Sequence record: SRR31156797_4184
Length of the DNA stretch: 44,532 nucleotides
Reading direction: 5' to 3' (one strand)
Shown here: positions 1 to 44,532 of the stretch, one piece after another
Numbering within the stretch: position 1 is the first letter of the stretch
Layout of the letters: every line of letters starts with the position of its first letter
Made by a program: the position numbers and the translations under genes
Notes under the pieces: generated by a model
Seen by the model: only the letters and a program-made list of their open reading frames with translations
The model's database searches: none
Told to the model about the DNA's origin: nothing

Positions 1-3000
1 CATCCATTTCAGGCATCATGATATCCATCAGAACCAGGTTTACATCTGGTGTTTTTTCAAGTTTTTCGATGCCCTCTTTTCCGTTCCTGCCAACAGCCAC
101 ATCCATTCCTCTTTCTTCAAGCAGGCTCGACAGGGCAAAAACATTCCGCATATCATCATCCACAATCAGCACTTTTTTCTCTTTCATGATGTCTTCCTGG
201 CTGTGTACTACTTTTAGCATTTTCTGCTTTTCCTCGGGCAGGTTCGATTCAACCCTGTGGAGAAACAAGGTGGTTTCGGCAAGCAGGCGTTCAGGAGATT
301 TGGCCCCCTTGATGATGATGCTGTCAGAATATTCGCTGAGTTTTTCTTCGTCGTCACGCGAAAGTTCCTGACCTGTGTAAATAATCACCGGAATACCATC
401 GTTACTGCCTTTTTTACCGATCTTTTGCAGCAGTTCATACCCCGACATATCCTTCAATCCCAGGTCCAGGATGATACAATCGAAGTCATCTTTTTTCATT
501 TGTTCCAGGGCCTGCTTTCCGGTGGAGATGGATGTGATATTGATGTCGTCATCATCGATGAGTTCGACCATGGCTTTTCGCATATCATCGTCATCCTCAA
601 TAACCAGCAGCTTTTTAACCGGTTTGGAAATGTAATCTTCAATTTTGGCAAAAGCACCTTCAATTTCTTCAATGCTGATGGGTTTGGTCAGGAATCCGAT
701 AGCCCCTTTTTTCATGGCTTCGATGCTCTTATCCCGGCCCGACATAAAATGAACAGGGAGGTGCCGCGTTTCCGGATTTTCCTTCAACCGGTCCATCACC
801 TGCCAGCCATCAATTCCCGGCAGTCCGATATCCAGGATTATTGCGTCAGGTTTGTAATAGTCCGCATAATGGAGGCCTGTTTCGCCATTGGGGGCGATGA
901 GGCATTTAAAACCTTTTTCATGAGCCAGGTCGTAAAGGATCTGTGAAAAATCCGGGTCATCTTCAATGATCAGGATAAACTTATCGCCCTTGTTGATGAT
1001 TTTCCGGTCGTCTTTTACGCTTTCGGCCGGGCTTTTTGAGGGTGATCCATTTCCGTTTTTCGGGATGGGCCTCGACATCACTGATTTAGGTTTTTCCGTT
1101 GATACAGTTTTGTCTCCGGCAGGCTTTGATTCAATTTTTCGGGAAATCGCTGGTGGTGGTGTATTGCCGTCTTTCCCATCACGTTTTACCGGGAGGTAAA
1201 GCCTGAACATGGAGCCCTGGTTTTCTGCACTCTCCATTTCGATGTCGCCACCAAGTATATGGGCAAGGTTCCTTGATATTGTTAAGCCAAGGCCGGTGCC
1301 GCCATATTTTCGCGAAGTGGTTCCATCGGCCTGGGTAAATGCTTCAAAGATGGTTTTTTGCTGTTCGGCAGGAATGCCAATTCCGCTGTCTTTTACCTCG
1401 AATGCTACTGTGCTTTCAGGCCTGAGTCCTTTGTCAATCAACACTTTGGTGAGTTTATCAGGGCAATAAATACTGAGATTTACACTGCCCTCGTGCGTAA
1501 ATTTAATGGCATTTGAGAGCAGATTACGCAGGATTTGTTGAAGTCTGAGACTGTCAGTATGGATATAAACCGGTGATTCTGAAGCAATGGTAATGTTGAG
1601 ATCCAGTCCTTTTTCAACTGCGAGCGGGCTGAATATATCATTTACCTCATCGGTGAATGATTCCAGTTTGAGGCGTTCTTCATTGATTTCCAGCTTTCCG
1701 GATTCGATTTTTGAAAGGTCGAGTATTTCATTGATCAGCGAAAGCAGGCTTGATCCTGATGAATGAATTGTTTTTGCCGACTGGATTTGCTTGTCGTTGA
1801 GGTTGCCGGTTTTGTTATTCGACAAAATTTGCGAAAGCACCAGAATGCTGTTGAGCGGAGTGCGCAATTCGTGCGACATATTTGCCAGGAATTCCGATTT
1901 GTACCGGCTGGCCATTTCCAGGTCCTGGGCTTTTTTCTCGATCTCTTTTTGTGCGATTTTCAGTTCATCGTTTTTCTTGCGGATGTCGTCGCGCTGCTTT
2001 TCGATGGCTTTGGTGCGTTCTTCCAACTCTTCGTTGGTAACACGCAGTTCCTCCTGTTGGGTTTGCAGCTGTTGCTCCGATTCTTTGAGCGCCTTGGTTT
2101 GCTCTTCCAACTCTTCGTTGGCCTGGCGCAGTTCTTCTTGTTGAACCTGTAGCTCCTCGGCCTGCTGTTGTGTTTTTGAAAGCAGTTTTTTCAATTCAGT
2201 CCGGCCTTTGGAGGCATTCAGCCCAATGGCTACATTTTCGCTGATGAGCCTGATGAACTGAAGCTGTTCTTCGCTAAATTCATCAAAACTACCTATTTCA
2301 ATCACAGCGATCACTTCATCATTAAAAAGGCATGGAGAAACAAGCAGGTTCCTGGGAGGCGCTTCACCCAGCCCTGAGGCAATGGCCGTATAATCTTCCG
2401 GAACATCGGTAATAATAATGGTTTCCTTTTCCAACACCGCCTGCCCTACCAGTCCCTGACCGGGTTTGTAGCCGGTTTCAATGTTTTTGCGGCGTTTAAA
2501 TGCATAGCTGCCCACGAGTTTGTAGGCTTCGTCATCTTTGATGTAAATGGCACCTACCCGTGCTTCGATGAGATTGCAAAGCTGACTGATGATTTTTTGC
2601 CCCAGGTCGTTCACGTCCTGTTCCCCGCGCATGGCATCGTTTATTTCGGCCTGGCTGTTTTTTTGCCATAGCTGTCGTTGTTTTTCTTCTGTGGAGGCTT
2701 TCAGGTCGGTAGTCATTTTTATCAGGGCTTTCCCCAGTTCATCATGGTCGGAACGCATAGAAATATCGGTGTTGAGTTCACCACGGGCAATCCGGTTTGC
2801 CTGCTGAACTACCTCGCTGAAGTTTTCCACGATCTGGTTGATGGAATGTGCCAGTTCGTCGTCCTTGCTTTTGGGTTCGGTTTTGTGAGAGAAATCACCG
2901 TTGGCTATGGCTGAAGAAACATCTGATTTTTGTTTCAGGCTGCTTTGCAGTTCAACAAAAGAGGCGTTCAACATACCTATTTCATCCTTTGTACCCACAT

Positions 3001-3778
3001 AAATATCGGTGTTCAGGTTCCCGGTTGCCAGTTTTTTAAGGTTATCAACCACTTTCATTACAGGTTTTGCAATGGTCCCCGAAATCAATCGTGACGAAAT
3101 AAATGTAATGAAAGTAAGTAATGCAACAATGATCAGAATACTGATGAGAAGCAGGTTAATCACAAAGGAATTCAAGGTATCGATGGTTGAAGCAAACCGC
3201 ACCTCCATATCCGACATTTCTGCCTTGGCCTGCTCGAGTTGCTGAAATAGCCGTGCCTCCTCCGGGTTTTCCAGATAATTCTGAATGGCATTTTTTACCT
3301 TACGGCCATTGCGGAATGCCTCATCTGCTATGTCAAGGGCATCATTCATTTGCGGATTATCGATCATCATCATGAGTTCAAACCTGCTGGCAATTAGCTC
3401 GGAAGCCCCACGCTCGTATCCGATGGTAGGCCCATATGTTTCAAGGAGTATGTCCACATACTTTTCGTGGGTGTATTGCTGGTAATAATCTTTCGATTTA
3501 CTGAAAATGTATGCAATATGGGCTGCGGAATCAAGGTGGTGATAAGCCATCTCAAGGGTTTCTTCATCTTCGTTGTGCAGGTATTCATAAAACAATTGAA
3601 GCCCGGTCCTGTAGTTTACATCGTGTACCCTTTGTTCGGTAAGTACGAGCGTTAAAACCCGTGTGGTCCTGAAAAAGTAATAGGAAGCATATCCGATCAG
3701 CAAAATACTGATGATGGAAATGGTGGTCATGGTGTTGAGCCTGTGCTTGATTTTCAGGTTAAGAAACCATTTTTTCAT
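1..3778 (-). CDS. Membrane-bound hybrid sensor histidine kinase (TM-periplasmic-TM-HAMPs-GAF-coiled coil-HisKA-HATPase_c-REC-REC-REC), 3' end beyond left edge
   Basis: Manual minus-strand translation from ATG at 3778 (MKKWFLNLKIKHRLN...) stays in frame to position 2. H-box [17 protein letters not shown]-box LRNLLSNAIKFT, G boxes DSGIGI and YGGTGLGL. Three receivers: ILIIEDD...LDIGLP, LLVIEDD...LDLGLK, VLIVDDD...MDIMMP. Missing from the ORF track because no stop lies in the window. Confidence 0.93.
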   Translation of the reverse strand, partial: MKKWFLNLKIKHRLNTMTTISIISILLIGYASYYFFRTTRVLTLVLTEQRVHDVNYRTGLQLFYEYLHNEDEETLEMAYHHLDSAAHIAYIFSKSKDYYQQYTHEKYVDILLETYGPTIGYERGASELIASRFELMMMIDNPQMNDALDIADEAFRNGRKVKNAIQNYLENPEEARLFQQLEQAKAEMSDMEVRFASTIDTLNSFVINLLLISILIIVALLTFITFISSRLISGTIAKPVMKVVDNLKKLATGNLNTDIYVGTKDEIGMLNASFVELQSSLKQKSDVSSAIANGDFSHKTEPKSKDDELAHSINQIVENFSEVVQQANRIARGELNTDISMRSDHDELGKALIKMTTDLKASTEEKQRQLWQKNSQAEINDAMRGEQDVNDLGQKIISQLCNLIEARVGAIYIKDDEAYKLVGSYAFKRRKNIETGYKPGQGLVGQAVLEKETIIITDVPEDYTAIASGLGEAPPRNLLVSPCLFNDEVIAVIEIGSFDEFSEEQLQFIRLISENVAIGLNASKGRTELKKLLSKTQQQAEELQVQQEELRQANEELEEQTKALKESEQQLQTQQEELRVTNEELEERTKAIEKQRDDIRKKNDELKIAQKEIEKKAQDLEMASRYKSEFLANMSHELRTPLNSILVLSQILSNNKTGNLNDKQIQSAKTIHSSGSSLLSLINEILDLSKIESGKLEINEERLKLESFTDEVNDIFSPLAVEKGLDLNITIASESPVYIHTDSLRLQQILRNLLSNAIKFTHEGSVNLSIYCPDKLTKVLIDKGLRPESTVAFEVKDSGIGIPAEQQKTIFEAFTQADGTTSRKYGGTGLGLTISRNLAHILGGDIEMESAENQGSMFRLYLPVKRDGKDGNTPPPAISRKIESKPAGDKTVSTEKPKSVMSRPIPKNGNGSPSKSPAESVKDDRKIINKGDKFILIIEDDPDFSQILYDLAHEKGFKCLIAPNGETGLHYADYYKPDAIILDIGLPGIDGWQVMDRLKENPETRHLPVHFMSGRDKSIEAMKKGAIGFLTKPISIEEIEGAFAKIEDYISKPVKKLLVIEDDDDMRKAMVELIDDDDINITSISTGKQALEQMKKDDFDCIILDLGLKDMSGYELLQKIGKKGSNDGIPVIIYTGQELSRDDEEKLSEYSDSIIIKGAKSPERLLAETTLFLHRVESNLPEEKQKMLKVVHSQEDIMKEKKVLIVDDDMRNVFALSSLLEERGMDVAVGRNGKEGIEKLEKTPDVNLVLMDIMMPEMD

Positions 3779-3790
3779 AGTTTGGTATTG

Positions 3791-6223
3791 TTATGCGTTC
3801 TGATCCAGGTTAAGCTTTTTAATAGCATCGGTAACGCTTTGTATGCTAATTGGTTTGGTTACATATTCGTCCATGCCGGCATTGAGGCACTTCTCACGGT
3901 CGCCTTTCATGGCATGTGCAGTCATGGCAATGATGGGGATATGTTCTCCGGTGTTTTTCTCTTTGTCTCTGATGAGACCCGTAGCTTCAAATCCGTCCAT
4001 TTCGGGCATTTGCACGTCCATAAAAACCAGATCGAAAGTTCGGTCTTTGAGAATATCCACGGCTTTCTGACCATTATCCACAATGGTGATTTTACAACCC
4101 AGATTTTGTAGCAATCCGTAGGCCAGCTTCTGATTGATTAAGTTGTCTTCTGCCAGTAGAATATCGTAGCTCCTGCCCAGGGTACGGGATTTTTTCCGGC
4201 TGTAAACTTTTTTGGATTTGGTTTCTTTTCCACCGGCGGTTACCTGCTCGTTGAGCACTTTAATCAGGTCATCCCTGAAAACAGGTTTGATCATATAGCG
4301 GTTAATGCCGATATCTCCAAGCTTATTCCGTTGCAGGCTAACATCATCTGACGATAGCAGGATAATATCCGGTAGCGGAGTGATCCTGTTCTCCTTCTTC
4401 ATGAGTTGTGCCATCTCCAGACCATCCATCACCGGCATGTGGTAATCCAGTAAAATGATGTCGAACGGTTCCATGGTTTGCGATTGACGGACGATTTTCT
4501 CATAAGCCAGCTTGCCATTTTCAGCCAGTTGGTAATTGATTTTAAGGTTATCGAGTAATCCTGAAAGTATATTGCGATTGGTGTTATTGTCGTCAACAAT
4601 CAGGAAATGTTTTTCGCGAAGCTGTGGAAGAATTTCTGAGCTGCTTTGTGTTACTTCTTCTGATTTTTTGAGTTTTACGTGAAACGAAAAGACGCTTCCC
4701 TTCCCAAATGTGCTTTCCACTGAAACGGCCCCCCCCATCATCTCCACAAGGCTTTTGGAAATGGCAAGGCCAAGGCCGGTGCCACCAAAACGGCGCGATG
4801 TTGAGCTGTCGGCCTGGCTGAATGATTTGAAAAGGTTTTTGATCTTCTCTTCGGAAATCCCGATCCCGGTATCGGAAATGGCGAACCCAATCTCGTCTAC
4901 TTCTTTACCAGATTTCCTGGTTTTAATATCCAGTTTAACTTCTCCTTCCTCGGTAAATTTGATAGCATTGCCCAGGAGGTTGAACATGACCTGGCGTAGG
5001 CGTACCGGGTCGCCAAAATAGTGATCATGAACATTATGGTCGATGTCTAGGATGAGTTCCAGGTTTTTGGTGGCGGTTTTTGAGGCCAGCGGGCGAAGCA
5101 CTTTTTCGATTACACCACGCAGGCTAAAGGCTACCATATCGAGCTCAAGTTTGCGGGCTTCTATTTTCGAGAGGTCCAGAATATCATTGATTATGTCGAG
5201 CAGCGACTCACCCGAGTATTTTACCGCCTCAATGCGCTCTTTCTGTTCATCGTTGAGCTCCCCCATCAAAACCAGTTCGGTCATACCGATGATCCCGTTA
5301 AGCGGTGTTCTGATTTCGTGGCTCATGTTAGCCAGAAACTCACTTTTTGTCCGGCTGGCCTGCTCTGCCAGGTTTTTCGCGTGCCTTATTTCTTCTTCGG
5401 CCTGCTTACGCTCCGAAATATCACTGATAAAATTAAGGAGGGCTTTTTCGCCTTCCCAGTTAATATTCACCGAGTTGATTTCGATCCACCTGATTTCTTC
5501 ACTTCCCGAAATGACCTTTACGGCAGTTCTTTTGTCATGGATTTGATTGGTGAGTTTTTCGAAGTGTGTGGTTTTGAGCATCTGTTGGAACTCAGGATGC
5601 ACAAACTCCATAAATTTTTTATTGATCAGTTTCCCGTTTTCACCGCTTAGAATTTCGGCAGTTTTTGGATTGTTGAAAATGATCTTCCCGTTTTTCAGGA
5701 TGAAAATTCCTTCGTTGGCGTAGTGAAAAATATCCTTGTATTTTTCTTCGCTCAACTTCAATTGCTCCCGCGAATCAATCAGTTCTGAAATGGTGTTCTC
5801 CAGCTTGCGGGTAAGCTCCTCCAGGGTGTTGCGTTGCCGGTAAAGGTCGATGAAAACGTTAACTTTACTAAGCAGGATATCAGGTTCGAAGGGTTTGAAA
5901 ATATAATCCACAGCTCCGGCGTCATAACCCCGGAAAATGTGTTTCTTTTCCTTGTTTATGGCCGTTATAAAAATAATGGGGATATGCCTGGTTTTTTCTG
6001 ATCCACGCATCAACTCGGCAGTTTCGAAGCCATCCATGCCGGGCATTTGAACGTCCAGCAGTACCAGGGCGAAATCATAGTCAAACATCAGGCTCAGGGC
6101 TTCATTGCCCGATGTGGCCTTGGTCAGGTAAATATCGTCCGACTCAATAATACTTTCGATGGCCAATAGGTTTTCTTCCCTGTCGTCAACAGCTAGTATG
6201 TCTATTTTTTTCCTTTCGGCCAT
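3791..6223 (-). CDS. Soluble hybrid histidine kinase (REC-PAS-HisKA-HATPase_c-REC-REC)
   Basis: N-terminal ILAVDD...LLDVQMP receiver, PAS-like segment, [32 protein letters not shown], two C-terminal receivers; no TM segment. Confidence 0.95.
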
Positions 6224-6243
6224 TTTATTTTTAGTAATGTGAT

Positions 6244-6879
6244 TTAAGCTTCAACACGGGTTTTTGGTTTTTCACCCAATTTAAGTTGTATTCTTGAAGT
6301 TATGATGTCGATGGCTACCGTGTTGGCACCGCCCTGTGGAACGATGATATCTGCATAGCGTTTTGTGGGTTCGATAAATTGGAGGTGCATGGGTTTTACG
6401 AAACGCTCGTAGTGTTCCAATACGGCCTGGACGGATCTGCCCCGTTCAACAAGGTCACGTTTCACTATCCGCATCAGCCTGTCATCACTGTCGGCATCAA
6501 CAAATACCTTGATGTTGCATTTGTTGCGCAGCCGGGCATTGGTGAAAATAAGGATACCTTCAATAATGATGACGTTTGTCGGTTCGATGGGAACGGTTTC
6601 TTCGGCACGGGCACATGTAACATATGAATAGATAGGGCGGTTAATGGTTTTGCCGACTATTAGCTGATCCAGCTGTTTGTTTAACAGTTCAAATTCGATG
6701 GAGGCCGGATGGTCGAAATTGATTTTCTTTTTCTCTTCATCCGTTAAGTGGCCATTATCCTTGTAGTATGAATCCTGCGAAATTACAGTCACCGAATTTT
6801 TAGGCAACCCCTTGATAATTTTATTTACTACTGTGGTTTTTCCTGAACCTGATCCCCCGGCAATCCCAATTATGAGCAT
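6244..6879 (-). CDS. udk: Uridine kinase
   Basis: [17 protein letters not shown]-loop, [29 protein letters not shown]. Start placed at ATG 6879 because a TACTTTTG promoter element overlaps the longer TTG start. Confidence 0.95.
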
Positions 6880-6900
6880 AGCTGTGTTAATTTGTGTTAA

Positions 6901-6908
6901 CAAAAGTA
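6901..6908 (-). promoter_or_regulatory. Bacteroidota sigma-A -7 element for udk and the kinase genes
   Basis: caaaagta on + = TACTTTTG on -, matching TAnnTTTG, 21 nt upstream of the udk ATG. Confidence 0.6.
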
Positions 6909-6919
6909 ATCAAATCAAT

Positions 6920-6966
6920 AAAAAAATGCACTGCCTCACGATATTTTTGCCTTTGACAGTGCATTT
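6920..6966 (-). terminator. Probable intrinsic terminator after the OMP gene
   Basis: Stem aaatgcactg (6924-6933) / cagtgcattt (6957-6966), followed on - by a T run; the loop is long. Confidence 0.5.
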
Positions 6967-6994
6967 GTATGTTTTATTTATTTTTTACCGGGCC

Positions 6995-7582
6995 TTAATA
7001 TAGCCACACAACGCCCACATTAATCCCGAAATAGGATAGCGGATCGGTTTTGTCCGTTTCAGTACCATAGTTGTACCTGAAATTAACCGTGAAATTTGCT
7101 CCCCCGTAGGTTTCAATTAAAACTCCAAGTTCAGGAGCAACACCAAATTTCCATGGTTCTTCACTAATGCGATAAAGCCCGACATCCTTACGATACAAGG
7201 TGTAAATGGTACCCACATTCATTGCTGCGTAAGGCCTGACATAACTACCTTCATTAAAATAGTATGCAGCATTTACATAAAACGGGAAGGCGTTGATGTA
7301 GTTGAAGTGGGTTCCTGTAGCTGTAATGTTTTCCAGTTCAGTGGTAACTTTTTCCTGTTTTTCGTAGAAAACATTCCAGTGTACACCACCACCAATGGAT
7401 ACGTTGTTGTCAACAAAAGCACGGCCTTCAACACCAAATCCACGCCCGCTGAAATTACCGGTAAAATCCTTGGTTTCTGCCAGTGGTGCCGACATTTGAT
7501 AAGTTACCGACCAAAGCTGCTCCTGGCCAAAACTGTATGCTGCAAAAAGTAAAAATGCTATTGCTATAAATATCTTTTTCAT
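6995..7582 (-). CDS. Outer-membrane beta-barrel protein (small, OmpW/OmpA-barrel-like)
   Basis: Signal peptide, amphipathic beta strands, RPY motif, aromatic C-terminus GVVWLY. Confidence 0.75.
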   Translation of the reverse strand: MKKIFIAIAFLLFAAYSFGQEQLWSVTYQMSAPLAETKDFTGNFSGRGFGVEGRAFVDNNVSIGGGVHWNVFYEKQEKVTTELENITATGTHFNYINAFPFYVNAAYYFNEGSYVRPYAAMNVGTIYTLYRKDVGLYRISEEPWKFGVAPELGVLIETYGGANFTVNFRYNYGTETDKTDPLSYFGINVGVVWLY

Positions 7583-7612
7583 TGTCCTGATAATTTAGAA
7601 TGAATAATGGGA

Positions 7613-8314
7613 TTAATTGTTTTTGAGATAGGGTGACTGCTCGAAAGCCTTGTTGATGTTGTAGTCGAGCCTGCTTTGTGTTGTTGATGCGCTGCTGCCC
7701 AGTAAGCCATTAATATCACCAATCCAAACGGTTGGAATGGTATCAGTTTCCGGAGTTGCATCCATGACATCATGCATGTTCATGATTAAAGATCCAACGG
7801 TGTAGCTCGACACGTAAGTGCCACCCCAGTAAGGAGGGTAATATCCCCACCAACCGCCATAGTAGTCGGTGCCTTTGGTTTCATTGCCGTCCTTATAGTA
7901 CCATCCCCAGCCCCATCCCCAGTAATAGTAAGGGTAATACTGGTAAACAACATAGTTTTTTGAGGCCATAGCTGAAACTGTCAGGTAAAGGTCGGGAGGA
8001 TTGTTTTCAGGATCGGTTTCCCGTGTATAGCCATAATTGGACATATTGGTTGTTACCAGGTTAAGGATCATATCGTCAAAATCTCTACCCAATTCAACAT
8101 TGTTGTCCTCGTCAAGGGTATCTTTAATATGAACCACTGAATCATACATGTAGTACGTCTGGGCTTGGTTAAAATCAAACTGGTCGTCATAAGCTGTGGT
8201 TACCAGGTCGAGGTCGGAGTAGCTTACATCATCGCCGGGGTAACATGCACTAAAGAATGTGGCAACAAAAATTGCCGTAATTCCCAATAGTGAAATTAAT
8301 GTTCTCTTTTTCAT
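7613..8314 (-). CDS. DUF4136-like lipoprotein
   Basis: MKKRTL... lipobox FSAC; FDF..TYY start; Y/W/G-rich loop; YTVGSLIM; C-terminal INKAFEQSPYL. Start refined to ATG 8314. Confidence 0.75.
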   Translation of the reverse strand: MKKRTLISLLGITAIFVATFFSACYPGDDVSYSDLDLVTTAYDDQFDFNQAQTYYMYDSVVHIKDTLDEDNNVELGRDFDDMILNLVTTNMSNYGYTRETDPENNPPDLYLTVSAMASKNYVVYQYYPYYYWGWGWGWYYKDGNETKGTDYYGGWWGYYPPYWGGTYVSSYTVGSLIMNMHDVMDATPETDTIPTVWIGDINGLLGSSASTTQSRLDYNINKAFEQSPYLKNN

Positions 8315-8383
8315 TATTAAATTTATTATGTGTTTAAATAGATATAATCTCAAATATCAGATTTAGTTCATTTTATGATGCTG

Positions 8384-8391
8384 CAAAAATA
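8384..8391 (-). promoter_or_regulatory. -7 promoter element for the DUF4136-OMP operon
   Basis: caaaaata = TATTTTTG on -. Confidence 0.55.
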
Positions 8392-8426
8392 GACTGAATT
8401 TTTAACCAAGATTCATTCCTAATAGA

Positions 8427-8460
8427 TGAACATGAAAAAAGTTTATTGAACATGAAAAAA
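8427..8460. repeat. Perfect 14-bp direct repeat, 20-bp period (candidate operator)
   Basis: tgaacatgaaaaaa at 8427-8440 and 8447-8460. Confidence 0.8.
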
Positions 8461-8588
8461 CGTTCTCCTGAAAGCAGTGAAATTTTATGTATAAATTGTG
8501 TTTATTGTTGTATTTTGCAGTTTTCCTGGCATTCACAACACATATAAATTATTGATACACCTCAATTTAGCAGGAAGATTTTAATGCC

Positions 8589-8596
8589 TATCTTTG
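8589..8596 (+). promoter_or_regulatory. -7 promoter element for the DUF3124 gene
   Basis: TATCTTTG 22 nt upstream of ATG 8619. Confidence 0.55.
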
Positions 8597-8618
8597 AGAA
8601 CTACAAATATTAATCAAA

Positions 8619-9152
8619 ATGAAATCGCATTACACGCTACTTGTCATATTCATAATTCTGTTTGGTTGCAATTCAAAGCAAAATGATCAACAAACCACAT
8701 CCTACCAACCAGAAAAATATAAGGAAATCAGTCAGGATTTACTTACTGAGATGATGCTTGTTAAAGGCGAGGTGGTGTATGTACCGGTGTATTCCGAAAT
8801 ATTTCATACCGATGTAAAACGCAAGGTACAATTATCAGCTACCCTGAGCATCCGCAACACAAGCATTGATAGCGAAATTGTGGTGAGCACCGTTGATTAT
8901 TACGATACCCACGGCAACCTGATCAAGCACTACCTTGAAAGCCCGCTTCAGTTAAAACCCTTGCAAACCAAGATTTATGTGGTTGAATACAAGGAGAACA
9001 AAGGCGGCATAGGGGCTAATTTTATTGTGGAATGGGTTTCGGAGCAGGAAGTATCAGAGCCCGTCATTCAGGCTGTGATGATTGGTGGGTCTTCATCTCT
9101 GGGGATTTCATTTGTTTGTGATGGAAAAGTGATCCAATACACAAATGAGTAA
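8619..9152 (+). CDS. DUF3124-family lipoprotein
   Basis: Lipobox LFGC; VYVPVYSEI, LSATLSIRNT, DYYDTHG, GGIGANFIVEW, PVIQAVM, GISF motifs. Confidence 0.85.
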   Translation: MKSHYTLLVIFIILFGCNSKQNDQQTTSYQPEKYKEISQDLLTEMMLVKGEVVYVPVYSEIFHTDVKRKVQLSATLSIRNTSIDSEIVVSTVDYYDTHGNLIKHYLESPLQLKPLQTKIYVVEYKENKGGIGANFIVEWVSEQEVSEPVIQAVMIGGSSSLGISFVCDGKVIQYTNE

Positions 9153-9187
9153 TTACCCAACCTTCCATCATTCCAAAACTCCAAGTC

Positions 9188-9910
9188 TCAGTAAACCCGC
9201 TCCTTTTTCTCAGGTGATGACTTGTAATAGAAATCATCGTTTTTAAACAGCGCAAAATTCAATGAAATGTAAAACACGTTCGCATTCAGAAATTCATAGG
9301 GTTTTACCTGTGATCCGTCTGGTAGTGTTTCGGAGAAGTCCTGGTTGTGGAAATTGGTGAGGTAGTATTTAAACTTCAGGTTTCCGCCGTAAGGAAACTG
9401 AATACCTACCAGGAAAGTGTGATACATAGCTGGTACCCGGTTACTGAACCATACGTTGAATTTATCCGTTTTCTTTTCGTTTTCAAAGGTTTTTTCCTTG
9501 TAATTGAACGGGAATTCAATTTCATAACCACCATACAAAAACAATTTATCCATCCGCCCCAGCTTGATGCCAAAAGGAACCGCCACCATATAATTCCTGA
9601 ATTTTTTCTTCACCGTATTTTCAGTACCCGGGTACTGGTAATTGTCGTAGATGAAACCAACATTTCGGATGTTGATCCCTGAGAAGAAACCAACGCCCCT
9701 GTTCACATCATAATTCCCCAGCATCTGGAGGTTAAAAACAGGAGACCACCTGATGATGTTCCCGGTTTCTGATCCATTGTCGTCGATGGTGGCAAACGAA
9801 AATATCATCTCCCCGCCTGATGTGGTATAAAAACCACCATTGTTTTGCGCTGTTGCTGTCCCAGCTATCAGCATGACTGTGATAAAAAGCATGTAATATT
9901 TACTTTTCAT
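9188..9910 (-). CDS. Exported, probable outer-membrane beta-barrel protein
   Basis: Signal peptide ending ATA-Q; amphipathic aromatic-rich strands. Confidence 0.65.
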   Translation of the reverse strand: MKSKYYMLFITVMLIAGTATAQNNGGFYTTSGGEMIFSFATIDDNGSETGNIIRWSPVFNLQMLGNYDVNRGVGFFSGINIRNVGFIYDNYQYPGTENTVKKKFRNYMVAVPFGIKLGRMDKLFLYGGYEIEFPFNYKEKTFENEKKTDKFNVWFSNRVPAMYHTFLVGIQFPYGGNLKFKYYLTNFHNQDFSETLPDGSQVKPYEFLNANVFYISLNFALFKNDDFYYKSSPEKKERVY

Positions 9911-9927
9911 GATTGAAGTTTTAGGTG

Positions 9928-10983
9928 TTAAATTTTAGGTAACCAAATTTCTTTTTTTAGCATAAAACGCCTTGCGAGCACAAAGTTAACAAACCCATAA
10001 CTAATCCGCATCACATTTTCGATCCCGGTCGTTTTGTTTTGGTGGTAAAAGCTTGCCGCTGTAAGGCCAAAATACCATTTATTGTGATTGTACCCAACAG
10101 CCATTCTAAATGATGCAATGGGGTTAACCTGGAAACTACGTTTTAACTTTCCGCTGGCTTCAGTTCTTGTGCTGTAAACATATCCTATTCCTGCATCCAG
10201 CGACAAGGAAAGAAAAAAGCGTTCTAATGCAACCAGGGTGTGTGCGTAGCCAAAACGGGCATTGGTGGTTATGCCCCTTACACCTTTCACCTGGTCTTCG
10301 TTGAAGGCGTCTTCGTAAATCAGGTTGTCAGGTATGAATGATGAATCTGCCGAAACGCGGTGATAATTTACACTTCCTCCCAGAATTATAGAGCCCGCAC
10401 TCTTGCGCTGAACCTCGGTTTGAGAAAAAGCTGCGATGTATGAAAATTTTTCGGGCTTTACGATATGGGTATAATCGACTCCGGAGGAAAAAACCCCGAT
10501 GTCAGGACGAATAAGGTAAGATTCTCCGGAGGGCCAGTCCTGGATCATAGCGGCAGAATTTTCAAGGTAAAACCCTTTATATTCCTGGAAATAAACATCT
10601 ATAAAACCCTTGCGAAGTATGAAACTGGTTTGAAAATCGAAATACCCAGTTTCACCGTAAATGGATTTATCATTTTCATCAACCATTTTAAATCCCAGGC
10701 TAAAACCAATCCACTTGTAGTTGAACCCAAAACCCAGCGAGTTATTTCCGTTGGGCACATAATTCAGTTCGTAATCATCTTTTTGGTCTTCGATATCCAG
10801 GTATAATATTTTACCATTAACAAAGCCTTTTAAGGTAAGTGCATTTGGGAAAGTACGGATGTAACTCGTGTCGATGTCGGATTTGAATAAATCCATGGGA
10901 TTTTGACCTGCGGCTATAATATGCAGTGTCATCAGACATATCGATAAACATGATGATTTTATGTAACAAATCTTACGTTTCAT
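9928..10983 (-). CDS. DUF4421-like outer-membrane beta-barrel protein
   Basis: DTSYI, GFGFNYKW, YKGFY, FSYIAAFSQTEVQRKSAGS and GYAHTLV motifs recalled from this family. Confidence 0.75.
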   Translation of the reverse strand: MKRKICYIKSSCLSICLMTLHIIAAGQNPMDLFKSDIDTSYIRTFPNALTLKGFVNGKILYLDIEDQKDDYELNYVPNGNNSLGFGFNYKWIGFSLGFKMVDENDKSIYGETGYFDFQTSFILRKGFIDVYFQEYKGFYLENSAAMIQDWPSGESYLIRPDIGVFSSGVDYTHIVKPEKFSYIAAFSQTEVQRKSAGSIILGGSVNYHRVSADSSFIPDNLIYEDAFNEDQVKGVRGITTNARFGYAHTLVALERFFLSLSLDAGIGYVYSTRTEASGKLKRSFQVNPIASFRMAVGYNHNKWYFGLTAASFYHQNKTTGIENVMRISYGFVNFVLARRFMLKKEIWLPKI

Positions 10984-11116
10984 CCAACCGGCTTTTCATG
11001 GGGACAGGTGAAATGAATTTTTCGGGATGTTTATTGGTTCAACCAACGGTTTTTTTTGAAGCATTGAACCCGGCCAACAACACGTTATTGAATTAAATGC
11101 AACGAAAAGGCAAATA

Positions 11117-11782
11117 TTAAATCATGGTTTTCACATCAGTATTGATGGATTTTATCGAGAGCATGATACAGATAACAAGTGTACCTACAGCTACAAGCGC
11201 AAGCAGGAGATAATCTTCTGAGAACAGGCAGAAATTATAAAACCCCTGGAAAAATATAGCCGCGCCAAGCCCGGTTATCGAATCGATAAAAGAGGGTTTT
11301 CTGAACTTTCCCATTCCAATAAAAAACCCGAGTATTATACCGGTAAAGAGGTTCGCAAAAGGAATTGAATATAACACCACGCTTTTCATTTCGGTATAAT
11401 CCCACTCGAAAAAGAAAAACACATTGGCAGCTGTTGCATAGCCCAGCGAAATTACAATACTGTATAAGATGCCGTCAAAGGGCTTGGTTAGAGATTCGTT
11501 AGTTATGTATTTGTAACGGAGGAACAAAAATTTAAACAACTCTGCTAGAAATCCGATTACCGCAAAAGCAAAAAATATTATTCTCCTGAGGCTGGCGGCA
11601 TGCTCGAGCCAGTAATGCTTGATATAAAACATGGCCACAATCATAGGCAGGGCAGCTATGAGGCCAATAAAAAATGATCCGGAAAACAAAAGCCAGGCTT
11701 TCTTTTCCATAGCTCCGCGACCAAGTATAAGCAACAAAATGTAAATAACAGGAGCAATTAAAAGTGGAATGTATTCTATCAC
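11117..11782 (-). CDS. PrsW-family intramembrane protease homolog, catalytically degenerate
   Basis: Multi-TM protein with PrsW scaffold (ELFKFL, PFDGILYS, LGYA, GFFIGMGKF, GFYNF), but EE, EN and both His positions are substituted. GTG start. Confidence 0.8.
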   Translation of the reverse strand: MIEYIPLLIAPVIYILLLILGRGAMEKKAWLLFSGSFFIGLIAALPMIVAMFYIKHYWLEHAASLRRIIFFAFAVIGFLAELFKFLFLRYKYITNESLTKPFDGILYSIVISLGYATAANVFFFFEWDYTEMKSVVLYSIPFANLFTGIILGFFIGMGKFRKPSFIDSITGLGAAIFFQGFYNFCLFSEDYLLLALVAVGTLVICIMLSIKSINTDVKTMI

Positions 11783-11819
11783 GTTGCTTTTCTTTAATAT
11801 GAGGTTGAAAATAAAAATC

Positions 11820-11837
11820 TAATTTTGAACAAAAATA
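11820..11837. promoter_or_regulatory. Interlocked divergent -7 elements (rsgA on +, PrsW-like gene on -)
   Basis: TAATTTTG at 11820-11827 (+) and TATTTTTG at 11837-11830 (-). Confidence 0.5.
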
Positions 11838-11845
11838 TAAAAATT

Positions 11846-12784
11846 TTGAATGGACTGGTAATAAAATCAACAGGTAGTTGGTATTTGGTAAAAACCATTG
11901 AAAACAAACTTATTAACTGTAAAATAAAAGGTAAGTTTCGTTTACAGGGCATAAAAACCACAAATCCTGTAGCCGTTGGTGATAAAGTAGAACTTGACAT
12001 TACCGAAGGCCAGGATGTTGGGGTAATTCGTAAAATTTTCCCACGCGAAAATCACATCATCCGTAAATCAACCAAGCTTTCAAAGGTTTCCCATATTATT
12101 GCTGCAAACATCGATCTGGCACTATTAATTGTAACCATAAGAGAACCCAGGATTACAACAGGATTTATTGACAGATTTCTCGTTACAGCCGAAGCATACC
12201 ATATACCCGCTGCGCTGGTTTTTAACAAAATAGACATTTATAACGACAAGGATAATGCACGGCTTGAGGAGTTAACCCAAATATATGAAGATGCTGAATA
12301 CAAGATTTTTCGGGTTTCAGCACTAAAAGGCCGGAACATAAGTAGTTTAATTGAGGAAATTACCAACAAGGTTTGCTTGTTTTCGGGTGTTTCAGGTGTT
12401 GGTAAGTCAGCACTGGTTAATGCAATCGAACCCGGACTTACACTGAAAACCGGCGATATTTCGAACTACAATAAAAAAGGAAAGCATACCACTACTTTTC
12501 CGGAAATGCATCCACTGTCGTTTGGTGGTTATATCATCGATACGCCTGGTATCAGGGAGTTTGGGCTGGTTGAGTTCCGAAAATCGGAAATTGCAGAACG
12601 GTTCCCTGAATTTCGCAGGTATCAGCACGATTGCCGGTTTAATAACTGTACACACATTCATGAGCCCGGATGTGCCGTTAAGGACGCTATAGAAGCGGGT
12701 AACCTGGCCTTGTCACGATATGAAAGTTACCTCAGAATTTATAAAGATGACTACCTGGACAAAGGATTGTGGGAATGGGAGTAA
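11846..12784 (+). CDS. rsgA: Ribosome small subunit-dependent GTPase A
   Basis: OB fold GLVIKSTGSWY; circularly permuted GTPase motifs NKID, GVSGVGKS, GKHTTT, DTPG; Zn site CRFNNCTHIHEPGC. TTG 11846 preferred over TTG 11825. Confidence 0.96.
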   Translation: MNGLVIKSTGSWYLVKTIENKLINCKIKGKFRLQGIKTTNPVAVGDKVELDITEGQDVGVIRKIFPRENHIIRKSTKLSKVSHIIAANIDLALLIVTIREPRITTGFIDRFLVTAEAYHIPAALVFNKIDIYNDKDNARLEELTQIYEDAEYKIFRVSALKGRNISSLIEEITNKVCLFSGVSGVGKSALVNAIEPGLTLKTGDISNYNKKGKHTTTFPEMHPLSFGGYIIDTPGIREFGLVEFRKSEIAERFPEFRRYQHDCRFNNCTHIHEPGCAVKDAIEAGNLALSRYESYLRIYKDDYLDKGLWEWE

Positions 12785-12870
12785 TATATAATTCGTGAAG
12801 CGCCTGACAATTTACCATGTAATTTGTTTCAATTAATAACGTTGTTTCAAGAATATGTGTAAATAAGGTC

Positions 12871-13536
12871 ATGACATCTGTAGAACTCATAAACGATATG
12901 ATCATTCCGCTTGAGGCGGAAGTCCCTGTGGCATCGGCAATGCGACAAATGGATGAGGTGCGTGTAAGACACCTGCCTGTGATTGAGGGGAAAAAATTAC
13001 TGGGACTGCTCTCAGAAGATGATCTCCTGCAGGCTGATGATGACCTGATACCTGTTGGTGAGTTTGCAAAATCATATCAGCGATTTAGCATCGGACAGCA
13101 TGATCACTATTACAGTGCATTGCGTGTTATGGCAGAAAACAGACTTTCTGTTATTCCGGTTGTGGACGAAAAGAAACAGTATTTGGGGTCGATAACCGAA
13201 GAGGATATGATTCATGCATCCGCTGAAACCTTATCCGTATTAAATCCGGGTGGTGTAATTATTCTTCATGTCAGTGAAAATGATTATTCGTTGGCTGAAA
13301 TTTCCAGGCTGGTTGAGTCGAACGACATCAAAATTCTAAGCACCGGAGTCCATTCGCTCACAGGTTCAAACCTGCTTCAGATCACACTTAAACTCAACAA
13401 AATAAATATCGAAGCTGTAATTCAGACATTTATTCGTTTCGATTATCAAATACATGCCTATTACGGAGAAAATGAAAAGGATGAGGAACTGCTTCGCGAC
13501 CGTTATGACTCGCTGATGCATTACCTGAACATGTAG
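12871..13536 (+). CDS. CBS-pair domain protein with C-terminal ACT-like region
   Basis: RHLPVIE..LLGLLSEDDL and VIPVVDE..YLGSIT CBS motifs; PGGVIIL..DYSLAEISRLVESN; RYDSLMHYLNM end. Confidence 0.88.
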   Translation: MTSVELINDMIIPLEAEVPVASAMRQMDEVRVRHLPVIEGKKLLGLLSEDDLLQADDDLIPVGEFAKSYQRFSIGQHDHYYSALRVMAENRLSVIPVVDEKKQYLGSITEEDMIHASAETLSVLNPGGVIILHVSENDYSLAEISRLVESNDIKILSTGVHSLTGSNLLQITLKLNKINIEAVIQTFIRFDYQIHAYYGENEKDEELLRDRYDSLMHYLNM

Positions 13537-13607
13537 TTATTTACATGTGTATCTTACCCCAGCACCATAATTTCAATTACTTTTGATCTTTTGCAATCGG
13601 AAATCGT

Positions 13608-15071
13608 ATGAGGTTAGCGCTTCTTTGCGCCATTCTATTGGCATTTTTATCTGTTGATGGCCAGCAAAAAGCTGTTGTCGTTTCCAAATCAGCTTACGAC
13701 AGTGTTCTGGTTTATTCGAACACGCAAAACTACAATGCAAAGTTTGTTGTGGATTCGATAAACCTTGGTGGTAACAAAACCACGAAAGACTACATTATAC
13801 TCAGGGAGTTAACCTTTAGGCAAAACGATACCATTCCAGCTTACGAGCTCATTGATGAGTTAACCCGCACCAGGGAAAACCTGCTGAACACATCGCTTTT
13901 TAATTTTGTTACCATTCACGATTCGATCATCTCTGGCGGTAACCCATCACATATTGAAATCCATATTCGTTTTGTCGAAAGGTGGTACCTGTGGCCCATT
14001 CCTATCTTTGAGCTCTCCGACCGTAATTTTAACACCTGGTGGGAAACCAAGGATTTCAACAGGATTTCGTATGGTTTGCTTTTGGTAAAAGAAAACATGC
14101 GTGGTCGAATGGAACGGCTGAACATGCTGCTCAGATTTGGTTGGGACGAAACATACCAGGTTAGCTATGATGTGCCCTACATCAACAAAAAACAAACTTT
14201 TGGGTCGGGGATTGGTGTAGGATTTTCACAAAATCATGAGGTAGCCTACAGAACCATCGGCAATAAACATGAAAATGTGCGGGTTGATGATGAAAACATC
14301 GTTAAAAACTACTACAGCTATTTTAGAGTTACACACAGGCCGTCGCTTTACCACCACCATATGTTATCGCTTCAATATGATTATTTCATGTTTGGCGATA
14401 CCCTTCTTGACCTGAATCCCAACTATTCATTTAATGGTGATACCGTAAACGAATATATGACCCTGCATTACAGGTTTTCGTCCGATCATCGCGACTCAAA
14501 AGTATATCCACTCAGGGGTGAATATTTTGAAGGTAACCTGGTGAAAAGTGGATTGGGGATTTTTAAAGATGGGGACATCTCAATGATGAATCTGCAGGGC
14601 TCTTACCGGAAATACTGGCGAGTCTTAAAGCGGTTATATTTCAGTACCGACTGGACCGGTAAGATTTCCACCTCGCGCAACCAGCCTTTCTTTTACCAGC
14701 GTGGCCTTGGTTTTGGCAGGAGCTTCGTAAGGGGATATGAATTGTATGTAGTTGATGGGCAGAGCTACATTTTGGGGAAAAACACGGTAAAATTTAACCT
14801 GGTTCCCACCCAGGTAAAGAATATCGGATTTATTCCTGGCGAAAAGTTTGGAAAAATTCACTATGCAGTTTATGTAAACTGGTTTTTTGATGCGGGCTAT
14901 GTGGAGGATTATAAAAATACCGAGGGAAATGAACTGGCCAACAAATTATTGTTAGGCACAGGTGTTGGTATCGACCTGGTTACTTATTATGATATGGTTT
15001 TCAGGGTTGACTTTTCCTATAACCGGGAGGGAGAATTTGGTGTGTTTTTTCACGTGGCAAACACACTATAA
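13608..15071 (+). CDS. Omp85/TamA-like protein (single POTRA plus beta-barrel)
   Basis: Signal peptide; POTRA GNKTTKDYIILREL...LLNTSLFNFV...ERWY; barrel with DHRD..YPLRG and VRGYE lid motif. Confidence 0.85.
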   Translation: MRLALLCAILLAFLSVDGQQKAVVVSKSAYDSVLVYSNTQNYNAKFVVDSINLGGNKTTKDYIILRELTFRQNDTIPAYELIDELTRTRENLLNTSLFNFVTIHDSIISGGNPSHIEIHIRFVERWYLWPIPIFELSDRNFNTWWETKDFNRISYGLLLVKENMRGRMERLNMLLRFGWDETYQVSYDVPYINKKQTFGSGIGVGFSQNHEVAYRTIGNKHENVRVDDENIVKNYYSYFRVTHRPSLYHHHMLSLQYDYFMFGDTLLDLNPNYSFNGDTVNEYMTLHYRFSSDHRDSKVYPLRGEYFEGNLVKSGLGIFKDGDISMMNLQGSYRKYWRVLKRLYFSTDWTGKISTSRNQPFFYQRGLGFGRSFVRGYELYVVDGQSYILGKNTVKFNLVPTQVKNIGFIPGEKFGKIHYAVYVNWFFDAGYVEDYKNTEGNELANKLLLGTGVGIDLVTYYDMVFRVDFSYNREGEFGVFFHVANTL

Positions 15072-15187
15072 TGAAAATTAACACCATCCAGTTTTAGTTC
15101 CTGAAAATTAAAATTGGATTAATTTGCAATGCATTTTTGCTTTAATTTAGCCAGTTAATACAACAACGTAAAAAACAGCGGATTTTA

Positions 15188-16066
15188 ATGAAAATTGGGC
15201 TATTCGGAAAATCATTCACCGATGAAGGGGTTATCTACCTGCAACAGTTGATTGATAAACTGAAAAACGTCAACTGCCAACTCACGGTTTACGAACCCTT
15301 CCTTGAAAAAATCAGGCACAAGGTTTCGATTCAATGCCCTGTAGAAACTTTTAGGACTCACCAGGAATTGAATCATCGCGCTGATATCCTGTTTTCAATT
15401 GGTGGTGATGGCACCCTTCTCGACACCATTTCCTATGTTCGCGATAGCGGAATACCTGTACTGGGGGTGAACCTTGGCCGGCTGGGGTTTTTGTCGAGTA
15501 TTTCCCGGGAGGATATTCTTCCGGCAATCGACATGGTCATGTCCGGAAATTATACACTCGAACAGCGAACCCTACTCAGTCTCACAAGCCCTCAGGGGCT
15601 GTTTGGCGATCTCAACTATGCTCTGAACGAACTTTCGATTACTAAAACAGACACCAATTCACTGGCCGTTGTATCGGTGCACGTAAACGATAATTTCCTC
15701 AACACCTACTGGGCCGATGGACTGCTTGTCGCAACACCTACAGGGTCAACGGCTTATTCGCTGAGCTGCTATGGGCCAATCATTACACCGGGTTCCGAAA
15801 ACTTTGTGATCACGCCAATTGCCAGCCATAACCTAACTGTTCGGCCTATTGTGATTCCCGATAACCATGTGATAAAGCTCAAAGTAAGTGGCCGGAATAA
15901 ACTTTACCAGCTTGGCCTCGATTCGCGCTATGAATCCATAAACAATTCAGTAGAACTGATTATCAAAAAGGCTGATTTTAAGCTGAATCTGATTCAACTT
16001 CCCAACCAGGATTTCTTTACCACTATACGCGAAAAACTACTTTGGGGTAAAGACCAGCGAAACTGA
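15188..16066 (+). CDS. nadK: NAD kinase
   Basis: GGDGT, GVNLGRLGFL, ALNE, ADGLLVATPTGSTAYSLS. Confidence 0.96.
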   Translation: MKIGLFGKSFTDEGVIYLQQLIDKLKNVNCQLTVYEPFLEKIRHKVSIQCPVETFRTHQELNHRADILFSIGGDGTLLDTISYVRDSGIPVLGVNLGRLGFLSSISREDILPAIDMVMSGNYTLEQRTLLSLTSPQGLFGDLNYALNELSITKTDTNSLAVVSVHVNDNFLNTYWADGLLVATPTGSTAYSLSCYGPIITPGSENFVITPIASHNLTVRPIVIPDNHVIKLKVSGRNKLYQLGLDSRYESINNSVELIIKKADFKLNLIQLPNQDFFTTIREKLLWGKDQRN

Positions 16067-16333
16067 TCGTATCTGTTTCCCGGATTCTCAGCTCATTTCT
16101 TGCTTTACGAAGCTACCCCTGCCTTTTCCGGCATTCCATCCGAAGCGCTTTATAAGGAGTAAGGTATTTTGAGTATAAAACACATAATCCCTTCAGTTAA
16201 AAACAGCAGGGTGGGTATCAAAAAATTGTAAACCAAATAATTTGATATTTTTCAGCAGGCCCTATATAAATAGGTGGTTACATACTAAAACCCCACTACA
16301 TGAGTTTATGAATGGAATTCTGATTTTCAACAT

Positions 16334-16981
16334 ATGGTTCATATTCAACGGGGGCTTTTTTTAATTGTGGTTTTGTTGATTGTTTTTGCCGGTTGCCAGA
16401 AAATAGAGGAGGACAAGATTCCTCCTGTTATCAGGTTAATTGGCCGCAATCCGGATACTGTACTTGTGGGGTGTGATTACAGTCCAAAAGGAGCTGTAGT
16501 AGCCGACGACAAGCCCATCGAAAGTGATAGTTATACTATTGAAGGCGAGGTGAATGTGGATTCGGCGGGCATTTATTTTCTTGATTACACAGCTTTTGAT
16601 GCCGACAGTAACATGGCCTTTGAGCAAAGGACGGTTGTTGTGGAATCGTTGGATCCGGATTATTATGAAGGCAGCTATTTAGTTTCCGACACATTGCTCT
16701 CGGTGGTTCCCCGACTGATTACAAATTATCCGGTTACTATCAGCAGGCTCAGTCAAAACCAAAATCTGTTCAGCATTAGCAATTTTAGCAATTTTGGTGA
16801 AGAATTTGAAGTGCTCATTCAACCGGATTCCACGGGTCAGTTTCAAATCAATTTTGAGGAGGATGAAATAATAATTTCAGGTGAGGGATGGGTGAAATGC
16901 GGGCTTAATGGGTTGAGAATGAATTATAATGTTGAATTTCCTGATGAGTATCAATCACATAAAGCCACGTATAAAAATTAG
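16334..16981 (+). CDS. Lipoprotein with DUF5011-like Ig domain
   Basis: Lipobox FAGC; DKIPPVIRLIG...GA...G.Y.LDYTA.D..N....RTVVV pattern. Confidence 0.7.
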   Translation: MVHIQRGLFLIVVLLIVFAGCQKIEEDKIPPVIRLIGRNPDTVLVGCDYSPKGAVVADDKPIESDSYTIEGEVNVDSAGIYFLDYTAFDADSNMAFEQRTVVVESLDPDYYEGSYLVSDTLLSVVPRLITNYPVTISRLSQNQNLFSISNFSNFGEEFEVLIQPDSTGQFQINFEEDEIIISGEGWVKCGLNGLRMNYNVEFPDEYQSHKATYKN

Positions 16982-17803
16982 ATGAGTTTGAAGCGGTATT
17001 TTTTATTGATAGCATTTGTTTTGGGTTTAATTGTCCCAAATTTATCCCGGGCCCAGGAAATGGAAATTGGTGGAATGGTCGGGGGTACCTATTATCTTGG
17101 CGAACTCAATCCAGGTAAGCAATTTTTGATGACCAGGCCGGCATTTGGCGGTGTTATACGTTTAAATTTGGATAACCGGTGGTCAGCCCGGTTTAATTTT
17201 TTAACCGGTCGCGTTGCTGGCGATGATGCCGTAGCCAAAGCCAACGAAACCCGTAATTTACGATTCAGATCATCCATTACCGAAATTTCGATCATCGCAG
17301 AGTTTAATTTTCTGGAATATTTAACCGGTAGCCAAATCAATTTCTTTTCACCTTATTTGTTTGTTGGTCCGGGATATTTTACTTTTAACCCAAAAGCTCC
17401 TTATGACGGCAATTATGTAGAGTTGCGGGGCCTGGGCACCGAAGGTGTTGTGGATAATTACAATCTTTATGGTATTGTTGGAGTTTTTGGATTTGGTTTT
17501 AAATACAGCCTTACCAATCGGTTGGGCCTTGGCCTCGAATGGGGATTGAGAAAAACCTTTACGGATTACCTGGATGATGTTAGCGAGAACTACTATGTCG
17601 ACTTTAACACAATTACTGATCCGAATGAAATCGGGGCTGCACAATACCTATCCGATCCATCAGTTACTAAACACGATCCGGGTATGCAACGCGGTAACCC
17701 GAATAATAACGACTGGTATTCATTTGCTGGCATTTCAATCATTTACAGGTTTACGCTGGGAGAGAAAACAACATGTCGTGATTTTGAGAATTCGAATAAT
17801 TAA
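16982..17803 (+). CDS. porG: PorG/DUF6089-family outer-membrane barrel
   Basis: YYLGELNP, RNLRFRS, EFNF, FSPY, RKTFTDYLDDV, GNPNNNDWY motifs; sits directly upstream of uppS-bamA-skp-skp, as in Porphyromonas. Confidence 0.75.
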   Translation: MSLKRYFLLIAFVLGLIVPNLSRAQEMEIGGMVGGTYYLGELNPGKQFLMTRPAFGGVIRLNLDNRWSARFNFLTGRVAGDDAVAKANETRNLRFRSSITEISIIAEFNFLEYLTGSQINFFSPYLFVGPGYFTFNPKAPYDGNYVELRGLGTEGVVDNYNLYGIVGVFGFGFKYSLTNRLGLGLEWGLRKTFTDYLDDVSENYYVDFNTITDPNEIGAAQYLSDPSVTKHDPGMQRGNPNNNDWYSFAGISIIYRFTLGEKTTCRDFENSNN

Positions 17804-17806
17804 TCC

Positions 17807-17814
17807 TACTTTTG
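17807..17814 (+). promoter_or_regulatory. -7 promoter element upstream of uppS
   Basis: TACTTTTG followed by cagccc. Confidence 0.6.
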
Positions 17815-17894
17815 CAGCCCTTAAAAAGTTGACAGAATAAGGCTAAGTGTTGGGTAAACAAATATTTACGAAGAATTAGGGATTGAAGAAGCGC

Positions 17895-18653
17895 ATGAGT
17901 TACAAAGATCAAATCGATAAATCAAAGCTTCCGCGTCATATTGCGGTGATCATGGATGGAAATGGTCGCTGGGCAAAAAAGCGGGGAAAACTCAGGATAT
18001 TCGGGCATGAGAATGGCGTGGCATCCGTCCGTGAAACAGCGGAGGCTGCAGCAGAACTTGGCGTTGAATATCTTACACTCTATGCCTTTTCCACCGAAAA
18101 CTGGAAACGCCCCAGGCTGGAAGTTGAGGCACTTATGAAGCTCCTGATCCGAACGATAAATGTTGAAATAAAAACGCTGAACGATAACAACATTCGCCTG
18201 CGTGCAATCGGCGACATGAATTCACTTGGGCCTGAAGTGCGCAAGAAATTGATGAAAGCCATCGACGAAACAAAAAACAATACCAGGATGAACCTGGTGC
18301 TGGCACTTAGCTACAGCTCACATTTCGAAATTGTTGAAGCTGTTAAACAAATTGCCGCCCAACACAAAAACAATGAAATTTCGCTTAATGATATCAACGA
18401 ATCAGTTATTTCAAACCACCTTTACACCAAAAATTTCCCGGATCCTGAACTGCTGATAAGAACCAGTGGAGAATTTAGGATCAGCAACTTTTTGCTCTGG
18501 CAACTAGCCTACTCCGAAATTTATATTACCCCCAAACTTTGGCCCGATTTCAGGAAAGAAGACCTGTACGAAGCCATTGTCAATTATCAGTGTCGCGAAA
18601 GAAGGTTTGGAAAAACCAGTGAACAAATTCTCATGCAAGAGAAAGTAAAGTAA
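17895..18653 (+). CDS. uppS: Undecaprenyl diphosphate synthase (cis-prenyltransferase)
   Basis: PRHIAVIMDGNGRWA, YAFSTENWKRP, RTSGEFRISNFLLWQ, RERRFG. Confidence 0.96.
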   Translation: MSYKDQIDKSKLPRHIAVIMDGNGRWAKKRGKLRIFGHENGVASVRETAEAAAELGVEYLTLYAFSTENWKRPRLEVEALMKLLIRTINVEIKTLNDNNIRLRAIGDMNSLGPEVRKKLMKAIDETKNNTRMNLVLALSYSSHFEIVEAVKQIAAQHKNNEISLNDINESVISNHLYTKNFPDPELLIRTSGEFRISNFLLWQLAYSEIYITPKLWPDFRKEDLYEAIVNYQCRERRFGKTSEQILMQEKVK

Positions 18654-18657
18654 CAAC

Positions 18658-21324
18658 ATGAGGGGTAACCAAAAATCAATCAACCAAATAGCAGCTTTTC
18701 TGTTTGCAGCCTGCATCGTTTTTCTGGGTAGTATCATAACACCCTGGAATGCAAATGCACAGGTAAACATTGGGGGCGAACTACCGGAGTTAAATTATGC
18801 GCAACCCAAGGAGTATGAAATAGGTGGTATTACTGTTTCCGGGGTGCAATACCTTGATAAAGGAGTCCTGATCATGATATCCGGGCTGAAAGTGGGAGAT
18901 AAAGTTGATGTGCCCGGCGATGATTTCAGAAAAGCCATCAAAAAGCTTTGGGACCAGGGCCTCTTTGCCTATGTAAATGTTTCTGCAACAAAGGTTGAAG
19001 GTGATCTCATTTTTCTGAACATTGAGTTGAGGGAACGTCCACGGCTGTCAAAATTTTCATTTAACGGTCTGAAAAAAGCTGAGGCCGACAACATTCGTGA
19101 TGAAATCCAAATTGTTAGGGGCGATGTGGTTACTGATAACCTTACCAAAACTGCCAGTAACAGAATCGTAAACTATTTTACAGCAAAAGGATATCTGGAT
19201 GCAGAAGTTGAAATCATTCAAACTCCGGATACCACGAGGGCAAATAGTGTAATCCTCACCTTTGACGTAAAAAAGAATGACCGGATTAAGATTTACGACA
19301 TTAATATTATTGGGAACAAAAACCTGACAGATCAAAAAGCACAACGGGCATTTAAAAACACCAAAGAAAAAGGCGCCTTTAAACCATTTGATGATGTAGA
19401 GCTTTTAATCTGGAATTCAATAAATGCCTCCTTAAAACTCAACTTCGATACAATCCCGAAAATTGCCAACAATTATATAAGCGACAATATCAAACTGCGG
19501 ATTTTCAAATCGTCAAAGTATATCGAAGATGATTTTCAGGAAGATAAACAAACATTAATCGATAAATACAATGCTCTGGGTTACAGGGATGCCGAAATTG
19601 TAAGCGATTCAATCTATCGTCATGATGAAAAAACCATAAACATCGATATTACGGTAAACGAAGGAAGCAGGTATTATTTTGGCGACATCAAATGGGTTGG
19701 CAACACAAAATACAATGATGAGTTCCTTAACTCCATTCTGAAGATCAGGAAAGGGGATATTTACAACAAAGAAGCCCTCAACACAAATCTGTCGTTCAAC
19801 CCGGTAGGACTGGATGTAAGCTCACTTTATCTGGATGACGGCTACCTGTTTTTCCAGGCGGTACCCATCGAAACCCGCGTGGAAAATGATACCATCGACC
19901 TGGAGATCAGGATCAGGGAAGGGAAACAGGCTCGCATCAATAAAGTATTGGTGAAGGGAAACACCAAAACCAACGACCGTGTTATTATTCGCGAACTGCG
20001 TTCGAGACCGGGTCAGCTTTTCAGCCGGAGTGATATCATCAGGACCACCCGTGAATTGGCCCAGCTTAAGTTTTTTAACCCCGAAACCATATCTCCGGAT
20101 ATTCAGCCCAACCCGGCTGAAGGCACCGTGGATATTATTTACTCCGTTGAAGAAACATCTGCCGACCAGATTGAACTTTCCGGGGGATGGGGTTATGGTC
20201 GTATCATCGGGACTTTGGGTTTGTCGTTCAACAACTTTTCGTTGCGAAATCTCTTCAATGGAAAAGCGTGGCGGCCAATACCTTCCGGCGACGGACAAAA
20301 ACTATCGTTGAGACTGCAATCCTACGGAAAAGGTTATATTAGCTACAGTGTGTCTTTCACTGAGCCCTGGCTTGGCGGTAAAAAGCCGAATGCCTTCAGT
20401 GTGTCATATTACCACTCCTTGTACAGCAATGGCCGGTCAAAAAATGATCCGCTGCGCTCATCTTTCACCATCGACGGGATTTCTTTCGGGCTCGGAAAAC
20501 GGCTCCGCTGGCCGGATGATTTTTTCAATTTGTATCAATCCATCAACCTGCAGATTTATAACCTGCGTAACTACACCACCATTTTCCCGGTGGGTGATGG
20601 AAATGGCCAGTACAACAATTTCAACTACAACATTGTATTGTCGCGAAATTCAATAGATGCCCCGATTTTCCCAAGGTCAGGTTCGGAAGTGTCTTTGAGC
20701 CTTGAGGTAACTCCACCCTATTCGGCGTTTAGCGATAAGGATTATGCTACTCTTCCCGAAAACGAAAAGTACAAGTGGATTGAATATCACAAATGGAAAG
20801 TTAAAGCCAACTTTTTTACCAAACTGATTGGCAACCTGGTGCTTAGCACCCGTACACAATTTGGATTTTTAGGCAAATATAATGACGTACTTGGGGTAAC
20901 GCCTTTCGAGAGGTTTTACCTGGGTGGTGACGGACTTTCGGGCTATAACAACCTGGATGGCCGCGAGCTCATTGGGATGCGCGGCTATGGTAACGAGACC
21001 ATTACACCGGATTACTACCGGAATTCAAATTTGGGCGGAACCATTTACAGCAAATACACATTCGAGTTCCGGTATCCGCTGTCTCTAAATCCTAACGCAA
21101 CGATTTATGCGCTTACATTCCTCGAAGCCGGTAATTCATGGGCCAATTTCGCCGATTTCAACCCATTTAAAGTTTATCGTTCAACAGGTTTCGGGCTGAG
21201 GGTATTCTTGCCGATGTTTGGTATTCTTGGCCTCGACTGGGGATATGGTTTCGACGATGTGCCGGGTATCCCAGGCGCAAATGGTGGTCAATTCCACTTC
21301 TCAATCAACCAGTCAATCGACTAG
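18658..21324 (+). CDS. bamA: Outer membrane protein assembly factor BamA
   Basis: Multiple POTRA repeats, barrel with ERFYLGGDG and MRGY motifs, C-terminal FHFSINQ; flanked by uppS and skp. Confidence 0.95.
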   Translation: MRGNQKSINQIAAFLFAACIVFLGSIITPWNANAQVNIGGELPELNYAQPKEYEIGGITVSGVQYLDKGVLIMISGLKVGDKVDVPGDDFRKAIKKLWDQGLFAYVNVSATKVEGDLIFLNIELRERPRLSKFSFNGLKKAEADNIRDEIQIVRGDVVTDNLTKTASNRIVNYFTAKGYLDAEVEIIQTPDTTRANSVILTFDVKKNDRIKIYDINIIGNKNLTDQKAQRAFKNTKEKGAFKPFDDVELLIWNSINASLKLNFDTIPKIANNYISDNIKLRIFKSSKYIEDDFQEDKQTLIDKYNALGYRDAEIVSDSIYRHDEKTINIDITVNEGSRYYFGDIKWVGNTKYNDEFLNSILKIRKGDIYNKEALNTNLSFNPVGLDVSSLYLDDGYLFFQAVPIETRVENDTIDLEIRIREGKQARINKVLVKGNTKTNDRVIIRELRSRPGQLFSRSDIIRTTRELAQLKFFNPETISPDIQPNPAEGTVDIIYSVEETSADQIELSGGWGYGRIIGTLGLSFNNFSLRNLFNGKAWRPIPSGDGQKLSLRLQSYGKGYISYSVSFTEPWLGGKKPNAFSVSYYHSLYSNGRSKNDPLRSSFTIDGISFGLGKRLRWPDDFFNLYQSINLQIYNLRNYTTIFPVGDGNGQYNNFNYNIVLSRNSIDAPIFPRSGSEVSLSLEVTPPYSAFSDKDYATLPENEKYKWIEYHKWKVKANFFTKLIGNLVLSTRTQFGFLGKYNDVLGVTPFERFYLGGDGLSGYNNLDGRELIGMRGYGNETITPDYYRNSNLGGTIYSKYTFEFRYPLSLNPNATIYALTFLEAGNSWANFADFNPFKVYRSTGFGLRVFLPMFGILGLDWGYGFDDVPGIPGANGGQFHFSINQSID

Positions 21325-21419
21325 CATGCACCAAAAATTTCACAATATTCATTTTTGGAACACAATTTGTTAAACTCTGCTTGAGTTTTTCAAGTAATAA
21401 AACAATGGAGGAATTTAAT

Positions 21420-21974
21420 ATGAAAAATAAAGCGTCATTTCTTACGATAACCGGGATGATGATCATGCTTTTCACAGCCTTTGCATTTAATAGTGCTGTT
21501 GCCCAAAAAATGGGTTATGTTGATACAGAATATATCCTGCAGAATATTCCCGAATACCAGGATGCACAAAATGAAATTGAGGAATATTCCAAGCAATGGC
21601 AGGAAGAAATTGAAGCAAAATACGGGGAAGTTGATAAAATGTACAAAGCTTACCAGGCAGACGCCGTATTACTTCCAGAAGATTTAAGGCAAAAACGTGA
21701 GCAGGAAATTGTGGACTTTGAACAGGAGATCAAAGAACTGCAAAAACAGTACTTTGGTACTGACGGAGAATTGTTCCAGAAACGCCAGGAACTGATCAAG
21801 CCCATCCAGGAAAAAATATTCAATGCCATCGAAGAAATTGCCAACACGAAAAATTATGGCTTTATTTTTGACAAAGCCAGTGGCCCTGTGATTATGTATG
21901 TGGATTCGAAATATGACATTAGCGATGATGTCCTTGATCAGATCGGCAGCATCATGGGAGTGCGGGGTAATTAA
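21420..21974 (+). CDS. skp: Skp/OmpH periplasmic chaperone 1
   Basis: AQKMGYVDTEYIL, FGTDGELFQKRQELIKPIQ, YGFIFDK, YDISDDVL. Start uncertain (21405 or 21420). Confidence 0.9.
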   Translation: MKNKASFLTITGMMIMLFTAFAFNSAVAQKMGYVDTEYILQNIPEYQDAQNEIEEYSKQWQEEIEAKYGEVDKMYKAYQADAVLLPEDLRQKREQEIVDFEQEIKELQKQYFGTDGELFQKRQELIKPIQEKIFNAIEEIANTKNYGFIFDKASGPVIMYVDSKYDISDDVLDQIGSIMGVRGN

Positions 21975-22053
21975 CCTGTAATTGCCTAAACTTAAATCCG
22001 GTATAAATTAAAAACCATATTAAAATAATTTACACATTATCGGCGAAATAGTA

Positions 22054-22061
22054 TATTTTTG
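22054..22061 (+). promoter_or_regulatory. -7 promoter element for the second skp
   Basis: TATTTTTG followed by ccgac. Confidence 0.55.
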
Positions 22062-22101
22062 CCGACTCAAAAGAGTAATAAAATCACTTAAAATATTGAC
22101 A

Positions 22102-22614
22102 ATGAAAAGAATAAGTAAAGTATTTGTTGTAGTTATTATCATGTTGCTGGGCTTTACATCAACAGATGTAAATGCTCAGAAAATTGGCCATATCAATTTC
22201 CCCGAACTCATCCAGATGATGCCTGGCCAGGATTCGATAAATGCCGCATATGAAACTTATGCAAAGGGTTTGGATAATCAACTTTCCACCATGCAGGCTG
22301 AGCTTGAGAACAAACAAATGGAATATGAAGCCAACCAGGCTACCATGTCAAATATCATCAGACAAACCAAAGAAAAAGAGTTGAGCGACCTCTACAATCG
22401 TCTTGTTGAATTTAATCAAACTGCTCAGCAGGATCTTACAAATTATGAGAGCCAGTTACTGGAACCCCTGATCACGAAAGCAAGAGGTGCAATTGATGAA
22501 GTAGCCAATGAAGAAGGTTATTCATATGTGCTCAATACAGCACAGGGTATGGTATTATTTTTTGATAATGGTGACGATTTGATGCCAAAGGTAAAAGCCA
22601 AGCTTGGATTATAA
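22102..22614 (+). CDS. skp: Skp/OmpH periplasmic chaperone 2
   Basis: AQKIGHIN..ELIQMMP, AIDEVANEEGYSYVL, DLMPKVKAKLGL. Confidence 0.9.
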   Translation: MKRISKVFVVVIIMLLGFTSTDVNAQKIGHINFPELIQMMPGQDSINAAYETYAKGLDNQLSTMQAELENKQMEYEANQATMSNIIRQTKEKELSDLYNRLVEFNQTAQQDLTNYESQLLEPLITKARGAIDEVANEEGYSYVLNTAQGMVLFFDNGDDLMPKVKAKLGL

Positions 22615-22637
22615 TCCATCACCTAATAAAAATATTT

Positions 22638-22668
22638 AAAAGCCTTCAGGATGCCTGAGGGCTTTTTT
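22638..22668. terminator. Bidirectional intrinsic terminator
   Basis: aaaagccttcagg-atg-cctgagggctttttt between convergent skp and hydrolase genes. Confidence 0.85.
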
Positions 22669-23461
22669 ATTTGGCTTTTCCAATGAAACCACGAAGCATT
22701 TCAAGCGTTTCACCCTGGGCTTCTATAAATCCCATATGGCCCACATTTCCCAGGATCAGCACTTCGGAATGGGCCGGCAGGATGGCCTGAGCCATAACGT
22801 TTTGCACAGGGATCCGTTTATCCTCTTTTCCTGCGATAAATAATACAGGGACCTTTGCATTTAGTAAAAGTTCAATTTTACCTGAACGGTCACGCATGGC
22901 TTCGAGTGCGGAAATGATACCTTGAGGGGGAGTGTCAGCAGCACTTTTTTGCAATAATTCAATTTCATCTTCAAACCGAACGGCATTTTCATCAGTAAAT
23001 AAATCCGGGATGAATTCTTTGATAAAACCGGCTTTGTCAAGCTTAACGATGTTGATTGTTCTGCGGCGGTTTTCACGGGCTTCCTCGGTATCTGCCGAGG
23101 CATGTGAATGGAACAATGTAAATCCCTTTATCATACCGGGATATCGCTCAGCAAATTCAAGAGTAACATAACCCCCCATCGAATGGCCAACCATCACACA
23201 CGATTCAATTTTCAGGTGATCAAGCACTGCCTTAACCCAACCCGCCATAATTTCCATGGAAAGATGCTGGTTGAAAACTTCTGATTTTCCATGTCCGGGA
23301 AGGTCAATGCGGATTACCCGGAAATCTTTGCAAAGCTTCCTGGCAAAATGATCCCACATCTCAAGGGATTCGAGGAAACCGTGTAGTAACACCACCACCT
23401 GGCCGGTGCCCTGTTCATCAAAATGAACTTTTGCTGAATCGTACTCAATGAATTGCATCAT
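22667..23461 (-). CDS. Alpha/beta-fold hydrolase
   Basis: LLHGF, DLPGHG, nucleophile GHSMGG, Asp in GKED, His in VGHMG. Confidence 0.92.
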   Translation of the reverse strand: MMQFIEYDSAKVHFDEQGTGQVVVLLHGFLESLEMWDHFARKLCKDFRVIRIDLPGHGKSEVFNQHLSMEIMAGWVKAVLDHLKIESCVMVGHSMGGYVTLEFAERYPGMIKGFTLFHSHASADTEEARENRRRTINIVKLDKAGFIKEFIPDLFTDENAVRFEDEIELLQKSAADTPPQGIISALEAMRDRSGKIELLLNAKVPVLFIAGKEDKRIPVQNVMAQAILPAHSEVLILGNVGHMGFIEAQGETLEMLRGFIGKAK

Positions 23462-23601
23462 AGCTCATGATTTGAAAATTATGGGTGGATAAACGTTTTA
23501 TCAACGGAATCGTTCAATGAATGTTTCTTGTATCCCAAATTTAGTTGCTAACGTGATGATTCAGCATCCAATACAAAGTCAACACTAAAGTTCAATTGAA
23601 A

Positions 23602-24888
23602 TTATTTCATGAGTTCTTCAATGTCGTCAATTTCACGTGGAATATGTGCTGAAAGGTCCATTGGGCCTTGCTCAGTAATCAGAATGTTGTTTTCAATCCT
23701 GATGCCGGTGTTTTCTTCCCGAACATAAATTCCGGGCTCGCAGGTAAACACCATTCCCGGCTCAAAGGTCTTGTGTTTATCAAAAACATCATGCACATCC
23801 AGGCCAAGATGGTGGGCTGTTCCATGCATGAAATATTTTTTCACCAGCGGTTTCTCCGGATCCTGGTTTCTCACCTCGCTTTCGTTAAGCAATCCAATGC
23901 TTATGAGTTCCTGCTCCATAAAGCCGGCAACAAGCTGGTTGTGTTTTTTCAGGGTAGTTCCCGGCACCAGTTGTGCAATGGCTTTTTTCTGAACCCGCAA
24001 CACAAGGTTGTAGAGATCACGCTGCCGTCTGCTGAATGTGCCATTCACAGGGAAGGTTCTGGAGATGTCGGACGCATAATGCCCATGTTCAGCACCAAAA
24101 TCGCATAAAATGAGATCACCGTTTCTGCACACCATGTTGTTATCTGTGTAATGCAGCACACAAGCATTTTTACCGGATGCAACAATCGGGGCGTATGCTG
24201 GCCCCTGCGCACCATGTATGGCAAATTCGTGCTCCATTTCGGCCTGTATCTGAAATTCATTTATGCCTGGTTTGGTAAACTGCAGCATACGTTTAAAAGC
24301 TTTCCCGGTAATACCTATTGCTTCCTGTATTTGATGAATCTCATCCTTCTGTTTTATCATGCGTAAACTGGTTAAAACAGGTGCTGCTCTTTCAATTTGG
24401 TGAGCCGGATACTGATCTTTGACTTTTTGGGCAAACCGTAAAGCCCGGGAAGGCACATCTGATTTATATTTTGGATATTCATACCCGTTGAGGTAAACAC
24501 ATTGGCTCCATATCATCAATTCGTCGAAAGCAGCCTTAAAACCCGCCAGCCACTGAACGTTGTCAATTCCAGATATTTCGGAGGCTTCTTTTTTGGAATA
24601 TTTATGTCCTTCCCATAATGCAATCTTTGCGTTGGTTTCGATCAGGAACAGGATTACGCGCATGTTTGGTTCCGGATGATCGGGAGCAAGGATCAGGATA
24701 CTCTCCTCCTGATCGATCCCGGTCAGGTATAGAAAGTCAGAATTTTGTCTGAAAGGAAAAAACTGATCACCATTCCGCGGCATCTTGTCATTTGAATGAA
24801 AAACGGCAATACTTTTTGGTTTGAGGTGTGACGTAAACCGTTTGCGATTTCCTGCATAAAATGTATTGTTTGGACGGTTCATATTCAA
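23602..24888 (-). CDS. Xaa-Pro aminopeptidase (M24B)
   Basis: FRQNSDFLYLTG, VLHY, DFGAE..YASDISRT, HGTAHHLGLDVH, TCEPGIY, GIRIEN. Confidence 0.93.
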   Translation of the reverse strand: MNMNRPNNTFYAGNRKRFTSHLKPKSIAVFHSNDKMPRNGDQFFPFRQNSDFLYLTGIDQEESILILAPDHPEPNMRVILFLIETNAKIALWEGHKYSKKEASEISGIDNVQWLAGFKAAFDELMIWSQCVYLNGYEYPKYKSDVPSRALRFAQKVKDQYPAHQIERAAPVLTSLRMIKQKDEIHQIQEAIGITGKAFKRMLQFTKPGINEFQIQAEMEHEFAIHGAQGPAYAPIVASGKNACVLHYTDNNMVCRNGDLILCDFGAEHGHYASDISRTFPVNGTFSRRQRDLYNLVLRVQKKAIAQLVPGTTLKKHNQLVAGFMEQELISIGLLNESEVRNQDPEKPLVKKYFMHGTAHHLGLDVHDVFDKHKTFEPGMVFTCEPGIYVREENTGIRIENNILITEQGPMDLSAHIPREIDDIEELMK

Positions 24889-25062
24889 TCAGGCTGGATT
24901 TAATTTATACACAATAAAAATAAGAATAGCATTAAGTATTTAGAATGATTTCTAATGATATCTAAGGAATTAAACCCTAAATTTGCTCAATACATTACAA
25001 ATGAAGATATTTTTAACTATTGTAATATAATCTTTTCCAAAAAAATTGAAAATCTAAAATTT

Positions 25063-25767
25063 ATGAGCACATCTACATTAAGGTACTCCTCCATCACCAA
25101 AAAAGTGATTATGGCGCTGGCGGGATTGTTCCTGATTACCTTTCTGTTTGTTCATCTGGGTTTAAACCTAACGGTTTTGATCCCCGGTGGTGAAGAAACC
25201 CAGGACAGGGAAATTTTTAACAGGGCAGCGCATTTTATGGGGACATTTCCCCTGATTAAGATTTTTGAAGTGGTTTTGTTCGGTGGATTTATCATCCACA
25301 TTTTATATGGACTGATCCTTCAGATTAAGAACTGGATGGCACGGCCGACCCGCTATAAAATTGAGGGCTGGTCGCACACATCGCCATTTTCAAAGTTTAT
25401 GATCCACACCGGGATTTTGATTTTTATTTTCCTGGTTATACACCTGATGGATTTTTACATCAAGGCAAAATTCCTGGGAGACGTTCCCGAAGCGATTTAT
25501 GATGGAGAGCATTTCCACGATTTGGGCGCAATGATTATCATCAAATTCAAAAATATTGGATTTGTGATTGGATATATCGTGGCGTTTATTTTGCTTGCTT
25601 TCCATCTTCATCATGCATTCCAGTCGGGATTCCAGTCGCTGGGCCTCAACCACAGTAAATACACCCCTTTTATCAAGGGTTTGAGCGCTGTTGTATCAAT
25701 TGTTCTGGCAGTTGGATTTACCATCATCCCGCTGATTATTTATTTCAATTCAAGTTATTCAGTTTAA
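25063..25767 (+). CDS. sdhC: Succinate dehydrogenase/fumarate reductase cytochrome b subunit
   Basis: SSITKKVIMALAGLFL; five TM helices with His ligands; HAFQSGFQSLG. Start refined to ATG 25063. Confidence 0.92.
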   Translation: MSTSTLRYSSITKKVIMALAGLFLITFLFVHLGLNLTVLIPGGEETQDREIFNRAAHFMGTFPLIKIFEVVLFGGFIIHILYGLILQIKNWMARPTRYKIEGWSHTSPFSKFMIHTGILIFIFLVIHLMDFYIKAKFLGDVPEAIYDGEHFHDLGAMIIIKFKNIGFVIGYIVAFILLAFHLHHAFQSGFQSLGLNHSKYTPFIKGLSAVVSIVLAVGFTIIPLIIYFNSSYSV

Positions 25768-25781
25768 GCTACAGATAAACT

Positions 25782-27725
25782 ATGGTTAAATTAGATGCTA
25801 AGATTCCTGAAGGCCCTTTGGCCGAAAAATGGACAAATTATAAAGATGCGCAAAAGCTGGTAAACCCGGCCAACAAGCGCAAGCTCGAAATCATTGTTGT
25901 AGGTACCGGCCTGGCAGGTGCAGCTGCCGCAGCCAGTTTTGGTGAGCTGGGATTTAAAGTGAAAGTTTTCGGAATCCACGACAGCCCGCGCCGTGCACAC
26001 AGTATTGCAGCACAGGGTGGTATCAATGCTACCAAAAACTACCCGAATGATGGTGACTCGGTTTACCGCCTGTTTTATGATACCATCAAGGGTGGCGATT
26101 ACCGTTCACGCGAAGCCAATGTTTACCGGTTGGCAGAGGTAAGTTCCGAAATTATCGATCAGTGCGTGGCCCAGGGAGTTCCCTTTGCGCGTGAGTACAG
26201 TGGATACCTCGACAACCGATCATTTGGCGGTGCGCTCGTTTCACGTACATTCTATGCCCGCGGGCAAACCGGTCAGCAGCTTTTGCTCGGTGCTTATGGT
26301 GCCCTGAGTAAAGAGATCCACAATGGAAGCTGTAAAATGGAAACCATGCAGGAAGTGCTCGATATTGTGATTGTGGATGGCCGTGCCCGTGGCGTTATAA
26401 CCCGCCATAGCATCACAGGCGAAATCCAACGTCATTCAGGGCATGCAGTTGTTTTAGCAACCGGTGGATATGGAAATGTATTTTTCCTTTCAACCAATGC
26501 CATGAATTCAAACGGCAGCGCAGCATGGAGAGCCCATAAAAAAGGTGCTTTGTTCGGAAACCCATCCTTCACACAAATTCACCCAACCTGTATTCCGGTT
26601 CACGGTGATTATCAATCCAAGCTAACACTGATGAGTGAAAGCCTCCGCAATGACGGACGGATTTGGGTACCCAAGAAAAAAGAGGACGCAGAAAAAATTC
26701 AGAAAGGCGAACTGAAACCCACACAAATTGCTGAGGAAGACCGCGACTATTACCTCGAGCGCAGGTATCCGGCCTTTGGTAACCTTGTACCTCGTGACGT
26801 GGCTTCAAGGGCGGCCAAAGAGCGGTGTGACGCAGGTCATGGCGTTGGAAGCACCGGACTGGCTGTTTATCTCGATTTTGCAGATGCCATCAAACGCCTG
26901 GGCCGCAATGTGATAGAAGCCCGTTATGGTAACCTTTTCCAGATCTACGAAAAAATTGTCGACGACAATCCATACGAAACGCCGATGATGATCTACCCGG
27001 CAGTTCACTATACCATGGGCGGGCTTTGGGTAGATTACGAACTTCAAACCACCATTCCGGGCCTGTTTGCTGCAGGTGAAGCCAACTTCTCGGATCACGG
27101 TGCTAACCGCCTCGGAGCTTCTGCCCTGATGCAGGGTTTGAGCGATGGATATTTTGTGATCCCTTACACCATCCAGAACTACCTTGCCGACCAGATCAAT
27201 GTTCCTTTCTTCAAAACAGATTCACCCGAGTTCGACGAATCTGAAAAGAAAGTGCGGGCTGAACTGGATAAACTGCTTAGCATAAAAGGCAACCAGACCG
27301 TGGATACCTTCCACAAAAAACTCGGACACATCATGTGGGATCATGTGGGTATGGCCAGGAACAAAGAAGGCCTGGAGAAAGCCATAAAGATGATCCAGGA
27401 GCTGAGGAAAGAATTCTGGCAGGATGTGAAAATCCCCGGAGGTATTGATGGTAAAAACATGGAGCTTGAAAAAGCATGGCGTGTGGCAGATTATATGGAG
27501 CTTGGTGAACTGATGGCCCGTGATGCTCTGGACCGTGAGGAATCATGTGGCGGACACTTCCGTGAAGAGCACCAAACTCCTGAAGGCGAGGCGCTGCGTC
27601 ATGATGACAAATACACACATGTTTCGGTATGGGAATATAAAGGTGAAGATACGGAGCCTGACCTGCACATGGAGGAGCTCAATTATGAATTCATCGAAGT
27701 TAAAACAAGAAATTACAAAGAATAA
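25782..27725 (+). CDS. sdhA: Succinate dehydrogenase/fumarate reductase flavoprotein subunit
   Basis: [18 protein letters not shown] (covalent-FAD His), [26 protein letters not shown]. Confidence 0.97.
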
Positions 27726-27737
27726 AACATCATAGCT

Positions 27738-28496
27738 ATGGATTTTAATGTAAAAATCTGGCGTCAAAAAGATTCCAAATCCAAAGGAAAATTTGAGACC
27801 TATGCAGTTAAAGATATATCCGAAGACGCATCATTTCTGGAGATGCTCGACATATTAAACGAAGAACTGGTAACAAAAGGCGAGATGCCGGTGAATTTTG
27901 AAAACGATTGCCGGGAAGGGATTTGCGGTACATGTGGCCTGTATGTAAATGGCCGTCCGCATGGCCCGGATACCGGGATCACCATTTGCCAGATCCACAT
28001 GCGTAAGTTCAGGGGTGTTGGTACCATTGTGATAGAGCCCTGGCGCTCCAAAGCATTCCCTGTACTCACCGACCTGATTGTGGATCGCTCTTCTTTCGAC
28101 CGCATTATTCAATCCGGTGGTTATGTTTCGGTTTCTTCCGGCGGTGTGCCCGATGCCAATGCCATCCCCATCCCGAAACCCAAAGCGGATGAAGCCATGG
28201 ATGCCGCCGCCTGTATCGGGTGCGGAGCATGTGTTGCTTCCTGCAAAAATGCTTCGGCCATGTTGTTTGTGTCAGCTAAGATTGCTCAGTTGGCATTGTT
28301 GCCTCAAGGCCAAATTGAAGCCAAGCGGCGTGTTCAAAAAATGGTGAAGCAAATGGATAACGAAGGTTTCGGTAATTGCACCAACACGGGGGCTTGCGAA
28401 GCCGAGTGCCCCAAAGAGATCACGCTGGTGAACATTGCGAGGTTGAACCGCGAATTCATTGGTGCTAAGCTGGGCGCTCAGAAAATGGCGATTTAA
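27738..28496 (+). CDS. sdhB: Succinate dehydrogenase/fumarate reductase iron-sulfur subunit
   Basis: [20 protein letters not shown] and [12 protein letters not shown] Fe-S motifs. Confidence 0.97.
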
Positions 28497-28599
28497 ACTT
28501 GGTCACCACATGAGTCTGCAAAAGGCAGTTGAATCAAACCGTCAAAAGTTCATTCTTCTGCTAACAAGTATTCAAGGAGTGACATTCCAATAATTCAAT

Positions 28600-28634
28600 A
28601 CCGGCTTTGAGCAATCAGGGCCGGTTTTTCTTTT
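28600..28634 (+). terminator. Intrinsic terminator after sdhCAB
   Basis: accggctttga-gcaa-tcagggccggt followed by ttttctttt. Confidence 0.8.
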
Positions 28635-28660
28635 CCCTGTTCTTAAGGAAAGGCAGTTTT

Positions 28661-28863
28661 ATATTTCGATGTCCCTGCCTCGTCCGGCAAGGCGGGCTGC
28701 AATTCTAAATGAGCTACAGCGTAGCGATATATTGGTAGGAATGTCAGCATAGTTATTAAGGCAAGGTGCGGAGCACCGCAATATTCTCATGAATTTTTTT
28801 GGAATAAATGTTCACCTGGGAAATAGCTTATGGATTCTCTTTGCGCCTTCCCGCCTCTGCGGT
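28661..28863. repeat. Cluster of REP-like palindromic elements
   Basis: GC-rich hairpins cctgcct..aggcggg (28674-28696), gctacagcgtagc and ggtgcggagcacc (within 28764-28785), plus ctttgcgccttcccgcctctgcgg, in an AT-rich intergenic region. Confidence 0.55.
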
Positions 28864-28870
28864 ATCAATT

Positions 28871-29827
28871 TTACTCCACCACAAAATTACATCTCCCCTG
28901 CATCCTGCCATTGTTTTGAATTGTAGCAAAATAAATTCCTGCCGGCCAGGCACTCACATGGATGGTTTCAACGGAATTTTGATTTGAACCGATCAATTCA
29001 GTGTAAACCACTTTGCCTGTGAAATCGATGATTTGGAGCAGAAATTCTTCCTTTTGGGTTTCGGTTTCAAATTGCAGATAAACATATTCGCTGGCCGGAA
29101 CGGGGTAAATTGTCAAAGCCTGATTGCTTTGATAGATGTTGTTTGGTTTAGGTATTCCTACGGTCAGGCAGGTGTCGGAGGGCAGGATACAATCGGAAAG
29201 GGAATTGAATGGGAAAATCTGTGATTCTCCAATTGTGTAACAAAACAGATCTTCCCAATATTCACTTACCGGGAAAAAAGGCGTCAAAATACCATTTAAA
29301 CTTCCAATACCTTCAACCACTATTGACCCATCTTCGATATGCCACCTTCTTCTTTCCCCGCCGGCATAATCTGTTATCGTATCCATAGCGCTTACTAATA
29401 ATGGGGAAAAGTCTTTGCTGTAATAACTGTCTTCCGGAACAGTGTCACCTACTCCAATTGAAAAATCGAAATACAGGATTTCTTCCATTTCACCGCCTTC
29501 AATAATCCATACTTTCTGATCCTCCGCATTTTCGCGCATAGCGCAAAAGTATGTTGACCAGTATATGGTATCCTGGCACGATATGTTGATACCAGCCATA
29601 TACACCTTATGGTACATCTGATTATTTATCAAAGTGTCTCCGGAAATACTTCCCTGCCTTGCCATGTGGTAACCAAAAGGGCTTGGTGGAAAAGTAGTAG
29701 CACCCATAGTCTCTATCCATTTTGCTCCTTCATTGAGCATGGGAATGTAATCGCGGTTCTGGGCAGAAGAGAAGTTGAAGAGTGAGATCAGGAGTGCGAT
29801 GAGGTAGAGGCGGTAAGTCTTTTTCAT
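28871..29827 (-). CDS. Secreted protein with T9SS type A C-terminal sorting domain
   Basis: Signal peptide; GDTLIN..YHK, LYFDF..GDT, VEGIGS; CTD TIYPVPA...IIDFTGK...WPAGIYF...FVVE. Confidence 0.85.
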   Translation of the reverse strand: MKKTYRLYLIALLISLFNFSSAQNRDYIPMLNEGAKWIETMGATTFPPSPFGYHMARQGSISGDTLINNQMYHKVYMAGINISCQDTIYWSTYFCAMRENAEDQKVWIIEGGEMEEILYFDFSIGVGDTVPEDSYYSKDFSPLLVSAMDTITDYAGGERRRWHIEDGSIVVEGIGSLNGILTPFFPVSEYWEDLFCYTIGESQIFPFNSLSDCILPSDTCLTVGIPKPNNIYQSNQALTIYPVPASEYVYLQFETETQKEEFLLQIIDFTGKVVYTELIGSNQNSVETIHVSAWPAGIYFATIQNNGRMQGRCNFVVE

Positions 29828-29861
29828 TTTGTTTGTGTTTTGTTGAGTTATTAAAGCACAC

Positions 29862-29892
29862 CAAAGATATGGAGTTTCTCACCAATTTCAAA
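29862..29892 (-). promoter_or_regulatory. Complete Bacteroidota sigma-A promoter for the T9SS cargo gene
   Basis: TTTG (29892-29889), 19-nt spacer, TATCTTTG (29869-29862) on -. Confidence 0.7.
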
Positions 29893-29901
29893 CAGATTGA
29901 C

Positions 29902-29910
29902 GGGGGGGGG
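29902..29910. repeat. G9 homopolymer tract
   Basis: Nine consecutive G in an AT-rich intergenic region. Confidence 0.9.
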
Positions 29911-29952
29911 CTTTTTAAGAAAAATTAACAAATGTGATATGTTAATCCATTT

Positions 29953-30039
29953 TGTTGGTTACTACCTGCAAAAAACTTTTAAAAGTGTTGGTTGCTACCT
30001 GCAAAATTCAATTCAAATTTTGGGCTGGAATCTACAAAT
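29953..30039. repeat. 21-bp direct repeats with 33-bp period (two near-perfect, one degenerate)
   Basis: tgttggttactacctgcaaaa (29953) and tgttggttgctacctgcaaaa (29986), 20/21 identical; tttgggctggaatctacaaat (30019) matches copy 2 at 13/21. Confidence 0.8.
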
Positions 30040-30124
30040 AGCCCCTAACTAAATCTTCTCCAACTTGAAAAATCAAAAACTGTTTTTCCTATCTTTACCC
30101 TCCTAATGCGAAAAACCAGAGCTT

Positions 30125-31030
30125 ATGCAAAAAATCAAAACCTTGCTTGTTGAAGATGAGAAAATTGCATTGATCACCCTGAAATCACTTCTCGAAAAAC
30201 ACTTTTCAGAAATCGAAGTGGTAGGTTCCGCGAGCACAGTTTCGGGGAGCATCCAAAAAATCAGGGAATTAAAGCCCGACCTTGTCTTTCTTGATATATC
30301 ACTTCCTGATGGCGAGGGTTTTGAAGTGTTGAAAGATTTTCAAACCAAAACTTTCGAAACCATCTTCACTACTGCCCACGAAAGGTATGCCCTGAAAGCT
30401 TTCGATTTTTTTGCCATTCATTACCTGGTAAAACCCGTTACCCTGGAACGGTTGAAAGATGCCATCGAACGATACCATGCAGTAAGAAAGGTTGAAGAAG
30501 AAGAGCAAAAAGTACTGGCAGAAAGTAAACAGGATTTAACTGCCTTGATCAGTCAGGGCGAAAACCATCGCCTGGAGTTTAAATCATCTTTGCGTTGGGA
30601 TTATCGGGAAAACCGTGCCAACAAAAAACTTGAAGAGGTCATCATGAAATCCATTGCGGCGTTTAACAATGCCAAAGGTGGCGTACTGTTTATTGGTGTG
30701 GATGATGACGGCAATACCCTTGGATTGGAAAAGGATTATGCTACGATGAAAAAACCGGATAAAGACCATTTCGAATTACACCTCCGAAACTTAATTCACG
30801 ACAATTACAGTGTGGCATACGCATCAAAATTCCTGAATATCAGTTTTCCCAGCATCAATGGCAAAGAAGTTTGCATGATCGAAATTCAAAAAGGAGATGA
30901 ACCGCTTTATACCACTGTAACCAATAAAGGCGGGGCTAAGGTGGAAAAGTTTTTTGTGCGCTCGGGCAATACTTCGCAGGAACTGGTGAAACCCAGCCGG
31001 ATTATGAATTATATGAAAGTGCGGTTTTAA
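30125..31030 (+). CDS. Response regulator: LytR/AlgR-type receiver fused to a Schlafen/AlbA_2 domain
   Basis: REC with E10-D11, D57 (VFLDISLP), T83 and K103. C-terminal GENHRLEFKSSLRWD...IAAFNNAKGGVLFIGVDDDG...FFVRSGNTS. Confidence 0.88.
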   Translation: MQKIKTLLVEDEKIALITLKSLLEKHFSEIEVVGSASTVSGSIQKIRELKPDLVFLDISLPDGEGFEVLKDFQTKTFETIFTTAHERYALKAFDFFAIHYLVKPVTLERLKDAIERYHAVRKVEEEEQKVLAESKQDLTALISQGENHRLEFKSSLRWDYRENRANKKLEEVIMKSIAAFNNAKGGVLFIGVDDDGNTLGLEKDYATMKKPDKDHFELHLRNLIHDNYSVAYASKFLNISFPSINGKEVCMIEIQKGDEPLYTTVTNKGGAKVEKFFVRSGNTSQELVKPSRIMNYMKVRF

Positions 31031-31812
31031 CGCCGCACATAACCTTTGATGGCCTGGTAAATGATGGTGGAAACAATCAGGAAAATACTTGCCGACGCAA
31101 AAATGATCACCGAAAAGGAAGAGGATTCCCCCACCGAAACGCGTTTGGAGATTATCCCCACGAAAGCCCAGATGATGACCAGGCTATAAAAAAGGTCTCT
31201 CCTTGTAAACAAAACAACAAGGGTGATAAGGGTTGCCACCGATATCATAAAAGCGGTCCAAACTTCCGCAGCAAGTCCAAACCCATTCCAGTTTAAATCG
31301 ATAAGCAGCGTTGAGGCATTGGCTATGGTGGCAACAGTAATCCAGCCCAGGTAAATACTAAAAGGCATATGGACAAGATACCTTTGATTTTTACTAACGA
31401 TCCGGTGCCCAATACCCAGCCTCAGGTAAACAACAATCAGTGAAACCAGGATAACCAGCATCAAAAGCATCGAAAGCCACACCACCTGGTGATGCCATGC
31501 AAAAATCCAGGCCATATTTCCCAACGATGAAATCATGAACCATGGCCCTGTTTTCAACAGGTAATCATTTTGGGGGATGTTACTGTTTCCGAAAATTCCT
31601 TTAGACTGGTAAACGACAAAGATGATCAGTAAAATATAAATAACGCCCCATATGGAAAATGTAAATCCCGCCGGAGTAAAAAGGCTGGGGTAAAGATCAG
31701 AAAGTTCACCCGTGGTTTTCCCTGCAATGGGCAGTGCGTTGGCCAGGACGTTTATGGTAATCACTCCCGCCAGCGACAAAATGTTTAGTATTTGAAATGC
31801 CTTGATTTTCAT
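31027..31812 (-). CDS. TspO/MBR-like tryptophan-rich membrane protein
   Basis: NVLANALP..G.TTGELSDLYPSLFTPAGFTFSIWGVIY, NMAWIFAWH, PFSIYLGWITVATIAN; multi-TM. Confidence 0.8.
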   Translation of the reverse strand: MKIKAFQILNILSLAGVITINVLANALPIAGKTTGELSDLYPSLFTPAGFTFSIWGVIYILLIIFVVYQSKGIFGNSNIPQNDYLLKTGPWFMISSLGNMAWIFAWHHQVVWLSMLLMLVILVSLIVVYLRLGIGHRIVSKNQRYLVHMPFSIYLGWITVATIANASTLLIDLNWNGFGLAAEVWTAFMISVATLITLVVLFTRRDLFYSLVIIWAFVGIISKRVSVGESSSFSVIIFASASIFLIVSTIIYQAIKGYVRR

Positions 31813-31825
31813 AATTTATCTATTG

Positions 31826-31987
31826 AGAGGATGTCTAAAAAGTCTTAGTGAAACTTTGTGTCTTCTCAGTGCTCCTTTGTGGTATAGCCTAAGTTGCTTT
31901 TTCACAAAGCTTCACAAAGCAGTCTCGAAGTTACACAAAGTAAAGTTGACCAGAAACACGATTTTTTTAACTTTTTGGACAGCCTCT
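31826..31987. mobile_element. MITE-like element with 18-bp terminal inverted repeats
   Basis: Left agaggatgtctaaaaagt versus reverse complement of right end agaggctgtccaaaaagt (16/18). Interior has repeated ctttgtg / cacaaag complementary units and no transposase. Confidence 0.65.
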
Positions 31988-31993
31988 TTCATC

Positions 31994-34102
31994 TTATTTC
32001 CTTTCCCAAGCTGTAAAATTCGACAACGTATGCTGGAATTTATTTTGGGTTTCCCGTATCACAAAAGGAACTTTAAAAGGCCCGTCAATCAGCTTGAAAT
32101 TGTTATCCAAATGCTGGTGCAACCCATCAAGTGTTGTTACCGGTTCGCCATCTTCCTTGTAGCCGCCCAGCCACTTTTCGCGTTTGGTATATTCCTCCAG
32201 CCATGTGTATGGAGATGCAATCACCAGGATTCCTCCCGGATTCAGTCTTTCATGGATCATGTCCAGGAACTTACCCGGATCATAAAGCCGGTCGATCAGG
32301 TTGCCGGCAAAGATCAGGTCATAATTGGTAAATTGTGGTTTCAGATTTACTGCATCAGCCTGGAAAAATTCTACTTTATCGATCAAATTACGGAATCCCA
32401 GTTTTTCAAGCGAAACCTCATGATAAGAAACCAGTTCACCTTCTTCGGGCAGCACATAGCGTATGATGCCTTTTTTAATCAGGTCGTCGGCAATGCGGAT
32501 AAATCGTGCGGAAAAGTCGAGGCCGGTAACAAAATCGAATTTCCTTGCCAGCTCAAATGTTGAACGACCAGTGGCACAACCCAGATCAAGGGCGCGTTTC
32601 ATGGGTTTTCCGTCCAAATATTTCAGGCATATCTCAGCTGAAGCTTTTGGGAAATTGGGTATGTTGTAATATTCTTTTCCGTAATGCGACTCGCAGTATT
32701 GCGAAACCAGATCATCGGTTTCATACACATCTTCACGGATTTTCACAGGTGCATCCGTTTCGATGTACCTCAACCCGGCATGCTGAAAAAAATGCCTGCG
32801 GAAAGCATATCGTGAATCCCTGGTGGCCTCATTACCGGTAGAAATCCATGAGCCTCCTTTGATGAGATTGTGTTTGGTATCGAAAGTAGGTGTGGAAAAA
32901 TCATCGTACAATGGATGTACTTCAAAACCCGGGAATCCTGTTATCGGGGTTTCTGTCCATTGCCAAACATTCCCCACCACATCATAAAAACCACCAAACT
33001 TAAACATATCAACAGGCACTGAAGAAGCAGCTACTTCCAGGTTGATATTTCCGGGGGCCTCTTGCCAGTATGGCTGATCGGGGATGTTGTGCTGATCCCT
33101 GAAATGATACCACTCCTCTTCGATGGGCAACCTCAGTTTTTTACCGGTTTTTTTACTTTTCCAGTTGGTGAAAGCCTTGGCTTCGAGATAGTTTACCTCT
33201 ACAGGCCAGTTCCAGGGCATTTCGATAATTTCGAGCATGGTCCTGAAGTTCCAGGAACCATCACTGTTTTGGATCCAGAAAAGTGGGTGTGTGGCTTGTT
33301 TGTAATTGCGCCAGTTCCAACCTTCTTCAGTCCAGAATTCCTGCTGTTGGTAAGCTCCGTCATCTACAAATTCAAGGAACTCCCGGTTGGAGACCAGGTA
33401 TTTCGAAGCTTTGAAAGGGTGAATTTCTTCGGTGATTTTTCCGTATTCATTATCCCATCCATAAAGTGGATGATCTTTTTTCTTGCCAAGGGTAAGCTCG
33501 CCCCCGGGTACACTTATCAGTTCATTTTCCGGAGCTTCGCCCCATTGGTCATGAATTTTCCACAACGGATGTTGAACCACCTGATCAATCGGAAGCTGAC
33601 GTATCAGCACGGAGGAGGTCTCCAGGTGGATGCGTTCATGTTCGATTCCCATCATAATGGCCCACCATGGGTTGTCCCAGTTAATGGGCATTTCCAGCGG
33701 CATGGTTTTTATCAGATTGTCGATCACACCGCGAACTTTATCGCGATAATCCCTGACTTCCTGAACGGTTGGCCAGTCGTAGTTTTTCTCATCCAGGTCA
33801 TCCCACGACATTTCATCCACGCCGATGGCAAAAATGGATTCAAAGCGCGGATTGATTCTTTTTTCGATCAATTTGGCCAGGATCAGTTTGTTAACATAAA
33901 AAACGGCTGTATGTCCCAGGTAAAAAATCAGTGGGTGACGCAGTGGGTCAGCGCGCATATAAAAAGTTTCATCGCTTTTCAGGGCCTCATAAAGCTTTTC
34001 ATCTATGTCGTAAGTCTTGTGGAAGTATTCCAGGATTTCTTTTCTTTTTTCTTCGGAAGTTCCCTTATTCAGAAGCGTTGTTTTGGTGATCAATGAGTCC
34101 AT
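31994..34102 (-). CDS. ovoA: 5-histidylcysteine sulfoxide synthase / methyltransferase (ovothiol biosynthesis)
   Basis: DinB-like domain LRHPLIFYLGHTA, GVDEMSWDDL and Fe motif EHERIHLETS; FGE-like domain YGWDNEYG, GNVWQW, HPLYDDFS, RYAFRRHFFQHAG; C-terminal SAM-MT ALDLGCATGR, NLIDRL, SPYTW. Confidence 0.93.
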   Translation of the reverse strand: MDSLITKTTLLNKGTSEEKRKEILEYFHKTYDIDEKLYEALKSDETFYMRADPLRHPLIFYLGHTAVFYVNKLILAKLIEKRINPRFESIFAIGVDEMSWDDLDEKNYDWPTVQEVRDYRDKVRGVIDNLIKTMPLEMPINWDNPWWAIMMGIEHERIHLETSSVLIRQLPIDQVVQHPLWKIHDQWGEAPENELISVPGGELTLGKKKDHPLYGWDNEYGKITEEIHPFKASKYLVSNREFLEFVDDGAYQQQEFWTEEGWNWRNYKQATHPLFWIQNSDGSWNFRTMLEIIEMPWNWPVEVNYLEAKAFTNWKSKKTGKKLRLPIEEEWYHFRDQHNIPDQPYWQEAPGNINLEVAASSVPVDMFKFGGFYDVVGNVWQWTETPITGFPGFEVHPLYDDFSTPTFDTKHNLIKGGSWISTGNEATRDSRYAFRRHFFQHAGLRYIETDAPVKIREDVYETDDLVSQYCESHYGKEYYNIPNFPKASAEICLKYLDGKPMKRALDLGCATGRSTFELARKFDFVTGLDFSARFIRIADDLIKKGIIRYVLPEEGELVSYHEVSLEKLGFRNLIDKVEFFQADAVNLKPQFTNYDLIFAGNLIDRLYDPGKFLDMIHERLNPGGILVIASPYTWLEEYTKREKWLGGYKEDGEPVTTLDGLHQHLDNNFKLIDGPFKVPFVIRETQNKFQHTLSNFTAWERK

Positions 34103-34138
34103 GTTGGTTTTTTAAATTTTCACTTTTTAGTTATCAAA

Positions 34139-34146
34139 CAAAGCTA
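34139..34146 (-). promoter_or_regulatory. -7 promoter element for ovoA
   Basis: caaagcta = TAGCTTTG on -. Confidence 0.5.
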
Positions 34147-34272
34147 CACACCTAATGTTTATTTGCAGTGTATCCTTTTTAACAGATACTTTCAGGTATA
34201 TTGAACCATAAACATTTCAGCCCGTTTGCTGTTTGATTTGTAAATTACAGTTTTAGATAATCATAACCAATT

Positions 34273-34755
34273 TTGCTTGAGAATATGACATGGTATTTCG
34301 CAATCCCAATCGTTTTGGCTGCATTTCTTTTTATGGAATTTGTAGCCTGGTTTACACATAAATTTGTGATGCATGGATTTTTGTGGGTGCTACACCGCGA
34401 CCATCATCACCGTGATGGAAGAAAATGGGAATGGAATGACACATTCGCTGTTATGTTTGCCATCCCGAGTATTTTGCTCATAAATTACGGAACGCCCTCT
34501 TACGATTACCGGTTTTGGATTGGCATAGGTATTTTGTTTTATGGCATCGCCTATTTTCTTTTTCATGATGTATATGTTCACCAGCGCGTAAAAATGTTGG
34601 GTGGGTTGAAAAATCGCTATCTGGATGCCACAGTAAAAGCGCATTTGGATCACCACGGGCCGAAATTTTACGGTAACTATGGTTTTTTAATTGCGCCATT
34701 GTCATATTACAGGGAAGAGTTCAACAAAAAAAAGAAGCAAAAGGCTGCTGCATAA
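34273..34755 (+). CDS. crtZ: Beta-carotene hydroxylase
   Basis: ME..AW.THKFVMHG.LW.LHRDHH, EWND.F, YFLFHDVYVHQR and AHLDHH His boxes. Start may be ATG 34285. Confidence 0.88.
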   Translation: MLENMTWYFAIPIVLAAFLFMEFVAWFTHKFVMHGFLWVLHRDHHHRDGRKWEWNDTFAVMFAIPSILLINYGTPSYDYRFWIGIGILFYGIAYFLFHDVYVHQRVKMLGGLKNRYLDATVKAHLDHHGPKFYGNYGFLIAPLSYYREEFNKKKKQKAAA

Positions 34756-36063
34756 ATGAAGCCGGCAACAATATATTGGTACCGCAGGGATTTGCGGACA
34801 CATGATAATGCTGGGCTTTATCATGCGCTGAACGACAGTGGAAATGTACTTCCCCTTTTTATTTTCGATACAGTAATCCTCGATAAGCTTGAGGATAAAC
34901 ACGATAAACGGATTACTTTCATTTACAGGCAGATTAAAAAGCTCAAATCAGTCTGGGAAGAAAAAGGGTCTACTTTGTTGATTCGACATGGCAAACCTGT
35001 GGAAATTTTTGCTGACCTGATGGAAAAATTTCAAGTAGAAGCCGTATATACCAACCACGATTATGAGCCTTATGCAACAGAAAGAGACGCTGCGATTGAA
35101 AAGTTACTCGCTGCAAAAGGGATCAAATTTAAATCCTTTAAAGATCAGGTGATCTTTGAAAAATCGGAGGTGGTAAAAGATGATGGTAAGCCCTACACTG
35201 TTTTCACGCCCTTCAGCCGCAAGTGGCGCGCAGCGCTTAATCCCAAAAAATTCGAATCTTTTCCTTCGGAGAATATTTTGAACAGCTGCCTTAAAACAGA
35301 ACCTGAACAGAATTTTAATCTTGATGAAACAGGATTTAAACTGGTGGATACAGATTTCCCGGATTCGGATCCTGACAAGGAGATCATCAAAAACTACGAT
35401 AAAGCCCGCGACATACCCTCGCTGAATGGAACCAGCAGGCTTGGAGTGCATTTGCGTTTCGGCACCATTAGCATCAGGAGGCTTGCCAAATATGCATTCG
35501 ACAACAATGATGTTTTTCTAAACGAGTTGATCTGGCGCGAATTTTACATGATGATCCTCTGGAATTTCCCGCAAGTCGTTGATCACGCTTTTAAGCCACA
35601 ATACGACAACATCGAATGGATCAACGATGAAAAACAGTTTGAAGCCTGGTGCAGTGGAAATACCGGGTATCCTATTGTGGATGCTGGAATGCGGCAACTT
35701 AACCAGGCCGGCTACATGCACAACCGTGTTCGAATGATCACAGCCAGTTTTTTAACCAAGCACCTGCTCATCGACTGGCGGTGGGGCGAGGCTTATTTTG
35801 CCGAAAAACTGCTGGATTTTGAATTGGCATCCAACAACGGAGGCTGGCAGTGGGCCGCAGGTTCTGGATGCGATGCCGTACCTTATTTCAGGGTGTTTAA
35901 TCCGGAACTGCAAACCAAAAAGTTTGATCCGGAATTGAAATACATCAAAAAATGGGTGCCTGAGTTTCAGGAAATCAATTACCCAAAACCCATTGTTGAT
36001 CACAAATTTGCGCGTGATAGAGCCCTCTCCGCATACAAAAAGGCATTACAGGCTGCGGAATAA
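34756..36063 (+). CDS. phrB: Deoxyribodipyrimidine photolyase
   Basis: WYRRDLRTHDN, PYTVFTPF, TSRLGVHLRFGTIS, ELIWREF, GYPIVDAGMRQL, MHNRVRM, ASNNGGWQW, YFRVFNP. Confidence 0.95.
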   Translation: MKPATIYWYRRDLRTHDNAGLYHALNDSGNVLPLFIFDTVILDKLEDKHDKRITFIYRQIKKLKSVWEEKGSTLLIRHGKPVEIFADLMEKFQVEAVYTNHDYEPYATERDAAIEKLLAAKGIKFKSFKDQVIFEKSEVVKDDGKPYTVFTPFSRKWRAALNPKKFESFPSENILNSCLKTEPEQNFNLDETGFKLVDTDFPDSDPDKEIIKNYDKARDIPSLNGTSRLGVHLRFGTISIRRLAKYAFDNNDVFLNELIWREFYMMILWNFPQVVDHAFKPQYDNIEWINDEKQFEAWCSGNTGYPIVDAGMRQLNQAGYMHNRVRMITASFLTKHLLIDWRWGEAYFAEKLLDFELASNNGGWQWAAGSGCDAVPYFRVFNPELQTKKFDPELKYIKKWVPEFQEINYPKPIVDHKFARDRALSAYKKALQAAE

Positions 36064-36096
36064 AAATGCAAGCCCCGACATGAATTTGCGTATTTT

Positions 36097-38145
36097 TTAA
36101 TCACGTTCCATAATCTTCAAAAATTCATCTTCGAAATAACTAAAAAGTCGAACCGAACCCTGAATAGAGAGGTGGTCTTTATCACTAAAATATATAGTTG
36201 TACCTTCCTGGCTTAGGCACTTTTCTTCATCACAAAATGGTTCGGATGGATCGATGAAATAGAAATTTTCCTTTTCGAGAAAATAGTTTTTCATAAACCG
36301 GTTCAATTGTACTGAAGATTCCTCATGGGCAAATGACGTGGATGGTTCGGAAATATAAGACAGGTATTTAGGTTTCATCAGTTTTTCGATGTAATTAACC
36401 TCCTCATACCTTATCGGTGATTCACCCATTACCACAATTTTCCTTTTTTTCCCGACTAGCGACCTGAGTTTTTCAATTTTTTGGCAAAGCAACGTATATG
36501 CATGGGGTTTGTCCTGATCACTGTATTCGAGGTAATTGCCCTGGCTGTCAACCATCTCACTAGTATCGAAGAGTCTGAAACGCCAATAATAACTGATTAC
36601 CAATACAGCTTCAGGATTGTTGTTGATCATATTAAGTTTGGCCTGAAAAAGCGAATCCGAATCCACGGTACACTGTTGCCCTTTTGGAATAACCTCTGGC
36701 AGCAAAAAACATTTCAGGTATGAAACATACGCATTCTTATGGTTCTTTTTTACAAATACGGAGTCAACGCCGGCAGCAAAATGCCCTGTGTGACTATCTC
36801 CCATAAAAATCACGTCGAAGGTGTTTTTGGGATTGTCTTCGCTCTTCAAAACCGCATCAAACCAATATCCTGCACTTCCCCAGTTATTAATGTGAAAATC
36901 CACCGGGACTCCAATCTCCTCGATCAAAGCCAGATTTTTGTCGCTTAACCGCCAAAGCCAGCCATCATTATTTCTGACATTATTCATTGCAAAAAATGAA
37001 CTCCCGATAAACAGAATCAGCATCGATCCCATCTTTGCATACTCAAGCCCTTTTGTTTTTAGCTTTCTAAACCGGAAAGGTGATTCATAATATTTGTAAA
37101 CAATCATCGAGATTACAATCGACATGACAAACAATACTGTGCCACTTACAAGTTCGAGTGGTTTGTTGGTGAGGTGTTTATAAAAAACAATCAATGGCCA
37201 GTGGAACAGGTAGATGGTATAACTGGCGTTTCCAATGTCCCGGATGGTTTTGTTGAAATAAAAACCGTGAAACACTTTTCCGGGCGGAACCAGTATTAAA
37301 ATTGCCACGCCCAAACATGGTAAAATATTAAGCAGGCTCAGGTATTTCAGGTTTTCATCAAAGCTCACTGCCGGTAACAGGATCAATAAAAACCCGGTAA
37401 TGATGGCTGTGATTCTGATAAACCCATTTTTAAAATTAGCCATTGGGATAAAAACCAGCATTGCCCCGATTAAAAACTCATAAGTGCGAAATGGTAAGAG
37501 AAAAAATACCATCGAAAGCACATCAACCTGTTCCCCTTCGCGGTGGGATAATAGGCTGAGCAGTTTATCCGAAACGCCGTTACCGGTGATATAAAAAGTA
37601 AAAGCAAATCCGGCAACAAGCAGGGCGAGGGTAAAAACCCATGTTTTTATTTTTCCTGATAACTTTAAAAAAAGAAACAAGGTGAGTGGCCAGATGAAGT
37701 AATATTGTTCTTCAATTGAAAGCGACCAGGTGTGAAGCATGGGTTTAAGCTTTGCAGCAGTATCAAAATATCCGGTTTCTCCCAGGAAATAGAAATTCGA
37801 CAGTGCCACAGACCCCATAAAAATGGATTCGGTGAGTTGGATAAAATCGGAGGGTGAAAGCAGTAGAATGCCCAAAATGAAAACCAATACGGAGGTTAGT
37901 AAAAATGAGGGAAGCAGGCGTTTTACCCGGCGATAGTAAAACCTTACAAAGTTGAATTTGCCGGTTGTTTTGAATTCGTGGGTGATGTTTCGTGTAATTA
38001 AAAAACCACTGATCACAAAAAACACATCCACACCAAGAAAACCTCCTTTGAAAAAGATCAGGTCAACATGGAACAGCAATACAAGTAAAACTGACACAGC
38101 CCGCAATGCATCAATATGATCGAGGTATTTTAGCTTTGATATCAA
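36097..38145 (-). CDS. Acyltransferase-3 / SGNH fusion (OafA/OatA-like O-acyltransferase)
   Basis: IDALRAVSV..V..FH, GGFLGVDVFFVISGFLIT, FYYRRVKRL, HTWSLSIEEQYY, SYTIYLFHWP; SGNH motifs GDSH and DKDHLS. Confidence 0.92.
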   Translation of the reverse strand: MISKLKYLDHIDALRAVSVLLVLLFHVDLIFFKGGFLGVDVFFVISGFLITRNITHEFKTTGKFNFVRFYYRRVKRLLPSFLLTSVLVFILGILLLSPSDFIQLTESIFMGSVALSNFYFLGETGYFDTAAKLKPMLHTWSLSIEEQYYFIWPLTLFLFLKLSGKIKTWVFTLALLVAGFAFTFYITGNGVSDKLLSLLSHREGEQVDVLSMVFFLLPFRTYEFLIGAMLVFIPMANFKNGFIRITAIITGFLLILLPAVSFDENLKYLSLLNILPCLGVAILILVPPGKVFHGFYFNKTIRDIGNASYTIYLFHWPLIVFYKHLTNKPLELVSGTVLFVMSIVISMIVYKYYESPFRFRKLKTKGLEYAKMGSMLILFIGSSFFAMNNVRNNDGWLWRLSDKNLALIEEIGVPVDFHINNWGSAGYWFDAVLKSEDNPKNTFDVIFMGDSHTGHFAAGVDSVFVKKNHKNAYVSYLKCFLLPEVIPKGQQCTVDSDSLFQAKLNMINNNPEAVLVISYYWRFRLFDTSEMVDSQGNYLEYSDQDKPHAYTLLCQKIEKLRSLVGKKRKIVVMGESPIRYEEVNYIEKLMKPKYLSYISEPSTSFAHEESSVQLNRFMKNYFLEKENFYFIDPSEPFCDEEKCLSQEGTTIYFSDKDHLSIQGSVRLFSYFEDEFLKIMERD

Positions 38146-38295
38146 CTGATAAGGTGATTCGTAAAACTTGATTGCAAAACTAGAAATTATACATCATACA
38201 ACCTGTCTGATCATCACGATTCAATTTCTAACATTTATTGATAATCATTAAACAATTGTGATTTAAATTTATTTAAATGATAAAAACGTTACATA

Positions 38296-38754
38296 ATGAA
38301 AATTTTAGAAGGATCCCATGTTCCGGATTTCGAACTTCCTGACAAGAACGGAAGATTGCTCAAAATAAAGGATTTGATTGGAAAATCGAATCTTGTCATT
38401 TATTTCTACCCCAAAGATGAAACTGCAGGATGTACAGCCGAGGCATGCTCATTCAGAGACCAATATGCTGATTTCGCGGATGTTGGGGCAGAAGTTATTG
38501 GGATAAGTTCCGATTCAGTAAAAGAACACAGGCAATTTGCCGAAAAACACAACCTCCCGTTTACTTTGCTTAGTGATGAAAACAAAAAAGTGCGCAAGGC
38601 ATTTGGTGTGCCCGCTGGTATGCTTGGTCTGGTTCCGGGAAGGGTAACCTACGTTGTTGATAAAAAGGGCATCGTACGTCATGTTTTTAATTCCCAGATA
38701 AACGTTACAAAGCATGTTGATGAGTCAATCCGAATTCTGAAACAATTGAATTAA
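38296..38754 (+). CDS. bcp: Peroxiredoxin, BCP/PrxQ type
   Basis: YFYPKDETAGCTAEACSFRD (CxxxxC), GISSD, GRVTYVVD. Confidence 0.92.
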   Translation: MKILEGSHVPDFELPDKNGRLLKIKDLIGKSNLVIYFYPKDETAGCTAEACSFRDQYADFADVGAEVIGISSDSVKEHRQFAEKHNLPFTLLSDENKKVRKAFGVPAGMLGLVPGRVTYVVDKKGIVRHVFNSQINVTKHVDESIRILKQLN

Positions 38755-38796
38755 TATTTGTACTTTTCCGACATTTGTAAAAAAAAGTTTTCACGC

Positions 38797-39711
38797 ATGA
38801 AGATTGTCATCATAGGAGCAACCGGCTTCATAGGCAGAAAGCTGTTTGCTGCACTTAACAATGAGGATTTTGACATAACAGTAGTTTCCAGAGATGTCGA
38901 TTCTGCCAGGGAACAGCTTGGTGAACTTGCAGAATTTTGTGAATGGGATGCCAAATCAAGCGATGATCTGGCCGGAATTTTAAAGGATGCCTGGGCGGTA
39001 ATCAATCTTGCAGGCGAGAACCTGGCTTCAGGCCGCTGGACGCAAAACCGGAAGGAGGAAATCCTTAAAAGCCGCACCGAATCAGTAAATGCGGTTGTTG
39101 AAGCCATCAATAAAATGGAGCAAAAACCGGACGTCTTGATACAGGCTTCAGCCATCGGATATTACGGTTCAGATTTTAAAAATGAAATGGATGAATCTTC
39201 CCCGATGGGCAAAGGGTTTTTGGCCGAGGTTACTAAAGTTTGGGAGGAGGCTACTTCCGGCCTGTCAAAAGAGGTACGCCTTGTATTGCTCCGTACGGGA
39301 GTTGTGCTGGGCCCTGAGGGAGGAGCGCTTACAGAAATGGCCAGGCCGTTCAGGTTTGGTGTGGGTGGATACATTGGTTCAGGGAAGCAATGGTTTTCAT
39401 GGATCCACATCGACGACGAAGTTCGCGCAATACAATTTTTCCTTGAAAACAAAGATACTGAGGGAATCTACAATCTGACTGCCCCGGAACCTGTTACCAT
39501 GAAAGTTTTTGCACGAGAGTTGGGACGGACACTACACCGCCCATCGTGGATACACGTTCCTGCCTTTGCAATAAAACTGATTATGGGCCAAATGGGTGAA
39601 GAAATGCTACTGGGAAGCCAAAAAGTTTTACCAAAGCGGCTTGAGGAAGAAGGATTTAACTTTGACTTTTCGGAAATCAGGCTTGCCCTCACAAACATAT
39701 TTAACTCCTGA
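38797..39711 (+). CDS. TIGR01777-family NAD-dependent epimerase/oxidoreductase
   Basis: MKIVIIGATGFIG, VINLAGE, ASAIGYYG, GSGKQWFSWIHIDD, YNLTAP, LHRP; start refined to ATG 38797. Confidence 0.9.
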   Translation: MKIVIIGATGFIGRKLFAALNNEDFDITVVSRDVDSAREQLGELAEFCEWDAKSSDDLAGILKDAWAVINLAGENLASGRWTQNRKEEILKSRTESVNAVVEAINKMEQKPDVLIQASAIGYYGSDFKNEMDESSPMGKGFLAEVTKVWEEATSGLSKEVRLVLLRTGVVLGPEGGALTEMARPFRFGVGGYIGSGKQWFSWIHIDDEVRAIQFFLENKDTEGIYNLTAPEPVTMKVFARELGRTLHRPSWIHVPAFAIKLIMGQMGEEMLLGSQKVLPKRLEEEGFNFDFSEIRLALTNIFNS

Positions 39712-39864
39712 TTACTACAGATATTTATAATCCTGGTGAATTTATTGGTATGATCTCAAACAAACGCTCACTATCTTTTTTTTAATAATACACCAACATA
39801 TTTGTTTAATATGTGTTTATGAACATTAGACAAAGCGTTAATAAAAAATCAAATGAAGTAAAAA

Positions 39865-42270
39865 ATGTGGAAATCGAAAAGCGTGATGTCATTGGCTATT
39901 TTGCTAATGGCATCGATAAGCATATATGCCCAATCGGGGCGAATTGAGGGGCGGGTGTTCGATTCGAAAAACAACGAGCCTTTGCCTTTTACCAATATCC
40001 TCATTTTCGGGACCAATATCGGAACCACCTCAGACCTGGATGGCAATTTCATTTTCACAGGTCTCGAACCGGGGTTTACCAAACTTGTTGCCACTTCAGT
40101 AGGTTATGAAAAATATGTCTCGGAAGATTTTCTGGTAACTAACGCCAAAACAATTTTTATCGAGCTACCGATGACTGAAACAAGTGTGAATCTTGAAGAG
40201 GTGGTTGTCCGGGCTTCGCCTTTTGCACGCGACCAGGAAAGTCCGGTTTCGCTAAGGCGCTTGAATATTTCTGAAATCGAGCGTAATCCGGGAGCTAACC
40301 GGGATATTTCAAAAGTAATACAATCGCTGCCCGGAGTGGCTTCAACCCCGGCTCAGCGTAATGATGTAATTGTGCGGGGGGGTGGGCCCAGCGAAAATTC
40401 CTTTTTCCTGGAAGGTGTGGAGATTCCAACCATCAATCACTTTGCTACACAGGGAGCGTCAGGTGGCCCGGTTGGAATCATCAATGTGGATTTTATCCGT
40501 GAGGTGAATTTTTATTCCGGAGCTTTTCCGGCCAAACGGGGAAATGCACTCAGCTCTGTAATCGATTTCCGGATGATTGAGCCCAACAAGGACAAATGGT
40601 CTTATCGTGCCACAGTTGGTGCAACAGATTTGGGTTTTACCGCTAATGGTCCGGTGACCGAAAACTCAGGATTGATTTTTTCTGTGAGACGATCCTATTT
40701 ACAGTTTTTATTTGATGTGCTGGGATTACCATTTTTACCCACCTATAACGATCTGCAGTTCAAGTATAAGTGGAACATCAATAAAAAAAACCAGCTCACA
40801 TTTATCGGGCTGGGAGCTATCGACGACAATGTTTTAAACACCGGCATTGAAGATCCGGATGCCGAACAACAATATATCCTGGGCTATTTACCGGAAAACA
40901 AGCAACGGAGCTACACGGTTGGTGCGGTTTATAAACACTTTTCTAAAAATGGCTTTCACCAATTGGTACTCAGTAGGAATGCCCTGAACAACAAGGCCAT
41001 TAAATATTTGGATAACATCGAAACGGAGGATCGAAAAACCTTTGATTACAATTCCACCGAAACTGAAAATAAACTCAGGTATGAATACAGTGGTAGTATG
41101 AATGGCTGGAAATATGATTACGGAGCCGGATTGCAGCTCTCAAATTTCACGGATAATTCTTACCAAAAGCAGTTTATTCAGGGTGATGTAATCGAATTCA
41201 ACAGGAGTACGAACCTGGATTTATTGAGTTGGAGTGCTTTTGGCCAGGTGAGCAGGGCAATTCTTAAAGAACGGCTTACACTTTCATTGGGTATTCGCAT
41301 GGATGCCAATGATTATTCATCTACCATGTCGAATATGTTCGATCAGCTTTCACCACGATTTTCACTTTCGTATGCACTCACCGAAAAATGGTTTCTCAAT
41401 GCCAATACCGGGAAATATTACCAGCGTCCGCCCTACACAACGCTTGGCTATACCGATAATACCGGAGCTTTTGTAAATAAACAAAACGGACTGAAGTACA
41501 TCGGTGTAGATCACTATGTGGCAGGTATTGAACACAGGCCTGATGAACAATCCAAAATAAGCATTGAGGGTTTTTATAAGTTTTATTACGACTATCCTTT
41601 CTCTGTTCTCGACTCGGTGAGTATTGCCAGTAAAGGGGCTGATTTTGGTGTGTTTGGCAACGAAGAGGTCGTTTCCACAGATAAAGGTCAGGCGTATGGT
41701 TTTGAGGTTTATGCCAGGGATACTGACTTCTTTGGGTTTAATACCATATTGTCGTACACGTTTGTACGCAGTAAGTTCGAAGATAAAAATGGCGAGTATA
41801 TCCCGGCGGCCTGGGACAACAAACATTTGCTGAATCTCACCATTTTGCGGAAGTTAAAAAAGAACTGGAATGTAGGTGGTAAATGGCGCTATGTTGGTGG
41901 TACACCCTACACGCCTTTCGATCCTGTAAAATCAAGCTATGTGCAGGCTTGGGATGTGCAGGGCGGCCCATACCTGAATTATGATGAGTTTAACACCCTC
42001 AGGCTCTCGCCATTTCATCAACTTGATGTGCGGGTGGATAAGCAGTATTTCTTCGATAAATGGTCGCTGATGGTTTATGTGGATATCCAAAACCTGTACA
42101 ATTTCCAGTCGGAAAGTGCCCCGATTTATATCCGCGAACTCGATCCACAGGGTAATCCTGTTATCGTTAATCCGGATGCGCCACCGGCAGAGCAACGATA
42201 CCAGCTCGAAGAACTGCAAACCAATTCGGGAACTGTACTGCCTACAATTGGCATCATGGTTGAGTTTTGA
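39865..42270 (+). CDS. TonB-dependent receptor with N-terminal carboxypeptidase-like domain
   Basis: Signal peptide; GRVFD..NEPLPFTNI; LEEVVV; plug LPGV...VRGGGPSEN; GAFPAKRGNALSSV; terminal VEF. Confidence 0.92.
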   Translation: MWKSKSVMSLAILLMASISIYAQSGRIEGRVFDSKNNEPLPFTNILIFGTNIGTTSDLDGNFIFTGLEPGFTKLVATSVGYEKYVSEDFLVTNAKTIFIELPMTETSVNLEEVVVRASPFARDQESPVSLRRLNISEIERNPGANRDISKVIQSLPGVASTPAQRNDVIVRGGGPSENSFFLEGVEIPTINHFATQGASGGPVGIINVDFIREVNFYSGAFPAKRGNALSSVIDFRMIEPNKDKWSYRATVGATDLGFTANGPVTENSGLIFSVRRSYLQFLFDVLGLPFLPTYNDLQFKYKWNINKKNQLTFIGLGAIDDNVLNTGIEDPDAEQQYILGYLPENKQRSYTVGAVYKHFSKNGFHQLVLSRNALNNKAIKYLDNIETEDRKTFDYNSTETENKLRYEYSGSMNGWKYDYGAGLQLSNFTDNSYQKQFIQGDVIEFNRSTNLDLLSWSAFGQVSRAILKERLTLSLGIRMDANDYSSTMSNMFDQLSPRFSLSYALTEKWFLNANTGKYYQRPPYTTLGYTDNTGAFVNKQNGLKYIGVDHYVAGIEHRPDEQSKISIEGFYKFYYDYPFSVLDSVSIASKGADFGVFGNEEVVSTDKGQAYGFEVYARDTDFFGFNTILSYTFVRSKFEDKNGEYIPAAWDNKHLLNLTILRKLKKNWNVGGKWRYVGGTPYTPFDPVKSSYVQAWDVQGGPYLNYDEFNTLRLSPFHQLDVRVDKQYFFDKWSLMVYVDIQNLYNFQSESAPIYIRELDPQGNPVIVNPDAPPAEQRYQLEELQTNSGTVLPTIGIMVEF

Positions 42271-42301
42271 TGACTTTGTTTAATTTTAATCAAATAAAAA
42301 G

Positions 42302-43048
42302 ATGGGGAAAATAAACTATTTCGGATCAGCCATAATTTTTATAATCATTCATGTTTTTGGTTTTCAACAAGCTTCGTCACAAAGTAAAACTCCGGAAGTT
42401 ATCCGCACCAATATGGGTGGTTCCGGGCAAAAAATAGTGCTGACCGTAAATGCAGGAAAAGCGCACAATCATCCCATGATGGCCGCGTGGCTGGAGGATA
42501 TGGACGGGAATTTCATGCAAACCATTTATGTAAATGAATCTGTTGCCAAAGGGTATTTTAATTATACCGTTAAAAATGGAGGAAAGTGGGAACCCGGTGA
42601 GGCCGTGAGGCCGGCTTCATTACCGGTTTGGGCACACAGCAGGGGAGTCTCCTCAGGTGACGGGCATTATATGCCGACAAATGAAAATCCTGTTCCGGAT
42701 GCTTTTACATCAGCTACCCCCGAGGCAGATTTTGCGGTTTACAGCAAATCTGATAAACCGCTGAACGGTAAACACAAAATGTTTTTTGAGATTAACCAGT
42801 CGTGGGACTGGAATGATTTCTGGACCAACAGTAAATATCCTGATGATGAAAATTACAAAACTTCATCACAACCCTCCATCATTTATGTTGCTGAAATTGA
42901 TTTTGACAATCCTGAGGAGGAATATATCCTGCAACCATATGGCCACGGGCATTATTCAGGCATAGATGGCAAGATTTATCCTGACCTTTCAACGATTACA
43001 ACAGCACTTAGAATCGTGGATAAAGTAACCGTTTCCATAGAAAGGTGA
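42302..43048 (+). CDS. Exported protein, DUF2271-like
   Basis: Signal peptide; HPMMAAWLED.DGNF.QTIYV, LPVWAH, PDAFTSATP, FEIN motifs. Confidence 0.6.
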   Translation: MGKINYFGSAIIFIIIHVFGFQQASSQSKTPEVIRTNMGGSGQKIVLTVNAGKAHNHPMMAAWLEDMDGNFMQTIYVNESVAKGYFNYTVKNGGKWEPGEAVRPASLPVWAHSRGVSSGDGHYMPTNENPVPDAFTSATPEADFAVYSKSDKPLNGKHKMFFEINQSWDWNDFWTNSKYPDDENYKTSSQPSIIYVAEIDFDNPEEEYILQPYGHGHYSGIDGKIYPDLSTITTALRIVDKVTVSIER

Positions 43049-43092
43049 AAGAGTAGATATAACTTTTTTATGGCTTATTGCTTTAGACACAC

Positions 43093-43125
43093 AAAAAAAT
43101 CTCCCATGCAAAACCACAGGAGATT
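43093..43125 (-). terminator. Probable intrinsic terminator after the YceI gene
   Basis: aatctcc...ggagatt stem followed on - by a T run. Confidence 0.6.
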
Positions 43126-43164
43126 GAGGATATATGTTTAGAAATGAGAAGTCGTTAAAATGAT

Positions 43165-43713
43165 TTACAACGGTTTTAGGTTCACATCAACCGTTACTTC
43201 AACTTCTTTTGCAATGTTATTGATCACTGTTTTTGGAATTTTAATATCGTAGTCGGCTACGGTTACCATGAATTTAGAGGTTCCATGTATTACATCACTT
43301 TTCACCTCAAAAGTCCCTGACTCAGTTATATCTTTGGTAACACCATGGATCGTTAACTTTCCTTTAATTGTAGTCTCGTATTTTCCTGATTTTGAAAAAT
43401 CAATGTCATCCAGATTTTCAACTTTCCCGACAAACATCGCATTGGGATACTTATGTGATTCCAGGTAATTTTCGTTGAAATGCTCCTGCATCAGGGCTTT
43501 TTCAAATTTAAAAGATTTGATCAGCACCTTAAATACAAAATCACCGGATTCTGTGTCCAGGGCTGCATTTACCTGGTTGTTGTGCGCTTCGATGTCCTCC
43601 ACTGGTGTGGATGAAAAAAAGCTGATACTGCCATTTTTGGTAATGTACTTTTGGGCTATGGCCGAAGTACTGATTAAAAACACTGCGATCAAAAAGCTGA
43701 TTTTTATTTTCAT
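43165..43713 (-). CDS. YceI-family lipid/isoprenoid-binding protein
   Basis: ISFFS..P.EDIEA, F.FEKALMQEHFNENYLES.KYP, GKLTIHGVTK, DYDIKIP. Confidence 0.9.
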   Translation of the reverse strand: MKIKISFLIAVFLISTSAIAQKYITKNGSISFFSSTPVEDIEAHNNQVNAALDTESGDFVFKVLIKSFKFEKALMQEHFNENYLESHKYPNAMFVGKVENLDDIDFSKSGKYETTIKGKLTIHGVTKDITESGTFEVKSDVIHGTSKFMVTVADYDIKIPKTVINNIAKEVEVTVDVNLKPL

Positions 43714-43752
43714 TATAGCTGTTATTTAATAAGTTAGCATTCATTTGTTGAT

Positions 43753-44187
43753 TTATTTTACGATTGAACCACTTTCAATGATTACGTCACTTCCGTTATA
43801 TCCCGGACAGAACCCTTTCAGGGTAATTTCTTTCGATCTCGGATGAGCAAGTAATTTTGTTGCATGCTTTTCAAGCATGGTCACACGGATTCCCTCTGCA
43901 CCGAACATGCCCTGTTCAAAAGCGAAAACACCAATCACCAGTGAGTCGGTTTCTTCGATGTTGGTGAGGTTTCCGGTGATTTCGAGTACCTTACCGGTGT
44001 ATTTCTCGCTTGCCCTTTCCGTGTTTGATCTGAATTCATTAAACAGGGCTTTTGCCTGTACACTAAAATCAGGGTCAGCTTTTTCGTAATCTGTGTGTGA
44101 CTTGTTGTAGATAAAAGTGTATCCCACCCAGGCACCTATAGCTCCTAGTATTACAAGCACAATCAAAATTTTTTTCCAGTTTTTCAT
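43753..44187 (-). CDS. Membrane-anchored OB-fold protein (tRNA_anti-like)
   Basis: MKNWKKILIV.. TM anchor; YNKSH, LFNEF..N...A..KYTGKVLEITG, ITLKGFCPG. Start refined to ATG 44187. Confidence 0.75.
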   Translation of the reverse strand: MKNWKKILIVLVILGAIGAWVGYTFIYNKSHTDYEKADPDFSVQAKALFNEFRSNTERASEKYTGKVLEITGNLTNIEETDSLVIGVFAFEQGMFGAEGIRVTMLEKHATKLLAHPRSKEITLKGFCPGYNGSDVIIESGSIVK

Positions 44188-44328
44188 TGGTTTGATTCTT
44201 AAATGAGCAACAATATTAATCTGATATACCGATGTAAACACAACAGGAAGTGCCAGACAGGTAAAAACCCATGCTGAATGGGGAGATTTTAATTTGGGTG
44301 AGTTTTTTTGTTGAATTACAGAAAATGT

Positions 44329-44336
44329 TATTTTTG
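44329..44336 (+). promoter_or_regulatory. -7 element of the tRNA promoter
   Basis: TATTTTTG followed by catccgc; TTTG at 44307-44310. Confidence 0.65.
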
Positions 44337-44357
44337 CATCCGCTTTTTGAAAATCAT

Positions 44358-44474
44358 GGGGCATTAGCTCAGTTGGTGCCGAAAAACAGAAGCTATGCTT
44401 CATAATTTTTCGAGCATCCTCGAAAATTCAGGAAAATCACAGATTTTCTAATTTTCGGGACTAGAGCGTTTGAC
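44358..44474 (+). pseudogene. Duplicated 5' half of tRNA-Ala interrupted in the D-loop by an 84-nt structured insertion
   Basis: ggggcattagctcagttgg (44358-44376) + insert (44377-44460) + ctagagcgtttgac (44461-44474). Joining the two outer parts gives exactly the first 33 nt of the tRNA at 44498. No T-arm or 3' acceptor strand follows. Confidence 0.85.
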
Positions 44475-44482
44475 CCGTAAAC

Positions 44483-44490
44483 AGTTCTTT
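44483..44490 (+). promoter_or_regulatory. boxA-like antitermination motif in the tRNA leader
   Basis: AGTTCTTT, 7 nt upstream of the tRNA 5' end. Confidence 0.45.
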
Positions 44491-44497
44491 AAAATTT

Positions 44498-44532
44498 GGG
44501 GCATTAGCTCAGTTGGCTAGAGCGTTTGACTG
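44498..44532 (+). tRNA. tRNA-Ala, probably anticodon GGC (5' part; cut by the window edge)
   Basis: GGGGCAT-TA-GCTC-AGTTGGCTA-GAGC-G-TTTGA-CT-G: acceptor 5' strand with G3, paired D-stem GCTC/GAGC, anticodon starting with G. The 3' half is not visible. Confidence 0.8.

Follow-up and report, generated by a model that had tools for sequence, protein, structure and literature searches.

A bulged-hairpin doublet in a partial tRNA-Ala copy of a Bacteroidales genome: a probable mobile repeat within a proposed, renewing tRNA array

The window (the whole stretch of 44,532 nucleotides analysed here) is placed in the Bacteroidales by its own proteins and its nearest genomes, from searches over the order of genome G005, and its right end (44307..44532, plus strand) carries an interrupted copy of the 5' part of a tRNA-Ala gene followed by the beginning of an uninterrupted one. 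Upstream of both is a putative Bacteroidota-type promoter (44307..44336), with TTTG as its -33 element (44307-44310) and TAnnTTTG as its -7 element (44329-44336); the call follows the Bacteroidota consensus, and the 18-nt spacing is slightly shorter than the usual 19-21 nt. The -7 motif occurs at chance frequency in the window (47 occurrences vs 44.85 expected), and lies at most 90 nt upstream in 69 of 75 relic-free tRNA-Ala(GGC) genes. The interrupted copy, termed the relic below, begins at 44358 and the tRNA itself at 44498, 140 bp further on. Its first part (44358..44376, plus strand) corresponds to tRNA-Ala nt 1-19, is identical to 44498-44516 at 19 of 19 positions, and covers the 5' strands of the acceptor and of the D-stem and the D-loop to G18-G19; its second part (44461..44474, plus strand; 14 of 14 identical) corresponds to nt 20-33 and stops at the 5' edge of the anticodon loop (nt 33), a breakpoint found also in the sister genomes G325 and G326. 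The putative stem-loop at the end of the relic has a weak 5-bp stem. Between the two parts lies an 84-nt insert (44377-44460) whose flanks read G|C without duplication. It consists of two hairpins, both on the plus strand: unit 1 (44377..44416; folding z -3.99), with a bulged A near its foot and the apical triloop C-TAT-G, and its inverted homologue unit 2 (44417..44460; z -4.93), with a bulged T and the apical triloop C-ACA-G. An earlier sequence-only reading had described a perfect upstream copy of the first 33 nt of the tRNA, split directly after the D-loop GG by an insert lacking a target duplication, and both descriptions hold. No second copy of the doublet was found elsewhere in the 44.5-kb window.

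A 23-nt spacer (44475..44497, plus strand) separates the relic from the tRNA and contains the motif AGTTC, its GTTC at 44484, 14 nt before the tRNA. What had been read as a boxA-like motif is this leader motif of the family, found also ahead of relic-free tRNA-Ala genes; a reading of it as a T-loop remnant was dropped for the window, and in other relics (for example L002 and L094) GTTC does continue the tRNA sequence. The first 35 nt of the uninterrupted tRNA-Ala(GGC) (44498..44532, plus strand) give a 3'-cut, sub-threshold match to Rfam RF00005 (21.3 bits, E 0.042), and ARAGORN calls no tRNA in the window because only these 35 nt lie inside it. That this tRNA is Ala(GGC) and intact we infer from the sister genomes; at the counterpart locus in G326 (L504) ARAGORN calls tRNA-Ala(ggc).

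Divergent from the tRNA lies a tRNA_anti-like OB-fold gene (PF12869; 43753-44187, minus strand). None of 30 homologue loci in other genomes had a tRNA upstream, so that the adjacency looks incidental, and for the same reason, together with the end of the G324 contig at this gene, synteny through PF12869 yielded no empty-site orthologue. Elsewhere in the window are a 248-aa secreted-looking protein without a Pfam match (42302-43048, plus strand), an adjoining ORF labelled TonB-dependent-receptor-like by inspection (39865-42270), and a response-regulator-like N-terminus apparently fused, again by inspection, to an AlbA/Schlafen-like C-terminal domain (30125-31030, plus strand).

A single contig of sequencing run X1 (depth 380.7) covers 42500-44527 with zero differences and no joint that skips the insert; X1 is possibly the source sample and so is not independent evidence. 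Run X2 matches the window over only 33 nt of the insert and, upstream, 169 nt, and was left aside. Since the X1 contig is unbroken and the same layout occurs in dozens of other assemblies, among them megabase-size contigs (L010, L025, L051, L063 and L087), misassembly at the locus is unlikely.

The relatives of the window place the relic within a repeated arrangement. In NAD kinase, G324 is 93% and both G325 and G326 are 79% identical to the window. Six relic-free relatives show a promoter, a leader and a single tRNA-Ala, and in the relic-free loci L396-L399 (4 of 4) the leader carries AGTTC near -15 and has ATCAT as its last letters. The relic of the window follows ATCAT and therefore holds the ancestral position of the tRNA, and AGTTC stands ahead of the intact copy. 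A 5-sequence alignment with two relic-free relatives in it shows no variation in the AGTTC columns, and across the order the motif is not enriched in the leader (8 of 75, a control stretch giving 7 of 75). In G325 and G326 the AGTTC leader is part of the repeated unit. The G326 locus begins with promoter and leader; a relic that holds two doublets and stops at nt 33 follows, then a second leader, the intact tRNA-Ala(GGC), a GIY-YIG gene (PF01541, 91 aa) and a 3' relic with an insert in the T-loop; G325 has two relic units before the tRNA-Ala, and then the same GIY-YIG gene.

The relics follow the tRNA of their own genome. Although the window, G325 and G326 have one breakpoint in common, the tRNA variants in each relic are those of the genome in which it lies. 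Nucleotides 1-19 equal that tRNA in 11 of 11 relics, vs a mean of 2.4 mismatches to the tRNAs of other genomes, the comparison covering the 11 of 12 tRNA-Ala relics that parsed. Among 36 upstream relics, identity to the intact copy ends mostly at nt 24-40 (two values of 19 are parsing errors). The match to the genome's own tRNA implies either a recent origin of the relics or continuing homogenisation of the array, and suggests that the tRNA-Ala(GGC) locus may undergo array turnover. An unbiased survey covered 75 tRNA-Ala(GGC) loci in 251 Bacteroidales genomes; five were flagged, of which one was a real neighbouring tRNA and four were relics (two of them already among the matches of the GTDB scan described below).

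One could ask of these data whether the relic and its doublet, instead of being neutral debris, are maintained by selection, either because at the DNA level they act as a decoy or a protected site for the tRNA-targeting nuclease, or as a means of changing tRNA copy number by recombination. Consistent with this, the window, G325 and G326 have the breakpoint and the insertion site in common at 79% NAD-kinase identity; the relic label coincides with one side of a branch (support 88; 11 of 500 shuffles as low); and nt 1-7 of the 36 upstream relics are identical to the intact copy in 35, mismatches appearing after the insert. Ordinary homogenisation by unequal crossover, however, explains the same data, relics are absent from 71 of the 75 surveyed loci, and in a NAD-kinase tree of 31 rows the four relic rows are scattered (four changes vs a shuffled mean of 3.8). 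We give selection a small probability, the largest among the alternatives to the mobile-repeat reading set out below.

The doublet recurs in tRNA genes of many kinds. A scan of GTDB for hairpins starting directly after the D-loop GG returned 101 stretches, sorted by regular expression into 45 doublets, 27 single hairpins (two pairs of these loci overlap) and 29 others, which include chance matches and variants. The tRNAs that carry D-loop doublets represent 12 or more anticodons and belong almost entirely to Bacteroidota, with a few in Patescibacteria. An uninterrupted copy of the tRNA stands beside 42 of the 45, the other three being cut by contig ends; since intact copies adjoin the doublets, a doublet in a tRNA gene would seem to be tolerated only in a spare copy. 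Some tRNA loci with doublets or other inserts are elaborate. In L010 (JAXGYS010000003.1; locus positions 1501-1940), tRNA-Ile(GAT) and tRNA-Ala(TGC), which typically stand together in the rRNA spacer, enclose three relics of tRNA-Ala(TGC) in tandem, all with inserts; L054, L062 and L071 are arranged similarly. L129 (G002:C3:2868500-2871800) has three tandem 494-bp units behind an intact tRNA-Phe, each composed of tRNA-Phe-derived sequence, a GIY-YIG gene and a doublet. L132 (G001:C1:2997500-3001000) has a tRNA-Ala(GGC) with one relic upstream and three full-length copies downstream, the latter with doublets in both D-loop and T-loop in mutually opposite orientation.

Beyond tRNA genes, the doublet is a dispersed repeat of strongly uneven abundance. 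In the 23 genomes of the window's family, strand-matches (most copies being counted on both strands) number 120 in G309, 116 in G325, 157 in G326 and one in G084; none were found in the other 19, and none with a reversed-pattern control. Many BLAST matches in G325 and G326 span query positions 1278-1361, which are exactly 44377-44460, an independent delimitation of the element. No strict doublet match occurs in G324, the nearest genome to the window, against more than 100 in each of its sisters G325 and G326; G324 holds one long single unit near a tRNA-Pro/GIY-YIG locus (L486). A loose single-hairpin pattern was too unspecific for use, and a family search around G088 led to just three genomes. 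A target-blind metagenome scan returned at least 123 stretches, with 113 clean-ended sites, 111 of them with flanks. Among the matches listed, junctions are purine|pyrimidine at 69 of the 111 sites and G|C, as in the window, at 36; no target duplication is seen at 81 of 111, vs 88.4 expected from shuffled flanks, and duplications of 6-7 nt occur at two sites. The ORFs adjacent to the listed doublets are mostly housekeeping genes. Doublets stand in frame in long ORFs at about position 900 of L143, L163, L201 and L197 (66, 57, 60 and 69 nt), where they add 19-23 residues to GatB, a family-4 glycosyltransferase region, a Mur ligase region and an unknown protein. At L134 (about 260-300) a doublet lies inside an SRM-like palindrome, at L176 and L418 doublets lie inside long GC-rich inverted repeats, and heptamer tracts of low complexity hold many others, some of them next to 23S_rRNA_IVP four-helix-bundle genes (L166, L175). 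In viral contigs the D-loop pattern had no match and the doublet pattern had one, which lacks the family's ends.

These sites bear on a second alternative, an element specific for the tRNA D-loop, which the sequence-only reading had offered as its first option. For it speak the 45 of 101 GTDB matches that are doublets after the D-loop GG in tRNAs of so many anticodons, and the 14 of 111 target-blind sites that are tRNA-derived among the matches listed (12 rejoin to a tRNA and two match on one side); this is far above the share of tRNA genes in a genome, and the bias to tRNA is therefore real. The GTDB pattern, however, itself required the D-loop. At 97 of the 111 listed sites there was no match to a 180-gene tRNA library (which some relics may escape), and the listed insertions in tRNAs are at positions 10, 15, 17, 19 (three times), 21, 24 and 55, so that position 19 accounts for three of 111 sites, beside other tRNA positions, intergenic tracts and ORFs. 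D-loop specificity is contradicted as an exclusive rule, and we regard it as improbable.

The fold of the doublet was analysed in 43 distinct D-loop members, that of the window included. The insert of the window folds with a z of -6.63 (none of 200 shuffles as good). Two folds had been drawn for it, two tandem hairpins and a four-way, cloverleaf-like junction; both can indeed be drawn, and only the first stood. In the window the two-hairpin fold is the minimum (-30.0 vs -27.1 kcal/mol for the forced cloverleaf; pairing probabilities 0.992 and 0.007), and it has more stacked pairs than the cloverleaf in 43 of 43 members. Position 2 of unit 1 covaries without exception with its two-hairpin partner (28 C-G, 15 G-C). 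In 42 loci, and with 2000 shuffles that ignore kinship, the first four variable pairs of the two-hairpin fold are Watson-Crick in 95.8% and 98.8% of cells vs 41.8% and 60.3% when shuffled, whereas pairing in the cloverleaf is 51-52% vs 43-44%, slightly above the null (43 and 10 of 2000 shuffles). The search for further D-loop hairpins thus found many copies, and covariation among them supports the two-hairpin fold and not the cloverleaf. Unit 2 is unit 1 inverted, and the bulges mirror each other. Apical loops of the form C-TNY-G close 22 of 43 first units vs four of 43 second units, and C-RNA-G loops none vs 14. Triloops of the C-G(N)A-G type form stable DNA mini-hairpins; with one such triloop per strand, recognition as single-stranded DNA is a better fit than a role as RNA. 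In asymmetric doublets the G-C unit comes first in 15 of 15; only eight of these are visible to the pattern in reverse, and the orientation bias (eight vs none) is therefore only suggestive.

The same data address a functional structured leader RNA or tRNA mimic. Such a role would agree with the location between the putative promoter and the tRNA, with the folding of 44358-44498 (z -5.28), and with the clustering of total doublet length at about 85-92 nt. Against it, the cloverleaf is unsupported, RNA tetraloops are nearly absent (one GNRA and one UUCG in all doublets), and Rfam gives no match except the tRNA. The same element also lies at unrelated sites in both orientations, its distribution is patchy, with such a leader in just four of the 75 surveyed tRNA-Ala(GGC) genes, and the 3' ends of the relics vary; the tRNA mimic of the sequence-only reading thus finds no backing here, and we rate this alternative marginally below D-loop specificity. 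Least probable is an unusual tRNA intron or a misassembly, to which the precise insertion without duplication, the contig end inside the tRNA and the possible identity of X1, the sole run with full cover, with the source sample might point, since excision would leave only nt 1-33 (which, with no Rfam intron match, also agrees with the earlier rejection of a group I intron), an uninterrupted copy adjoins 42 of 45 doublets, the X1 and megabase-contig layouts are as described above, and the duplicated pieces (19 and 14 nt) are both shorter than a 31-mer.

We therefore favour, and consider probable, the reading of the doublet as a non-autonomous, DNA-level mobile repeat lodged in a spare tRNA copy, within a small, renewing tandem tRNA-Ala(GGC) array. 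By comparison of sequences, a head-to-head doublet of bulged hairpins would insert without target duplication, mostly at purine|pyrimidine junctions, at many genomic sites. A unit of leader plus tRNA would have been duplicated (the layout is seen in G325 and G326, and the order of events is our reconstruction); the promoter-proximal copy would have received the doublet behind G19 and been truncated after nt 33, while the downstream copy stayed functional. Recombination would keep renewing the array and so hold each relic to the tRNA sequence of its own genome. In transcripts the relic probably forms a 5' leader that RNase P removes, and it would serve no function of its own. In sum, the insert looks like a small selfish repeat and not an intron, and is probably not a regulatory RNA. 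A palindromic mini-element beside a retained intact tRNA was one of the two options first offered for this locus, and it agrees with the dispersed hairpin family, the intactness of the tRNA being judged from the sister genomes.

The enzyme behind the array and the movement of doublets is a further question, on which the GIY-YIG genes bear. They lie near nine of 123 target-blind loci (among the matches listed) and 19 of 101 D-loop loci, vs none of 60 housekeeping and none of 39 Y1 loci, by a profile HMM trained partly on the same doublet loci; with Pfam alone, 144 ORFs from 80 of at least 123 loci include three GIY-YIG and no Y1_Tnp genes. In the survey a GIY-YIG gene stood at one of four relic loci and two of 71 relic-free loci. 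The window, whose end falls inside the tRNA, shows no GIY-YIG gene. Genomes of the family carry GIY-YIG in 23 of 23 cases and Y1_Tnp in 22 of 23, and since both enzymes are nearly universal, their presence does not pick the mover. The tRNA-Ala type of GIY-YIG occurs in G325, G326 and G084 and weakly in G321; in G309, whose genome is incomplete but rich in doublets, the search found none; the only doublet of G084 lies inside the GIY-YIG unit, which makes the G084 match circular. At 39 Y1 loci of the family (part of all Y1 loci, from incomplete genomes), isolated single-hairpin matches were seen in six, and no more. The nearest solved relatives of the 91-aa protein are the UPF0213 proteins 1ZG2 and 1YWL, and NCBIfam has no family for the tRNA-linked GIY-YIG. 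These tRNA-linked proteins (about 80-90 aa) stand apart from a branch of about 100 aa (branch length 2.36, support 100), which a C-terminal motif marks as putatively Ssn-like. A subgroup of nine rows (support 93) lies by tRNA-Ala(GGC) genes or relics (L019, L022, L031, L034, L037, L038, L059 and L101) in Flavobacteriales, Cytophagales and other Bacteroidota, where an 18-nt single hairpin replaces 6 nt of the D-loop, and suggests tRNA-specific nuclease lineages.

From gene neighbourhoods, the putative link of GIY-YIG to tRNA arrays is better supported than its equally putative link to doublet movement. By analogy with SegB, the small single-domain GIY-YIG encoded right behind the tRNA in the sister genomes has, in our estimate, an even chance of driving the array; that it also moves the doublets is a more tentative proposal, beside which stand a Y1/RAYT enzyme or host repair. 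More speculative still, and in our view rather unlikely, is that the tRNA-linked GIY-YIG proteins of about 80-90 aa form a mobilising class that would nick single-stranded DNA in folded form where a purine meets a pyrimidine, enlarge tandem arrays at host tRNA genes and paste tag-less doublets genome-wide without duplication, with the relics as protected or decoy sites.

Several known systems resemble the doublet in part. REP dimers, BIME-1 and REPINs, as far as the accessible text of their descriptions goes, are GTAG- and CGTC-tagged repeats (PMC3733652, PMC3116915, PMC6006769). Like them, the doublets are short bulged hairpins in many dispersed, mostly extragenic copies (116-157 strand-matches in three of 23 genomes), are paired in inverted order (REP partners lie 0-2 bp apart in some of the families described there; doublet bulges and loops are mirrored), are occasionally inserted in frame in genes, and differ strongly in copy number between relatives. 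Unlike the REPs of those texts, the doublet has no GTAG, GTGG or CGTC tag at its foot: the flanks of its 111 listed sites vary with a purine|pyrimidine bias only, and the flank in the window is tRNA sequence. Its units fold separately instead of as one long hairpin, it often lies in tRNA relics, and the RAYT gene of the REP systems has no Y1_Tnp counterpart among the doublet-adjacent ORFs counted above.

Ssn nucleases with NTS/SRM repeats, for which the available text proposes an IS-like origin and a role in repeat expansion (PMC11893778), share with the present loci small single-domain GIY-YIG genes by GC-rich hairpins with a similar stem core. The SRM pattern published there (with a 5' GTC tag), by contrast, has no match in the window and one in 132 loci, and that text mentions neither tRNA nor Bacteroidota. 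The nucleases of the Ssn system are of the cd10448 clade and cut single-stranded DNA at a specific site next to the hairpin; the tRNA-linked proteins lie far from the putative Ssn-like branch named above. SegB of phages T4 and T6 is described as a free-standing GIY-YIG nuclease encoded next to tRNA genes, which cuts within them and drives tandem amplification of the segment by recombination (PMC13096335; see also PMC2330249). Similarly, a GIY-YIG gene lies within 1 kb of tRNA genes in G325 and G326 and tandem tRNA arrays are seen, the cutting role of the Bacteroidales protein being putative. Unlike SegB, which is phage-encoded and for which the same text describes no hairpin inserts (PMC13096335), the Bacteroidales protein has 91 aa and the doublet and array loci are bacterial contigs, the D-loop pattern being absent from the viral contigs scanned.

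The insert differs from group I and BHB tRNA introns in that its removal does not restore a full tRNA, and from classical DDE-mobilised MITEs in the lack of target-site duplication beyond the null, as given above for the listed sites. An integrase att duplication consists of the 3' part of a tRNA downstream, with an integrase; the duplicate visible in the window, whose end falls inside the tRNA, is the 5' part and lies upstream, in line with the doubt of the sequence-only reading about a typical att duplication. Cyanobacterial small dispersed repeats reportedly place small palindromic units in genes and RNA genes. Rickettsia palindromic elements, in the consulted text, are small palindromic units in frame in genes and in RNA genes (PMC3733652). 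Both are set apart from the doublet, going by these descriptions, by other sequence and other hosts.

In a literature of largely open-access main texts, we found no description of the doublet repeat or of insert-bearing tRNA relics in Bacteroidota; the supplements of PMC11893778, PMC3733652 and PMC6006769 could include one. The tag-less hairpin-doublet repeat has thus apparently not been described so far, and what is new here is the long doublet class, its fold, the target-blind insertion spectrum, the on/off genome-wide expansion, and a relic that tracks its own tRNA. The locus in the window is itself one ordinary instance of this family. The family accounts for pieces of tRNA-like sequence in environmental Bacteroidales that mislead annotation and interrupt assemblies at tRNA genes, as well as for short odd peptide inserts in housekeeping proteins. 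How short palindromic repeats reach new sites is a long-standing open question, the REP-RAYT link being mostly one of association and cleavage, and the doublet family offers a clean test case, with exact ends, no tag, no target duplication, copy numbers that are on or off among relatives, known empty sites (the intact tRNA by each relic) and a 91-aa candidate enzyme. If the proposal of a mobilising GIY-YIG class is true, a non-HUH nuclease would here drive a REP-like system, in Bacteroidota and beyond.
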